Shown here: piece after piece, positions 1-64,000 of the stretch
How the letters are laid out: each line of letters begins with the position of its first letter
Position numbering within the stretch: the first letter of the stretch is position 1
NCBI GenBank assembly: GCA_963799845.1
Contig: CAWCYI010000007.1
Span: forward strand, 153,617 to 217,616
Direction of reading: 5' to 3'
Length of the DNA: 64,000 nt
Source: an uncultured Nitrososphaerota archaeon
GTDB lineage: Archaea; Thermoproteota; Nitrososphaeria; Nitrososphaerales; CADDZS01
The notes under the pieces: model-generated
The model's database searches: none
What the model saw: only the letters and a program-made list of their open reading frames with translations
Told to the model about the DNA's origin: nothing
Position numbers and translations under genes: made by a program

Positions 1-91
1 GGAATATTTTTATCAGACGCCAATAGAGCCTCTGCGTCGTCCTGTTGTTTTGTCTTATCAGAGAAAATTTCGAGGTTAGTTCGGAGTATGT

Positions 92-1771
92 TTGAAATTG
101 GTTGCTAATCAGCAGAAGGTTACTTACTCGGAAATTTCTCCGAGCGAATTTTTCTATCGCAATCGCGATCTCGCCGGTTTCAGCAATCCGTCAAGGGCTC
201 TCTACACATCAGTCAGAGAGCTGGTCGAAAACAGTCTGGATGCCTGCGAGCAGTTTTCGATTCTTCCTGAGATTACTGTAAAGATTGAGTTAGCGCCGGA
301 AGGCACGAAAGCTGGGGAGCAGGTAGCCTACGTGCTTACGGTCAAGGACAACGGCCCCGGGATTGAGGCAAAGCACCTCCCCAACGCGTTTGGAAGAGTC
401 TTTTACGGCTCAAAATACAAGCTGAAGCAGTCGCGCGGGATGTTCGGGATGGGCGGGACGATGGCGATTCTTTACGCCCAGATCACGACCAATAGGCCAG
501 TCACTATTTCTTCGTGTTCTGACGGTAAAACCAGTCACGTCTTGGACATGCTGATTGACATCCAGGAGAACAAGCCGGTGATTCTGAAGCACGACACGCA
601 ACCCTCGGATGGAACCGGGACGTCGGTTCAGCTGACTCTGATGGGCGACTATTTCCGAGCCGGGCAGAAAATTCAGGACTATTTCAAGCAAACAGCCCTG
701 GTTACTCCGTACGCGAACATCAATCTGATCGATCCCGAAACAAATGTCATTTCGTATCACAGAGGTACGAATGCAGTACCCCCGCCGCCCGCCGAGACCT
801 TACCACATCCCTACGGTATCGATGTTGAGGCGCTCCGTCGTTTGATCAAACAAACAATCGATCCGAATCTGGTAAAGTTCATGACAAATAATTTCCACAG
901 GGTTGGTGAGAGAACCGCCGAGAAATTTCTAGCGTTTGCTGGCTTTGAGAAATCGAGAAAACCCAAGACTCTTGGAAATGAAGACGTCGTAACTTTTGTG
1001 AACGCGCTGCACCAATTTGACGAGTTTCTTTCGCCGGACGCGTCCTGCCTTTCTCCTCTGGGTGAGGAAATTATGCAGGCAGGCATCATGAAGGAGCTCG
1101 CCCCCGAATTCGTGGCGATGTGCGTCAGACCGCCCTCGGCTTACTCGGGTTTCCCGTTCATCGTAGAGGTTGGACTGGCTTATGGTGGAAGCTTGATTGA
1201 ACCAGGAATCAGGTTGCTTCGCTTCGCCAACAGAATCCCGCTTCTGTATGATGAGGCTAACGATGTTGCTTACCGTATAATAAAGGAGGAGATAGACTGG
1301 AAACGGTACAAGATTCCTCAGGATGCGCCGATTGCAATAATCACGCACGTTTGTTCCACTAAAGTGCCCTACAAGACCGTGGGGAAAGAGTACCTTGCCG
1401 ACCGGCCAGAACTTGAAAGGGAGATAAAGAACGCCTCGAGGGAAGTGCTTCGGAAACTCGCGACCTATGTTTCGAAAAAGGGCTCGATGGAATTCCAGAA
1501 GAAGAGAATGAATATTTACGGAAAGTACTTGCCTTTGATCGCGAAATTTTCGACTGAGCTCTCGGGTAACAAAAAACCTCCAAGCTACAAGAAACTGCTT
1601 GGAAACGAAGTCGCAATAGAACCTGGCTCTGAATCAGAGCAGGCGATAAGCGATGAGACTGCAAAGGAAGTGGCTGACACCGTAGCGAAGGATCAAGAAT
1701 CGCGATCGAAAAAGAAGGTAAAGGTTGAAAATGACCAGCAAAGCCTCGAAGAATTTGGCGACAGCTCGTAG
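92..1771 (+). CDS. top6B: DNA topoisomerase VI subunit B
   Basis: GHKL ATPase motifs (RELVENSLDA, DNGPGI, SRGMFGMG) and RFANRIPLLY; adjacent to subunit A. Confidence 0.97.
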   Translation: MKLVANQQKVTYSEISPSEFFYRNRDLAGFSNPSRALYTSVRELVENSLDACEQFSILPEITVKIELAPEGTKAGEQVAYVLTVKDNGPGIEAKHLPNAFGRVFYGSKYKLKQSRGMFGMGGTMAILYAQITTNRPVTISSCSDGKTSHVLDMLIDIQENKPVILKHDTQPSDGTGTSVQLTLMGDYFRAGQKIQDYFKQTALVTPYANINLIDPETNVISYHRGTNAVPPPPAETLPHPYGIDVEALRRLIKQTIDPNLVKFMTNNFHRVGERTAEKFLAFAGFEKSRKPKTLGNEDVVTFVNALHQFDEFLSPDASCLSPLGEEIMQAGIMKELAPEFVAMCVRPPSAYSGFPFIVEVGLAYGGSLIEPGIRLLRFANRIPLLYDEANDVAYRIIKEEIDWKRYKIPQDAPIAIITHVCSTKVPYKTVGKEYLADRPELEREIKNASREVLRKLATYVSKKGSMEFQKKRMNIYGKYLPLIAKFSTELSGNKKPPSYKKLLGNEVAIEPGSESEQAISDETAKEVADTVAKDQESRSKKKVKVENDQQSLEEFGDSS

Positions 1772-2828
1772 GGAACAGCTCCTCAAAGAGTTGAAAGATC
1801 TCGGTACGAAGACATACCAAGATCTCGACCAGTCGAAGTTTCCGGAGTTCCTCTTCCCAAGCAGATCTGTCAGCAACATCGTCTACGATCCGAAGCTGAA
1901 GCAGTATATTCTCGACAAAGTTAACGTCAAGCGATCCGCCGGAAACATCAAGCACATTCGTCCGTTTACCCAGATGCTCTGGCTAGCGTACTTCGCAGAC
2001 AGGTTGGTCGAGCAGGGAAAGACGAGCACTCTCAGGGATGCGTACTACTCGTCTCAAGCGGATGCCATGGAGTTTGTCGACCAGGCAGAGTCAGACGAAA
2101 TCATCACTGACCTTGAAACCGTGCTTTCGAGGGCTAGAGAAGAGTTCAAGATTTACCCAGAAGAGCGAAGTGCCATTTTTGGCGACCTTACGATTGAATA
2201 TACTGTCCCGCGATTTGAGGGTCGGCGCCTAAATCTTTCGTCTCATCCAGACGGATACTTAATCGGCCCCTCGCTCAGCACGGCAGAGTTCGTCGACACC
2301 TCGGCCGAAATGATCATCGCCGTAGAGAAGGGAGGAATATTCACCAGATTTGTGGAAGAACAAGTCGAGAAAAAGTACAAGGCGATCCTCATCGACACTT
2401 CCGGCCAGGCTCCGAGATCCACGAGATACATGTTGAAGCGGTTGAACAAGGAGTTAAATCTCCCCGTTTATGTTATGACCGATGGCGACGTATACGGAGA
2501 GCATATTGCGATGGTGATAATTAGCGGAAGCGCCAATGCGGCTCACCTTCGAGACCTGACGGTTCCAACGGCAAAATGGATCGGAGTCTGGGCGAGCGAT
2601 ATCGTGAAGTACAAACTGCCGACCGACAAGATGACCGAAGCGGACGTAAAGAGAGCTCAGGAGCTAAAGAAAGATCCGAGATATCACGGCGGAGTCTGGC
2701 AGAGAGAGCTCGACATTTTCCTCAAGATTAAGCGAAAGAGTGAGCTTGAAGCGTTCTCGAAATACGGACTTACTTTCATAGTGGACAATTACCTGAAAGA
2801 GAAGATGGAAGAAGCCAAGTCGCTCTAG
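1725..2828 (+). CDS. top6A: DNA topoisomerase VI subunit A
   Basis: STLRDAYY catalytic Tyr region; TOPRIM motifs AVEK and TDGDVYG. Confidence 0.97.
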   Translation: MKMTSKASKNLATARREQLLKELKDLGTKTYQDLDQSKFPEFLFPSRSVSNIVYDPKLKQYILDKVNVKRSAGNIKHIRPFTQMLWLAYFADRLVEQGKTSTLRDAYYSSQADAMEFVDQAESDEIITDLETVLSRAREEFKIYPEERSAIFGDLTIEYTVPRFEGRRLNLSSHPDGYLIGPSLSTAEFVDTSAEMIIAVEKGGIFTRFVEEQVEKKYKAILIDTSGQAPRSTRYMLKRLNKELNLPVYVMTDGDVYGEHIAMVIISGSANAAHLRDLTVPTAKWIGVWASDIVKYKLPTDKMTEADVKRAQELKKDPRYHGGVWQRELDIFLKIKRKSELEAFSKYGLTFIVDNYLKEKMEEAKSL

Positions 2829-3055
2829 TACTTTCGATTTCACGAAAATAGAACACTACAAAGATTACGACGGCGCAAAAATCTTGGCCGCGCTGTTTGA
2901 CTAGATATCACTGCTTTATTCCAAGACTCCCCCACATTTTTATGCCGAAAAATGAAAAATGCGGTAACAGGAATCCTACTCATAAATTAGGAAAATGTTA
3001 TTATGGTTGAATCTAGGATACAGGAAATAATCGCGTTTCTGGAAGTTCAAGAGTC

Positions 3056-3259
3056 ATGTCGAAGGCACTTAGCACCTCACAGCAGCGTATTAGCGCCCTG
3101 TTGCGCGTTATAGCGCTAGTTTGCATCTTGCTCGGAGGAGTTTTCGCCTATGATATTTACCAGACAACTTTGATTCCACAGCTGGTCCCGATCTTCTATT
3201 TCATGGCTGCTCTGATGATTTTTGTTGGAGCAGTTGTCTTAATAGCCCGCTTCGATTAA
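3056..3259 (+). CDS. small two-TM membrane protein
   Basis: 67 aa ORF with two hydrophobic stretches. Confidence 0.6.
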   Translation: MSKALSTSQQRISALLRVIALVCILLGGVFAYDIYQTTLIPQLVPIFYFMAALMIFVGAVVLIARFD

Positions 3260-3373
3260 TTCCGGTTGCGTGCCTAATCCTTTGCGTTGCACTTCGTCTT
3301 GATGTTGTGTATACTCTTCATTACACCGATCAACTCCAAAGTTTAAAGCCAAGCGATTGCAACTAACATTATC

Positions 3374-3652
3374 ATGACCCAGAAAAGGAAGAGCAGGGGG
3401 AGGTCCAAAGGCGGTAAGGGGAGCTCCGGAACTGTTCAATGCAGTAATTGCGGTAGACAAACTCCAATTGACAAGGCAAAAAAGATGACATCCCGGGTAA
3501 GCCTTGTTGAACCTATGCTTGCAAGAGAATTGAGGCAGGCAGGTGCTTATATCGCGTCCCCCGTGACAATCAAGTATTATTGTGTGTCATGTGCTGTGCA
3601 CTACGGCATGGTCAAAGTTAGGGCCAAGGCCGAGAGAAGACAAGCATTCTAG
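3374..3652 (+). CDS. rps26e: 30S ribosomal protein S26e
   Basis: KRKSRGRSKG, CSNCG and YCVSCAVH Zn motifs. Confidence 0.96.
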   Translation: MTQKRKSRGRSKGGKGSSGTVQCSNCGRQTPIDKAKKMTSRVSLVEPMLARELRQAGAYIASPVTIKYYCVSCAVHYGMVKVRAKAERRQAF

Positions 3653-3739
3653 CACATTCATTAGCGGAGAGTGTCTACATCACTCCCAAAATTACGTTTT
3701 TCGCTAACAGTCTACTAGGCCGGGATACCTGTCTGCGAA

Positions 3740-4313
3740 TTACTGGGATCTGAGTTTTTTCAAAATTGCAACGTAACGTTGCAGGAACGTGACAAAGGCG
3801 ATGATCAGAACTATGATGACTCCAATCCATACAAATCCGGCGATCGAAAATACTATGAGAACCAGTAGCCTTTCGGCTCGTTCTCCTACGCCGATTCCCG
3901 AGAGAGAGACTCCGAGCGAGTCTCCCTTAGCTCTAGTATCAGCTTACCATTAGTGAAAAACTGAGTGCAAGCAGAACGAAAATAGGTGAGGTATAACCCG
4001 CATAGATTATTCCGGAGTAGACTGCGACTTCGGCGACTCTGTCAAGAGTTGAATCGTTGAAAGATCCTGATTTTGACACAAGGTGATTTACACGCGCCAC
4101 CGCCCCGTCGAGAACGTCGAAGAGTCCAGAGATTATGAGAGAAGATGCTCCTAGGTACGGTTGTTCAGGTCTCAGGGCGTAAAAGATTCCTGCAATTAGA
4201 GAGAAAAGAAATCCGATGAAAGTCCAGAAGGTTGGTGAAAGTCCGGTGCGACCAAGAGATCTGCCAATTGAATTTACAACAGGCTCAATTTGGCTTCTGA
4301 TCTTGTTCAGTAC
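3740..4313 (-). CDS. CDP-alcohol phosphatidyltransferase (archaetidylinositol-phosphate synthase-like), apparent extra base at 3940
   Basis: Manual translation (V)LNKIRSQIEP...GLSPTFWT...DVLDGAVARV...DSTLDRVAE...SLMVS|YTRAKGDSLG...GERAERL; not in the ORF track because of the frameshift and a non-standard start (GTA/CTG). Confidence 0.88.
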
Positions 4314-4437
4314 CGTGATACATCGACCCCAGAATTCTTTCTACATGCCCAACATTGGTATGCTTTTATAGAGTGCGCGTTCAGCTTTGAATTTGCCTAA
4401 CAATTCAAAGAATTCGTCAGGAGCTAGATAGAGAAAT

Positions 4438-4641
4438 TTGGGCAAAATCGGGAAAGGCGTTAGTTGCTCGGTAACCGGTTGCAAGAATCTTGCTGAAAGA
4501 TCTATCAGCAGAGACCAGATAGGCGGGAGCGGCCTGAGCGTTTCTGGCGATCGTAGAGTGTACCTTTGTCACGAGCATTACAAGGTCTGGAAAAAAGCTA
4601 CAAAGAAAGATCGAGATCTAGATAGAGTCCGTTTCAAGTAA
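4438..4641 (+). CDS. small Cys/His-rich hypothetical protein
   Basis: CSVTGC...LCHEH; divergent from the phosphatidyltransferase. Confidence 0.75.
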   Translation: MGKIGKGVSCSVTGCKNLAERSISRDQIGGSGLSVSGDRRVYLCHEHYKVWKKATKKDRDLDRVRFK

Positions 4642-4700
4642 AGCCATTCTGTTTAAAGCTTTGTTGAGCAATTAGTAGGAATCCACGCGGTAGATCAGAA

Positions 4701-6597
4701 TTGAGAGTTCTTCAGCTTCATTGCGATGAGGTAGAATACAAGCCGATAAAGAAGGAGATCCCGAATGCGGAGGAAACTTCTACCGAGACGAGAATCATTC
4801 GCGTATGCATTCTACTTCTCATCAGCGTTGAAGAGAGAGATGACGACAGCGTTGTTGAACAGTGTATTTCAGCGGTTGAAAAGGCTCAGGCGCAATTAAA
4901 GTGCGACTCGTTTGTTATTTATCCTTACGCTCACTTGAGTAGCCATCTCGCATCGCCGAAAATCGCGAAAGAAATATTGGGCACACTCGAAAAACGAGTG
5001 GAGGGACTCGGCTATTCGGTTCACCATGTTCCTTTTGGATGGAACAAGTCTCTCTCCATCAAAGTGAAAGGTCATCCTCTTGCTGAGCAGTCGAAGGTCT
5101 TCGAACCAAAGATCATGGAGGGCGAAGCTCCCGAAAAGAAAGAAGACGCCAAGGAGATTCTCTCTGCAGCACTGAAAGCCGAGGATAACCTAAGATCGCA
5201 GTGGTTCATCATAGATCTCGAAGGGAACCTGACACCGATCTCTGAATACAACTTTGCGAAAAGTAAGACTCTTGAGAAGCTGAAAAATTACGAGACTGCC
5301 AAGGTAAGAGCAGTCCAACAAATTCCGCCTCATGTGAACTTTATGAAAAAACTTGGTTTGGTGGATTACGAACCAGCCTCCGACCCCGGCAACATGCGGT
5401 ACTATCCCAAGGGGAGAATGATCAAATCTCTCCTCGAGCGGTACGTTACTCAGAGGGTCCAGGAGTATGGAGGCGTTGAAGTGGAAACACCTATCATGTA
5501 CGACCTGGAACATCCCAGTCTTGCGAGCTATCTCAATCGCTTTCCAGCGAGGCAATACTTGGTAAAGTCAGATGAGAAGGAGTATTTTCTTCGGTTTGCT
5601 GCGTGTTTTGGGCAGTTTTTGATAGCTGAAGGACCTTCAGCTGACATACAAACATCTCCCGCTAAAGCTGTACGAGCTCACTAGGTATTCCTTTCGTCGT
5701 GAAAAAAGTGGAGAACTTATAGGATTACGGCGGCTCCGAGCGTTCACAATGCCGGATTGCCATGCGATAGTTCGCGACATCGATCAGGCGAGAGAAGAGT
5801 TTCCTAAGAGATTTGAGCTGTCCCAAAGCGTCCTGAAAGAAATTGGTTTCGATGAAGATGATTACGAACTAGCGATCAGATTCACTGAGGAATTTTACGG
5901 TGAAAACAAGCAGTTCATCGCTTCAATTATTAGAAAGCATGGTAGACCGGCGCTAGTTGAAATGTGGAGGGAGAGATTTTTCTATTTCGTTTTGAAGTGG
6001 GAGTTCAACTTCATCGACAATCTGGATAAGGCCTCGGCTCTTTCGACTGACCAGATAGATATCGAAAACGCCCAACGTTATGGGATTACGTTTGTTGATG
6101 AGACCGGCAAAAAGCAGACGCCTATGATTTTGCATAATTCTCCATCTGGGGCAATTGAGCGAGATATCTTCGGGCTGCTAGAGAAAGCGGGGCGCATGCA
6201 GTCAGAGGGAAAAATCGCGACGCTACCTGTCTGGTTGAGCCCCACCCAGATTAGATTGTTACCCGTGTCCCAGAAGTTCCTCGACGCGTGCAAGTTGGTT
6301 TCGGAAGATTTCGAAACCTCTCATATCCGAGTTGACATCGATGACCGCGAAGAAAGCGTCGGTAAGAGAATTCGCGAAGCGGAGAAAGAATGGATTCCCT
6401 ACATAATTGTGATAGGGGAGAAAGAAGAATCAGATCCTTCAAAGTTCATGGTAAGGATCCGCGGTAAGGGAGAGAGCCAAATGTCCCCAGATCAATTGAA
6501 ACATGAGATCTCAAATGCCACAAGCGGGCGTCCGTTTGCACCGCTTCCTCTTCCAAAACTTATGTCGAGACGCCCCTCCTTTGAAATGAGCTCGTAG
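4701..6597 (+). CDS. thrS: threonine--tRNA ligase (one gene, apparent extra base at 5628)
   Basis: Archaeal editing domain (YPYAHLS, PFGWNK) and LRFAACFGQF; the +1 frame continues KDLQLTYKHLPLKLYELTRYSFRREKSGE into ORF 5749-6597. Confidence 0.95.
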
Positions 6598-6781
6598 TCG
6601 TTTTCAATTTCTGGAAGGGACAAGTGGCAAGGATGCCGGTGAGAATTATATCAACTCGACTGCGAATTCAAGATTTCTTCGCCAGATATTAAGTGCCGAA
6701 TTCCCTTGCCCTCGACTAACTAGATATAAGAAGAATGGGAACTGTTTCGAGATTGAAAAATATTTGAGCTGATTTTTTAAA

Positions 6782-7720
6782 TTGAGCGAGAATGGAGCAA
6801 GATCATTTGAGATCGTTGTGGCCGGACATATTGTCGTGGATGAAATAATCGACAATATAGGCCAGGTCGCTCCAAGAAGAGCGCTTGGTGGAGCTCCATC
6901 CTACTCCTCGCTCGCACTATCGAGCCTCGAATACAAACCAGAAATCGTAACTCACATCGGCGAGGACTTTCCAATTTCTTACTTCAAACTTATTGAAGAA
7001 AGGACCGGAATCGACATCAGGAAATGGATTTCACCGGGATTCAAAACCACTAGCTATCGAATCGATCGAACGGCGGAACATCGACGTCTGTGGCTTGTCG
7101 CAAGATGCCGGGAGATTATTTACGATGATTTTAGATTATTCCTTGGGGAGACGTCAAACACTAAGGCTCTGGTATTGAACCCGGTCGCCGGAGAAATTTC
7201 CCTTTCGCTTCTTGAAAGAATCTCAAAAGAGTTTGATCATGTCTACATCGATTCTCAGGGCTTTGTCCGACGGTTCGACAAGAAAACCGGTGAGGTAGGG
7301 ATGAGGTCGGGGCTCGATATCTCCGCGCTAACGGGCGTAGACGTTCTGAAGGCAGATCTCGAGGAGCTTTCCGCATGGACCGGAACCAGAAACAAAGAGT
7401 CCGCCATTCGGCAGCTTTCGAGATTCGTTAATATTTTGCTATTGACTTCAGGACCCTCAGCCGTAGAGGTATATGAGTCGGGTGAATCAAAAATGAGAGC
7501 AATTCCCTTCAAGGTTCAAGTTGCTGATACGACTGGAGCTGGCGACATCATGTTATCATCTTTCGCGGCTAAGTTCACCGAAACTGAAGACATTGAGGAG
7601 GCATTAGCGTTCGCCGTTACTGCAAGCACACTTGCGGTCAGAAATTACGGAGTCGAGAAGGCTATTCTGTCCCGATCGGAAGTCGAGAAACAGTCGAAAC
7701 TCGTTGACATTCAGCGCTGA
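6782..7720 (+). CDS. PfkB family carbohydrate kinase
   Basis: GGAPSYS and DTTGAGD motifs. Confidence 0.9.
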   Translation: MSENGARSFEIVVAGHIVVDEIIDNIGQVAPRRALGGAPSYSSLALSSLEYKPEIVTHIGEDFPISYFKLIEERTGIDIRKWISPGFKTTSYRIDRTAEHRRLWLVARCREIIYDDFRLFLGETSNTKALVLNPVAGEISLSLLERISKEFDHVYIDSQGFVRRFDKKTGEVGMRSGLDISALTGVDVLKADLEELSAWTGTRNKESAIRQLSRFVNILLLTSGPSAVEVYESGESKMRAIPFKVQVADTTGAGDIMLSSFAAKFTETEDIEEALAFAVTASTLAVRNYGVEKAILSRSEVEKQSKLVDIQR

Positions 7721-7725
7721 AATAG

Positions 7726-8166
7726 TTATTCTTCCCGCCTGAGCTTGTCAGCGAGACTCACAAACTTCCCGTGGTCTTCTACGGAGATAGTGGTACTTAC
7801 ACTAACCCGCATTCCAATCGATCTAAAGAATTGCAGTAATTCACCGCCTGTTATCGAGCTTATTTTGCCTTGTTTTATCAGAGTGGCAAGCTGAGGAATC
7901 ATTATTTTCATTTCTCGAGGATAGGCCGCTTCAGCCGCGGCGAGTACTTCGTCGCCACGATCTCGGAGAGCTTTTGAAAGAATATCTCGGTCAGAAGGCT
8001 GATTTTTCAATCTCTCCACTCTCTGCTCTTCAAATGACTTTTTCGCAATTTCGGATTTTACCCGTTTTCGGAGCTCGAGCGTTCTTTTGGCGTTCAGCAT
8101 CTTGAGATCGAGATCATCGGCGAATTCCTTGTCAGATTCCTCTGGACCGCTGGAAGATTCAGACAT
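7726..8166 (-). CDS. PDCD5-like dsDNA-binding protein
   Basis: Charged N-terminus, RGDEVLAAAEAAYP, C-terminal GKFVSLADKL. Confidence 0.6.
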   Translation of the reverse strand: MSESSSGPEESDKEFADDLDLKMLNAKRTLELRKRVKSEIAKKSFEEQRVERLKNQPSDRDILSKALRDRGDEVLAAAEAAYPREMKIMIPQLATLIKQGKISSITGGELLQFFRSIGMRVSVSTTISVEDHGKFVSLADKLRREE

Positions 8167-8360
8167 TATCTGTAGGCTCGTAAGACCAAATCCTTGCTAA
8201 TTGTTTCTTTAAGGTTTTAGAGACAACCAATCGACCTTAATGATTTTGGGACTAGAGGCGGCTGAGAAGCATTTTTTCTGATAATATTGTGGAGAAACTA
8301 ATCACAATAGATTATCGTGAAATATATGGGAAACGGCAGTTACTTTCAAGCTATTAACAA

Positions 8361-9094
8361 ATGAAAAGCTCAAAGGCGCTCGTCATTATCTTGGTAGTTT
8401 TGATTTCGATTCTTGCCCCGACTTCTCTGGGTTATTTGATCGGGGCTCAACAGACACCAGTTTTCCAAAAGGCCGTCGTCGCATTGAACTAGACAACTAC
8501 CGTCTCGGTTACTGTTACCCCTAGTTCAAATCAAGAGTTCACAAACACGAGTTCGATACCAATCCAGCCCGACCCATTCGAGTTTTGGACAGTATTCGGA
8601 GCAAGTTCGAGTACTTGGTATGTTCCAATTGTTTTCCTTGGGGCTGGTTCGATTTCTCAACTTTACGTTAACTATGAGTGCGAGGTCCCCTGCACTTCTA
8701 ATAATTCGTCAATTGCGTCCTTCCATCTAAAGTCGGTGATTCCTCAAGCTTTCTTGTTGAATGAAAACGGTAATGTCACCATAACGTCTGATTTGACATT
8801 CAACACAACCAGAGTCTTAGATCTTCAAAAACCTCTGAGACAATATTGTATGAACTCTTAATTGCGAATTCAAGTAGCGGCTATTACACATTCAATCTAC
8901 CTTATGGAAGTTCGGTCGAACCGATCCTTTATGTGAAGAGTGGTTCCGCAGGTCTCGATTCCAATCTACTCCGAAAGTGGCTGGGAAATGTTGCACAGGG
9001 CGATGCTGCATGTTCGGACGAAGTACAGGTGACAATTTTAGGGTTTACGAATACGTATTATACAGAAATTCCTCTTAAAGTACCCAGCTCATAA
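8361..9094 (+). pseudogene. secreted or membrane-anchored Ser/Thr-rich protein, disrupted (TAG at 8490; one base missing near the A-run at 8827-8831)
   Basis: MKSSKALVIILVVLISILAP signal-like start; frame stays open after the TAG; several N-x-S/T sequons; joins ORF 8846-9094. Lesions could be sequencing errors. Confidence 0.6.
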
Positions 9095-9164
9095 TTTCTC
9101 ATTCAAATATTGACTTCCGAGTTATTCTCTCTTTGTCGAGTCGCAAGATGTTTTAGAGAGAATA

Positions 9165-9998
9165 ATGAAGAAAGCCGTTAAGATGATTTCAATAGCGATT
9201 CCTGATTCAATGTTTCTTGAGGATGATACTTTGCGTGAAAAAACCGTGAAAGTCGGGCTAGTCGCTCGTTCAGCGGCGATATTCGGAATCGAACGGATTT
9301 ACATTTACCGAGATTCAACTCGAAACAACGAATCTGATTATGAGGTTGCGAAGACCATTTTCGAATATGCCGAAACTCCTCAATATTTGCGGAAGAGAGT
9401 TTTCGGCCGCCGAAAGGAGCTCGAATATGCCGGCCTCTTGCCGCCGTTGAGGATTCCATCTCATGTGATAGAATCTTACCCTGAAGCCAACCAGACCAGG
9501 GAGTCTGTGATAGTCCTTCAAAATGGCGAGCTAATGGCAGATGTCGGAGCCAATGGACTTGCTATGATTGAAGGAAGAGTTCACGAAGGACAAAGAGTGA
9601 CTGTGAGAATCATATCTGTCGATCCTTTGGTTGTCCGTGTTCAGGAGAGACCCTTGGACAAGTACTGGGGTTACGAATTGAGACGGGCGCCTTCTTTAGC
9701 TCGATTTCTGAAGAGCGCGAACTTTGAGCTAACTATACTCACATCTCGACTTGGCGTTAGCGTTGATAAAATATGGAAGGAATTTTGCGAAAGATCCGCT
9801 TCCGCTCCCAGAATTCTGGTGTGCTTCGGATCTCCGGAGGCAGGGGTCGACAAAATGTTGAAGCAGGATAAAGCGAAGGTTGCAGATTTTCCATCCATGT
9901 ATCTCAACACTTTTCCTGGGCAGAATGCTGAAACGATTAGATTGGAAGAAGCTGTATTCGGGTCACTTAGCATTCTGAATTTGGCAATTCATCTATGA
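9165..9998 (+). CDS. SPOUT-class RNA methyltransferase (MTH1/C9orf114-like)
   Basis: ETPQYLRK, GLLPPLR, FPGQNAETIRLEEA; usual position upstream of rpl3. Confidence 0.9.
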   Translation: MKKAVKMISIAIPDSMFLEDDTLREKTVKVGLVARSAAIFGIERIYIYRDSTRNNESDYEVAKTIFEYAETPQYLRKRVFGRRKELEYAGLLPPLRIPSHVIESYPEANQTRESVIVLQNGELMADVGANGLAMIEGRVHEGQRVTVRIISVDPLVVRVQERPLDKYWGYELRRAPSLARFLKSANFELTILTSRLGVSVDKIWKEFCERSASAPRILVCFGSPEAGVDKMLKQDKAKVADFPSMYLNTFPGQNAETIRLEEAVFGSLSILNLAIHL

Positions 9999-10128
9999 CG
10001 TCACTACTATAGAAATGCCAAGGTTTTGAAGAATCTGAGCCCTTGTCAAACAAATCAAAAATATGCACGTGATCGCTAAAGGTTTAAAAACGATAATTGA
10101 CGCGTGTGTGCAGTACGGCGTTTTACGG

Positions 10129-11184
10129 ATGGGTCATCGTAAGCATAGTAGTCCTAGGCGAGGCTCTCTTGCTTTTGCACCGAGAGCTCGGCATCAAGTC
10201 CTCCTTCCCAGAATAAGGAATTGGACTACCAGAGGAGTTGACAAGCCTACCCTTGCTGGATTTCCGGTATTCAAAGTGGGAATGGTTCAGATCGTTACGC
10301 TAGACGACCGGGAAAAAACTCCAAATTTTGGCAAGCCCACGTTTAATCCTGCTACTGTTTTGTCTGCACCCGCGGTTACTGTTTACGGATTTAGAGCATA
10401 TGGTCGCAAGAATGGAATAGATTTTGCATTAATCGACGTTTTCGCGAACAATCTTCCGAAGGAAATCCAAGAAAGAGTTTCGTTTATGATAGACTCGAAG
10501 GACACTACATCTTTTGATGTTTCCTTGAAAAAGGTTGAGGAGCTTCTTGGAGAAGTCCTGAATTTTACCGCAATTGTTGGGGTTATTCCGAGCGAGACTG
10601 GGTTGTCTAATGGCAACCCTCAGATTCAGGAAATGGGAGTGATCGGCGGGAACGTTAAATCACAGTTTGAATACTTGAAGGAGATTATTGGCCAAGCCGT
10701 AAAACCGGGGGATTACTTCAAAGCTGGGGCTTATCTTGACACGATCGCGATCACAAAGGGGAAGGGCTTTGAGGGAGTCATCACTAGATTCGGAGTCACT
10801 CGAAAACAGCATAAATCAAGGAAAACAGTTCGCGAGGTCGGAGTAATCAGCCCTTGGCATCCTGCTACGGTAATGTACACGGTGCCACGAGCGGGTCAGA
10901 TGGGTTTCCACCAGCGTATCGACAAGAATAAGAGAATTCTTGTTGTTTCAAATGCTCAGCAAAACCCAATTACTCCTTCTGGTGGGTTCCCACATTTTGG
11001 TGAGGTGAGAGGAGATTACGTTATTGTCCGTGGTTCTGTCCCTGGACCAATCAAAAGGCTGATTGATTTGAGATTGCCCCTTTACCCACGAAGACAAAAA
11101 GTGCAGGCCCCCAGAATAGTGGAAATTAATGTTGCAGGGAGAGCAATGCCTCTTGTATCTGCATCAGCCTCTCAACAAAAGTAG
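10129..11184 (+). CDS. rpl3: 50S ribosomal protein L3
   Basis: MGHRKHSSPRRGSL start; TKGKGFEG; GQMGFHQR. Confidence 0.97.
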   Translation: MGHRKHSSPRRGSLAFAPRARHQVLLPRIRNWTTRGVDKPTLAGFPVFKVGMVQIVTLDDREKTPNFGKPTFNPATVLSAPAVTVYGFRAYGRKNGIDFALIDVFANNLPKEIQERVSFMIDSKDTTSFDVSLKKVEELLGEVLNFTAIVGVIPSETGLSNGNPQIQEMGVIGGNVKSQFEYLKEIIGQAVKPGDYFKAGAYLDTIAITKGKGFEGVITRFGVTRKQHKSRKTVREVGVISPWHPATVMYTVPRAGQMGFHQRIDKNKRILVVSNAQQNPITPSGGFPHFGEVRGDYVIVRGSVPGPIKRLIDLRLPLYPRRQKVQAPRIVEINVAGRAMPLVSASASQQK

Positions 11185-11196
11185 TGAGATTGGAGA

Positions 11197-11988
11197 ATGG
11201 AAGCAAAGATTTTGAATCTTGAAGGTCAGGAAGTAGAGTCGCTCAATCTTCCTTCTGTTTTTAGTACTCCTCTGAGGGAAGATGTTATCAATCGTGTTTT
11301 TGTCGCCTTGACTTCTCATAATAAGCAGCCGCAAGGAAGAGATCCTCTTGCTGGTGAGAGAACTTCAGCTGAATCAGGTCACCCACCCACGGGACGAGGG
11401 ATTTCAAGGATTCCCAGAGTGAAAGGCGAGAGATATTCAAAGTCAGGCATGGCGGGGGCTGTCGCTAGTACGGTTCACGGTAGGATGCCTCATCCTCCTA
11501 GGTCGGAGAAAGTTATCAGGAAGGAAATAAATGAAAAGGAAAGATATCTTGCCCTTGCCTCGGCGATAGCTGCGACTACAAATCAAGTGATAGTCGAGAA
11601 AAGAGGGCACAAATTTTCATCAATGCTTCCAATTATTGTTTCGAACGACTTTGAAAACATAGTCAAGGTCCGCGAACTCAAAAAGTTCTTTGTTACTGTC
11701 GGGGCGGACAAGGACTTGGAAAGAGCTAGCAACCGAAAAAAGAAAGTTACCAGTTCTCTTTCCAAGAGAGCGAGAAGCGGAGTAGGTCCGCTGCTGGTCG
11801 TCTCCAAGAACTCTAAATTGAGGGACATTGCGAAATCGGTTGAAGGGCTAACTGTTGCGATTAGTTCGAACTTGTCCGTTCTAGATCTTGCTCCCGGCTC
11901 AATCCCTGGAAGATTAACGATTTGGACTAAGGATTCGCTAGATGGAATATCGAAGAACGTATCGAATCTGAGTGGTAATTCATCTTGA
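11197..11988 (+). CDS. rpl4: 50S ribosomal protein L4
   Basis: TSAES...TGRGISRIPR; LAPGSIPGRLTIWT. Confidence 0.97.
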   Translation: MEAKILNLEGQEVESLNLPSVFSTPLREDVINRVFVALTSHNKQPQGRDPLAGERTSAESGHPPTGRGISRIPRVKGERYSKSGMAGAVASTVHGRMPHPPRSEKVIRKEINEKERYLALASAIAATTNQVIVEKRGHKFSSMLPIIVSNDFENIVKVRELKKFFVTVGADKDLERASNRKKKVTSSLSKRARSGVGPLLVVSKNSKLRDIAKSVEGLTVAISSNLSVLDLAPGSIPGRLTIWTKDSLDGISKNVSNLSGNSS

Positions 11989-12251
11989 ATCCCGAAGACG
12001 CCCTAAAAGTCGTATTTAGACCATACGTGACTGAAAAAACTTTCGACCTGATCGAAAGACAAAACAAGATATGTTTTCTGGTCGAGATCAAGTCGTCTAA
12101 GAAAAAGATCAAAAGTGCGATTGAGACTTTGTACCAAGTAAAGGTTGCCAGTGTCAACACTGCAATAACGATCGTAGGCAAGAAGGCGTTCGTTCGCCTC
12201 GCGCCTGAAAGCTCAGCGACAGATCTTGCGTCCAAACTAGGATTGGTGTAA
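11985..12251 (+). CDS. rpl23: 50S ribosomal protein L23
   Basis: PYVTEK, KKAFVRL; gene order. Confidence 0.96.
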   Translation: MNPEDALKVVFRPYVTEKTFDLIERQNKICFLVEIKSSKKKIKSAIETLYQVKVASVNTAITIVGKKAFVRLAPESSATDLASKLGLV

Positions 12252-12256
12252 AATGA

Positions 12257-12997
12257 ATGGGTAAGCGAATTTTAGTTAGACACCGGGGCAAGGGCGGTCT
12301 GCAATACAGATCTCCACAGGTAGGCAAGTTTGCAAAGGTGAGGTATCCGTTTGTCCCCGAAGGTCAGACTACTGAGATGAAGATATTGGATATCGTGCAT
12401 GAGCGAGGGAGGGCTTATCCGCTCGCTGAGCTTGATTATTCTGGAAAGAGGTTCTACATCCCTGCGGTTTCGGGCACTGTTGTCGGAACCCAAATTCAGA
12501 TAGGCCCTCTAGCCAGTGTTGAGTCAGGTAACATTCTTCCGCTAGCAAATATTCCAGAGGGAACCGCTATTTGCAACATTGAGAGGTACCTAGGCGACGG
12601 TGGTCGATTGGTTAGACAGGCAGGAGAATCAGCTGTACTTTTCGCAAATACCGCTCAGGGCTCTACAATAAGGATGCCATCTGGTCGGACTGCTTTTCTT
12701 TCTCCAAAATGCCGCGCTTCGATCGGCATAGTGAGCGGGGGGGGTCGAGTGGAGAAGCCATTCCTGCGCGCTGGTGCTAAATTCCACCTCATGAAGTCGA
12801 AAGGAAAGATGTATCCGAGAATGAGAGGAATCGCCATGGCTGCAGTTTATCATCCGTTTGGAGGAGGGAGGCACCAGCATCCAGGCAAGTCTACTTCAAC
12901 TTCACGAAATGCTCCACCGGGGAGAAAAGTTGGAAACATTGCTCCAAGGAAGACTGGAAGAAAGAGAATAGTTAGGGCTGAGGATAGACAGGAGTAG
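12257..12997 (+). CDS. rpl2: 50S ribosomal protein L2
   Basis: [15 protein letters not shown]; PPGRKVG. Confidence 0.97.
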
Positions 12998-13005
12998 ATT
13001 ATCTA

Positions 13006-13401
13006 ATGCCGAGAGAATTCAAGTACCGCGGATATTCTTTAGAGCAGTTGCAGGGGATGTCGTTCGAGTCGTTTCTGGGATTGCTTCCATCGCGACAGAG
13101 AAGATCTTTGAATAGAGGCATATCAGACGAGAAAAAGAAGTTAATTGAGGAGACTAGGCTCGCGAAAGATGGTAAGATCAAGAATCCTATCAGGACTCAT
13201 GCTAGGGACATGGTAATTCTTCCTTACATGGTGGGGTTGAGTATTCACGTTCACTCGGGGAAGGAGTTCGTTGCACTCGAAATTAAACCCGAAATGGTTG
13301 GCCGATATTTGGGAGAATTTGTGATCACCAACAAGAAAGTAGTACATGGCACTCCAGGCATTGGGGCATCAAGGTCGAGTCTATACGTGCCGCTAAAGTA
13401 A
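13006..13401 (+). CDS. rps19: 30S ribosomal protein S19
   Basis: [11 protein letters not shown]; YLGEF. Confidence 0.97.
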
Positions 13402-13500
13402 AACGAGGGAATTGTAGATAGAACAGGTCCGTCAATGGTTTGTCACAGTAAGGTATTTATCCCATTCAATAGGAAGTTCCTTTTCTACCACAAGTGTTAG

Positions 13501-13968
13501 TTGCGATTGCCGCTTTTCAGGTATGCCTTTCAGAGTTATGACCCTCTTCAACACATTAAAGCTTCGGGAAGAGAGGTAGATGTTTCTCCGAAGACTGCTA
13601 GGGAGGTTTGTAAGGCGATAAAGGGAATGTTCCTAAGAGATGCGAAGGAGTACCTTGAAGCTGTAAAAGAAAAAGAGGCGGCAGTGCCTTTTAGGCGCTT
13701 CAAAAGGGGCGGAGCGCACAGGTCGGAAATTAATGGGTTTCATGCGGGAGGATACCCGATAAAGGCTGCATCGAAAGTCCTTGACGTTTTGAACAATCTA
13801 GAAGCGAATGCAGAGTTTAAGGGTCGTGATTTGGATCGAATGAAAATTATTCATGCTAGTGCTGCGAGGGGAAGAATTATTCGGGCCTACACTCCCCGGG
13901 CTCAGGGTAGGTCATCGCCTTCGTTCAACACTTTGGTTCATATTGAATTGGTAGCGACAGAGGCTTAG
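13501..13968 (+). CDS. rpl22: 50S ribosomal protein L22
   Basis: PRAQGRS, HIELV; gene order. Confidence 0.96.
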   Translation: MRLPLFRYAFQSYDPLQHIKASGREVDVSPKTAREVCKAIKGMFLRDAKEYLEAVKEKEAAVPFRRFKRGGAHRSEINGFHAGGYPIKAASKVLDVLNNLEANAEFKGRDLDRMKIIHASAARGRIIRAYTPRAQGRSSPSFNTLVHIELVATEA

Positions 13969-13972
13969 ATTC

Positions 13973-14746
13973 ATGTCAACTACAACAATAACGACAACGA
14001 AGAAAGTTCTCAACAAGTTTGAACGAAATGCGGAAATCGATGAGTTTTTGGAAAAATCTTTGACCGAAGCTGGTTATGGTGGTGTTGACATCACGACTTC
14101 CCCGGTGGGAACGAGAATCACCCTTTTCGTACAGAGACCTGGCCTAGTTATCGGGCGGAGAGGTATGGGGATTCGTGATTTAACTGAAAAACTGGAGAAA
14201 AAGTTCGGTCTTCCGAATCCTCAGATATCAGTGGTCGAAGAGGAAGTCCCAGAGCTCAATCCTAGAATAATGTGTTCTCGCATAGCGCAGACTGTTGTGC
14301 GTGGGACTGCGTTTAGGCGGGCTGCTTTATGGGCGATGAATTCAATGATGAACGCCGGCGCCCTGGGAGTTGAAATTACTATTTCCGGCAAGTTGAGGAG
14401 TGAGCGAGCTCACTTTGAAAAGTATGTGTCAGGAGTAGTGCCGAAAAGCGGCGAGACCGCTGACAGGATCGTCCGCAGAGCGACAACAGATGTTCTTCTT
14501 AAAATGGGATTGTACGGTGTGAAAGTGAATATTGCGATAAAGAACTCGATTGCTCCGGATGTTGAATTAATAGAGCCCACTGTGTCACCAATCGCTTCGG
14601 AATCGACTTCCGAGGAAAAACCAGCCGACCAGACGGCTCAGCAGGAGCAACTTCAGCAAAAGGAAGGTTCGGCCCCCAAATCCTCTCGACGAAGTTCGAC
14701 GAGCAAGAAGGAGTCAAAGAAAGGAAATGAAACGCCTCAAAACTGA
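13973..14746 (+). CDS. rps3: 30S ribosomal protein S3
   Basis: KH domain RPGLVIGRRG; ISGKLRSERA. Confidence 0.97.
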   Translation: MSTTTITTTKKVLNKFERNAEIDEFLEKSLTEAGYGGVDITTSPVGTRITLFVQRPGLVIGRRGMGIRDLTEKLEKKFGLPNPQISVVEEEVPELNPRIMCSRIAQTVVRGTAFRRAALWAMNSMMNAGALGVEITISGKLRSERAHFEKYVSGVVPKSGETADRIVRRATTDVLLKMGLYGVKVNIAIKNSIAPDVELIEPTVSPIASESTSEEKPADQTAQQEQLQQKEGSAPKSSRRSSTSKKESKKGNETPQN

Positions 14747-14981
14747 AGAGTTATCCAAACTATCAGATTCAGATCTGGTAAAACGTCTTAATGATTTGAG
14801 ATCTGAGCTCTCCAGACTAAGGTCCAGTGCGGCCCGCGGTACTCTGAAGAAGGAGCTAGGAGAAATTAAGACTGTACGTAGAAACATTGCCAGGATTCTC
14901 ACCGCGATGAACGCTAAGAAGTCGGCTCTCAAGATTGTGACTACTAAGAGAGCCACTCCTACAGTGGCGGAGAAAAGCTAG
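14727..14981 (+). CDS. rpl29: 50S ribosomal protein L29
   Basis: IKTVRRNIARILT. Confidence 0.95.
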   Translation: MKRLKTEELSKLSDSDLVKRLNDLRSELSRLRSSAARGTLKKELGEIKTVRRNIARILTAMNAKKSALKIVTTKRATPTVAEKS

Positions 14982-15005
14982 TTCCGAAAATCTAGGTGAA
15001 TTGAT

Positions 15006-15254
15006 TTGTATTCAGGAATGCTAATCGGAAGGGAAATAGAAGTGTTGGCTTCTCGAGACAAGACTATGCTAAAGTTGAGAGGTCTGGTTGTTAACGAGAC
15101 GAAGAACTTGCTAGTTGTGATGACTCCGGAAGAGAGACAAGTGAATATCCCAAAGTCGATCGTGACTATCGGTATCTCGTCCAAGAATTCTGAAAAGCTG
15201 ATAATCGAAGGCTCAAAGTTGGTCGGAACTCCGGCTGATAGGATAAAGGGTTAG
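15006..15254 (+). CDS. rnp1: RNase P protein component 1 (Rpp29/Pop4)
   Basis: LIG...GLVVNETKN...IPK...IEGSKLVGTPADRIK; position between rpl29 and rps17. Confidence 0.9.
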   Translation: MYSGMLIGREIEVLASRDKTMLKLRGLVVNETKNLLVVMTPEERQVNIPKSIVTIGISSKNSEKLIIEGSKLVGTPADRIKG

Positions 15255-15263
15255 AGCAATAAA

Positions 15264-15623
15264 ATGTCAGAAGCAAGGAGCATTGGTCTCGCTGTGAAGC
15301 CGCCGGCCAGGCCGTGCGAAGATCCGAACTGTCCATTCCACGGTACTCTGCGAATCAGGGGGAAGCTCTTGACCGGAAAAGTTGTTAGCGTCTCAGCGAA
15401 GAACATGGCTGTGGTTCAGAGAGAGTCAACTCAGTTTAACAAAAAGTACCTGCGATATTTGAAAAAGAGACACAAGCTTCACGCACATCTTTCTCCCTGC
15501 CTTGATCTCAAACCCGGCGACACGGCGACAGTTGCGGAGTGTAGGCCCGTCTCTAAGACAGTTTCGTTTGTCGTCGTAGATCGCATTAGTGCGGGAACTT
15601 CAACTTCGGCGGGCGCAAAGTAG
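15264..15623 (+). CDS. rps17: 30S ribosomal protein S17
   Basis: CEDPNCPFHG; ECRPVSKT. Confidence 0.97.
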   Translation: MSEARSIGLAVKPPARPCEDPNCPFHGTLRIRGKLLTGKVVSVSAKNMAVVQRESTQFNKKYLRYLKKRHKLHAHLSPCLDLKPGDTATVAECRPVSKTVSFVVVDRISAGTSTSAGAK

Positions 15624-15639
15624 GGAGACCTGATTTAGA

Positions 15640-16074
15640 TTGTCGACGAAATCAAGAGCAGTCTCAGCGAAGGGCGTTTCCGAATTCAAACTGTACATTA
15701 CAAGATCAATCCCGAATAATGCGATTATCACTTGTGCGGATAACACTGGAGCGAAGACTCTGCGCGTAGTAAACGTGACCCGCTATCACGGTAGATGGGG
15801 CCGGATTCCATCGGCGTCAGTCGGAGACCACATTACGGTTGTTGTAAAGCGCGGCCCTCCTGAGCTTAGAAAACAAACATTCGGAGCTGTGATCATTCGA
15901 CAAAAGTATCCGGTGAGGAGGGTCAGTGGCCAGCGGATCATGTTTGAGGACAATGCAGCGGTGATAATTACTCCTGAGGGAGATCTGAAAGGAACCGACA
16001 TCAAAGGTCCGGTCGCCGCCGAGGCCGCAGAGAGATGGCCGAGAATCGCTAACCTTGCAACAATGATTGTTTAA
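15640..16074 (+). CDS. rpl14: 50S ribosomal protein L14
   Basis: CADNTGAK; FEDNAAV. Confidence 0.97.
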   Translation: MSTKSRAVSAKGVSEFKLYITRSIPNNAIITCADNTGAKTLRVVNVTRYHGRWGRIPSASVGDHITVVVKRGPPELRKQTFGAVIIRQKYPVRRVSGQRIMFEDNAAVIITPEGDLKGTDIKGPVAAEAAERWPRIANLATMIV

Positions 16075-16088
16075 GAACGGGATTTGGA

Positions 16089-16460
16089 TTGAAAATTTCA
16101 GAAAAGTCGTCAAAGCCCGAAAAAGTAAGAAAGGCAACGGCCAACAGCCCGATCCGGGAAAAAGGATTGAAATTTGGGAGAGCTTCGCTTTCTTCCGATC
16201 TTAAAACGAAATACACGACCAACTCTGTTCGTGTCAGACCGGGTGATAATGTGAAACTTGTTAGGGGAGAGTATGCGGGTGTTGAAGGAAAAATTCAGAA
16301 GGTCTTTCCCCAAGAGGGCAGAATTACCGTGGAGGGGGTTACACGAGAAAAGATAGCAGGTGGAACAACACCGCTTAGAATCCATACTTCGAACGTTGTT
16401 GTTACTGGATTGAATTTAGAAGACAAGCTCCGAAGACAGAAGCTGGAAGGAACTTCCTGA
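16089..16460 (+). CDS. rpl24: 50S ribosomal protein L24
   Basis: KOW motif GDNVKLVRG; IHTSNVVV. Confidence 0.95.
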   Translation: MKISEKSSKPEKVRKATANSPIREKGLKFGRASLSSDLKTKYTTNSVRVRPGDNVKLVRGEYAGVEGKIQKVFPQEGRITVEGVTREKIAGGTTPLRIHTSNVVVTGLNLEDKLRRQKLEGTS

Positions 16461-16482
16461 TTTTTATTGGAGGACGATTCAA

Positions 16483-17220
16483 ATGGCAAAAAAGAGTGGT
16501 AGTCTGAAAGCGAAAAGGTCTGCAACACCAGCTTTCTGGCAAATCTCCAGAAAAGACAAGAGGTTTGTTGTTAGGACTTCACCGGGACCTCATCCCAAGA
16601 GCTACAGTTATCCTTTGCTTGTCGTTTTGAGAGACGTCTTGCGTCTTGCGAGAACGCGCAGAGAAGCTCTTTCTGTTTTGAATGCAGGAAGGATCAACGT
16701 CGACGGAAGAGTTGTCAAAGCAGAAGCTTTCCCAATCGGTCTCATGGATGTAATTGATCTTCCGGATGTCGGGAGGTCGTTCAGGATGGTACCACATTAC
16801 GGAAGGCTAGTCCCAGTCGAGATTAGTGCGAAAGAGAAAGAGCTGAAACTCTGCATAGTGAAATCAAAGAAATCCGTCAGTGCGACGAAAACCAGCTATG
16901 GTTTGCATGACGGACGCGTGATCTTCCCAGAAGCCGAAGTCGACATAAAGCCAGGTGATTCGTGCATAATTAAGGTTCCAAAACAGGAATTTCAGGGAAG
17001 CTTTAGATTGGCGAAAGGGGGTCTTGCTCTCTTGATCAAAGGCGAAAGATCGGGCGAGGTTGCAGCGATAGAGGACGTGAAACTTGGGACCTATTCGAGA
17101 GGCTCTATCGCAACGGTGAGATTTGCCGATGGGACATCGTCGGAGCTTCCCGCGTCTGTCCTTCTCCCATTAGGAAAGCAAATTCCTGAGATTACACTTA
17201 CAAAATCGTCGGCATCATGA
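16483..17220 (+). CDS. rps4e: 30S ribosomal protein S4e
   Basis: PGPH; FPIGLMDVI; LHDGR. Confidence 0.96.
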   Translation: MAKKSGSLKAKRSATPAFWQISRKDKRFVVRTSPGPHPKSYSYPLLVVLRDVLRLARTRREALSVLNAGRINVDGRVVKAEAFPIGLMDVIDLPDVGRSFRMVPHYGRLVPVEISAKEKELKLCIVKSKKSVSATKTSYGLHDGRVIFPEAEVDIKPGDSCIIKVPKQEFQGSFRLAKGGLALLIKGERSGEVAAIEDVKLGTYSRGSIATVRFADGTSSELPASVLLPLGKQIPEITLTKSSAS

Positions 17221-17241
17221 ATTAGGACAATTTGATTTTCA

Positions 17242-17784
17242 ATGAGTACGACAACAATCCAAGAACAGGATTCAAAAGATCTCGACGCCCGGAGCGTAAG
17301 AATCGGAAAGGTCGTTATCAATATCGGTGTGGGCCGGTCTGGAGAGGCAATAGAGCGTGCAAGACGCGTAATCGAAGATCTAGTTCATCAAAAAGCGAGC
17401 TCCAGGAAGGCAAAGAAATCGATCAGAGATTTCGGAGTCCACAAGGGTGAGCCGATAGGAATGATGGTAACGATCCGTGGAAAGAGGGCTCCAGAAGTTT
17501 TGAAACTGTTGCTGCAGGGCAGAGAAAACAGAATTCCGTCCTCTGCATTTGATGATTTCGGAAACTGTTCGTTTGGAATAAAGGAGCACATCGAGATCCC
17601 GGGAGTACGTTACAGTCCAGACATTGGGATTTTCGGCATGAATGTTTCGGCAGTCTTGGAGAGAGCAGGCTACCGGGTTGCCAGGCGAAACAGGTCCCCG
17701 GGCAAAGTCGGGAAAAAGCATCGTGTTGGAAGAGAAGAAGCTCTCGAATATTTCAAAAGAAATTTCGGGGTTGAGGTTGTCTAG
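17242..17784 (+). CDS. rpl5: 50S ribosomal protein L5
   Basis: KVVINIGVG; FGIKEHI; IGIFGM. Confidence 0.97.
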   Translation: MSTTTIQEQDSKDLDARSVRIGKVVINIGVGRSGEAIERARRVIEDLVHQKASSRKAKKSIRDFGVHKGEPIGMMVTIRGKRAPEVLKLLLQGRENRIPSSAFDDFGNCSFGIKEHIEIPGVRYSPDIGIFGMNVSAVLERAGYRVARRNRSPGKVGKKHRVGREEALEYFKRNFGVEVV

Positions 17785-17949
17785 TTGCCTAAAGAACGAC
17801 ATGGAAAACCGCGCAAGTTTGGTAAGGGTTCTAGGTACTGCAGACGATGCGGTCAATATGGTGCTTTGATCCAAAAATATGATTTGATGTTATGCCGACA
17901 ATGTTTCAGGGAAGTTGCCCCGAAGTTGGGTTTCAAGAAATTCGAGTAA
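17785..17949 (+). CDS. rps14: 30S ribosomal protein S14 (Zn-binding)
   Basis: Manual translation, 54 aa (below ORF cutoff): [23 protein letters not shown]...[19 protein letters not shown]. Confidence 0.96.
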
Positions 17950-17968
17950 AATGAAAGGGAATTAAGAA

Positions 17969-18361
17969 TTGCCAGCAAATAATGTCTTAGGAAATCTCTT
18001 TGCAACGATATACAACAATGAGATCAGAAACAAGAAGGAATGTCTTGCGATACCAGCCTCAAAACTTGCGACTGCTGTTTTACGATCAATGTCCAAAAAC
18101 AAGTACATCGGTGAGTTCGAGCTAATTGATGATGGTATCGCGGGTAAGTTCAAGATCCAGCTCTTGGGAAGGATCAATCGTTGCGGAGTCATTTCTCCGA
18201 GATACAGTGTAAGCAAGTCAGGATACACTCGCTGGGAAAGACAATTTCTTCCAGCTTTCGGGGTAGGAATTCTGATCGTGTCTACTCCGGCTGGAGTAAT
18301 GTCGCACACCGAAGCACAAGAAAAAGGATTGGGCGGGAGATTGGTTGGTTATGTCTACTAA
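17969..18361 (+). CDS. rps8: 30S ribosomal protein S8
   Basis: INRCGVISPR; STPAGVMSH; GGRLVGYVY. Confidence 0.97.
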   Translation: MPANNVLGNLFATIYNNEIRNKKECLAIPASKLATAVLRSMSKNKYIGEFELIDDGIAGKFKIQLLGRINRCGVISPRYSVSKSGYTRWERQFLPAFGVGILIVSTPAGVMSHTEAQEKGLGGRLVGYVY

Positions 18362-18923
18362 GAGCGAAGAAAAGTTAGTCTCTAAGAAATCTCAAAACCT
18401 CGACTTATCAGTCGAGCTTCCGGCGGGAGTTAGTGCCAAATATGCTGAAGGTCAGATCACGATCGTGGGCCCTCTCGGCAAAGTATCACAAGATTTCTCA
18501 AAAATCCCTCTAGATCTTGAGATCAAAGGGAATGAAGTCAATATTCTTACTCATGGGGCGAGACGGAAAAACAGGTCAATACTCAATACCGCGAAGTCTC
18601 TTGTCCACAATGCTGTAGAGGGAGTAACAAAAGGGTATGAGTACAAGCTAAAGGTAATTTATGCACACTTTCCGGTCACTGTCAAAGTTCAGGGGAAGAG
18701 GATTCTCGTGGAGAATTTTTACGGTGAAAGATCTCCTCGCATTGCTCAAATTATTGGTGATACGAAGGCCGAAGTTCAAGGTGAGGATATTATTTTACAG
18801 GGTGTATCGATTCAGGATGTTGGTCAAACGGCCGCAAATTTAGAGCAGGCGACGACCGTGAGACGAAAGGATCAGAGAGTTTTCTTAGACGGAGTTTATG
18901 TCTATGAGCGAATTAGAAAGTAG
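18345..18923 (+). CDS. rpl6: 50S ribosomal protein L6
   Basis: YAHFP; NFYGE; DQRVFLDGVY (true start may be 18351). Confidence 0.96.
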   Translation: MVMSTKSEEKLVSKKSQNLDLSVELPAGVSAKYAEGQITIVGPLGKVSQDFSKIPLDLEIKGNEVNILTHGARRKNRSILNTAKSLVHNAVEGVTKGYEYKLKVIYAHFPVTVKVQGKRILVENFYGERSPRIAQIIGDTKAEVQGEDIILQGVSIQDVGQTAANLEQATTVRRKDQRVFLDGVYVYERIRK

Positions 18924-19419
18924 AAAGAGAAATTCAACGCGTCTCGGCAATAGGCGAGATCTTGAAAAGATGCTTGAAGTTAGGCGTAAGATTAAGGAAA
19001 GAACTCCTTATTTTAGGAGATTTGAATCGTGGCGTTACGCTAGAATCGACTATCCTTGGAGGAAGCCAAAGGGAGTAGACAATCATCAACGACTTTCGGT
19101 TAAGGGATGGCCTCACCTCGTTAAGATTGGATATCGGGTTCCGAAGGAAGTTCGATACCTACATCCATCTGGATATCGTGATATTTTGATTCACAACGTG
19201 AAAGAACTCGAAGCCTTGTTGCCAGACACGGATGCAGCTAGATTTGCGGCGGGAGTGGGGAAGAGGAAACGTATCGAACTCGCAACTCGTGCTAAAGAAC
19301 TCGGCATTAGAGTCCTAAACGGCCGAAACCTTCTATCCGGACGAAAGTCGGAAGATGAAGATGAAACGGAGAAGAAGGATGAATCTAAGGACAAAAAGAA
19401 GTCAAAGAGGAAGAAGTAA
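18898..19419 (+). CDS. rpl32e: 50S ribosomal protein L32e
   Basis: WRKPKGVDN; LHPSG. Confidence 0.96.
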   Translation: MSMSELESRKRNSTRLGNRRDLEKMLEVRRKIKERTPYFRRFESWRYARIDYPWRKPKGVDNHQRLSVKGWPHLVKIGYRVPKEVRYLHPSGYRDILIHNVKELEALLPDTDAARFAAGVGKRKRIELATRAKELGIRVLNGRNLLSGRKSEDEDETEKKDESKDKKKSKRKK

Positions 19420-19433
19420 GGCGAGTTTAGTTT

Positions 19434-19877
19434 TTGGCAGACTTAAGTAGCAAGAAGCGACTAGTCTCGGAGCTTCTGGGTGTTGGCAAATCTCGTGTAA
19501 GACTCGATCCCGATGTTACCGATCAATTGCAAGATTCTATCACGAGAGAAAGTATTCGAGGATGGCTATCGGCAGGAGTAATCTGGGTAGAGCCGAAGAA
19601 AGGGAATTCACGTGGACGGTTCCGCACTCGTCGGTTAAAAAGAAAGAAACGGGGACTTGGGCAGGGATCGAAAAAAGGAGCCCAGGGTGCGAGAGTCGGG
19701 AAAAAGAGCCTTTGGGTAGCAAGAGTTAGAATGCTTCGGCGAATATTGAAAACAAAAAGGGATAGAGGGGAAATCACAAATCATGATTTCAAATCTCTTT
19801 ACCTTCAAGTAAAAGGCGCACAAATTAGGACGAGAAAGAGATTGGATGAAGAGTTAGCGAAGGTTCAGAGAAGGTAG
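19434..19877 (+). CDS. rpl19e: 50S ribosomal protein L19e
   Basis: GQGSKKG; WVARVRMLRR. Confidence 0.96.
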   Translation: MADLSSKKRLVSELLGVGKSRVRLDPDVTDQLQDSITRESIRGWLSAGVIWVEPKKGNSRGRFRTRRLKRKKRGLGQGSKKGAQGARVGKKSLWVARVRMLRRILKTKRDRGEITNHDFKSLYLQVKGAQIRTRKRLDEELAKVQRR

Positions 19878-19882
19878 AGAAA

Positions 19883-20476
19883 ATGCCTGCAAACCATTAC
19901 GTTCACATTTTCCGAAGAAGAAGAGAGGGAAAGACGGATTACAGAAAGAGGAAGGGAATAATTTTGGGTAAATCACCCTTCGTTTCTATCCACATATCGG
20001 GGAGATATATCTATTCTCAGATCCTGAGACCAACTCCGAGTGGTGACACGACTTTAGCGGCCGCATCATCTCGTGATCTTGTGAGAAAATTTGGCTGGAA
20101 AGGATCTACGAAGAATTTGCCTGGAGCATATCTTACCGGTTACTATTTGGGACATCTTGCCGGAGAACGAAATGTGAAAAATGCCATAGTATATTCGGGG
20201 GTTGGGAGATTTGTCCATGGGTCTCGAATCGCGTCGGTAATAAATGGTGCGAGGGATGCGGGTCTCGAAATAGAAGTCGACGAAGAGATACTCCCGGTGG
20301 AATCGCGCCTGACGGGTAAACATATCGCGGACTATGCTAAGAAACTCGAGAAAGATGACAAGGTCAAGCTCGATAAGTTGTTCTCCAAAGCCCGATCTTC
20401 GGGATTGAATCTGTCTGAATACCCTTCGCATTTTGAAAGCGTCAAAGCAAAGATTGCGAATGGAGAAATCAATTAA
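19883..20476 (+). CDS. rpl18: 50S ribosomal protein L18
   Basis: RRRREGKTDY; NLPGAYLTG. Confidence 0.96.
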   Translation: MPANHYVHIFRRRREGKTDYRKRKGIILGKSPFVSIHISGRYIYSQILRPTPSGDTTLAAASSRDLVRKFGWKGSTKNLPGAYLTGYYLGHLAGERNVKNAIVYSGVGRFVHGSRIASVINGARDAGLEIEVDEEILPVESRLTGKHIADYAKKLEKDDKVKLDKLFSKARSSGLNLSEYPSHFESVKAKIANGEIN

Positions 20477-20493
20477 CAAAAAAGAAGGTTAGA

Positions 20494-21189
20494 ATGATGG
20501 CACAAGATTCAGGTAATGCGGCTCAAGTTGAAAGCCCATCCGCTCCTCGACCACCGCCGCAGAGGGAAGAAAGAAGGCGTGAAAGAGAGCAAGCTCCGTG
20601 GGTTCCAAAGACAAGGCTTGGTGAGCTGGTCGCGACAGGGAAAATAACTTCTCTTGAAGAAATTTTCGAATCGGGTCAGAGGATAAAAGAGTCCGAGATT
20701 GTAAAGAAGCTGCTGCCTGATATAAAGTCAAATGTGGTTAGTGTCGGAATCGTCCAAAAGCAGACTGATGCGGGGGAAATCACAAAGTTCGCGGCAGTGG
20801 TTGCAGTTGGTAACGAAGCCGGATGGTTTGGAGTCGGTAGAGGTAAAGCGGTCCAAATGAGGAGTGCGATCGACAAAGCTACTAGCGATGCCTATCTCAA
20901 TATCATTCCTGTTAAACTTGGATGCGGAAGTTGGGAGTGCCGAGATGGGCGACCTCATTCAGTACCTTACAGGATTACTGGTAAAGGCGGAAGCGTTCGC
21001 GTCGAAATTATTCCTGCGCCAAGGGGTCTAGGTCTTGTTGCGGGAGAAACGGTACGAAATCTGCTGGCTCTTGCAGGGGTAAAAGACGCTTGGACCCGAA
21101 CTTATGGTTCAACCAATACGATGTCGTCGATTGCGAATGCTGTGTATGATGCCCTTAAGAGAATCCACGGCATAAGCGTAATCAGGTAG
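20494..21189 (+). CDS. rps5: 30S ribosomal protein S5
   Basis: WVPKTRLG; QKQTDAG; PAPRGLGL. Confidence 0.97.
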   Translation: MMAQDSGNAAQVESPSAPRPPPQREERRREREQAPWVPKTRLGELVATGKITSLEEIFESGQRIKESEIVKKLLPDIKSNVVSVGIVQKQTDAGEITKFAAVVAVGNEAGWFGVGRGKAVQMRSAIDKATSDAYLNIIPVKLGCGSWECRDGRPHSVPYRITGKGGSVRVEIIPAPRGLGLVAGETVRNLLALAGVKDAWTRTYGSTNTMSSIANAVYDALKRIHGISVIR

Positions 21190-21195
21190 ATTGCG

Positions 21196-21705
21196 ATGAG
21201 TTCAAGTAAAGCTGCGATGTCGACATCCTCGGAAAATGCTCAGATGGGAAGCCTTCTCGTTGTCAATTTGCGCGGTTTAGTTAATACGAGAGCACCGGTC
21301 AGGACGACTCTCGATCAACTAAGGGTTGGAAGGAGATTTAATGCGACGATTGTCCCCGATGATAACGTCCATCGTGGCATGCTAAATCTTGCAAAGGAAC
21401 ATGTTGCCTGGTGCAAGTTGGACGCTGAAATTGCAGAGAAGCTCCTTAAGGCAAGATCTGAGAAATCCACTGGAACAAGAGTCTCTGAGGCTGAGCTAGG
21501 CAAAGATCACTCCTCTTTTGGCGAGATTGCGAAAGGGTTAGAAAACGGGAGCTTAAAATTGAAGTCAATTGCAGAAATAAGACCGTTCTTCCGGTTGAGC
21601 CCCCCAAGAGGGGGTTTCAAGCGATCGATTCGGCGGCAGTATAGGGATGGAGGTATCTTAGGTCCTAATGAAGACCTCCCGAAAATCGTCGAAAAAATGC
21701 TGTGA
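21196..21705 (+). CDS. rpl30: 50S ribosomal protein L30
   Basis: FRLSPPRGGF; gene order. Confidence 0.94.
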   Translation: MSSSKAAMSTSSENAQMGSLLVVNLRGLVNTRAPVRTTLDQLRVGRRFNATIVPDDNVHRGMLNLAKEHVAWCKLDAEIAEKLLKARSEKSTGTRVSEAELGKDHSSFGEIAKGLENGSLKLKSIAEIRPFFRLSPPRGGFKRSIRRQYRDGGILGPNEDLPKIVEKML

Positions 21706-21729
21706 AAACCAAAAAAGTGAAATGCGCAA

Positions 21730-22203
21730 ATGGCATCGAGACTTAGAAAAGTTAGGAGATTGAGAGGCTCGCGAACGCACGGCTGGGGGCAGGTAACTCA
21801 GCATCGTAGAACGGGTGCGAAAGGAGGTTCGGGCATGGCGGGACTTCATAAGCACAAGTGGAGTTACACTGTCAAATATATGCCAGACCATTTCGGATCG
21901 AACAAGTGGCATCCTCCTAATCAAGTCGAGATCAATCGATGGCTGAACCTTTACCAGCTTGAGAACCTCGCCTCAAATGGAAATGAAATAGATCTGGTGG
22001 CACTTGGGTTTGACAAACTTCTCGGGCAGGGCTCAGTTCATTCGGCTTTGAAAGTTAAAGCTCGAAGAGCTTCTTCCTCAGCAATAGAAAAAATCAAAGC
22101 GGCAGGAGGAAGCATAGATGTCCTTGAGGTCGTCGAGGTGAAGGAGAAGGCTCCTCCCGAGAAGAAAGGGAAAGACACCAGTAAAAAGGGCGTTCAGAAA
22201 TAA
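21730..22203 (+). CDS. rpl15: 50S ribosomal protein L15
   Basis: RGSRTHGWG; KLLGQG; KIKAAGG. Confidence 0.97.
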   Translation: MASRLRKVRRLRGSRTHGWGQVTQHRRTGAKGGSGMAGLHKHKWSYTVKYMPDHFGSNKWHPPNQVEINRWLNLYQLENLASNGNEIDLVALGFDKLLGQGSVHSALKVKARRASSSAIEKIKAAGGSIDVLEVVEVKEKAPPEKKGKDTSKKGVQK

Positions 22204-22290
22204 TATATCGATCTGTTTCTAGACTTTGGGTGTAATATCGCAAACCCAGAGTGTTATTAGCAAGATCAATAAAATCGGTGGCAGAATAGA

Positions 22291-23769
22291 ATGGGAGCAG
22301 TCAAGAATTTTGTAAAGGGCGCAGCGACTGTACTCCCCGAAATAAGAAAACCGGTGCGAAAGCCCTCACTCAATGAGAAGCTGATGTGGACCGGTATAGC
22401 GCTGGTCATTTACATGGTAATGGCGGTCACTCCGCTTACCGGCGTACCAATCGGAGCTTCAAGTCAAACTTCTTACTCCAGCATAATTTTTGCATCTCAA
22501 CAGGGAACTTTGATGACGCTAGGAATCGGTCCGATCGTAACTGCTGGTCTGATTCTTCAGCTTTTAGCAGGGTCCGAAATAATCAAAGTTGATTTTCAGA
22601 ATCCTGACGACAGAGCAATTTTCACCTCAGCGACGAAACTTTTGACGATGATCGTCATCGTAGTCGAAGCCTCAGCCTATTTGATCGGGGGACTTTTTGG
22701 GTCAATACATCCAGATGCGGCTATTGCGATCTTCTTCGAGCTTTTTGTTGCTTCGGTTATAGTCATGTTGCTTGATGAGCTGATTCAGAAAGGTTGGGGA
22801 ATTGGCAGTGGAGTGAGCCTGTTCATTCTAGCAGGCGTGGCCCAGAGGGCAATGTGGGACATATTCTCTCCAATTGTCGTCCCCATAACTCAGGCTTCGA
22901 GTACGGCTCCAGCAGTGACTCAGTTTTATGGAGTAGTTCCAGCGACGATCGCAGCAATATTTCAAGGCAATCTTGCTTCAATGTTCTTCAGAGAGAATGC
23001 GCCGCAATTTCCCTCGATTTTCGGTCTAATTCTGACAATTACCGCGATTCTGATAATTGTTTACGTTGAGGGAATGAGAATCGAGATTCCAATCACCTCG
23101 ACGAAGTACAGAGGATTTGCGGGGGTTTATCCAATCAAATTGCTTTACGTTTCCAACATCCCAGTGATTCTGTTTTCTGCGCTGACCTCAAACATCCAGT
23201 TCTTCGCTTCCTACTTGTGGAAAGCTTACGATCCTACAAACACGAATCCGTATTTCAACTGGTTTGCGCAATTCAATCAGACTCAGATCGCCGCGTCTAC
23301 GGGTGCTTCACCGCTCTCGTATCAACCGCTGCCTGGAAATTTAATCTACTATATGACGTCCCCTAATTCGATATTCGTCCCACATCCAGATTATCTGAGG
23401 GCATTGACTTACGTTTGCTTCGCAGTAATATTTTCAGTAATGTTCGCTCGAATATGGGTTGAAATTGGTGGACTCTCGCCAAAAGCTGCTGCTAAGAACC
23501 TGATTGGAGCCGATGTAATGGTACCAGGTTTCAGAAGAAGCGGGACTTCCGTCGAAGCGATTCTCTCGAAATATATTCCTATTATCACAATAGTAGGAGG
23601 AATTTTCATCGGGTTGCTTGCTTCCCTTTCCAACATTCTTGGAGTTTATGGGACAGGAGTCGGCTTATTACTAATGGTGGACATAATTATTCAGTACTAC
23701 CAGATGCTGGTTAAGGAACAGCTCGAGTCTATGATGCCGAGGCTTGGTGCGTTGCTTGGGCGAACCTAG
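22291..23769 (+). CDS. secY: preprotein translocase subunit SecY
   Basis: LGIGPIVTAG; GIGSGVSLFI; YPIKLLYVSNIP; multiple TM helices. Confidence 0.98.
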   Translation: MGAVKNFVKGAATVLPEIRKPVRKPSLNEKLMWTGIALVIYMVMAVTPLTGVPIGASSQTSYSSIIFASQQGTLMTLGIGPIVTAGLILQLLAGSEIIKVDFQNPDDRAIFTSATKLLTMIVIVVEASAYLIGGLFGSIHPDAAIAIFFELFVASVIVMLLDELIQKGWGIGSGVSLFILAGVAQRAMWDIFSPIVVPITQASSTAPAVTQFYGVVPATIAAIFQGNLASMFFRENAPQFPSIFGLILTITAILIIVYVEGMRIEIPITSTKYRGFAGVYPIKLLYVSNIPVILFSALTSNIQFFASYLWKAYDPTNTNPYFNWFAQFNQTQIAASTGASPLSYQPLPGNLIYYMTSPNSIFVPHPDYLRALTYVCFAVIFSVMFARIWVEIGGLSPKAAAKNLIGADVMVPGFRRSGTSVEAILSKYIPIITIVGGIFIGLLASLSNILGVYGTGVGLLLMVDIIIQYYQMLVKEQLESMMPRLGALLGRT

Positions 23770-24439
23770 CAATTCCATGCAAAATGGCGAACAATCCGGA
23801 ATTTTGGAATCAGCTCAACTCGCGTCAAGTTCCGCTAAGACTCGTTCTTCCACAGAGGAGAAAAAGCGTCGAGTTGTAATTGTTGGAATTCCCGGCGTCG
23901 GCAAGAGCACTGTCGTCACAAGAGTAGTTGGGATCATTAGAGAAAAGGGGCATACTGTTGAACTCGTAAACTATGGTACAACGATGATGGAGGAAGCAAC
24001 GAGACGGCACGGATTGAAATCAAGGGATGATATGCGAAAGCTTCCAGTCGAACTTCAGAGGGCCCTCCAGGTTTATGCTGCAGAGAGGATCTCAGAACTC
24101 GAAAACCAATTCGTGATTATCGACACCCATCTCTTCATCGTGACTAAGGAGGGATTTTGGCCTGGGATGCCTCTCGACGTGCTGCGCGCATTGAAGCCGA
24201 CTCATCTAGTGTTAGTTTCAGCATCCCTTGAAGAGATCAAGTCCCGAAGAGAAAACGACTCAACGAGGTCGAGGGACAGTGCAACACTTGAGTCGCTAGA
24301 ACTGGAAATGGACGCGGCAAAGTCGCTCCTATTTGCTTCAAGCTTGATCTGTGGCTGTCCAATGTTGATAGTTACAAACTCCACTGATAAAGTCGACGAG
24401 GCAGCCAAAAGGATAATCAACTCGGTGTTATCCAACTAA
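23744..24439 (+). CDS. adk: archaeal adenylate kinase
   Basis: GIPGVGKST; IIDTH; GFWPGMP; follows secY (true start probably downstream). Confidence 0.93.
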   Translation: MVRCLGEPSNSMQNGEQSGILESAQLASSSAKTRSSTEEKKRRVVIVGIPGVGKSTVVTRVVGIIREKGHTVELVNYGTTMMEEATRRHGLKSRDDMRKLPVELQRALQVYAAERISELENQFVIIDTHLFIVTKEGFWPGMPLDVLRALKPTHLVLVSASLEEIKSRRENDSTRSRDSATLESLELEMDAAKSLLFASSLICGCPMLIVTNSTDKVDEAAKRIINSVLSN

Positions 24440-24455
24440 ATTACGGTGTAAGATA

Positions 24456-24986
24456 GTGCCATTAGAGGCTTTGTTAGGGGTGCTGAACGGCCTTTCAAAT
24501 TCAGCTTTGCAGATCCCCGCGCCGGTGACAATCTCCCTTGAACAGACATTTCTCGTAATTGCCGAGGCGCTGGGAGTTAATTGTCTATATGCCGTTGGAA
24601 GGCGTAAATTTACAAACATTGAGAAGATGAGGCGATACAACGCTGAGATGAAAGCGTTCAGATCGGAAATGTCGGCAGCGCAAAAAGCTGGTGACAAACA
24701 AAAGCTGGATAAGCTAAAGAAAAAGCAGCAGCAGATGCAAAAAATGCAGGCAGAAATGAGCATGGATAATTTGAAGCCTACTCTTTTATTCATGCTACCG
24801 TTGCTTGGGGTCTACTACCTTGTTAGTAGCTTCATCAAGAACGCCACTCTCGCGGTTGCTCCAATTCCGTTTCAACTTTTCAATTATGGGCCGCCGATCG
24901 AAGTTCCATTTTTCTGGTGGTATATGGTCTGCTCATTCACTTTCAGTGGAATAATAACCCGTCTGTTCGGTCTGTCTTTAGACTAG
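24456..24986 (+). CDS. EMC3/TMCO1 (DUF106, Oxa1 superfamily) membrane protein
   Basis: TM-coiled coil-TM layout; KPTLLFMLP; WWYMVCS; position after adk. Confidence 0.88.
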   Translation: MPLEALLGVLNGLSNSALQIPAPVTISLEQTFLVIAEALGVNCLYAVGRRKFTNIEKMRRYNAEMKAFRSEMSAAQKAGDKQKLDKLKKKQQQMQKMQAEMSMDNLKPTLLFMLPLLGVYYLVSSFIKNATLAVAPIPFQLFNYGPPIEVPFFWWYMVCSFTFSGIITRLFGLSLD

Positions 24987-25105
24987 CCTCCTGCTCTAAT
25001 TTTTCCTGAATTCGATCCTTAACTGTGATTCCATAATTTTTAATTCAGGAAAACAAAGGCAAAGTCACAAATTGTCTAGAATAGCAGGAAGTTGTCTTTC
25101 GGAAC

Positions 25106-25709
25106 ATGCATTCTAAACGTAAGAGAATCTCCGTAATTATTTCTGGAATGCCATCGGTAGGAAAGACGACTGCCGCCAATGCGATCGCTCGAGAATACCA
25201 TCTGAAGCATGTTGCGGGTGGGGATATGTTGAAGCAGATTGCAATCGATCGAGGTTATCACTTATCTGGTCCTGAATGGTGGGATACTGCAGAAGGAATG
25301 AGGTTTCTTTCGGAAAGGAAAAAAGACCCAGATTTTGATAGAATCGTTGATCAAAAGCTCGCCGAACATGTCCGCTTGGGGAACGTAGTGATGACGAGCT
25401 GATTCTATGCCCTGGCTAGCAAAAAACGACGGCCTCAAATTATGGTTTCACGCCTCACAAAAAACACGGGCTGCTCGTCTTGCTGGAAGAGACTCCATAA
25501 GCAAGACTCGTGCGTTGGCCATAATTAAGAAAAGAGATCAAGAGAACAAAAGGCTCTACAAGGAGCTTTATGGAATAAGTTTTGGTGACGATCTATCCCC
25601 ATTTCATTTCATTATTGACACTAACAAAATGTCTGCTGAGGAAGTTGCAAGAGCATCCTGCAAGATTGTGGGTGAGTATGCTCGGGCGAAATCAAGGAAG
25701 ATTCGCTAA
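25106..25709 (+). CDS. cmk: cytidylate kinase (apparent extra base at 25401)
   Basis: SGMPSVGKTT P-loop; VVMTS|YSMPWL is restored by removing one G; RLYKELYG. Confidence 0.92.
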
Positions 25710-25712
25710 CAG

Positions 25713-26846
25713 ATGAGCACCCAGTTGTTGAATCTCGATAGATTCACCAAGGAGACGGCCCTTCGAAACGAGACTGATTTGATTGTAATACGACCTGAAG
25801 AGCCTTCTAATCCGGCCTATGGTCATGCTCCCTCAAATCGACCGATTATCGAATATTTGAAAAACGGATTTGTCGTACTGGACAAACCTCAGGGGCCCAC
25901 CAGCCATGAAGTCGTAGCTTGGGTCCGAAAAATGCTTTCTCTGGAAAGAGCCGGCCATTCTGGCACACTTGACCCGATGGTTTCCGGTCTTTTGCCAATT
26001 GGATTGGGAAATGCCACGAAAGCGCTCTCGGTTTTACTGCTCGGCCCAAAGGAGTACATTTGTGTTGCGAGGATTCATGATTCAGTCCCCAAGGACCTTC
26101 TTTTTGGGGTAATTAGGCAATTCGTTGGACCAATCTATCAAAAGCCGCCACAGAGGTCATCGGTGAAAAGAGTGACTAGGACCCGAACAATTTACGAATT
26201 GGAAATATTGGAGCAGGTTGGAAATCTATTACTTTTGAGAATCCTCTGCGAGGCTGGAACCTACATTCGAAAACTTGTCTATGATATAGGAGAGGTCATC
26301 ACCGTCGGTGCGACAATGGTCGAACTTCGTAGAACTCGGGTGTGCCATCTGACCGAGGAGGATCTAGTGAGGCTGCACGACCTGCATGAGGCAAACGAGA
26401 TTTTCAAAGAGTCAAAATCAGAATCGAGACTCCGCGAGCTGATCAAGCCTATCGAATTTGCGGTCTCGTTCCTGAAGCAGATCAGAATTAGAGACTCTGC
26501 GGTAGAGTCCATTTGTCAGGGCGCACAGCTCGCCATCCCCGGCATCGTTTCGATGTCGAAAGGAATCAAGAAGGGAGAGATTGTCAGGATAATGACGGGA
26601 AAGGGAGAGCTCGTGGCAATCGCTGAAGCCCAACTCGTTGGGGAAGATATCTTGAAAGAGCAGCATGGGCTCGCGACTGTCACGAAGAGAGTCACGATGA
26701 ATACCGGAACCTACCCGAAGATGTGGAAATCGAAAGCGGAAGTTCTTGTCAGCGAAGGAATTTCCGAAGTCCTCCTCAAGGAGTCGATCCTAGATAGGCT
26801 CGAAAAAGACGAACAGGAAGAATTAGTGAATCGGAAAAAAAGATAG
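25713..26846 (+). CDS. cbf5: H/ACA pseudouridine synthase Cbf5/TruB
   Basis: LDKPQGPTSHEV; GHSGTLDP; CEAGTYIRKL; PUA domain. Confidence 0.96.
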   Translation: MSTQLLNLDRFTKETALRNETDLIVIRPEEPSNPAYGHAPSNRPIIEYLKNGFVVLDKPQGPTSHEVVAWVRKMLSLERAGHSGTLDPMVSGLLPIGLGNATKALSVLLLGPKEYICVARIHDSVPKDLLFGVIRQFVGPIYQKPPQRSSVKRVTRTRTIYELEILEQVGNLLLLRILCEAGTYIRKLVYDIGEVITVGATMVELRRTRVCHLTEEDLVRLHDLHEANEIFKESKSESRLRELIKPIEFAVSFLKQIRIRDSAVESICQGAQLAIPGIVSMSKGIKKGEIVRIMTGKGELVAIAEAQLVGEDILKEQHGLATVTKRVTMNTGTYPKMWKSKAEVLVSEGISEVLLKESILDRLEKDEQEELVNRKKR

Positions 26847-26904
26847 AAATACACTAATCGCAGAGGAAAAACGAAAGCACAAGATATTCAGGGAACGACT
26901 GGAT

Positions 26905-27125
26905 GCCGGGGTCGCCTAGAGCTTCCAGTTAAGTCAGTTTTCGAACTAGAGGCGGGAATCCTGGTAGGGCGCAGCTTCTGACCGCGGGCTTCTCAAGAAG
27001 ACCGTGAAGGATTTGCGTACGCCTGGAAAACCAAGGCCTTCCCAAGCGCGCTAACTTGGTGCGTCTTGCAAAACGGAAAGCCTGTGACCGCATTGGTCTC
27101 GTGGGTTCAAATCCCACCCCCGGCG
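26905..27125 (+). tRNA. tRNA-Ser(GGA) with three introns (26920-26959, 26975-27020, 27029-27078)
   Basis: Acceptor GCCGGGG/CCCCGGC plus discriminator G; T-arm GTGGG-TTCAAAT-CCCAC; long variable arm; joined exons give anticodon arm CAGGC-CT GGA AA-GCCTG; BHB-like junctions. Confidence 0.88.
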
Positions 27126-27502
27126 TTTTCCTTTTTCTCTGATTTTTTCATTTCTTTCTCATCTCAAAGCAGCCTTTTGGCCCGAGTGATAGACACTCCG
27201 ACGATCCGTTCAATGCGTTTCGAGCTCTTCTAAGCTAACAGAGCTCCGTTCTGAGCTGAACGAATTGAACAGTGCTCGAACGTAGCTCTCCCGTCAGAAC
27301 GTACGCGCGGTTGCGAAACGGCAGAATTTTTCTCTGTATGAATCAATGATAATTCCAATTTAAAGGATAAAATCATCCCGAGGTTCGTAGGTCTGGACTT
27401 TCGTTTATTGCACAAAACGACAAGCTAGATTTGTTTTTTCAATTCAATCTTGTAATTTGATCTTCTGCCAGATCGATAGTTTCTGTAAAAAGGGGTAACT
27501 CT

Positions 27503-28084
27503 CTAACCTTGCTGGCAGACAAAGCCGTAATGGTGTGGCCCCGGATTTAGGGCATAAACAATCACAAAACCATTTTCCCTGATAATAAGCCGGGATTCAT
27601 TTTCAGAAAGTCTCCTTTCGAGTGGAGGTCCCATATTCTCTGTTTCTCGTTTGTGCCAGTCGATGTCGACGATCCGGGCTGTCTGTTTCGCGATACGTCG
27701 TATCTCGTTGAAGAACGACTTCTTATCTTTCAAGTCGTGCAGAATATTTGCAAAAATGACAAGGTCTACGCTTTGATCCGGAATATCCGTGCTACTAACA
27801 TCGGCTTCAATAATCCTAATTTTGGCGAGATTTTTTTCCAAGTTTGAACTCCCCAAGTTAGTCTTCAAATAACGCAGCATCACTGGATTATTGTCCACTG
27901 CGTAGAGCTGACCGAGACTTCCAATCTTCATCGCGAGTGGAATAGTGAAGAATCCAGGCCCGCAGGCGAGGTCTGCTGCGGACGAACCCTCAGCGATCCC
28001 TATTTGTTCGAGAATATCTTCGGGATTCTGCCACTCCTTCCGATCTTCCGCCATCAATAACTTGGCAAAATCATCGCTGTCCAA
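27503..28084 (-). CDS. class I SAM-dependent methyltransferase
   Basis: ADLACGPGFF; VD; IDW...GPPLERR. Confidence 0.9.
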   Translation of the reverse strand: MDSDDFAKLLMAEDRKEWQNPEDILEQIGIAEGSSAADLACGPGFFTIPLAMKIGSLGQLYAVDNNPVMLRYLKTNLGSSNLEKNLAKIRIIEADVSSTDIPDQSVDLVIFANILHDLKDKKSFFNEIRRIAKQTARIVDIDWHKRETENMGPPLERRLSENESRLIIRENGFVIVYALNPGPHHYGFVCQQG

Positions 28085-28189
28085 TTTTAGTAAAAACTCC
28101 AGTCGTCGATGCTAATTCAAAAATATGTCTCAGTCTGAGACGTGGCAATATTGTGAAATACTTTGATCAAGCCCAAATTTTCAATCCCG

Positions 28190-28720
28190 ATGACTGTCCT
28201 AGGAAAAAGCGAACTAATAAAGCTCGTAGAGAATCAAAAGACAATCTACCCATTCGACTATGAGCTTTTCGACGGAGATGGTTATGTTCTAACGGTCAGA
28301 GAAGAGGTTACTCTGAATTATCTAGAGCATAGAAACGTCATTTCGCATGAAGTAATTTTTACTCCTCCAGATTTAGTAGGGCATCTTACTGCAAAGAGTA
28401 AATTTGGCAGACTGGGTTTGTCTTTTCTAAATTCAGTCAAAGTTCACAGCGGATTCGTCGGCAGGCTTGCGCTCGAATTGGTAAATCTAAACAACGAGAG
28501 AGCTCCTATTACTATACGCCGAGGCGACCCTCTCATTCATATTGAATTTGATACGAGGGAAGGATTGCCGAGCCCATACGCAGGTCAGTACATGTTTCAA
28601 TATTTGAATGACGACGAATGCGTCATGTACTCTAGATTGTTGTTGTCTGAAAAATATCACAACTTATTTACAAGAGAAGACGTAGAAAAAAAAGTCAAAG
28701 CAAGGGTCAAGTTTGAATAG
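28190..28720 (+). CDS. dcd: dCTP deaminase/dUTPase family protein
   Basis: AKSKFGRLG; VHSGFVGRLALELVN; YAGQY. Confidence 0.82.
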   Translation: MTVLGKSELIKLVENQKTIYPFDYELFDGDGYVLTVREEVTLNYLEHRNVISHEVIFTPPDLVGHLTAKSKFGRLGLSFLNSVKVHSGFVGRLALELVNLNNERAPITIRRGDPLIHIEFDTREGLPSPYAGQYMFQYLNDDECVMYSRLLLSEKYHNLFTREDVEKKVKARVKFE

Positions 28721-28772
28721 GATATTAAAAAATGGACAAGCTTTTAAAATCGCGGAATGACCCTTCGAAAGA

Positions 28773-29327
28773 TTGACTTTCCGAACAGGGAAGAAGCACA
28801 AAGTGCAGGAATCTGGCAAGTCAGCAAGAAACGTCCTAAAACTTGCTTCGCGTTTTCAAAGATTTCTAACTACGGGAGTGGCAACGAGGAAAGATCTGAA
28901 AGATATCGACGATCAATTCGACGCCTTGGTTTCTCAACAAGGAGACAAAATTCTGATGCTCCTTGATCAACTCCGAGATCACGCTCCCAGAGGTGAGGTA
29001 CAAGATAGGGTTGAGCGAACTTGCGAGGTCTGGGTGAAGTGGCTTACTGATCTGGATTCAAAAGGAAGACTCGGTTATTCGAGTCTAAAATCTGCGGGAA
29101 TTGAATCAGAAACACACGGGTTATTACTCGAATCTGCAGTTAATGCTGAAACAGATCTTTTTCGAATGCTCTTAACTTTCAAGACAAATTTGTCATCCTT
29201 GGTAAGGAATATCTCCAATATCAACCCGATGACATTGGATGTTCTTTGCGGAGTCGAAGAAATAATCGATGCTTATGAGCAAAAGCAGAAAGCGCTCGCT
29301 AAAATCGCTTCAAGTCTAAGTCACTAG
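28773..29327 (+). CDS. hypothetical protein
   Basis: 184 aa ORF, no motif recognised. Confidence 0.55.
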   Translation: MTFRTGKKHKVQESGKSARNVLKLASRFQRFLTTGVATRKDLKDIDDQFDALVSQQGDKILMLLDQLRDHAPRGEVQDRVERTCEVWVKWLTDLDSKGRLGYSSLKSAGIESETHGLLLESAVNAETDLFRMLLTFKTNLSSLVRNISNINPMTLDVLCGVEEIIDAYEQKQKALAKIASSLSH

Positions 29328-29454
29328 CCATTTGTCTCGTCCTTACTAAATTTTCAGAGCAGGCCGCAATCCCTCTGTGCCTATTACGGATAGCGACTTT
29401 CGAAGCTCTAGCCTCAAGGAATGATTTTTAATCAAAACTGACTTTCCTCTTCTT

Positions 29455-29661
29455 ATGATTTATCGTTTCTCAGATAACCTCACAGACAAACAAATTCAGG
29501 AGCTTACTTCGCGATTGGAAAACAGAAAGATTACAAAGTTCGAATACGAGGTTCAAGGAACAGACAACTATTTCGTGCTAGGATTTGACGATGAAACGAA
29601 ACTCACGATTTTCTACGAGTCGGGAAAGGGTAGCGTCGTGCTGGGAGAAGGTTTTCCTTAA
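29455..29661 (+). CDS. small hypothetical protein
   Basis: 68 aa ORF with a TTTTAA box upstream. Confidence 0.55.
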   Translation: MIYRFSDNLTDKQIQELTSRLENRKITKFEYEVQGTDNYFVLGFDDETKLTIFYESGKGSVVLGEGFP

Positions 29662-30182
29662 CTGGAAGTAACTTTGAGCTCTTCCGTCAGGAATAGATCG
29701 TATTGATTTACCATACCGACTGCGATATCGTCTCGTGTGATTAAGAGTCTCCTGAAATTCTTCTCTTGCATCAAATCAATTGCCTTCTTGACCGATGTCT
29801 TTTCGTCTACTGAGACGAGTGGGGAAGACATTATTTTCCTCAACAAAACGTGGGCAGCAGGAAGATCTTCGGCGACTATTTTGTAGAGCATATCCCTCTC
29901 TGTGACGATCCCAACTGGTCTTCCGTTTTGTGTGACAAAAATACTGCCTGTTTTCTTCTCTCGCATCAATCTGGCGGCATCCCAGGCGCTCGAATTGATA
30001 TCTATGGTCAGAAGTTCACGAATCATGAACTTGCCGATTGGTTCATCAAGAGACGTTTTTGCATCGGTCCAGTCTATCCAGAACGAAACGTTTGCATTAC
30101 ACCTGGTGCAAGTATCGGGTGGCATTTCCTGATCGTAAACCTCACCACACCGGTAACACTTCCATTTCGGCAATATATTCAT
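29658..30182 (-). CDS. rubredoxin-like Cys4 domain fused to a CBS pair
   Basis: WKCYRCGEVY...PPDTCTRC; VGIVTERD; IMSSPL. Confidence 0.85.
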   Translation of the reverse strand: MNILPKWKCYRCGEVYDQEMPPDTCTRCNANVSFWIDWTDAKTSLDEPIGKFMIRELLTIDINSSAWDAARLMREKKTGSIFVTQNGRPVGIVTERDMLYKIVAEDLPAAHVLLRKIMSSPLVSVDEKTSVKKAIDLMQEKNFRRLLITRDDIAVGMVNQYDLFLTEELKVTSS

Positions 30183-30232
30183 GAAGAGTTTTGCTTAAAC
30201 ATAACATTTACTCAACAAAATCGCTTCGAGTG

Positions 30233-30511
30233 CTATACTGAGCCAAAACCGTCAGTATTATGCTCTTCTGGCTTTATGCTTTCATATTCGACTACCATTT
30301 CGTTGTTCAAGAGGCGCCTCTGGACTTCTGTGATAAGGTCTTCAATCTGCTGTTCGGTTGGGTTCTCCGTTCTTTTGATAAGCTGAACATCCTCCTCCGA
30401 AATGTTCACGCTAACATTGTGGCCACCGTAATTCCCACCGAATGCTACTCCCTCGAACGCGACTTTCATGGACTGTCCTTCCGGCCGCCGCAATAGGAAA
30501 TAACCCTTCAT
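30233..30511 (-). CDS. hypothetical protein
   Basis: Likely start MKGYFLL; GVAFGGNYGGHNVSV. Confidence 0.65.
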   Translation of the reverse strand: MKGYFLLRRPEGQSMKVAFEGVAFGGNYGGHNVSVNISEEDVQLIKRTENPTEQQIEDLITEVQRRLLNNEMVVEYESIKPEEHNTDGFGSV

Positions 30512-30897
30512 CCTGTAAGATGACCCTAACCCTTCTAACCAATTGACGTAAACCTGTTGAAGTTCTTCTACCAACAAAGGAATCAATCTCTTTTCGATTT
30601 GAAATAAAAGTGATCCAGCTGATTTATGGGTTCTCTGAGTGATTCGACCAGGTACGTCTTATTACCTGCAAATCGGGCCGTGTCTTGTTGAATGATACCT
30701 ATGGATTTTGAGTCAAACATGGTATAGAAATTTCCAGAAAGGTTGTTCTAGATATGAATTGCAAAGACAAAGGATTTCAGATCACGACGAACTTTTCTTT
30801 CGTTTGCTCCGCGAAGACATCTCGAATCCTCACCCAAAGCCTTAATGCAATATCTGAAAAAAAAGTCGCCGTTATATTTAGAAGTTGATCTGAATTC

Positions 30898-31926
30898 TTG
30901 GAAAAACGAATAGCTCTAATCCGAGGAGATGGCACCGGTCCGGAACTTGTGCAAGCGATGATGACGGTCCTAAGAGCTACTGGAACTAAAGCTGAATTCA
31001 TACAGTGCGATGCTGGCTTGGAATGGTGGGAAAAGCACGGTGGGCCTTCTCTCGTTCCAGACGAAACTTGGAAAGTTCTAGACTCTTCAGACGCGTGTTT
31101 TAAAGGTCCCACGACAACTCCTTGGACCCCAGGTTCTCCGAGGAGTGTCGCTGTAAGTATCAGACAGAGATACAATCTTTACGCGAATGTCAGACCAATA
31201 AAGTCCTACAAGGGCCATATTTCGGTTTTGGGAGAAGTCGATTTTGTTTGTGTTAGGGAGGCGACCGAGGGCATGTACAGCGGGTTAGAGCACCGCCTAA
31301 CCAACGATGTGGCTATAGGAATCCGAAAGATAACGAGACTTTCGAGTGAAAGAGTGACAGAGTTTGCTTTCAACGAAGCCGAGCGTCGAAATTGGTCAAC
31401 TGTCTACGCCATTAACAAGGCGAACATTCTGAAGGAGACCGATGGTCTTTTCCTTGAGGCAGTTAGGTGTGTTGCTTCGAAACATCCCGGAATAAAATTG
31501 GAAGAATCATTCATCGATAATTTTTCGCAGCAACTAGTAAAAAATCCCCAGCTTTTCAACCAGTCAATCATTCTCAGCACTAATCTGTTCATGGACATTC
31601 TATCTGAAGAAGCCTCTGGACTTATCGGGAGTATTGGTACGGTTTATTCTGCAAACATTGGTGAAAAATACGCAATGTTCGAACCGGCCCACGGGAGTTC
31701 ACCAAAATACAAAGGATTGGACAAGGTCGATCCAGTTGCGACGATATTGTCGGGCGCTTGGCTCCTGAGTTACATCGGCGAGGAAGCTCGTTCAAAAGCG
31801 GTGTTTGATGCAACGCGGGAGATCATCGAGGAGAATAAGGTAGTCACATACGACCTCGGAGGAACGGCGAAGACATCCGAAATGACCTCGGCAATTGCCG
31901 AAAGGGTCGGGAAGATCCTCGACTAA
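30898..31926 (+). CDS. isocitrate/isopropylmalate dehydrogenase family protein
   Basis: GDGTGPE; LYANVRP; KANILK; FEPAHGS. Confidence 0.93.
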   Translation: MEKRIALIRGDGTGPELVQAMMTVLRATGTKAEFIQCDAGLEWWEKHGGPSLVPDETWKVLDSSDACFKGPTTTPWTPGSPRSVAVSIRQRYNLYANVRPIKSYKGHISVLGEVDFVCVREATEGMYSGLEHRLTNDVAIGIRKITRLSSERVTEFAFNEAERRNWSTVYAINKANILKETDGLFLEAVRCVASKHPGIKLEESFIDNFSQQLVKNPQLFNQSIILSTNLFMDILSEEASGLIGSIGTVYSANIGEKYAMFEPAHGSSPKYKGLDKVDPVATILSGAWLLSYIGEEARSKAVFDATREIIEENKVVTYDLGGTAKTSEMTSAIAERVGKILD

Positions 31927-32085
31927 ACCCGTCTTCGCGCAATGTCGAGGTCATATGAATCTGATTTTAAATGGTTGACTTCTCTCGATAGAATTGCGAT
32001 CAGTTGATGAGATCCTCTTTTCTGAAATGATAAGAAAAAAAGATTTATTCGATGAATACCTGTCAAACTGAACATCGAGATTTCC

Positions 32086-32706
32086 ATGCCCAAAAGCGAT
32101 CCTCCAAATGAAGATGAAGTTAAAAAGGCCGCAGAGATGCGTGAGTGGTTGGAGGAGAAGATCGCCGAAGCTGAGAGGGAGCTATCACGCCTGAGAGACA
32201 TGCAATCAATGGTTGATTCAATACTTCGAAAAAACAGTTTCGTTCCTGCAACTGAGCTACGCTCAAACTCGTCTAGTCCTTCGAAGCCTCTATCTTCGGA
32301 AAAAACTGGAACCGCAGTGAAATCGGAGATTCAAACTCCGACCGTCAAGAATTCAGAGGAGCCCCGACAACTTCGGCGCTCGAATGATGGGAAGCTCATT
32401 GCGACTGCTTTCGTCACGCCGGAAAAAATTGTCGTTGTCCCGAGCAGTGACGTTAAAGTTTCACAAACCATACCACCATTTCAGAATTTTTTCGTCAACA
32501 GAATCGTCAAAGGCTACGAATTAAAAGATCAAGAACTTGTTTCCGCTGGAAAGCTTGATTCGCAACAAGCCCTAAAATTTGCTATCGAGGAGTCCGACGG
32601 AAATATTAGCAAGGTTACGATCGAAAACTATAGAGAGAAAGTCAGACTCAATGAAATACTGAGCACTATCAATTGGGCCTTCACTAGAATGCTGGAAAAA
32701 AAATAG
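32086..32706 (+). CDS. hypothetical protein (N-terminal coiled coil)
   Basis: PPFQNFF...NY...WAFTRMLEK. Confidence 0.7.
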   Translation: MPKSDPPNEDEVKKAAEMREWLEEKIAEAERELSRLRDMQSMVDSILRKNSFVPATELRSNSSSPSKPLSSEKTGTAVKSEIQTPTVKNSEEPRQLRRSNDGKLIATAFVTPEKIVVVPSSDVKVSQTIPPFQNFFVNRIVKGYELKDQELVSAGKLDSQQALKFAIEESDGNISKVTIENYREKVRLNEILSTINWAFTRMLEKK

Positions 32707-32790
32707 GCCCTTCGAGGCCTCGATCAATAATAAAGCCTTATAGCAATCTTTCGATATTACAAATTCGGCAAGGGAGAAATTAGTAGTCTT

Positions 32791-34248
32791 TTGCCAGCCG
32801 ACTTTTATTCTAAGCTTGTAAACGCCCGCGGCGTTTACACATTCCGCGACTTTGTGTTGCTTCCCGGAAGAAGCGATCTAGAACCTTCGAATGTCGATCT
32901 TTCTATCAATCTGACCTCTAAACTGAAGTTGAACCTTCCGCTTGTTTCGTCGCCCATGGATACCGTGACTGAAGCAGACATGGCTATCGCACTAGCGAGA
33001 CAAGGCGGGATCGGGATCATTCATCGAAACATGTCGATCGAAGAGCAGGTGGAAAACGCGAAGAAAGTAAAGCGCGCTGAATCCTTCATAATCCGTGACG
33101 TCGTGACAATAAGGTCCTACCAGAAAGTTTCGGAAGCCTTTGAACTGATGCAGAAAAACAGCATTTCCGGCCTCCCGGTTGTTGAAGGGGAGGATACTCT
33201 TGTAGGAATCCTGACCAGGAGGGACGTGAACTTTGCGGATCAAGGAGATGACGTGAAATCCGTAATGACGAGCGACGTAAAGTCGGCCGGGCCGGACGTA
33301 ACAATCGAAGAGGCAAAGAAGATAATGCATCACCACAGGGTCGAAAAACTGCCCGTTGTGAACAACAATCGTAAACTCCTCGGCTTGATCACGATCAAGG
33401 ACGTTTATTCCCGAGAGCGTAATTCCCTAGCTTCTCGAGACTCGGAAGGCAGACTGCTCGTCGGAGCTGCGATCTCGCCGCACGATCTCGAAAGGGCGAA
33501 GGCTCTTGAGAAATACGTGGATGTCCTGGTTTCGGACGTCGCACACTTCCACAACGTCAACATTATCGAAGCTGCAAAAAAACTGACGAGAGAGGTCGGA
33601 ACTGAATTAATTATCGGTAACATCGGAACTGCAGAAGCAACACGCGATTCGGTTACCTCCCTCGACGGAAAGATCGCTGCAATTCGCGCGGGAGTGGGTT
33701 CCGGTTCGATATGTGTTACTTCCGAAGTTACTAAAGCTGGCGCACCAACGCTATTTGCCGTCGCCCAAATCGGCGAGACTCTCGACGAGCTCGGGCTGAA
33801 TGTTCCGATCATCGCCGACGGTGGGATAAGGGCGGCGGGCGATGCTGCGCTTGCCCTAGCTTCTGGAGCTTCAGCAGTGATGATGGGAAACGTCTTTGCT
33901 GGCTGTACCGAATCGCCCGGCGGCTTAATCAAGATCGGAGGAAAATACTACAAACCTTACCGGGGAATGGGAAGTATATCGTCAAGGCAAAAACGCTTTG
34001 CAATGGATCGCTACAACCAGCCCGCAAAGGGAATCGCGGAAGGGGTAGAGGGAGTCGTGCCTTACAGGGGAGACGTTCAAACCGTGGTTGAAGAGTTCAG
34101 TGCGGGTCTCAGAGCTTCTTTTGGTTATGCCGGAGCTGGCTCCATAGTTGATCTCTGGAGTAAAGCAAAGTTCGGCGCGGTGAGCGCGGCCGGAGTCGAC
34201 GAGCTCAGACCCCACAACATCATCTTGCCTGGCGAAGAGAAGATTTAG
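32791..34248 (+). CDS. guaB: IMP dehydrogenase
   Basis: SSPMDTVTE; CBS pair; GSGSICVT; IADGG; YRGMGS. Confidence 0.97.
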   Translation: MPADFYSKLVNARGVYTFRDFVLLPGRSDLEPSNVDLSINLTSKLKLNLPLVSSPMDTVTEADMAIALARQGGIGIIHRNMSIEEQVENAKKVKRAESFIIRDVVTIRSYQKVSEAFELMQKNSISGLPVVEGEDTLVGILTRRDVNFADQGDDVKSVMTSDVKSAGPDVTIEEAKKIMHHHRVEKLPVVNNNRKLLGLITIKDVYSRERNSLASRDSEGRLLVGAAISPHDLERAKALEKYVDVLVSDVAHFHNVNIIEAAKKLTREVGTELIIGNIGTAEATRDSVTSLDGKIAAIRAGVGSGSICVTSEVTKAGAPTLFAVAQIGETLDELGLNVPIIADGGIRAAGDAALALASGASAVMMGNVFAGCTESPGGLIKIGGKYYKPYRGMGSISSRQKRFAMDRYNQPAKGIAEGVEGVVPYRGDVQTVVEEFSAGLRASFGYAGAGSIVDLWSKAKFGAVSAAGVDELRPHNIILPGEEKI

Positions 34249-34253
34249 GCGGC

Positions 34254-35804
34254 TTGCCTTCTTCTGACTCTCTGGATAGGATTCTTGTTCTAGACTTTGG
34301 TGCTCAATATGCCCATCTGATATGCAGGCGGATTCGCGAGCTCGGCGTTTTCGCAGAACTTGTTCCGTTCGACATCTCGCGGGAGGAGGTTACAGCCAAG
34401 AAATCCCGAGGGCTAATCTTTTCCGGAGGACCAAGGAGTGTATTTTCGCGAGGGGCTCCTCTTCCCGGAGAATCACTCTACGAACTTGGAATTCCGGTCC
34501 TCGGAATCTGCTATGGACTTCAAGCGCTTGTGCATCAGAAAGGGGGTGCAGTAGTCAGATCTTCGAAGAAGGAGTTCGGCAAGGCTGTTGTCAATTTTGA
34601 TTCTAACTCTGCCTTGTTCTCGGGATTGGGCGAAACTTCTGTATGCTGGATGAGCCATGGAGACGCGGCGCAATCTCTCCCCGACGGGTTTGCCTCAATT
34701 GCTTTTAGTGAAAACTCTCCCTATGCTGCGATATCATCCGGAAACCTGTTTGCAGTCCAATTTCATCCAGAGGTAACTCAAACCGAAAACGGGATGCAGA
34801 TCCTTTCAAATTTCGTATTCGGCGTTTGCAAGTGCGAGAAAAACTGGACGCCCAAGGTCATGATTGAAGATGCTCTTGATATCCTCGAACGCAAGATCGG
34901 GCCGAATGAGAAAGTAATTTGCGCACTGAGCGGCGGAATTGATTCAGCAACTACCGCCGAACTACTGAAGAGGGTCATCGGCAAAAGGCTTTACTGCGTG
35001 TTTGTCGATCACGGCCTTTTACGTAAAGGAGAGCGGGACAAAATCAGCTCGATCTTTGGTCGTGAACTGGGAAAGAACTTGATAATTCTTGATGACTCGA
35101 AAATTTTCCTGTCCAAACTCAAAGGTGTGAAAGATCCGGAAAGAAAAAGGCAAATAGTTGGAAGGCAGTTCATCAAATCGTTTACAAAAGTTAGTAAGAG
35201 GATTGGAGGGATCAGGTGGTTGGCACAGGGTACTCTTTACACAGACATTATCGAAAGTGCGGCGGGAGCTTCAAAACACGAGGCCAAGATCAAGTCTCAC
35301 CATAACGTCGGCGGACTTCCCAAGAACCTTGGTTTCGAGCTGATCGAGCCTCTCAGAGATCTCTACAAGGATGAAGTGCGCGAGGTAGCTTCGGCTTTGG
35401 GTTTGCCCCAGGAACTTGTAAGAACACACCCGTTTCCGGGGCCCGGGCTCTCGGTCAGGATCATCGGAGAGGTTACAAAAGAGAAACTACGGATCTGCCG
35501 GGATGCGAGCGCTATTGTCGAAGAGGAATTGATCAGAGCTGGCCTCTACAATAAGGTCTGGCAGGCTTACGCCGCGGTTGGTGACGATCTTGCTACGGGA
35601 GTTCTAGGCGATGAAAGAAAGGTCGGCCACATTGCAATAGTCAGGATGGTCGAGTCGAAGGAAGCGATGACAGCGGACTGGAGCAGAGTCCCTTACACCA
35701 TACTCGAAAAAATCAGTTCCAGGATTACGAACGAAGTGCCTGGGGTCACGTGGGTGACGTATGCTATATGCAGCAAGCCGCCTTCGACGATAGAACCGCA
35801 GTAA
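34254..35804 (+). CDS. guaA: GMP synthase (fused GATase and ATPPase)
   Basis: GICYG; QFHPEV; SGGIDS; KSHHNVGG; HPFPGPG. Confidence 0.97.
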   Translation: MPSSDSLDRILVLDFGAQYAHLICRRIRELGVFAELVPFDISREEVTAKKSRGLIFSGGPRSVFSRGAPLPGESLYELGIPVLGICYGLQALVHQKGGAVVRSSKKEFGKAVVNFDSNSALFSGLGETSVCWMSHGDAAQSLPDGFASIAFSENSPYAAISSGNLFAVQFHPEVTQTENGMQILSNFVFGVCKCEKNWTPKVMIEDALDILERKIGPNEKVICALSGGIDSATTAELLKRVIGKRLYCVFVDHGLLRKGERDKISSIFGRELGKNLIILDDSKIFLSKLKGVKDPERKRQIVGRQFIKSFTKVSKRIGGIRWLAQGTLYTDIIESAAGASKHEAKIKSHHNVGGLPKNLGFELIEPLRDLYKDEVREVASALGLPQELVRTHPFPGPGLSVRIIGEVTKEKLRICRDASAIVEEELIRAGLYNKVWQAYAAVGDDLATGVLGDERKVGHIAIVRMVESKEAMTADWSRVPYTILEKISSRITNEVPGVTWVTYAICSKPPSTIEPQ

Positions 35805-36953
35805 CTAAGGTGCTTGAGCCCTCAGAAATTCCAGGACTTCAGGCGTTGTCGGGGAAATCATACTGTCCCGTGAAACGTATAGTCCGGCCGCGCCGTTTGC
35901 GAGAGTCAGGCGATCCTCGTCTTCCAGGCCGGTCATATATCCAACCAAGTCGGCGGCGTCCCATACATCTCCCGCCCCGGTTATCGTTTTCTGTTTGAGG
36001 CGATTGCACTGGACCAGGGTAATCTCCTTCCTAAAGCATGAGACGCAGAACCGGTGGGTGTGGATGTCCACTCTTTCTCCAGTAAGATCTGCAAGTATCC
36101 GGATCGTCTTTTTGAGATCCTTTTCTGAATAATTCTGCGGGAGACGGTGGCCAGCAAGGACTCCTGACATTATTCTTGCTTCGTTATCGTTCATGCTGAA
36201 ATATTGGATCAGGCCCCTGTCCAGCACTTTTTTCTTCAGTTCAGGCAGATCCTCAGCTTTTTCAGATACATCAGCCGGATCGAAAAACGTCTTGGTCCCA
36301 CTTTTCTTCGCAAAGGTAAAGATGCTCTCAGCAAGTTCCGATCCTTTTTTGATCGATCCCCAGTTTACCAGGCCGACGTAATCAGAGTCCGCGATTCTCC
36401 GCCAGTGACCGTCCTGGATCTTCGAGCTATCAAAATCTTTGAGATCTCCAGCATCGCTGACCATAACGTTGACAATCCTTTTCCCCTTCTTGAACTCCAG
36501 TGCCACTGTAAATCCCGGATCTCCCTCAATGATGTCAAGATTAACCTTCGAAAGCTTGCGAAATGTAGATCTCAACATTTCAGCTGGGAGCGAATTTGCG
36601 ATCGTGATGAGGTTTGCATTTACGCCAAGAGAGCCGAGCGCATAGGCTAGATTCACGGCGTTCCCGCCCTTTACCTCGGACTGGCGCACTCCCCTGATGC
36701 TTCCCCCACCTCCCTCCCTTCCCTTTCCTTCGATAGCCCTCGCGAGCTCGCCAAAGTTTTCAATACGAACGAATCGGTCGACAAAATAATCGGGAAGGAC
36801 CGTGATAGTGCCGGAGTTTGTTACCTTGGCCAGAGCGGCCTGGATTCTCTCTAGATTGTCAATTGAGTTCAAATTTCTGGCCTTCGGAGGGATCCTGTCG
36901 TTTCTCTTTATTTCTGGAATTAAGCAAATTGTAAGTCTATTCCAGCAAATCAT
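35805..36953 (-). CDS. PfkB family carbohydrate kinase
   Basis: GGNAVN; FFDPAD; TGAGDVW (true start probably downstream). Confidence 0.85.
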   Translation of the reverse strand: MICWNRLTICLIPEIKRNDRIPPKARNLNSIDNLERIQAALAKVTNSGTITVLPDYFVDRFVRIENFGELARAIEGKGREGGGGSIRGVRQSEVKGGNAVNLAYALGSLGVNANLITIANSLPAEMLRSTFRKLSKVNLDIIEGDPGFTVALEFKKGKRIVNVMVSDAGDLKDFDSSKIQDGHWRRIADSDYVGLVNWGSIKKGSELAESIFTFAKKSGTKTFFDPADVSEKAEDLPELKKKVLDRGLIQYFSMNDNEARIMSGVLAGHRLPQNYSEKDLKKTIRILADLTGERVDIHTHRFCVSCFRKEITLVQCNRLKQKTITGAGDVWDAADLVGYMTGLEDEDRLTLANGAAGLYVSRDSMISPTTPEVLEFLRAQAP

Positions 36954-36984
36954 TTTTTAGCGTGGTAGGGAATAAGCCCTCTCA

Positions 36985-37397
36985 ATGTCGTCCTCGGGCT
37001 ATCTCAAACGCGAGTCGCTGGTTGGAAAGTCGGTCGTTGCAAGAAACGCGGTAATAATCGGGACGGTCTCTGACCTCGCGGTATCTTTGGACGGTAAAGT
37101 CGCTATCCAAGTCCAAAGAAAGACCACCGCGGATGGGACGGATTCTGGTGATATATTCGTCGGCCCCGACGAGATTCAGGCGGTTGGCGACGTTATTCTC
37201 CTAAAGACCACGTCCGACATGGCCGGAAAGGGAGTGTCTCTGCACCTGCGCCGGTAATGCCTCAAACTGTTCCAGGTTCAGTTATGCCTCCACCGCCACC
37301 GGGAGTGTCCTCACAGGGCAAGGCCTGTCAAAAATGCGGGTATGTGAACGCGCCAAACGCGAAGTTCTGCATAAAGTGCGGCGCGGCCCTTCAATGA
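36985..37397 (+). CDS. PRC-barrel / Pro-rich linker / zinc-ribbon protein (one base missing near 37240)
   Basis: LVGKSVV...IGTVSDL...AVGDVILL; the other frame gives PPPPP...CQKCGYVNAPNAKFCIKCG. Confidence 0.8.
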
Positions 37398-37404
37398 ACG
37401 ATTT

Positions 37405-38607
37405 CTAACTTAGAGCAAACTCGATTCTGCTAAACTCGGACACTAGCTTGTGCACGCGAGCTCTAATTTCATCTCTCGGTTTTTTCTGAATTAATGCGTC
37501 CGCAATAATTGATCCGATTTTTTCCATTTCATCCTCCTTCATTCCCCGTCTGGTGACTTCGGCAGTTCCCAGCCTGATACCGATGTCAGCGATAATGTCG
37601 AGGTCCTGTAACCTGTCAGCTATGTCCACGGATTCCTCCTCACCGTAGTCCAGGAGAACCTGGTGCGATTTTGTAAATCCAACTGATTTGCACTTTACGG
37701 CGACGCCGAGATCGTCGAGAGTTTTTGCAAGCGCCCCCGAATTTCTGATTACCTGCTTGGCGTACTGCCTGCCAAATTTCAAGAGCTCAATCAGGGCGAA
37801 AGCGAGGCCTGCAACCCGGTTCACATGGATGTTGTCGACAATTCCCGGAAAAACTTTGGAATCAATTACAGAGAAGGCCGCCTCATCGTTCGAAAGTATC
37901 AGGCCGCCCTGCGGACCAAACAAGGTTTTGTGAGTTGATCCCATCAAAATGCTGCAGCCCTCCGTCAAGGGTCGTTGAAATTCTCCACCTGCAATCAGCC
38001 CCATGACGTGGGAACCATCGTAAGCGGTTACTCCAGAATAGTTTTCGGGAAGAGAGGACCTGATCTCGTACGGAAATGGAATAAAGCTCGAGCCAAAGAC
38101 TGTGAGCTCGGGAGATTCTTTCCCGATATATTCCCTCGTCCGGTCAGGAATTATGTTCATTATTTCCGGATCGTATGGAAAGTAGAGGTTCTTCAGGTGG
38201 AGAAGCGGCCCCAGCCCTTCCTTCGAGGAGCCCGGATAACCGCCGTGTTTCGGAGGGCAGGTGACTACTTTGTCCCCCGGTTTCAAGAACGACATGAATA
38301 GTATCAACGAGCAGGTGTGACCGGACAGAGGACGAACATCTGCAAACTTTGCTCCGTATACCTTCTTTGCCAGATCTACAGCCAGCTGCTCTACTTCCTC
38401 CGCGTACTTTGTGCCGCGGTAGAACTTGTCGCGCGCCGTATAGCGGTTCGATAGGTCAGTGGAGAGAAAAGATCTTGCTCCTTCGCTCGCAAAATTCTCG
38501 GCTGCGAGCAAGTTTAAAGTGGTCTTTGTGCGCCACCTTTCATGTTCGCTGACGGAGCTTCTGAGCCTCGAAACATAATCGATAATTTCATCTTCCGATG
38601 TCGACAT
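37405..38607 (-). CDS. glyA: serine hydroxymethyltransferase
   Basis: LLAAEN; YDGSHVMGLIAG; STHKTLFGPQGG; IRLGTAEVTRRG. Confidence 0.96.
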   Translation of the reverse strand: MSTSEDEIIDYVSRLRSSVSEHERWRTKTTLNLLAAENFASEGARSFLSTDLSNRYTARDKFYRGTKYAEEVEQLAVDLAKKVYGAKFADVRPLSGHTCSLILFMSFLKPGDKVVTCPPKHGGYPGSSKEGLGPLLHLKNLYFPYDPEIMNIIPDRTREYIGKESPELTVFGSSFIPFPYEIRSSLPENYSGVTAYDGSHVMGLIAGGEFQRPLTEGCSILMGSTHKTLFGPQGGLILSNDEAAFSVIDSKVFPGIVDNIHVNRVAGLAFALIELLKFGRQYAKQVIRNSGALAKTLDDLGVAVKCKSVGFTKSHQVLLDYGEEESVDIADRLQDLDIIADIGIRLGTAEVTRRGMKEDEMEKIGSIIADALIQKKPRDEIRARVHKLVSEFSRIEFALS

Positions 38608-38619
38608 TCTTCTCTCGCC

Positions 38620-39453
38620 CTACTCGCTATTCTTCACGAACAGCTCAAGCATCCTTCCTGAGACGTATCCATCTCTGTCAATCTCTACGCTATCGTATCC
38701 AATCACCCGCAGCATGCCAGAAATTTGTTGTTTTTTCTCCAAAGCGATCGGGACAGATTCCTTGTCCACTTCAACTATTGCATTTTTGCCAATCGTTCTT
38801 ACTCGGACTATCCTCGCGGTCGTCAAAGATTTCACAATGCTCTCGGCCATTTCGATTTTGTTCAAGGTATCGAGAGATATTTTCTGCCCAAAAGCAATCC
38901 GACTCGAGAGACATGCTTCGCTCGGTCGTTCCCAGTTTGAGAGTCCCAGGAGCTTTGCCATCTGGCGCACGTCGTTTTTTCCAAAGTGCAACTCCGCCAG
39001 TGGGGCCCTAAAGCCAGCTTCGTGTAGCGCCTTGATACCAGGCCTTGGAGTTTGCATATCGTCAATGTGTGTACCATCGACGCAGACATTTATCGATAGT
39101 CTTTTGGCGACCGGTCGAATAGCGGCTGCCAAGTTAGATCGACAGAAATAGCACCGCATTACCTCATTTTTTACGTAGTTTTGATCCTCAAGATCATTCT
39201 GGCTAACCTCAAGCAATTGAATCCCAATCTCACTGGCAATCTTCCTGGCTTCTTCTCTCTCCGACGTGGAAAATGTGGGTGAAATCGATGTCACTGCAAA
39301 AGCTCTGTCTCCCAAGACTTTTCTGGAAACCGCTGCGAGAAGAGACGAATCGACTCCCGCGGAAAATGCAACGATGCAGGAATCAAAGTTCTCAAACCAT
39401 TTCGTGAGGAGCTTGAGATTCGCTTCTGCCTGTAACGACTCTGAAATATTCAT
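38620..39453 (-). CDS. larE: ATP-dependent sulfur transferase LarE
   Basis: AFSAGVDS PP-loop; RCYFC; RPG; ACLSSRI. Confidence 0.92.
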   Translation of the reverse strand: MNISESLQAEANLKLLTKWFENFDSCIVAFSAGVDSSLLAAVSRKVLGDRAFAVTSISPTFSTSEREEARKIASEIGIQLLEVSQNDLEDQNYVKNEVMRCYFCRSNLAAAIRPVAKRLSINVCVDGTHIDDMQTPRPGIKALHEAGFRAPLAELHFGKNDVRQMAKLLGLSNWERPSEACLSSRIAFGQKISLDTLNKIEMAESIVKSLTTARIVRVRTIGKNAIVEVDKESVPIALEKKQQISGMLRVIGYDSVEIDRDGYVSGRMLELFVKNSE

Positions 39454-39471
39454 TTGGTTATCTCCGGCAAG

Positions 39472-39981
39472 TCAAAAATCCTTAATTTCAGATTCGGCCG
39501 TCCTTGAAATGAATTCCAGTACTCGTCTCAGAGGAATTTTCTGGCTGTCTGAAATCCGCTTTGCCTCGGAGAGTTCTGGCTTTATTCTCAAGCCTGAACC
39601 AATTCTGGAAACTTTTACCGAAACTCGCCCTTTAAATTTGCCAATTCTAACGGGTACAGATAGAACGCGCCTCGGAACGATCAGTCGTGTCCATTCCGTA
39701 GTTTTTACTCCCAGAGTACCAGTCTCTTCCACCAGGATCTCAGCAAACTGTTCGGCCGAACCCCTCGAACAGACAACTCTCATGGTTTGACCGATCCTGC
39801 CCTTTTTCCCCATAAACGAGCTTACCGTAGCATCCAGCGCACCCTCTTCCATCAATCGTTCGACCGTCCTCGCAAGGACTTCTCCAGTAACGTCATCCAC
39901 GTTTGTTTCGACGAGCGCGACAATATCTCTTTCGAAATCGATCTTGGAGCGATTTGATTTTTTTCGCGCGGGTTCAGGCAC
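39472..39981 (-). CDS. larC: LarC C-terminal domain only (nickel insertase LarC2-like)
   Basis: ETNVDD; MGKKGR; ETGTLGV; IKPE; no His-rich N-terminal half. Confidence 0.82.
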   Translation of the reverse strand: MPEPARKKSNRSKIDFERDIVALVETNVDDVTGEVLARTVERLMEEGALDATVSSFMGKKGRIGQTMRVVCSRGSAEQFAEILVEETGTLGVKTTEWTRLIVPRRVLSVPVRIGKFKGRVSVKVSRIGSGLRIKPELSEAKRISDSQKIPLRRVLEFISRTAESEIKDF

Positions 39982-40130
39982 TTAAGATTCGAATGTAAAG
40001 AGTCTACTTTGCGTTTAAGAATTGTGCCTCTCAGAAAAATAATCCAGGAAATCAAACTACACCCTAATTCTAAAACGCTTTTTAAGTGATTTTTGAAAAG
40101 CTCTTACTCAAAGAAGGTCGTTGAGGTTTC

Positions 40131-41040
40131 TTGATTTCGATTATCGGCTCAGGACGCGTCGGAAGTACACTGAGCTATGATTTTGGTCCAGCGGAATGTG
40201 GACGATATTACTCTTGTAGATATCATTCCGGGCCTGCCCGAAGGCGAAGCACTCGACCTCAGTCACATGGCAGCCGAGCTTGGAATTGATGTAAAGATCA
40301 CCGGCTCGAACGATTATTCAGCTCTTGGAGGCTCGAATATTGTGGTTGTTACTGCAGGTCTGGCTCGAAAACCGGGCATGACCCGCATGGATCTGCTGAC
40401 GAAGAACGCAGGAATCATAAAGTCAGTCACCGCCGAAGTTGCGAAATACGCCCCGGATTCGAAGCTGATAATGGTGACAAATCCCCTCGATGTGATGACC
40501 TATGTTGCCCTAAAGACCACTGGATTCAAGAAAAGCAGAGTCTTTGGAATGGGAGGCATGCTCGATCTATCTCGCTTCAAGCAGCTACTTTCAGAAGAAC
40601 TTCACGTTTCGAGAGCCTCCATCGATGCTCTAGTTCTGGGCGAGCATGGGGAGTCAATGACACCGGTTCCAAGCTACACGTCGGTCAATGGGATACCCCT
40701 CAGGAACTTCCTGACCGATGAGCAGATTGACGTTGCCATTGATAAGACGAGAAAAATCGCGGCGGAGGTGATTGCTAAGAAAGGAGCAACGTTCTACGCG
40801 CCCGGAAACGGGATAGCCAGGATGGTCGAGGCTGTTTTCTACGATAAGAAAGCCCTGCTGCCGGTCTCGGCATACCTCGAAGGGGAGTACGGCCTGTACG
40901 ACATATGCATTGGAGTGCCCGCGATTATCGGGAAAGAGGGCGTCGAAAAAATTGTCGAACTTGAGCTCAGAGGAAAGGAAAAAGAATCGTTCGAAAAAGG
41001 CGCAGCTACCCTGAAGGAAGCAATCGCTGCAATACCCTAA
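40131..41040 (+). CDS. mdh: malate dehydrogenase, LDH-like (apparent extra base at ~40172)
   Basis: MISIIGSGRVGSTL joins AMILVQ; TAGLARKPGMTRMDL; TNPLD; GEHG. Confidence 0.93.
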
Positions 41041-41381
41041 CCATACCGTAGAGATAGACCGCGTCCCCATCTCGGATATTTCCATTCAATGTTCGTGTAA
41101 GGGCAGATTATCCTGCACGCTCCGCATTCTACACAGTTGTCATACGAAACGATATTTTTCTTCCCTTCCTCCCACTTGTAAACGTCTGCTGGGCACAGTA
41201 TCATGCAGGGCTGAGGCGAGCCATTTATCGTCGCGCATTTCTGGCAAACGTCCTGATCTAAGATCAGGAGATGCGGGCGCTCGTCGAGCTTGTACTTTGC
41301 GAGGTACAGCTTCTCCTCAACCGATACCTTGGCTTCCTTCTGCGGTGCTGGACTCGCCGTCTGGGTGGTCGTGGTGCTCAT
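41037..41381 (-). CDS. fixX: FixX-like ferredoxin
   Basis: CPADVY; CVECGACRIICP; WKYPRWG. Confidence 0.88.
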   Translation of the reverse strand: MSTTTTQTASPAPQKEAKVSVEEKLYLAKYKLDERPHLLILDQDVCQKCATINGSPQPCMILCPADVYKWEEGKKNIVSYDNCVECGACRIICPYTNIEWKYPRWGRGLSLRYG

Positions 41382-41396
41382 AATACTAAATCACCG

Positions 41397-42681
41397 TCAA
41401 GTTGCTCTTCTGTAAATCCCATACAGATCTCTAAGGAGGCCCAATCGACCCCTCTTCGTGTAGAGCTCGTTCTTGATTTCCTTGATATGTTCCTCCTTGG
41501 GTCTGCCGTCGACTTCGAGGAATTTGTAAAGGACGCTGTTCATCAACTCAGGATACAGTGTGAGGAACTGCTTGTGCGATGCAATGTAATGTGGAACTTC
41601 CCTGAACTTCTTCAGGTCACGCAATACGAAGCTGTTTTCAAGATAGGCGCGATACGTGGCTAGCTGTTCGTGACCGAACGAGCCGGATTTTTTCGCATCC
41701 AAGGCCGCCTGCCCAGCAAACTTGCCGGATATCATCGCAAAGTTTGTGCCCTCAAAATTTAGAGCATTAACCAGTCCTGCCGCGTCCCCGGCGACCATCA
41801 TTCCGTCAGTGTAAAGCGGCGGTATCTTGTTGTATCCTCCCTCCGGGATCAGGTGGGCAGTGTATTCTCGTAATGCTGTCCCTTCTAGAAGTGGCTTGAT
41901 CGACGGGTGGGATTTCATCCATTCCAGAAGATCCTGCGGTCGAGTCTTGAACGCCGCGAGATCGCTCATAATCGCGCCGATACCAAATGAGATGGTGTCT
42001 TTGTTCGTATACATGAACCCGGCGTATTCTTCGTTCCGGCCGCCGTAAAACTGGACTGCAACTCCCTCGTCGCCCCGAATATTGAAGCGCTCCTCGATTT
42101 TGTCTTTCGGAAGGGAATAGGTTTCTTTTACTGCAATCGCGGTGTCTTCGGGCTCCCACTCGTTGTGCAGCCCGGCTCCCTTTGATACTAGAGAATTTAC
42201 TCCGTCACACGCAATGACAACATCAGCGAGAAGGTCTCCCCTGTCGGTTGAAACTCCGTTTATCTCTCCGCCGGCGTCTCGCAAGACACCAGTGACGGTC
42301 GTCCTCGGAAGAAGGAGCGCTCCTGCAGCTTCCGCCTGCTGGGCGAACCACTTGTCAAACCTCGCTCTGAGAGCGGTGAAGCTGTTAAAGTCCTTCACAA
42401 ATTTTTGATTACGATGGTTTATCTGAACGTGTGATTCGGCAGAAAGGAGCCAGTACCTGGTACTCGATGACTCGTCGTTCAATCGGAGCAGTCTTCCAGA
42501 ATTCCGGAACGATTTGAGCAGTTGGTTTTGTGAACACTATCCCTCCGAACATGTTCTTGCTTCCGGCAAAATCTCCCCGTTCCAACATGACCGTGCTCAT
42601 TCCACCCTTTGCAGTCGTAATCGCTGCTGAAACTCCGGCAGGGCCTGCGCCCACGATTAGTGCTTCGTACTTTTCGACCAT
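41397..42681 (-). CDS. fixC: FixC-like ETF:quinone oxidoreductase (apparent extra base at ~42455)
   Basis: GAGPAG; GSKNMFGG; RARFDKW; AHLIPEGG; AGDAAG; two ORFs join at IEY|(R/Q)YWLL. Confidence 0.9.
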
Positions 42682-42697
42682 AAACCAAAACCAGTAC

Positions 42698-44599
42698 CTA
42701 AGAAGCTCTCGCCAGGCCCCTTGAATTTATCTCGTCAATCAGAGCGGGCACGACCTGAAAGAGATCGCCAACGATGCCAAAGTTCGCCAATCCAAAAATG
42801 GGAGCTTCAGGATCTTTGTTAATCGCAACTATCGTATCTGAATTCTCCATCCCCACCAGATGCTGAATTGCTCCGGAGACTCCAACCGCGAAATAAAGTC
42901 TTGCCCTAACTGTGACGCCCGTCTGGCCGACCTGATGTTCTTTCGGGATCCAGCCCAAATAAACTACAGCTCTTGTTGCACCAACTTCTCCTCCAAGGAC
43001 GGCCGCAAGATCCTCGACCAGTTTGAAATTCTTCGGATTTCCAAGTCCTCGGCCTCCTGAAACTATAATGTCGGCACCTTCCAGTCGAGCTCCCGACTTT
43101 TCCATCGGCGTGAACTGGACAATTTTTTCCTTCATCTGGGATTCATCGAGCTCGATCGTCTCGGTCACGAGATTGCCCGATCTTCCTTCAACTGCTGCTG
43201 GCATTTTCATCACCCTGGTGCGAACGCTAGCCATCGTCGGCTTGTTACGGGGGCAAACGATCGTCGAGAGTTCCTTTCCTCCAAAATCTGGTCGTGTCCC
43301 GTTGAAGCCTCCCCTTTCATCAACGTCGAGAGAAGTGCAATCTGCAATCAGCCCCGTTTCAATCAACGTAGCGAGGACACCCGCAAGATCCCTCCCATTG
43401 TAAGTGCCTCCCATCAGGATAACCTCCGGGTGGTATTTGTTTGAAAGGTAGGCAAACCCCTTGCCGTAGCTCTCGCTTCTGTAATCCTTCATTACAGGAT
43501 TTTCAATAGAATAAACGACATCAGCGCCGTACTGATACGACTCTTTCACTAGACCCTGGACCTCGCTACCCATGACGACGGCACAGAGTTTCGTCCCGTA
43601 TACTTTGGATAATCTCTTGCCCTCGCCCATTAATTCCCACGAGACGCGCGCGGCCTGCCCATTTCTGTGCTCGACATAAACCCAGACATCGCCGTGCTCT
43701 CCAGGAATCGGAGCTTGCTGCATAGCGGCAGCTTCGGTTGCCTGAGGAGCACTCGACTGGGAAATAACTCCTCCCGAAACTTTCTTCCCGAAAGCGCCTA
43801 TCTGAACCAATCTATCCACGAGCCACTTTGCGGCTTCTTTTGGATCTGTCGCCTCCTTGATTTCCCCCTTTTTCTTTGCGGGTGGAACTACAACTTTCTT
43901 GACGTATGTTGGAGATCCTCCCAACCCGATCTTCTTCGGATCTGCGTTCACGGCGTCCTTGTTCAGGATGTTGATCTTTGCCCTTTTTGCCCTTATCAAT
44001 CCGTCAATCGTGGGCTGCCTTGGTTCGTTTGCGGCTTCCGTTATTGTAAATGCACAGGGAATTGGCACCCTGACCCGCTCCACACCGTCATCCACTCTCC
44101 TTTCGGCTTCGACAAACTTGTTCTCCAAATCTACTACGGACGTCTTTGAGGTGTATGTAATGACGGGATATCCTAATCTTACAGCGAGTCCTGGGCCGAC
44201 CTGTCCTGTCTCGCCGTCGATTGCGACCTTGCCGAAGAAAACGAAGTCGGTCCTGCCGTCTGTTTCTTCTATTTTTTGAACGCCCTTCCACAGCGCGTAG
44301 GAAGTCGCTAGGGTATCCGCACCGCCGAAAGCGCGGTCGGTAAGCAAATACGCCTGGTCAGCTCCCATGGCGAGAGCTTCTCGCAGACTCTGCTCTGCTT
44401 GGGGAGGTCCCATGGTAATGACACTAACGTTCGCTCCGAAAGTGTCCTTGAAAAGTAGAGCTTCTTCTATAGCATTCAGGTCGGTAGGATTGACAACGGC
44501 GGGAACGCCCTCCCGAATCAAGTTGTTCGTCTTCGGATCAATTCGCATGTCGTTTGTGTCGGGAACCTGCTTGATGCAGACAATGATGTTTAACGGCAA
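42698..44599 (-). CDS. fused ETF beta-alpha (FixA-FixB)
   Basis: Beta motifs CIKQVPD, GADTLAT, DGETGQVGP; A/Q/S linker; alpha motifs SGGRG, QVGQTG, GVSGAIQH; start placed at TTG 44599. Confidence 0.9.
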   Translation of the reverse strand: MPLNIIVCIKQVPDTNDMRIDPKTNNLIREGVPAVVNPTDLNAIEEALLFKDTFGANVSVITMGPPQAEQSLREALAMGADQAYLLTDRAFGGADTLATSYALWKGVQKIEETDGRTDFVFFGKVAIDGETGQVGPGLAVRLGYPVITYTSKTSVVDLENKFVEAERRVDDGVERVRVPIPCAFTITEAANEPRQPTIDGLIRAKRAKINILNKDAVNADPKKIGLGGSPTYVKKVVVPPAKKKGEIKEATDPKEAAKWLVDRLVQIGAFGKKVSGGVISQSSAPQATEAAAMQQAPIPGEHGDVWVYVEHRNGQAARVSWELMGEGKRLSKVYGTKLCAVVMGSEVQGLVKESYQYGADVVYSIENPVMKDYRSESYGKGFAYLSNKYHPEVILMGGTYNGRDLAGVLATLIETGLIADCTSLDVDERGGFNGTRPDFGGKELSTIVCPRNKPTMASVRTRVMKMPAAVEGRSGNLVTETIELDESQMKEKIVQFTPMEKSGARLEGADIIVSGGRGLGNPKNFKLVEDLAAVLGGEVGATRAVVYLGWIPKEHQVGQTGVTVRARLYFAVGVSGAIQHLVGMENSDTIVAINKDPEAPIFGLANFGIVGDLFQVVPALIDEINSRGLARAS

Positions 44600-44717
44600 A
44601 TAACGAACAAACTCGCGAGGCAAATCATTAACTTTTTCACTCAATATTAAAATCGTTCTGACTACTTTTGTTTCGCACTTTAATATGCGAATGTTTAGTC
44701 CTTGAATCATTTCAGAA

Positions 44718-45575
44718 ATGAGTTCTGTAGCTGACATTCTTTCGGCAGTTAGGGCCGGAGAACTTTCGATAAAGAAGGCGGAAAGACTTCTGAAATTGGA
44801 CGCCGTCGCCATCGTCGGAGATTTTGCACGGCTGGATTTCAATCGGTTCCTAAGAAGGGGTGTGCCAGAAATAGTCTTCGCCCAGAACAAAAGCATTCTC
44901 CAGATAGTCTCGATCGTGAAGAAACTGGCAAAGACCAAAATCGGAAGGTCACCGACCGACGTCCCGATAATACTGAGTCGTGTCCAGAGCGATCAGGCAA
45001 ATGAAATCCTGAAGAAAATCTCTGGACCAAATGGTTTGAATGGAAGATTAAGGATTCGGTACTTTCCGGAAGCCAATGTCATCGCAATTGTTGATAGAGA
45101 CGACAGGCTTGCGGAAGATAGAAGGGGCAGGGTGGCTCTGATCGCAGCGGGCACTTCCGATTTTCCTGCTCTAAACGAAGCCGAAGTAGTATTGAACCTC
45201 CTCGGTTTTAGGACATTGAGGTTTAACGATGTCGGAGTTGCGGGTCTGCATAGACTACTTCAACCGCTTCAGCACATTGTGAAATTCGATCCCGACGCTA
45301 TTATTGTCGCGGCTGGGATGGAGGGGGCCCTTCCCGTGGTCATCGCAGGCTTTTCCAGCGTGCCGGTCATCGGACTCCCTACCTCGGTGGGTTATGGTTA
45401 TGGCAGAGGCGGTGAGGCAGCTCTGATGAGCATGCTCCAGGCATGCTCCCTGGGCGTAAGCGTCGTGAATATCGACGCCGGCGTTGCTGCAGGAGTGGTC
45501 GCATCGCTCATTTCTAGGAGGGCTCATTCTCATGACAAGAGACGAGGTCAGACGACAGAAAAGCAAAGATCTTGA
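44718..45575 (+). CDS. larB: nickel-pincer cofactor carboxylase LarB
   Basis: AGTSD; DVGVAGLHRL; AGMEGAL; PTSVGYG; VVNID. Confidence 0.94.
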   Translation: MSSVADILSAVRAGELSIKKAERLLKLDAVAIVGDFARLDFNRFLRRGVPEIVFAQNKSILQIVSIVKKLAKTKIGRSPTDVPIILSRVQSDQANEILKKISGPNGLNGRLRIRYFPEANVIAIVDRDDRLAEDRRGRVALIAAGTSDFPALNEAEVVLNLLGFRTLRFNDVGVAGLHRLLQPLQHIVKFDPDAIIVAAGMEGALPVVIAGFSSVPVIGLPTSVGYGYGRGGEAALMSMLQACSLGVSVVNIDAGVAAGVVASLISRRAHSHDKRRGQTTEKQRS

Positions 45576-45633
45576 CCGATTCAATCAAGAGATCTGACTA
45601 CCCAGATTAACAACAATCCGACAGGAACGACCT

Positions 45634-45969
45634 TTGGAATTGTCGGCATCCCTAGCGTCCGCGAGGAGGAACGCTTCCCTCATTAAGGCAGCAACCGGTC
45701 TGCTGTCTGAAAGAGAATCTCCACCGTCTTTCATTGAGACAAACAAGGCCGTCAAGGGGCTCGTGAAGAAACGCACCGATCATGGCAAGAAGTTGTTAAC
45801 GTTGGGGGCAGCTCTTCTCATCATGCCAGATCCTGTAACCGACATGGCGGCAGTCCCCGTCCTCATAGCAGGAAAGGTGCTTCAAGCGAGACATGCAATC
45901 AGCGTGAAGAATGTTTACGACGAAATGAGGCATTCGCTCAGTCAGATTTCTTCAGCTTGCTCCCCCTGA
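45634..45969 (+). CDS. hypothetical protein
   Basis: LLIMPDPVTD hydrophobic hairpin. Confidence 0.5.
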   Translation: MELSASLASARRNASLIKAATGLLSERESPPSFIETNKAVKGLVKKRTDHGKKLLTLGAALLIMPDPVTDMAAVPVLIAGKVLQARHAISVKNVYDEMRHSLSQISSACSP

Positions 45970-46600
45970 TCGAAGCTTTCGATCTCGCGAGAGCCAGAGA
46001 CTTTTCGTCTTTTACCTCCAGGAATGAATCAAGCTCGGGATCAAGTTCCATTAGATTATCCTCGACTGAGACATAGTTCACGTCGAAAAGCTGATCAGCA
46101 AGAGACTTCATTTCGAGATCCACGTCGTTCGTGAAACTAGTCTTCAACGACGAAACAAGCCTCAACAGGGCCTTCCCCCGATATACCGCGAGGAGAGGTT
46201 CGACTTTGCCATCCTTCCACCTTGGAATGGAGAGATCAAATCCTTGAGCCGCATCGAAGAGCGCGAGCACCACGTTTGGCTTCAATAGTGGTACTCTTTC
46301 GTTAACAAGCAGACAGTGCTCTGCGCGGGATGATTTGAACGCCGACAAAATTGCAGAAACAGAGTTTTCTCCTTTTTGGGTGTTCACGACCCTCGCGCCA
46401 AAGGGTGAAATCGACTCGATGACCGAAAAGTCAGGCTCATTCTTGAAAACTACATTTAGCTCGTCTGCGACAGTCCAAACTGAATCAAGGACATATTCGA
46501 GCAGCGTGCCCTTCTCGTCCGGAGAAAACTGTCTTGAGATAGTTTCATTTTCCATTCCGCTTGCGAAAACGACAGCGCCCCGAAGATTTCCTCCGACCAT
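45938..46600 (-). CDS. MobA-like NTP transferase (degenerate N-terminal loop)
   Basis: IPRWKDGKVEPLLAVY; DPELDSF; lacks the canonical LAGGxxxR. Confidence 0.72.
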   Translation of the reverse strand: MVGGNLRGAVVFASGMENETISRQFSPDEKGTLLEYVLDSVWTVADELNVVFKNEPDFSVIESISPFGARVVNTQKGENSVSAILSAFKSSRAEHCLLVNERVPLLKPNVVLALFDAAQGFDLSIPRWKDGKVEPLLAVYRGKALLRLVSSLKTSFTNDVDLEMKSLADQLFDVNYVSVEDNLMELDPELDSFLEVKDEKSLALARSKASIRGSKLKKSD

Positions 46601-46784
46601 CTAGGCTCTCACTCGTTCACGATACCTTGACATCAGAACATTCGTACGAAAACGGGTATTTAATTAATGATTGTCGAATTCGGAAGTTGAAAAAAACTTT
46701 CAAAATAGTCGGGGAATTTAATCGCCCCAAATATTCTCCAATGTTAATCAGAGTAATCCGTGAGTCAAAATCTATCTTGCTGAC

Positions 46785-46793
46785 AACAGTTAT
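46785..46793 (+). repeat. candidate attL core AACAGTTAT
   Basis: Identical 9-mer at 57848-57856; lies 50 bp upstream of the integrase. Confidence 0.45.
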
Positions 46794-46843
46794 CAAAGGG
46801 CGAATAAAATCCCTTTTATAGCCCTTTGTTATAAATAGAGAGC

Positions 46844-47914
46844 ATGAAAGAGGACATTCAGGACTATACCGGAACCGTTCAGTTATTCCTAGAAAGTAGA
46901 AAGACGGAAGCCACTAAGCGATTTTACACAAAGGGATTAGAGGTAACAACACAAGCAGATCCAGCCAATTTCTTGAAGCTGGCGAAAGAGAATAAGCTCC
47001 AGGGCGAAGCTGCTCTAATCCACTGGGTTCAAAAAAACAGAACCGGACTAAAACATTCTACGTTGACCGGTTATCTCGCGGGATTGAAAAGTTTGTGTGA
47101 TTATGCGGACGTCCTTTTGAATTGGAAAAAGGTCAGGAGCTGCGTCCCTGATGGAGCGAGTGGTAAGGATCGGCCGCCTTATCTGAAAGAGATTAGGGCT
47201 TTGTATCAGTCTTTAACGCTCCGGGACCGGTTCGGCGTCTCTTATTTTGTCTCGACCGGCGCACGTCTCGCTTCGATAGACTTTTTGAAAATGAAAGATA
47301 TAGAGGAATTTCCCAAGCTCGGGATCGCTGCGGTTCGGATCTATCGAGGCGAAGCAGAGGAATATTTTTCTTTCCTTAACTCTGAGGCATTAGAGGATTT
47401 TCACAACTATGTAGATTATAGAAAGCGAGCTGGCGAGATTATCGCCGGTGAAAGTCCCGTGTTCCGTACTTCATTCAATCACGCATTACCGAAAAAGGTT
47501 AAGGCTGCAACATCGGACGCGGTTAAGAGGGTTATTCAGGTAGGTTGGGAGAAACTCGGCTTAAAGGAGCGTGAATTTGCGGAGATTCACGGCTTTAGAT
47601 CTTATTTCAAAACTCAGCTAGAAAATGAATCTGCCCTAAAGACTTCTCAAATTGAAAGGTTGATGGGACACGGAGTTTCAAAAGTCGAGAACCGATATTA
47701 CAAACCGGAAGTTGAAAAGCTCGGCGCTTTGTATGCTCAGAATCAATCTTGCCTTTTCATATCTGAGGGGATGATTGGCAGGGGCACGATTGCCGCACTT
47801 GAAGAGGAAAAAGACTCGAAGATTTCTAAACTCGAATCTGAGGTTTCGGAATTGAAGGCAGGACTAGCGGAGATATTGAGACTCAGAAAAGAGGAATTGA
47901 ATAAAACGAAATAA
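46844..47914 (+). CDS. tyrosine recombinase/integrase, catalytically intact
   Basis: STGAR (R), IHGFR (HxxR), LMGH, NRYY (Y); C-terminal coiled coil. Confidence 0.93.
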   Translation: MKEDIQDYTGTVQLFLESRKTEATKRFYTKGLEVTTQADPANFLKLAKENKLQGEAALIHWVQKNRTGLKHSTLTGYLAGLKSLCDYADVLLNWKKVRSCVPDGASGKDRPPYLKEIRALYQSLTLRDRFGVSYFVSTGARLASIDFLKMKDIEEFPKLGIAAVRIYRGEAEEYFSFLNSEALEDFHNYVDYRKRAGEIIAGESPVFRTSFNHALPKKVKAATSDAVKRVIQVGWEKLGLKEREFAEIHGFRSYFKTQLENESALKTSQIERLMGHGVSKVENRYYKPEVEKLGALYAQNQSCLFISEGMIGRGTIAALEEEKDSKISKLESEVSELKAGLAEILRLRKEELNKTK

Positions 47915-47945
47915 AAAAGAATGAGCTGCCGGGAATTGGAACAAT

Positions 47946-48515
47946 CTAAGAATCAGTAACAAATGTTACCGATTCTTTCTTCTTTGTTGGAGATACCATT
48001 GAAGCGCTGATTTGTCTGGCAGCGCTTAGATAGGCTTGTCTTATTTGCTTCGCAACCTTAGGATGCCTTTTCAAAGTCTCAAAGAAGATTGTGCTATCTT
48101 CAGTATCATAATTGAAAAATGGAGATTCGCGTTTGTATCTTCTGAGAACGTATTTCATGATCTTTGATTTTGAAAGCCGAGGCACAAAATCAAGAATGAA
48201 ATCAACTCGGAAATCTGAAATCCCTTCATCGATTAAAGTTGCTTTGAGCAAGTCAACATTAAAGCCAGAACCAATAGCAAGACTAAAACCATCGGTATCC
48301 AGCCAGTACAGTTCGTATTTCGTTCCTTCTTTAAGTCCGACCTTTTTTATCCAATTTCTATTTAGCATCGTCTCGAAATTTGTATGAACATTCTTGTAAT
48401 CTGCGCTAACTTGCTTGGCCGTACTGTACATAGTATCCGGCCCTTTATTCGCCAGATGAAGGATAATTTTTTCTTGAAGAGGCGGGATATGGTAGTCTTC
48501 GCTAAATTGTGCCAT
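47946..48515 (-). CDS. winged-helix transcriptional regulator
   Basis: QEKIILHLANKGPDTMYSTAKQVSADYKNVH...L...WI...YWLDTDG; start taken at MAQF. Confidence 0.7.
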   Translation of the reverse strand: MAQFSEDYHIPPLQEKIILHLANKGPDTMYSTAKQVSADYKNVHTNFETMLNRNWIKKVGLKEGTKYELYWLDTDGFSLAIGSGFNVDLLKATLIDEGISDFRVDFILDFVPRLSKSKIMKYVLRRYKRESPFFNYDTEDSTIFFETLKRHPKVAKQIRQAYLSAARQISASMVSPTKKKESVTFVTDS

Positions 48516-48529
48516 ATGGTTAAGTCGGG

Positions 48530-48576
48530 TATGGTAATATCCTACCATAATTATAAGGCTGTATCAAACGTTGATA
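48530..48576. promoter_or_regulatory. divergent promoter/operator: palindromic TTATAA flanked by two inverted repeats
   Basis: TATGGTA-N6-TACCATA (48530-48549), TTATAA (48551-48556), TATCAA-ACG-TTGATA (48562-48576). Confidence 0.6.
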
Positions 48577-48587
48577 TTTGATTAGAA

Positions 48588-48767
48588 TTGAGCGAATACA
48601 TAGGCGCAAAATTCGATAAATCAGATATCGACGTCCTGAAGAGAGTCGTCAAACAAAGGCGCGAGGACGTTTCATCGTTTCTTAGACGTGCAGTTTTGTT
48701 AGAGCTCGCGCGACTTGGAGAGATTCCCGAGGATCAAGCGAAAGCGCTCGGAGTGATTGAGGCTTGA
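48588..48767 (+). CDS. ribbon-helix-helix (CopG-like) protein
   Basis: Manual translation, 59 aa: MSEYIGAKFDKSDIDVLKRVVKQRREDVSSFLRRAVLLELARLG... Confidence 0.75.
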   Translation: MSEYIGAKFDKSDIDVLKRVVKQRREDVSSFLRRAVLLELARLGEIPEDQAKALGVIEA

Positions 48768-48872
48768 GCGAAGATCCGATTATTGCAATTTGTGAGAGGT
48801 TGTTAGAAAAAGGAAAAGCCGGAGCGGGCAGCTCCAGCCAACGCGCAGCCAGTCGATCCCGGGACGGAGATC

Positions 48873-49124
48873 TTGTTATTGGACAGGAAAGGTCACAGTA
48901 ATAATTCTTACGTTCAAGAGCTCGAATATCTTGCCAGCTCAAAGCGAGCTGAAGGTATCCGGGTCCGGATCGTAATTGAATCTCCTAGCCCCAGAAAAGC
49001 GAGCTCGTGTAATCAACTAGCCCTTCAAGCATTGAGACGCGGGCAGTTTAGAGAAGTTGATCCGAAAAATGGTACAAAAATTATGGATGATATCGCGGAA
49101 AATGGAGATTGGATTATTGCATGA
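48873..49124 (+). CDS. hypothetical protein
   Basis: ORF within the rightward operon; no motif. Confidence 0.35.
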   Translation: MLLDRKGHSNNSYVQELEYLASSKRAEGIRVRIVIESPSPRKASSCNQLALQALRRGQFREVDPKNGTKIMDDIAENGDWIIA

Positions 49125-49498
49125 ATCCAGAACCAAAGACTCAGGAAATTACTTTCACGCTGGACGAATGGCTCGCGTGTGTATGGATTGATTTTATTCA
49201 TGTTGAGAGAGTGTACGATCCGGTATTTCGTTATAGGCTGAATTGCTCCGATCGTTCAACGATGTTCATTAGGGCAAGTTATTCGCTATTTCGAGAATTC
49301 CCACAAGTCACGCAGAAAGAACGGATTGATTTCCGTACAAAGTGGGACGGATTCTATGAGGCTAATCAGGAACGAATAGCAGGATTAGCGCGAGACTTGA
49401 ACACAAAGAAGCATGCCGAGATGTCTAAGCTTCTTTCGGAGATCAAAGAACAGATGCGAATTTCACAAGAGGTAATCAAAGTAGATGCCAAATGGTGA
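49109..49498 (+). CDS. hypothetical protein
   Basis: Overlaps the helicase start; no primase motif recognised. Confidence 0.6.
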   Translation: MDYCMNPEPKTQEITFTLDEWLACVWIDFIHVERVYDPVFRYRLNCSDRSTMFIRASYSLFREFPQVTQKERIDFRTKWDGFYEANQERIAGLARDLNTKKHAEMSKLLSEIKEQMRISQEVIKVDAKW

Positions 49499-50999
49499 AG
49501 AGTCAAAACTCCTGGCGTGGAATACCGCTAAGGAATTGCTGGAGAATAACCATTTTGTTACTCTTCGAGACACCGAAGAGATCTTTCGATATGAGGATGG
49601 AATTTACACACCGGACGGTCAAGCATACATTAAACAAAAAATGCAGGAGAATTTTGAGACAAAGGAAGAGATCAACAGCCATTTAGTCCACGAAGTTATA
49701 GGCCATGTTCAACGGTCAACTTTGAAAGACCGCACTATCTTTGAAGAGAATAACCCGCACTTAGTCTTAGAAAATTGCCTTTTCAACGTTGACACTTTTC
49801 AAAAAGAGGATTTCACACCGGATTATTACGCCTTAGCGAAGATGCCCGTAAAATTTGAACCTGAAAGGGATTATCACAATTCGCTTTTTTGGACGTTCAT
49901 TAATGAGATCCTCGACCCGAAGGACGTTATTGGAGTTCAAGAAGAGTTAGGCGCGATTCTGAGAAAGAAGTACCTTACAAAGAAATTCTCAATCTATTAC
50001 GGAGAGACGGATACCGGGAAAAGCACTTTGTTAAACGTGATTCAAGCTTTGATAGGTCAAAAGAATATTTCTAATTTATCGCTCCAACAGATCGCCTCTC
50101 AAGAGAGATTTTATCTCGCCAGTCTTTTCGGAAAAATGCTGAATTGCCGGGACGATATGCCGAAGGACATAATCAGAAGCGCCGGCCCTTTGAAAGAGGT
50201 AACTGGACGCTCGCGAATAACGGGAGAGAAAAAATTTCAGAATCCCTTTGAATTCGTAAATCACGCTTACATCTTGGTTAGTTGTAATGAGTTACCGCCC
50301 TTTTCTGAGGACGATCTCGCGGTATTCAATAGAATCAAGCTGCGAGCATTCAAAAAGAGATATGGAGGTCACACCGAGCCGGATCGGGAATTAGAAGAGA
50401 AGCTAACACAGCCGGACGAGCTGAGCGCTATTTTGAATTGGGGCCTAGAAGGATTAGACCGGCTCAGACAGAACGGATGGAATTTCTCAAACGGAGAGAA
50501 TGAAATCGTTATCCGGGAATTGTACAAGAGGAAAAGCGATCCGCTCTGGGGTTTCTGCGAGGATTGCATAGAAGAAACCGGCGAGGATCAGGATATTATC
50601 GAAAAAGAAGAGCTGTATAATTCTTTCAAAGCCTATTGTAAAAGTAAGGAATTGAGCGATCAAGGTAAGGATTACTTTTACAAACATATCCACGATAAGG
50701 TCACGGTGAAATCAGGGCAGCCGCTAATCAATGGTAAAAGACCGCATTGTTTCATTGGAATTAAACTAAAGTCGAACATAAATGGAAAAAGCCCTGTTCA
50801 CGGTGTTCCATCAGAAAATATGGAACAGGGTGAACAGGGTCAAGCCCATTTAACTGCAACTTTGACCGATATTTTCACAAAGCTAGACTCTGATAAGATC
50901 GAATTCGCCCAGTGTGAATTCTGCGGAGAGAATCGCGAGCTAGCCTTTTGGAATCAAGATCGACGTTATGCTTGCCGACAGTGTGCTAATGGAGAATGA
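49485..50999 (+). CDS. D5-like (P4-family) SF3 helicase with C-terminal Cys4
   Basis: D5_N-like LENCLFNV...FTPDYY; Walker A GETDTGKST; GKMLNCRDD; SCNELP; ILNWGLEG; CEFC...CRQC. Confidence 0.9.
   Translation: MPNGEESKLLAWNTAKELLENNHFVTLRDTEEIFRYEDGIYTPDGQAYIKQKMQENFETKEEINSHLVHEVIGHVQRSTLKDRTIFEENNPHLVLENCLFNVDTFQKEDFTPDYYALAKMPVKFEPERDYHNSLFWTFINEILDPKDVIGVQEELGAILRKKYLTKKFSIYYGETDTGKSTLLNVIQALIGQKNISNLSLQQIASQERFYLASLFGKMLNCRDDMPKDIIRSAGPLKEVTGRSRITGEKKFQNPFEFVNHAYILVSCNELPPFSEDDLAVFNRIKLRAFKKRYGGHTEPDRELEEKLTQPDELSAILNWGLEGLDRLRQNGWNFSNGENEIVIRELYKRKSDPLWGFCEDCIEETGEDQDIIEKEELYNSFKAYCKSKELSDQGKDYFYKHIHDKVTVKSGQPLINGKRPHCFIGIKLKSNINGKSPVHGVPSENMEQGEQGQAHLTATLTDIFTKLDSDKIEFAQCEFCGENRELAFWNQDRRYACRQCANGE
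50792..50839. repeat. 20-bp inverted repeat (18/20 match) inside the helicase gene; candidate origin
   Basis: CCCTGTTCACGGTGTTCCAT-N8-ATGGAACAGGGTGAACAGGG. Confidence 0.7.
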
Positions 51000-51047
51000 A
51001 AGTCCTGTTCAAGTACAGATGAAATTGAGAGTAAGAGGTTATCAAAA

Positions 51048-51668
51048 ATGAGTGAGCAATTAGCAATTATCCGTAAAGGCGATTTACGGATAAATGGTAA
51101 AAGCACTTTAGCAGAACTAACAGCTCAGATTTCGGAAGCTACACTTGTCGCGGAAATATCAAAGTCACCATTACTAAAGGGGAAAGCCAAAAGATATGTT
51201 GACCTGTATTTAGTCTTCAAGAATCGGCAGGCCCCACTTTCAATAAGAAATTCGTGCGCGGAAGAAATCAATCAGATTCAAGACAATTTTTCCAGTGAGA
51301 GGAAATCGAGCGCTCTTATCGCTGCGATTCATAAAGAGGAATTTTCCCGCGATCCTAGCTTATGGAAATTCTTTCCGCTTGAGGATCAAACGATTTTAGA
51401 ACTTGATAAGGGCGCTCACGAAATCGCCAGGATGTACACTGATGACTCGAAAGGTAACGGAGCTGATACTTCCGTCCGGTTGCTAGTTCGAGAGAAAGAA
51501 GAGCTCGAAAAGGCAGTACAAAAAAACGGTTGGGATATCATGCGCTGCCGGCGTTGCGAACAGTGTAATAGCTTCTTTCAAGTCAAAAGAGCTGACGCGC
51601 GTTTTTGCTCCACAAATTGCCGAGTCCAGAATTGGCAGGACTGTAAAAAAATTAGGAATTCCGAGTAA
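51048..51668 (+). CDS. protein with C-terminal Zn finger (CGNR-like)
   Basis: CEQCNSFF...ARFCSTNCR. Confidence 0.7.
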   Translation: MSEQLAIIRKGDLRINGKSTLAELTAQISEATLVAEISKSPLLKGKAKRYVDLYLVFKNRQAPLSIRNSCAEEINQIQDNFSSERKSSALIAAIHKEEFSRDPSLWKFFPLEDQTILELDKGAHEIARMYTDDSKGNGADTSVRLLVREKEELEKAVQKNGWDIMRCRRCEQCNSFFQVKRADARFCSTNCRVQNWQDCKKIRNSE

Positions 51669-51848
51669 GTGAATGAATTGGACGATTGGGAAAGCTACGC
51701 GAAAGAAAAGCAGGGAAAGAGAAGAGGACGCGATCCTATTCCGACCGAGGATAAGGCAGTATCAAGAGAATTTCACGGCCGGGCCGTAACCTTCGATAGG
51801 ACGGCAGCGAGACACCCGGGAAGAGTCGAGAGGCAATATCAAAAATGA
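51669..51848 (+). CDS. small basic hypothetical protein (59 aa)
   Basis: GTG start directly after the previous stop; ATGA overlap with the next ORF. Confidence 0.5.
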   Translation: MNELDDWESYAKEKQGKRRGRDPIPTEDKAVSREFHGRAVTFDRTAARHPGRVERQYQK

Positions 51849-51991
51849 GCTGTTGGCATTGTGGACGAAAATTCGCTAAAGATGAAGTATATTTTGGAAA
51901 AACTATCGAAGGGAGAAATGGCGAACAGGTAGATACCGGAATCCGACTTTGTAATGATTGTAATGAGGCTGACAAGAAAAAAAATGAGTGA
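51845..51991 (+). CDS. small Zn-finger protein (48 aa)
   Basis: Manual translation MSCWHCGRKF...IRLCNDCNE. Confidence 0.6.
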   Translation: MSCWHCGRKFAKDEVYFGKTIEGRNGEQVDTGIRLCNDCNEADKKKNE

Positions 51992-52235
51992 AGAGCCGGA
52001 CGAAGGAGATCTACCAGACCTGGGAGACTTTGACAAAGAACGAGACGAGCTAGGCTTTGCGATGGGAATCTATGCTATGTTGAACGCTCGAAAAGAACAG
52101 CTCCTGAAAATTCTCCCAGATCTGAATCCAGAAGAGATAATCATTCTTTCGGACCTTTCACGCTTCGCGAGCTTGATCGACCGGTTAGAAAGGGAGCAGA
52201 ATATCGAGTATGAAGGACGGGAGAAATTGAGGTAA
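51984..52235 (+). CDS. acidic hypothetical protein
   Basis: Start MSEEPDEG overlaps the previous stop. Confidence 0.55.
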   Translation: MSEEPDEGDLPDLGDFDKERDELGFAMGIYAMLNARKEQLLKILPDLNPEEIIILSDLSRFASLIDRLEREQNIEYEGREKLR

Positions 52236-52240
52236 TCGAA

Positions 52241-52939
52241 TTGAGCAATATTCCCGAAGATACAAAAGAAAAGGCAGAGATGGATCAGCTAATCTCCGAC
52301 GCAACTCGACCGTCAAAAAATTCGGCAGCGACCCTTTCATTAAGTACAGAAATCATAATCGGATTATACTCTTCAAGTCCCCTGCAAAAAATCAGGCATA
52401 TCCTAGAAGCATATCAGACTTTGACAAGGGAAGATAAGGAAAAGATAATTCCAAAAGAGAGCAATCGAAAATATATGGTAAAAATGAGGGAGCTTTGTTA
52501 TTCCTTTATGGATATGTTCGATCTGCCGCCTCTTCCGTATCAATTTCACAATCGAAAAGGGCTAACATTTTCTTTTAGCGCAGATTTAGCTTATCTGTAT
52601 CTTGCCCCCTTTGTTGGCGATTTTTATTTTTACGGCGAGTGGACAGAGGAAAATAAGAAAGCCATAGAAGATGTTATGAACAAATTTTGGCAAGAGGGAG
52701 CAAACTTAGAGTTGATGAATGAGTACGAGATCAAAGTAATTAAAATTCTCTTTCGACATTTAGTAAAAAATCTTGAATTCGGGGTTAACGCTGAAGAGGC
52801 GCTAAAGTTCAAGAATCAATACGTCGATTTTATGATTCCCTGGGTATCCTATATCGCAACAAAAATTCAAAAGGAACTAATCGACGGTACGACGTGGGAA
52901 AAGGCAGCCGCCATTTACAATCAGGGTAAGCAGAAATGA
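52241..52939 (+). CDS. hypothetical protein, translationally coupled to the ATPase
   Basis: 232 aa; ATGA overlap at 52936. Confidence 0.7.
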   Translation: MSNIPEDTKEKAEMDQLISDATRPSKNSAATLSLSTEIIIGLYSSSPLQKIRHILEAYQTLTREDKEKIIPKESNRKYMVKMRELCYSFMDMFDLPPLPYQFHNRKGLTFSFSADLAYLYLAPFVGDFYFYGEWTEENKKAIEDVMNKFWQEGANLELMNEYEIKVIKILFRHLVKNLEFGVNAEEALKFKNQYVDFMIPWVSYIATKIQKELIDGTTWEKAAAIYNQGKQK

Positions 52940-53907
52940 GCATACAAGAAGCTCCGACAGTTCCCGTTAAGCCGGCGTCAATTCGCGTCTTATGGATGAA
53001 GGCGCAGCATGAAGAAATTGATTTTGATACACCGATGAGGGTCGGCGTTTCAGGAGTAATTCAGAGCGGAAAATCTGTTTGGCTAGAGTGCTTTGGCGAA
53101 AATGGATTAAGTCGAGGTCACAACATCCTAGATCTTTTTGGCTCGCCGGTATCAGAAAATTTGGGCTGGCTGCGAAGTCCCTGGATTATCAATCACAAAC
53201 TTTCAGTCCTGCTAATCAAGGGAAATGCAGAGGTAACTTTCAACGGTCCACGCTGGCCGTGCAAGCACTATAAGGATCTCAGGTTAGAGGACATAGAAAA
53301 TACTCGGCTTGTCTTAAGCGTGGCTAGTTTTTACAATACTAGACGCGAAGAGGTTAATGCCGACAAAGAAATCATGCAGTTATTCGAGCGTCGAATAGGA
53401 TTTAATCGGCTCGTCTTTGTTTTGGTTCGCGAGGCGAGTTATCTCGTTTACAGTAGGTCAAAAGTTATCGAAGGCGTCGAGGGTTCAAAAATGGAGGGAC
53501 TAGATCTTATTCGGCAAAGTGGACATTGGGGCCTCAGTCTAGGATTAGATTCTCAAAGACCGATCGCGGTCGACAAAGAAATCAGAGATTTATTCTCGCA
53601 AAGGGTTTTTCGCTCGATGGGTCAAATGGCAGAAGAGCTCCCGGACTGGATCTACGGATACGTTCGGCCGGAGTGGGTTCAAAAGATGAAGCTCGGGCAG
53701 TTCTTGATTCTGTCGAATTCCGGTAACATTGGAATCGGCAGAACGTCTTATCCTCTATGGCATAAGGGACGAAAAGAGAATTTGCTCAGAGTGTTTGGAA
53801 TAGACGTGAAATATCACAACGTACCCAAGAGGGAGAGACGCAAAAAGGGAAAAGATGATTCCGGCGAAGATCCTGGGGATAATTTCAGGATCATATCGGA
53901 TAAATAG
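52936..53907 (+). CDS. FtsK/HerA/A32-like P-loop ATPase (putative packaging or translocation)
   Basis: Walker A GVIQSGKS; variant Walker B FVLVREA; IRQSGHWGLSLGLDSQRP resembles the RxGRH...QRP signature. Confidence 0.72.
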   Translation: MSIQEAPTVPVKPASIRVLWMKAQHEEIDFDTPMRVGVSGVIQSGKSVWLECFGENGLSRGHNILDLFGSPVSENLGWLRSPWIINHKLSVLLIKGNAEVTFNGPRWPCKHYKDLRLEDIENTRLVLSVASFYNTRREEVNADKEIMQLFERRIGFNRLVFVLVREASYLVYSRSKVIEGVEGSKMEGLDLIRQSGHWGLSLGLDSQRPIAVDKEIRDLFSQRVFRSMGQMAEELPDWIYGYVRPEWVQKMKLGQFLILSNSGNIGIGRTSYPLWHKGRKENLLRVFGIDVKYHNVPKRERRKKGKDDSGEDPGDNFRIISDK

Positions 53908-54090
53908 CGCTAGGAATTTTCGCGGTTCAAAATTCAATCTAAATAGCTTAAACAAACAAACATAAGGGAAAATTGGTTAGAGTTGGCAAAAATTGATTTC
54001 TCCGATTTTGCTTTTTCTTTTGCTTCTGCCCTAGCTTTGTTTAAGACTCTAGGAGCGTTAGAGAAAGTGGATAGAAGAGAGACGGGGTAA

Positions 54091-55135
54091 ATGGCTCAAA
54101 TCATACAAAGTCAGCAGGCCCCGGCGGATCTCTCAAAACTCAATCAAGAGACTAGCGATCTTTTGACGAAAAACCCTAGCTTAAACAAGCTACTTTCTAG
54201 CGGCCTCAGTCCGATAACTTGCGGGATGTATGCGGTCCACGTTGCGAATTTCTGCGCCTACATGAAAATGCCAATAGAGCAAACAATCAAAAGTTACTAT
54301 GATTGGAGCGCGATCGTTTCAGATTATCTAATCTCCATTGAAAGAACCAAGAAGCTCCGGACCCGGCGTATTATTCTCAGCGCGCTAAACAAATGGTTCG
54401 CAGTTAACAACGTCCACGTGTTTGATAAAGTCTCGAAACCGCTCGGAAGCCTGGCGCCGCGAGCTTATCCTATCCTGAGCAAGCAGCAATTAACCGAGAT
54501 GATTCTGTACTGTGATCTACCTTCTAAGGTCGTGCTTGCTATTGGAGTGACTAGCGCCTTATCTGCCTCACAAATAGCGGGACTCAGACTAAAGGACGTG
54601 GATCTCTCTCTTGAAATTCCAATGATTCGATCAAAAGAATATAGGACGTTCATCACGCCGGAAGCTCGCCGGATCGTTGAGGCGTTCATTCGATTACGCA
54701 AGCATAGAGGCGAGACGATCACGCCGGAGAGTTTCATTCTAGGACCGCATGAAACATTTTACCGAGCCGTAGATTTCAGATTTCACAATGCGCTAGAAAG
54801 TGCAGGGATTGAAGGCTTTCAATTTGCAGCATTGAAGGACTATTTCCGATCATGGAGTAAAGTCGCGGGACTGGATCCGTTGATGATTCAATATTTCTGC
54901 GGCCAGAAGCTTAGGGGTAACAACACACAAAGACACACCCGACACCGAGCTTTTAGTTGAATATGAGAAACTGATTCCGACTCTAACATTTTTCAAGACT
55001 GATGCAAAGTCCGAGATGTTCAAAGAGAGAATTCACAAACTAGAATCAAAATTAGAGATCTCCCAGGACGAAACTAAGGATTGGAAATCTCGTTATCAGG
55101 AATTGAAGAGGACTATTCGAGGCAAGAAACTTTGA
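54091..55135 (+). CDS. second tyrosine-recombinase-fold protein, catalytic residues lost (apparent extra base at ~54912)
   Basis: TSALSASQIAGLRLKDV, TFITPEA, RGETITPES, FAALKDYF, FCGQ; +1 frame continues to a coiled coil and TGA at 55133-55135. Confidence 0.78.
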
Positions 55136-55326
55136 CTTATGAGAGAATAGATCCGATCATAGTAAGGCGCTTTTTGCGCGATATGTTCATTCAAGACGGT
55201 TACGATGAGAAACTGGTCAACGAGTACCTAGAAACGCCTGATATTATCGAATTCATCAATCTCCTAGTTAGACAGATCGAACGTGGAGAGGTCCCGAATT
55301 TCAAACCAAAGGGGTTTCATCCTTAA
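55132..55326 (+). CDS. hypothetical protein
   Basis: TTGA overlap with the restored stop of the previous gene (MTYERIDP...). Confidence 0.55.
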   Translation: MTYERIDPIIVRRFLRDMFIQDGYDEKLVNEYLETPDIIEFINLLVRQIERGEVPNFKPKGFHP

Positions 55327-55622
55327 TGAATTGCTGCCGTTGCCGCTCGAAAATGGACTATATGAGTGAGAGATCGAATCCTAGAGCTAAGAAGCTTTGT
55401 TTCTACTGTCCAAAATGTAAGGCGTTCCGGTTCACCTTTGAGTTTCAATCGAAGGATATCTTGACGATCATGCTCGATTCAATCAATCCGGCAGATATCC
55501 TACCGTCAGAGTTCGCAAAAGAGGAAAAGCCAGTTAGTCAAAAACAGATATCTCCTCATGTCACGAGCGGGGATATTATCGAGACTCCCACCTTACAAGC
55601 TAGCGGAATATCTCAACGATGA
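55326..55622 (+). CDS. Zn-ribbon protein
   Basis: CCRC...FYCPKC. Confidence 0.6.
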   Translation: MNCCRCRSKMDYMSERSNPRAKKLCFYCPKCKAFRFTFEFQSKDILTIMLDSINPADILPSEFAKEEKPVSQKQISPHVTSGDIIETPTLQASGISQR

Positions 55623-55646
55623 TATCCACGCTTGAGGTCTTGAAAA

Positions 55647-55772
55647 TTGGATTGCGAGATATGCGGCTTTGAATTGCTAGACGTGGAAATATTCGGATTA
55701 GCTCGCCACGTATGCCCGACAGTCCCGGGAGAAAAACCTAGTATGATATGGATTGACGATCGGAAAGAATAA
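55647..55772 (+). CDS. small Zn-finger protein (41 aa)
   Basis: Manual translation MDCEICGFELL...RHVCP. Confidence 0.45.
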   Translation: MDCEICGFELLDVEIFGLARHVCPTVPGEKPSMIWIDDRKE

Positions 55773-55804
55773 TTCCGAGTTCTAACTTTGATTGATTGAT
55801 AGAA

Positions 55805-56266
55805 ATGTCAGCAGTACAAGGATTCTATACAAAAGACGGTAAGAAAAGGCCGATAACTGAAAAGAAAGGGCGCTTTGGTCGAAGGAGATACAAAGTCCCG
55901 GAGAAAGTCAAAGAGGAAGAAAAGAAGGTCGAGAAGGAAGAGGAAAAGCTCGACGAAGACAAAGAGAAGCTCGACAAAGAGGAAGTCAAAGACGAGCGAA
56001 AAGAAGAGAAAAAGGGAGAGAGACGAGAAGATGATCCGAGCGGCCCTATCAAGATCGAACATCCCGGCTCTTTAGAAGGTTGGGAACACGGCCAGGACGA
56101 AGAGACACGCCACAATCATATCAAAGAATCGTACAAAGTGAACGGAAAAGCCGAGACAGAGAAAAAGCTCGCAGCTCTTGAAGTCTTAGATCAGAATCGA
56201 GCGCCGGAAGTGGCTAGGGCAGCACACCAGGACTTAGAATGGTTCAAGAGAGATTATCCGACTTAG
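55805..56266 (+). CDS. charged protein: GFY...PIT motif, K/E tract and helical C-terminal domain
   Basis: GFYTKDGKKRPIT; GSLEGW...RH...KLAAL...DLEWF. Confidence 0.7.
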   Translation: MSAVQGFYTKDGKKRPITEKKGRFGRRRYKVPEKVKEEEKKVEKEEEKLDEDKEKLDKEEVKDERKEEKKGERREDDPSGPIKIEHPGSLEGWEHGQDEETRHNHIKESYKVNGKAETEKKLAALEVLDQNRAPEVARAAHQDLEWFKRDYPT

Positions 56267-56281
56267 AGCCGGTTTTTCTTT

Positions 56282-56833
56282 TTGGCTCGCCGGCGTTCCT
56301 ACTACATAGATGAACGCGGTTATCACCGTCCCGCGCCGGCGATCGGATTTTATCGGGAAAATGGAATAGTTCACCCGATAACTCAATCCGGCGTACATGT
56401 GCGCACGCGGAAATATGCTCCGAGAACTTACAAACAATCTAACAAGCACGGGCCTAGACCGATATCTCCCGTTGCCCGATCGAAATATCACGAGTGGCAT
56501 AATGAGTTTGAAAGAAAAAAGATGCAGGGAGAGAAGCCTAAAGCTCTACCAATAGGAGCTTTTGATTCTTATTACCGGTCCCGAAAGGCAGCATACGAAG
56601 CAACCGGCGGATCTGCTACTAGCTTCGATGATCAATTCGACAAAATAGATACCGCTCAAGCCGTCGATAGTTGGAGCGATCTTGATTCTGAATTGAAATC
56701 GAATGATATCTACGCTTCAAGGGATGATATCGCAGAGATTAGACGAAAGGCCCGGGACGAACAACGAGAAGAGAGAGAGATCGAGCGCTCATATCGTCAA
56801 TACGTTAAGGAGCAAAGAGCAAATGCAGCCTAG
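56282..56833 (+). CDS. basic protein with GFY...PIT motif
   Basis: GFYRENGIVHPIT; Arg-rich N-terminus. Confidence 0.7.
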   Translation: MARRRSYYIDERGYHRPAPAIGFYRENGIVHPITQSGVHVRTRKYAPRTYKQSNKHGPRPISPVARSKYHEWHNEFERKKMQGEKPKALPIGAFDSYYRSRKAAYEATGGSATSFDDQFDKIDTAQAVDSWSDLDSELKSNDIYASRDDIAEIRRKARDEQREEREIERSYRQYVKEQRANAA

Positions 56834-57071
56834 CCAATTCTGGGAAATTATGAAGGTCCCGGATAAGCCGGTTCTTTATCACTTGAATTGTAAGGGAATT
56901 GAAACCGGAAAGCATACGCCAGACGTCTCAATCATGCTCGATAATGGATTGTACAAGATCAATATGCCTGCCAGGACTGCGGGAGCGAAATTCTACTTTG
57001 AGCTAGAGACTTTGGAAAAGGTCAATTCCTTCTTAACTAAGATGGGATATCCCGAGCTTGAAGATTCCTGA
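56823..57071 (+). CDS. hypothetical protein
   Basis: ATG overlaps the previous stop (MQPSQFWE...); T-run after the stop. Confidence 0.55.
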   Translation: MQPSQFWEIMKVPDKPVLYHLNCKGIETGKHTPDVSIMLDNGLYKINMPARTAGAKFYFELETLEKVNSFLTKMGYPELEDS

Positions 57072-57073
57072 TA

Positions 57074-57291
57074 CTATTTTTTCACCGAAAGGTAAATCAG
57101 AGCTAGACCGAAAAGGCCGACAATAATTTCTGTCGAGCTCAATTCTGCGAGTCCCGTTTGAGTGGCTGCAAGCGGCCCGAAAAGATCGTAGTGAACCCCG
57201 TCAATATTCCAAGAGCGGGAAAAACAATCCCGATCGAAAACAATGCGAAGCCGATAAGAATTTGGTACGGGTTCTTGACTACGACAGACAT
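57074..57291 (-). CDS. ~72 aa two-TM membrane protein (one base missing at the A-run 57180-57183)
   Basis: MSVVVKNPYQILIGFALFSIGIVFPALGILTGFTTIF|FGPLAATQTGLAELSSTEIIVGLFGLALIYLSVKK. Confidence 0.55.
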
Positions 57292-57295
57292 TTTT

Positions 57296-57451
57296 TCAAC
57301 ATCGGGATCTGATTTCAGAGAGTCTTTTTGCTGCCTCTTTTTGACATTCAGCCTTGTCGTAAGCTTGAAGCTTTGACTTCCGCATGAATTCAGTTTTACA
57401 AACGGGACACTGGGCTAACGTCCTGCTCGGCTCTAATTCGCCGGAATACAT
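57296..57451 (-). CDS. small Zn-finger-like protein (51 aa)
   Basis: Manual translation ...AQCPVCKTEFMRKSKLQAYDKAECQ... Confidence 0.5.
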   Translation of the reverse strand: MYSGELEPSRTLAQCPVCKTEFMRKSKLQAYDKAECQKEAAKRLSEIRSRC

Positions 57452-57474
57452 CAAAGTCACCTATTGAGAATTGA

Positions 57475-57732
57475 TTAATGTTGAACAGGTCCGGCAATCT
57501 GCATGATTCCTTTTTCGATATCCACGCTCGGCAGAACTGCAATCTCGGCTTTGACTAGAGATCCTTCATTCAAGCCTAGGCGCTGAGCTTCGTCTTTGTG
57601 AATAGGGAGATAGAACATTATCGAGAATTTGCCGGGTGACTTCTTGAGGGGTCGTTTTTGTATTGAAACTTTACGAATTCCGATAGGAACTTTGATATCG
57701 GTTTTACTAAATAGTGTTGGAAGTGCTGCCAT
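57475..57732 (-). CDS. AbrB/MazE-like swapped-hairpin DNA-binding protein
   Basis: FYLPIHKDEAQRLGLNEGSLVKAEI. Confidence 0.65.
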   Translation of the reverse strand: MAALPTLFSKTDIKVPIGIRKVSIQKRPLKKSPGKFSIMFYLPIHKDEAQRLGLNEGSLVKAEIAVLPSVDIEKGIMQIAGPVQH

Positions 57733-57847
57733 AATTTACTAAAGACTTTAAACGCGAATAAATAGGAAACTAGGATCGCGATACCATCCTATCTAGAGAA
57801 GAAAAACCGAGGCTAATCATGCGTAATAGATACAATTTTAATACTGT

Positions 57848-57856
57848 AACAGTTAT
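57848..57856 (+). repeat. candidate attR core AACAGTTAT
   Basis: Identical to 46785-46793; overlaps the probable sdhA TATA box (TTATAAA). Confidence 0.45.
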
Positions 57857-57905
57857 AAACGAACTTTCAAAGCTGTTTTCTGTCTTTTTCGCGTGATCTG
57901 TTGAC

Positions 57906-59696
57906 TTGTGGGCGAACCCGGAACAAACTTCTTCACAAACGCTCGACAACCTCGACGCTTCGTATCAAACTATAGAATGCGACGTCCTGATTGTTGGAGC
58001 CGGTGGTGCCGGCATGCGGGCAGCTATCGAAGCTTTCGACAAGGGGTCGAAAGTGATGCTTTTGTGCAAGTCACTCCTCGGCAAAGCTCACACGGTGATG
58101 GCAGAAGGCGGAGTCGCAGCATCCCTCGGGAATATCGACCCGGAGGACAGTTGGAAGGTCCATTTTTCCGATACGGTGATTGAGGGCCAGTCTATCAACA
58201 ACTGGCGGATGGCCGAAATTTTCGCAAAGGAAGCACCGGATCGAGTCCTCGAGCTTGAACATTATGGAGCTTTATTCGACAGGACCGACAAGGGGCTGAT
58301 CATGCAGCGGCCGTTCGGAGCCCATAGCTATCGAAGGCTGTGCTATGTAGGCGACAGGATGGGGCTCGAATTGATCAGGACTCTGGAAGATCAGGTTCTC
58401 AACCGGAACATTCCTTACATGGATGAAACAGTTGTCAGCGGCATCATCAGAGATCAGGAGTCGGGCGCAATTTCCGGGGCGATCGCGATAAAGATCCGAA
58501 CCGGTGAAATTCTATTTTTCAAATGTAAGGCCGTCATCATCGCAACGGGAGGCTGCGGGAAGATCTATTCAGTTACTTCAAACTCTTGGGAAAGCACTGG
58601 AGACGGAATTGCACTCGCATATCGTGCAGGGGCGGAGATGATGGACATGGAGATGATGCAGTTTCATCCGACCGGAATGATCTACCCGGCTGGCGTGAGG
58701 GGGATGCTTATCACGGAAGCGGTACGAGGTGAAGGCGGAATACTGACGAATATCAATGGAGAGAGGTTCATGGAAAAATACGACCCGAAGAGAATGGAAC
58801 TCTCAGCTAGGGACGTGGTCGCCAGGGCGATCTACACCGAGATCAAAGAAGGGAGGGGAACTCCGAACGGTGCTGTCTACCTCGATATTCGACAAAGGGG
58901 AGCCGCTTACATCAAGAAGAAACTTCCCAGTATGTACTACCAGTTTCTCGAATTTGCCAATATTGACATTACCAAACAGAAAATGGAAGTCGCCCCGACG
59001 GTTCATTATCACATGGGGGGCATTCGAGTTGATCCGGAGACGGCGATGACCAGCGTCCCTGGATTGTATGCTGCCGGCGAAGTGGCCAGCGGCCTTCACG
59101 GTGCAAATCGGCTGGGAGGGAATTCACTTTCGGATATCCTTGTTTTCGGCAGGAGAGCCGGGATGGCGGCCGGAGATTACGTGAAGAATGCTGGCAGTCC
59201 TACGGCCTCGCCAGAAGACATCGACAAAGAAATTTCACGCATCTTCGCGCCGTTCAGAATGGTAAACGGCGAAAACCCCTTCGATCTGAAGGAAAAGATT
59301 GGGCAGATAATGTGGAAGTATGTGGGCATAGTGAGAAACGAGGGCGATTTGATGAAGGGGCTCGAAGAGATCCAGAAGATCAGATTGGATTCGAAGAATG
59401 TCCAGGCGAAGGGCCCGAGGCAGTACAACCAATCCTGGGCGGACTCTCTCTCGGTCTGGAATATGATCCTGGATTGCGAGGCGCTTATCATGTCTGCTCT
59501 AATGCGAAAAGAGAGCAGAGGGGCCCATACGCGTTCGGACTATCCAAAGAAGGACGACAGCTGGCTCGTCAACATCGTGGTCAAGCTGGCAGATGGCCAG
59601 ATGACCCTTGACAAAATTCCAGTGCCGCAAATGCCGGAAGAATACAAAGCGCTGCTGAACAGGGACGAAGACTTGAAGTGGAAGAAGGGGAAGTGA
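57906..59696 (+). CDS. sdhA: succinate dehydrogenase/fumarate reductase flavoprotein
   Basis: GAGGAG; AHTVMAEGG; QFHPTG; EAVRGEGG; HGANRLGGNSL; ESRGAH. Confidence 0.95.
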   Translation: MWANPEQTSSQTLDNLDASYQTIECDVLIVGAGGAGMRAAIEAFDKGSKVMLLCKSLLGKAHTVMAEGGVAASLGNIDPEDSWKVHFSDTVIEGQSINNWRMAEIFAKEAPDRVLELEHYGALFDRTDKGLIMQRPFGAHSYRRLCYVGDRMGLELIRTLEDQVLNRNIPYMDETVVSGIIRDQESGAISGAIAIKIRTGEILFFKCKAVIIATGGCGKIYSVTSNSWESTGDGIALAYRAGAEMMDMEMMQFHPTGMIYPAGVRGMLITEAVRGEGGILTNINGERFMEKYDPKRMELSARDVVARAIYTEIKEGRGTPNGAVYLDIRQRGAAYIKKKLPSMYYQFLEFANIDITKQKMEVAPTVHYHMGGIRVDPETAMTSVPGLYAAGEVASGLHGANRLGGNSLSDILVFGRRAGMAAGDYVKNAGSPTASPEDIDKEISRIFAPFRMVNGENPFDLKEKIGQIMWKYVGIVRNEGDLMKGLEEIQKIRLDSKNVQAKGPRQYNQSWADSLSVWNMILDCEALIMSALMRKESRGAHTRSDYPKKDDSWLVNIVVKLADGQMTLDKIPVPQMPEEYKALLNRDEDLKWKKGK

Positions 59697-59700
59697 ATTA

Positions 59701-60463
59701 ATGGCAATGGAAAAATCAAAGACGAGAAAGGACGTCACACTGAGGATCTTTCGAGGCCTCGGAAGTGATCGCTCTAAAGATCGTTACGAGACCTTCACCG
59801 TGCCGTTCGAGGACGGCATGGTCATCCTCAATGCGGTCCACTACATCCAGAGCCACTTTGATTCTTCTCTGTCTGCCAGATGGAACTGCAAAGCTGGGAG
59901 GTGCGGTTCCTGTTCTGCTGAAATAAATGGGTGGCCCAGGCTAATGTGCAAGACGCCTGTGGCCAATTTCGAGGGAGAAATTACTGTCGAGCCAATGAAG
60001 GCATTTCCACTCTTAAAAGATCTCGTAACCGACGTCTCTGAGAACTATGAGATGCAAAAGATGATCCCGCCCTTCACGCCGAAGGAATCCACGGACAAGG
60101 TCTGGCAAATGTACCAGATCGACGTGGACAAATCAAGAGAGTTCAGAAAGTGCATCGAGTGCTTTCTCTGCCAAGATATCTGCCACGTCGTCCGCGAACA
60201 CAAGAAAGACTACATCGGGCCCAGGTACATCGTAAAGGCCGCGTCTTTTGACATGCACCCCCTTGACGCTCTCGACCGGTCCGACTTTCTCAAAGAGCAG
60301 GGCGGCATTGGCTACTGCAATATTACAAAGTGCTGTCAGGAGGTCTGTCCCGAGCACATCATCATCACGGACGACGCAATCATACCCGAAAAAGAAAGGG
60401 TCGTCGATACTCAGCTACGACCCCATAATGTGGGTCTATCACCAGATAAAGCCCAAGAAGTGA
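59701..60463 (+). CDS. sdhB: succinate dehydrogenase iron-sulfur subunit (apparent extra base at 60412)
   Basis: CKAGRCGSC; CIECFLC; CNITKCCQEVCP; restored end KERVVDTSYDPIMWVYHQIKPKK. Confidence 0.92.
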
Positions 60464-60516
60464 AGGCACGGCCTTTCGTTTCTTGGTTTGAACTTTCGTA
60501 AGCGGTCGTCAATTCT

Positions 60517-61368
60517 TTGGCAGGCATTCTCTTGCGTCTGGCGAGACAGTGGATCGCAGGAGAAACTGCTCAGGATGGAATAGAAAGTGCGAAGGAGGCA
60601 AACTCGCGCGGAATTCTGGGCCTTCTGAACTTACTTGGAGAACACATCGAAAGCAAAGAGCAGATCTCCGATACGATCTTGGAATATGAAAAGCTCCTCG
60701 ACTTGATTTCTGAAAATAAGGTTCACTCGCAGATTTCAATCAAGCCGACTCAGATGGGCTTGAACATCGATTTTGATTACTGCCTCAGAAATTATCTCCG
60801 GATGGCCGAATCCTGCAAGGCGCATTCGGACAACTGGCTCTGGATTGACATGGAGAACTCGCCCTACACCCAGAAAACTATTGAGCTATATTCGAAGGTG
60901 CTGAGCTCCTATCCGAACACCGGGATCGCGATTCAGGCCTACATGAAACGAAGCGAGAAAGATTTGAAGCATCTGCTGCCGCTCGGGGCAAAAATTAGGC
61001 TGGTAAAGGGAGCTTACAACGAGTCTGCGGAAATCGCGTTCAAGGATAAGAATTCAGTCAGGGAGAATTACTCAAAACTTCTCGAAGTCCTATTTGCACA
61101 GGCGGAAAAGAATTTTTTCGCGATAGCAACCCACGACAGCGCCTTGATTGAAAAATCGAAGAAACTGTCCGAAACGAGCAAAGGAAATTTTGAATACGAG
61201 ATGCTGATGGGCGTCCGCGAGAAGCTAAAGTCCGAGCTCGTCTCCGAACACTATCAGGTTAGGGAGTACATTCCGTACGGCCCGCAGTGGCTGCCTTATT
61301 CGATGAGGCGGATCAGGGAGAAAAAGAGCAACATCTTCCTCTTGCTTCGATCACTCTTCAGCTCCTAA
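60517..61368 (+). CDS. monofunctional proline dehydrogenase
   Basis: SIKPTQMG; IDME; IRLVKGAY; ATHD; YIPYG. Confidence 0.93.
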   Translation: MAGILLRLARQWIAGETAQDGIESAKEANSRGILGLLNLLGEHIESKEQISDTILEYEKLLDLISENKVHSQISIKPTQMGLNIDFDYCLRNYLRMAESCKAHSDNWLWIDMENSPYTQKTIELYSKVLSSYPNTGIAIQAYMKRSEKDLKHLLPLGAKIRLVKGAYNESAEIAFKDKNSVRENYSKLLEVLFAQAEKNFFAIATHDSALIEKSKKLSETSKGNFEYEMLMGVREKLKSELVSEHYQVREYIPYGPQWLPYSMRRIREKKSNIFLLLRSLFSS

Positions 61369-61675
61369 TTCTTTTGCGCCGGATTCACAGGGTACACTGC
61401 CGCCTGTTTTCAGGACCTGCGACCTTGACCCTTTCTTTAGTCTCCGATCTAGCCGACAGCTTGAAGCGAGTTGTTTCAATCCAACAGAGCTTGAAACGAG
61501 CTCTTCGGTACGCAAAATTGCGCCCCCATGTAGAAAAAGGAGAAAATTGCATAATAAATCAATGAATCGAAACAATGGCTTTCGAAACTAAATTGGGTTC
61601 AATTATTCCAGACCTGCCGGACATGTGCGACCTGCGCACCGGCAGAGTTTTTCTAGAATCCGTAAAGACTTTGAT

Positions 61676-62860
61676 TTACTCGTATTTCAGAATCTTCTGT
61701 ATTATACTCGCGTAAGTTTCTTCAATCGTTCCAGGACAGTACACGACATAAAACTTGGCGAGCTTGCCTTCGACGGGCCTGATAATGCGACCGATCCTCT
61801 GGATGAACTGCCTCTTGCTCTTTCCACTCGTGATCAGGATCGCGATGCCGGCTTCCTTGACGTCCAGGCCTTCTTCAAGTGCTCTAACAGAGAGGAGCAC
61901 GTCAAAGCTGCGACCCCACTCCTGGAGTATCTCCATCTTGCGCCACGGCTCGACTTTGGAGTGAAATGTCTCGCTTTTCAGACCGTTATCTGAAAGAAAT
62001 TCCTTTATCTCCTCGATAGCCTGCACGGACTCGGAAAAAACTATAACCCTTTCGTCGGGGTGGCGGGACAGAATTTCAAGTATCTTTTCTTTCTTTTCTT
62101 CGATCCGAGAGAGCAGTTTCTTCCTTCTCGCGATTGCCTGCATTCCCTTCCTCCCGACAAACTGCCCGGTGTCAGGATTGTAACAACTCATCCACTTGGT
62201 GATGTCAGGCCCGCAGAATTTGAAAGCTGATTTGATCAGGGCAGTATTGATGTCGTAACTCTTTCTTTCTTTGCTCGACATGTTTGCTCCGACCTGAATG
62301 ACTTCAAGGGGAGAGACGATTCCGGTCCGGACGGCGTCTCCCAGATTCAAGTCAAAGCATATCGGGAATTCTTTTAGAAAAAGGGCGTGAGTCTGATCTT
62401 CTCTTTCCGGGACCGCTGAAAGGCCCAGAACGTACTCTTTTTGTTTTAAGCGTGGAAGAAGCCTGATCAGAGCTGACCTCGCTCCAAGATGATGAACTTC
62501 ATCAAGAACAACCGCCTCGGCTCTCTCGATTAGTTCGGGATGCGAAATCGCGCTCGCGTACGTGGTTATCATAACGGGACCCTCGGTCTTTGAGTAGGCG
62601 TAATATTGACCTACATCAAGCAAGCTCGCTTCCTGCAGCTTCGGAGCCCAGGATTGATAAATGAGCGCCTGTGTTGGGACGATGATCAATGTATCCACCC
62701 CAAGTCGGCGAATCCATTCGATGGCGATTATCGTCTTGCCGGTGCCGGTCGCAGCTTTGATCGTTCCTCTTCTTGATTTGAAAATCGCATCAATTGCGCT
62801 TTGCTGATAAGCTCTTAGCGTCGGCAAATAATCTAGTTCTCCCCTATAACCGAAAAACAA
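61676..62860 (-). CDS. XPB/Rad25-like SF2 helicase
   Basis: LRAYQ; ATGTGKT; DEVHH; EEGLDV; QRIGRIIRP. Confidence 0.88.
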   Translation of the reverse strand: MFFGYRGELDYLPTLRAYQQSAIDAIFKSRRGTIKAATGTGKTIIAIEWIRRLGVDTLIIVPTQALIYQSWAPKLQEASLLDVGQYYAYSKTEGPVMITTYASAISHPELIERAEAVVLDEVHHLGARSALIRLLPRLKQKEYVLGLSAVPEREDQTHALFLKEFPICFDLNLGDAVRTGIVSPLEVIQVGANMSSKERKSYDINTALIKSAFKFCGPDITKWMSCYNPDTGQFVGRKGMQAIARRKKLLSRIEEKKEKILEILSRHPDERVIVFSESVQAIEEIKEFLSDNGLKSETFHSKVEPWRKMEILQEWGRSFDVLLSVRALEEGLDVKEAGIAILITSGKSKRQFIQRIGRIIRPVEGKLAKFYVVYCPGTIEETYASIIQKILKYE

Positions 62861-62953
62861 AGTGAATAGCGTATAGTTATTGGCAAGTTTGTTACAGTAA
62901 CATTACGGTAAATATTTAGAAGTTTTCCTGATGTATCTAATTGTGAAACAAAG

Positions 62954-62970
62954 AGCGGGCCCGGTGGGAT
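62954..62970 (-). repeat. tRNA 3'-end fragment (ATCCCACCGGGCCCG), att-like
   Basis: T-stem 3' half, acceptor strand and discriminator G; 13/14 match to 63987-64000. Confidence 0.6.
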
Positions 62971-63274
62971 AAGCAACTGTTTAGGTTCTTATTCAGGATT
63001 CATTTGAATCTGAAAGTCCGTTCCAAGCTCGAATATGATTGTGCACCTAGAGAATCTTCCTCTGCTTTCGGAACTAGTTCCCCGTGAGGAAGAACTCCGA
63101 GCTCCGCGCAAGGCATTAAGGCCAAAGAGACCAAGAATAATTTGACTCAAACCGCCTCGATAATGACCATGTTTTCAAGCTTAGACAGCGGGCAAAAAGA
63201 CGACGCCATTATCAGTCTTGATAATTGTGTTGCCACTTAATAGTAACTGTTCCCTTCATTTAAAATGAAATGAA

Positions 63275-63970
63275 ATGCAAGGAGTTGCACCAAAGATAAG
63301 CGACGTACCAAAGGCAAGTGTTGCATTAAAGGCAAGTATTTTATCAAAAACATTCATCATACTTTCTTTCATAGGGATTGTAGAGGCCTTCTATCATGCC
63401 TCGCTAGAGAACGCGTTCACAACTAACATCTTCATGGTTCACTATTCTCCTTTCGCATCGTTCTCTGGAGTTCCGTATTGGCTTTTCGGAGTCATTTGGT
63501 TCCCTCTCATTTTTCTTGTAGGTCTCTGGACGACTAGGCTGGGGCGCAGGAGCCTGAGATTAGAACTCCTTGTACTCCTGACGATAGGGAATGTCTTCAC
63601 AGCTTATCTCTGGTATCTTGATATTTTTGTAGTGGAATCGTACACTCTGTTATACATCGCTCTGTACGCGACCAATTATGCTCTAACTGGGCTGGTCGCG
63701 ATTGAGAACTGGTCTAGTGATATCGTGCATGGTTACGTCTACGGCACAGCCACAGGAGCTGTCGTTGGACTACTCTTTGGGCCTTACGGAGTGGCGGCAT
63801 GTGGGATTGCAGGCGGAATGTTCGGTGCAGTGAGGAACTTCATACTGCCCAAAAAGGAATTAGCTCCCGACTCCCGCCAAGCAGAGAAAACGCAGCTAGA
63901 AGAGGAGAAAATGGCACTTGAAATGAGACTCAAGAAGATCGAAGCCAAACTCGCTGAAGCAAGCGATTAG
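63275..63970 (+). CDS. VKOR-like membrane protein lacking the catalytic cysteines
   Basis: VHYSPFASFSGVPYWLFG; YLWYLDIFVV; TLLY where CxxC is expected; C-terminal glycine-zipper-like segment and coiled coil. Confidence 0.65.
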   Translation: MQGVAPKISDVPKASVALKASILSKTFIILSFIGIVEAFYHASLENAFTTNIFMVHYSPFASFSGVPYWLFGVIWFPLIFLVGLWTTRLGRRSLRLELLVLLTIGNVFTAYLWYLDIFVVESYTLLYIALYATNYALTGLVAIENWSSDIVHGYVYGTATGAVVGLLFGPYGVAACGIAGGMFGAVRNFILPKKELAPDSRQAEKTQLEEEKMALEMRLKKIEAKLAEASD

Positions 63971-63986
63971 CCTCAGCTTGAATGAA

Positions 63987-64000
63987 AGCGGGCCTGGTGG
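63987..64000 (-). repeat. tRNA 3'-end sequence cut by the window edge (tRNA gene or att copy)
   Basis: Minus strand reads CCACCAGGCCCG. Confidence 0.5.

Follow-up and report, generated by a model that had tools for sequence, protein, structure and literature searches.

The locus

The window (the whole stretch of 64,000 nucleotides that was analysed) holds an integrated element with an active integrase gene close to one end and, further inward, a gene for a dead tyrosine-recombinase homologue, here called P0100. The main features of the element, given by position and strand, are the following.

46785-46793 (+): attL core AACAGTTAT, matched by an empty site in genome G003
46844-47914 (+): element integrase P0002, 356 aa, which retains R141, H249, R252, H276 and Y285; some 50 bp inside attL
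49485-50999 (+): D5-like primase/SF3 helicase (DUF5906, 6e-19; Pox_D5; phrog_864, 3e-69)
52241-53907 (+): genes for a 232-aa protein and for a 323-aa protein with a GKS P-loop, shortly before the P0100 gene and common to the sister element in genome G278
54091-55135 (+): dead tyrosine-recombinase homologue gene (P0100), delimited from frames, homologues and fold; 347 aa once one T is removed
54911-54912 (+): TT, the apparent frameshift; the contigs of two public runs show only one T here
55132-55622 (+): two small ORFs, of 64 aa (start TTG at 55132) and 98 aa (with paired CxxC), each start overlapping the stop codon before it (TTGA, TAATG)
57848-57856 (+): attR core AACAGTTAT, matched by the same empty site

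With ORFs called under translation table 11, the P0100 gene appears in the window as an ORF of 289 aa (54091-54960, +) that is continued in the +1 frame, which is open from 54887 to 55135 and closes with a TGA at 55133-55135. The gene follows a 183-bp spacer and heads a run of tightly abutting ORFs, its TGA overlapping a candidate in-frame TTG start (55132-55134) of the next one; for the 64-aa and 98-aa ORFs on its 3' side no family match was found. The protein consists of an N-terminal core-binding-like domain (approximately aa 28-115), a catalytic-fold domain (approximately 128-292), a PxLT motif (296-299) and a long C-terminal helix (305-346). Its N-terminal start MAQ is common to the homologues P0004, P0006 and P0007. 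Compared with the Pfam family PF00589 (Phage_integrase) P0100 scores E 0.0026 and 18 bits, below the 27.1-bit cut-off, as does the active P0002 (E 1.8e-5, 25 bits).

The apparent frameshift

Contigs of four public runs were compared with positions 54000-55700. Run X2 lacks coverage of the site and run X4 gave no match. The contig of X1 (soil, 54639-54928) and that of X3 (peat, a separate study, 54824-54978) both have one letter fewer at 54911 and are identical to the window in the rest; the depth of both is low (3.5 and 3.9, respectively). Since X1 may be the sample behind the window assembly, X3 is the clearly independent witness of an intact allele. The preliminary description, which was made from the sequence alone, had treated the window sequence as frameshifted, and this does not hold for either contig. 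The reading frame that it had restored (GQKLGVTTHKD) is the very one obtained when one T of 54911-54912 is removed, which gives ...FCGQKLGVTTHKD... and a product of 347 aa; the restored segment aligns without gaps to the intact P0004 and P0005, including their conserved Gly. As the contigs from two runs of two studies lack the extra T, we take the gene to be intact. A disabling frameshift that is real in the organism was not encountered, the extra T being present in the window only and absent from X1 and X3. In our view the shift is either an error of the assembly or a minor allele, and the gene does occur intact in nature.

A direct similarity of 30 nt (77%, with an exact core of 12 nt) connects 46937-46966, in the N-terminal coding region of the active integrase, to 54911-54940, at the apparent frameshift site, and the two are in the same frame (LEVTT and LGVTT). 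As a recombination junction or a split-integrase att pair it was rejected: about one such match per 16 kb is estimated to arise by chance, the homologues show no break in collinearity there, and the real att cores are at other positions. We judged the similarity to be chance, although the coincidence of place is odd.

Catalytic residues, scaffold and fold

The catalytic positions of P0100 were read from an alignment with 14 active relatives and the integrase at 46844. At the position of Arg-I P0100 has S158 (SALS versus TGAR in the integrase), His-II and Arg-II of the HxxR motif are A246 and K249 (AALK versus HGFR), and His-III is Q272 (FCGQ versus LMGH). The column of the Tyr nucleophile holds H279 or K280, depending on the alignment, as the two differ by one position. 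The first Tyr in any frame from 54887-54960 onward is Y291, so the loss of the Tyr does not depend on where the shift lies. Thus the replacements read in the preliminary description were confirmed, whereas its caveat that the Tyr call hinged on the frameshift position has lapsed. All five residues examined (Arg-I, His-II, Arg-II, His-III and Tyr) are replaced, which is not the profile of an active tyrosine recombinase. The beta2-beta3 hairpin, the site of the catalytic Lys in the active relatives, is some 10 residues shorter than theirs, and K182 may or may not be the counterpart of that Lys. The scaffold motifs that were said to be retained are indeed present and match the consensus of the active proteins: LKDxDL, TFxTPEA, RGExITPES and PxLT are kept, together with the C-terminal helix.

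An AlphaFold2 model built from a 75-row alignment reached a pLDDT of 93.6 and a pTM of 0.79 (single-sequence AlphaFold2 of the 289-aa ORF gave a pLDDT of only 34) and presents the C-terminal region as a single long helix (305-346). The best structural matches over both domains in a Foldseek comparison with the PDB were XerA (E 3e-9), Cre, VchIntIA (TM 0.56), XerH and lambda Int, at probability 1.00, with E-values from 3e-9 to 1e-4 and alignments of 280-364 columns, i.e. both domains. The query-normalised TM-scores to these proteins range from 0.39 to 0.56 and the identities from 12 to 17%. They are active enzymes that have the catalytic pentad and lack the long C-terminal helix, whereas in P0100 the reverse is true. 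Descent from the superfamily is supported both by sequence similarity (phmmer) and by the two-domain fold (AlphaFold2 and Foldseek). Two copies of P0004, a natural homologue used instead of P0100, were also co-folded and scored 0.20 against a mark of 0.42, which speaks neither for nor against their association.

Conservation of the catalytic loss

An exhaustive phmmer search over 1.84 billion protein representatives (E<=1e-3) yielded 96 non-self matches to P0100. All were aligned and their catalytic columns, defined on the active relative P0008, were read. R-H-R-H-Y is complete in 56 of these, 14 are fragments or gapped but canonical where residues are present, 16 carry one substitution, 2 are ambiguous, and the remaining 8 have lost at least three positions. 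The five best matches (P0004, P0005, P0006, P0007 and P0011; E 1e-74 to 5e-18) are all among those 8, the other three (P0032, P0039 and P0074) being weak matches. The five are intact proteins of 231-352 aa with 28-44% identity to P0100. In P0006, P0007 and P0011 the beta-hairpin and the whole His-III/Tyr segment have been deleted; what these three retain is both domains, the proline of PxLT and the C-terminal helix. In the long-form members, also three in number, H279 is conserved. The six dead proteins have 26 invariant columns in common, and their mean pairwise identity is 0.39 in the N-terminal (CB) domain and 0.42 in the catalytic-fold domain, compared with 0.33 and 0.41 in 14 active relatives.

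Deviations at the catalytic columns were also seen among more distant matches, namely P0032, P0039, P0074, P0033, P0040, P0063 and P0072 (KSRKT, RYE-S, KKRIY; four have a Ser at Arg-I). They may represent other recombinase-like proteins that lost their activity independently, or artefacts of the alignment.

A maximum-likelihood tree was made from 28 rows taken from the top matches, without the more distant matches and without P0002, P0035 and P0036, which have long branches. In this tree the six dead proteins group in a single clade with 100/100 support; its stem measures 1.26 changes per column, and the end branches (0.49-1.06) are comparable to the median of 0.73 for all rows. When rooted on a second active group, the clade is nested within the active P0008-type group. 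A quick 40-row tree that includes P0002 agrees and places P0002 in a distant, separate clade. The pattern suggests a single burst of change, after which purifying selection would have been normal.

The dead family is rare. It consists of six singleton clusters; the source of one member, P0011, labels it a Thaumarchaeota/Nitrososphaerota MAG protein. P0005 is encoded on a contig of 457 kb and P0007 on one of 7.8 kb. A profile of the dead clade retrieved only active-type matches (approximately 400 aa), and no member of the clade, from 401 order-level genomes, 97 genomes of set f9 and 238 genomes of set f15, the last with nothing at E<=1e-30; the genome sets include the unpublished G001 and G259, from which no conclusion is drawn. 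Pattern searches for loci of dead homologues gave 257 matches in metagenome contigs, 9 in genome contigs and 95 in viral contigs, none of which was confirmed. Likewise, tblastn against 50,697 phage records gave no match, and in a word-index protein search P0100 itself was the sole match.

The alignment of homologues, a check that had been set beforehand, shows the catalytic loss to be conserved, the closest five being without R-HxxR-H-Y. Considering the losses in the homologues together with the intact frame, the conservation and the single clade, a targeted and conserved loss of catalysis with the scaffold kept is supported. The interpretation in the preliminary description is thereby borne out in part, and the roles that it had suggested (DNA-binding regulator, directionality factor, dominant-negative inhibitor of the integrase) are candidates. 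Neutral decay does not seem to describe these data: the frame is intact in the contigs of two studies, five homologues are intact, conservation resembles that of active proteins and the clade is well supported. P0100 is a real, intact and conserved pseudo-integrase in an archaeal element.

The element and its integrase

The extent of the element follows from the empty site in G003, a genome of the same genus in which the flanks are joined on one contig. This contig matches 43900-46796 and 57847-59209 of the window at 82% identity, with an overlap of 13 nt, and the window contains two exact copies of the 9-bp core AACAGTTAT and no others. From one core to the other the element is 11,063 bp long, and it lies between a host gene and sdhA; its GC content is 0.40-0.47, against approximately 0.50-0.52 outside. 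Att sites as short as 8 bp have been reported for thaumarchaeal elements (a passage of PMC8371274, citing PMC6563490). Candidate 10-bp flank repeats in the window and in G278 were at chance level.

The preliminary description had placed P0100 beside an active paralog. The integrase P0002 does look active, but it is not close: the two proteins are 19% identical in the multiple alignment (BLASTP E 0.077), fall in different clades, and the P0002 gene is located 6.2 kb upstream. Judged by their sequences, P0100 is not a recent copy of P0002 and descends from a different integrase lineage. Three more relatives of P0002 (34%, 32% and 27% identity) are encoded by the source genome G000, at C6:146003-147064 (with one in-frame TAG), C4:1973313-1974242 and C8:6619-7500.

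Besides the primase/helicase and the two genes upstream of P0100, the element carries several small zinc-ribbon ORFs. It may be virus-derived; no capsid gene was recognised among the element genes scanned. The gene of the 323-aa protein occupies 52936-53907, and its language-model look-alikes are found among viral HerA/FtsK/DUF87 ATPase clusters, a lead only. A 200-aa protein encoded at 47946-48548 (-), divergent from the integrase gene, gave a borderline match to the HVO_A0114 winged-helix family (E 4e-6, 26.9 bits against a cut-off of 27.6 bits). At 55796-56833 there are two strongly basic ORFs (156 and 183 aa), rich in Lys and Glu, with a repeat of 21-nt periodicity (55909-56014), and the 'RPITEKKG'-like N-terminal motif of the 156-aa ORF recurs in an 86-aa ORF beside the integrase of G278.

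The sister element and the ancestry of P0100

Homologues of the 323-aa protein were found in nine other genomes when 401 order-level genomes were searched. In one of these, G278, the gene order is SF3 helicase (36% identity), homologue of the 232-aa protein, homologue of the 323-aa protein (39%), a small ORF and a convergent gene for a 399-aa integrase; ordinary metabolic genes flank the locus. Among the active relatives of the dead clade the best is P0008, in which R-H-R-H-Y is kept, and the 399-aa integrase is the identical protein. This sister element (L066, G278:C1 approximately 8800-15800) spans some 7 kb between genes for a FixC-like oxidoreductase and an acyl-CoA dehydrogenase and also carries a 354-aa ORF (-) and the 86-aa ORF; a 10-bp repeat at 8674/15797 is at chance level.

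Apart from the dead clade itself, the relatives nearest to P0100 are the P0008-type integrases, with 24-28% identity along the whole protein; P0008 has a phmmer E of 4e-23. They have the same two-domain layout, the LKDxDL, TFxTPEA, RGExITPES and PALT motifs and the C-terminal helix, and in the sister element the same neighbouring genes. Unlike the dead clade they have retained R-H-R-H-Y and the longer beta-hairpin, and act as sole integrase at the end of the element; the dead proteins are approximately 50 aa shorter and sit on a long stem branch. The G278 locus with its P0008 gene implies that in sister elements the sole integrase is of the P0008 type. The simplest history would then be that one integrase was replaced by another, after which the old one was exapted.

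A motif cluster at the gene start

The motif CTTAAACAA occurs in 4 copies in the 64 kb, against 0.59 expected, and three of these lie within 242 bp at the start of the P0100 gene.

53947-53955 (+): CTTAAACAA, copy 1, within the spacer of 183 bp that precedes the P0100 gene
54037-54045 (-): CTTAAACAA, copy 2, inverted, 46 bp upstream of the ATG
54180-54188 (+): CTTAAACAA, copy 3, in the 5' coding region, within a 16-nt inverted repeat

The inverted repeat reads TAGCTT-AAAC-AAGCTA (54177-54192). In approximately 349 kb of sequence examined, these two hexamers stand in inverted arrangement no more than 10 nt apart at just one further place, 40 nt upstream of the P0008 gene of G278.

The latter palindrome, AAGCTATAGCTT, 40 nt upstream of the start of the G278 integrase, is a post hoc observation at one locus, and an inverted TAGCTT-type pair was not found at the other P0008-type loci examined. 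As a lead from these sequences, the P0008-type lineage might recognise TAGCTT-type half-sites. Extension of the motif to 14 nt with 3 mismatches was rejected as being at chance level (10 found versus 9.8 expected). The 200-aa winged-helix protein may be an alternative candidate for binding the CTTAAACAA motifs.

Possible roles of P0100

Very probably P0100 is a dead protein that is under selection for a non-catalytic role. As the family is conserved despite the loss of catalysis, its reuse as a DNA-binding protein is probable. A plausible course of events is that the element came to rely on the other integrase, after which the old one would have lost its chemistry and kept its two-domain DNA clamp. 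In our preferred reading P0100 would be a non-catalytic, site-specific DNA-binding and bending protein of the element, which may oligomerise through the retained PxLT tail and the C-terminal helix. Its binding at the motif cluster would either control the tightly packed operon that P0100 heads or mark a relic attachment region. As its target we tentatively propose the three CTTAAACAA/TAGCTT inverted-repeat motifs at the promoter and 5' end of its own gene; against this it must be said that the motif could serve another protein of the element (the winged-helix protein of 47946-48548) or be promoter sequence. The explanation as a whole, an exapted dead integrase that binds DNA at its own motif cluster, is the best we have, with the chances of its being right and wrong about evenly balanced. 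In order of preference, the control of its own operon or of a relic att region would come before an accessory, directionality or inhibitory function for the integrase, which would precede a decoy against P0008-type rivals and, finally, a recognition function for the ATPase.

Alternatively, P0100 could be an accessory subunit of the integrase at 46844, acting on attL and attR or on attP as an architectural, directionality or dominant-negative partner that times excision. The proteins are encoded in the same element and both have the C-terminal module (consensus EYxKAxPxLT plus helix) that is found in both integrase clades. For the characterised archaeal integrases no directionality factor is known according to a passage of the review PMC8371274, which also describes IntSNJ2 as being modulated by two small proteins, and the role is therefore open as far as that text goes. 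Nevertheless, with only 19% identity, membership of different clades and genes that lie 6.2 kb from each other and do not form a co-oriented module, we consider such a partnership rather unlikely. In a wider sense P0100 might be a dedicated, non-cutting regulator of recombination, i.e. a directionality factor or anti-integrase with a recombinase fold, directed at its own integrase or against rivals. This is doubtful. If true, it would be the first such archaeal regulator, since the characterised archaeal integrases need no such factor as described in part of PMC8371274, and it would represent a new route from integrase through pseudo-integrase to the control of recombination.

A role as decoy, by which P0100 would recognise the att sites of P0008-type integrases, block or poison their recombination and so exclude rival elements, agrees with its descent from the P0008-type lineage and not from the element's own integrase. 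Moreover, P0008-type elements share replication genes with this element and would on that account be its competitors. However, a P0008-type integrase was not found in the window's own genome (86.7% complete), and the idea appears improbable to us. Harder still to credit is P0100 as the DNA-recognition factor of the neighbouring P-loop ATPase, for instance in packaging or partition of the element DNA. It is true that the P0100 gene follows that of the 323-aa ATPase-like protein, that an integrase gene adjoins the homologue in the sister element too, and that the 323-aa protein resembles the viral HerA/FtsK/DUF87 clusters (a lead only); but the neighbour in G278 is an active integrase that is encoded on the opposite strand and lies at the end of the element, where integrases are usually found, and no capsid gene was recognised.

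That P0100 is a pseudogene, the decaying remnant of a former integrase without function, is very improbable: the shift in the window sequence, the loss of every catalytic residue examined and the rarity of the family are in line with it, whereas the frameshift is missing from the contigs of two studies, the five homologues are intact at 28-44% identity, conservation is on a par with that of active integrases and the losses are concentrated on the catalytic apparatus while the scaffold motifs stay. A residual recombinase or nicking activity through non-canonical residues, such as the His279 shared by the long-form members, is hardly conceivable with all five positions changed and with three of the six members lacking the whole His/Tyr segment and the beta-hairpin.

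Significance and relation to known systems

Pseudoenzymes derived from tyrosine recombinases are rarely documented, and here a whole two-domain protein has very probably been kept under selection after the complete loss of its active site. The path can be traced from the active integrase of the sister element via the dead copy described here to the trimmed copies in three relatives, which makes up a natural series for the role of the recombinase scaffold without its chemistry, i.e. in DNA clamping, bending and synapsis. P0100 also is a concrete candidate for the missing accessory or directionality control of archaeal integration. Annotation pipelines would call the gene 'integrase' or, in this assembly, a pseudogene, and both are wrong.

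The nearest functional precedent that we found in print is TnsF of the Tn6022-like Tn7 elements. Faure et al. 2023 (PMC10293859) describe it as a protein that selects Tn7 targets, that stems from the active Tsy TnsF and whose tyrosine-recombinase domain has been inactivated. Both TnsF and P0100 are proteins of mobile elements with such an inactivated domain, which in TnsF, according to these authors, is reused for DNA recognition. TnsF as described there is bacterial, has N-terminal zinc fingers and tandem CB domains but no catalytic chamber, and acts on comM together with the Tn7 machinery. In comparison with this description P0100 is archaeal, with one CB and one catalytic-fold domain and no N-terminal Cys/His clusters. 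Among the ten neighbouring genes scanned no match was named as a Tn7 component, the only matches being of helicase, winged-helix and weak HNH type, and P0100 does not have the character of a TnsF-like target selector.

Integrase-derived, non-functional-looking genes of integrated archaeal elements are also known in the form of the 'suicidal' SSV-type Int(N) and Int(C), which PMC8371274 and PMC7253208 describe as the two halves of a single active gene that is divided at the att site. P0100 differs from such fragments in being full length and internal, with the att cores 7.3 and 2.7 kb away, and in having its residues substituted instead of separated. It is collinear with its intact homologues and not a fragment of a split integrase. 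Directionality factors of the Xis/Cox type are proteins of approximately 55-120 aa with a winged-helix or HTH fold. With 347 aa and a recombinase fold P0100 is not of that type, which bears on its membership and not on a possible directionality action.

In eukaryotes, genes that stem from the Crypton tyrosine-recombinase transposons have been reused as DNA-binding factors. The ALOG domain, described in part of PMC3537659, is a recombinase derivative that was likewise reused as a DNA-binding factor, with only the N-terminal domain kept. In contrast to P0100, which belongs to an element, the Crypton-derived and ALOG genes are eukaryotic host genes. In the open-access literature searched, which included the survey of thaumarchaeal elements and the review of archaeal recombinases, main texts as far as they were available and supplements (which may contain such genes) aside, archaeal inactive tyrosine recombinases were not met with; TnsF and exaptations at the level of domains were the only cases.
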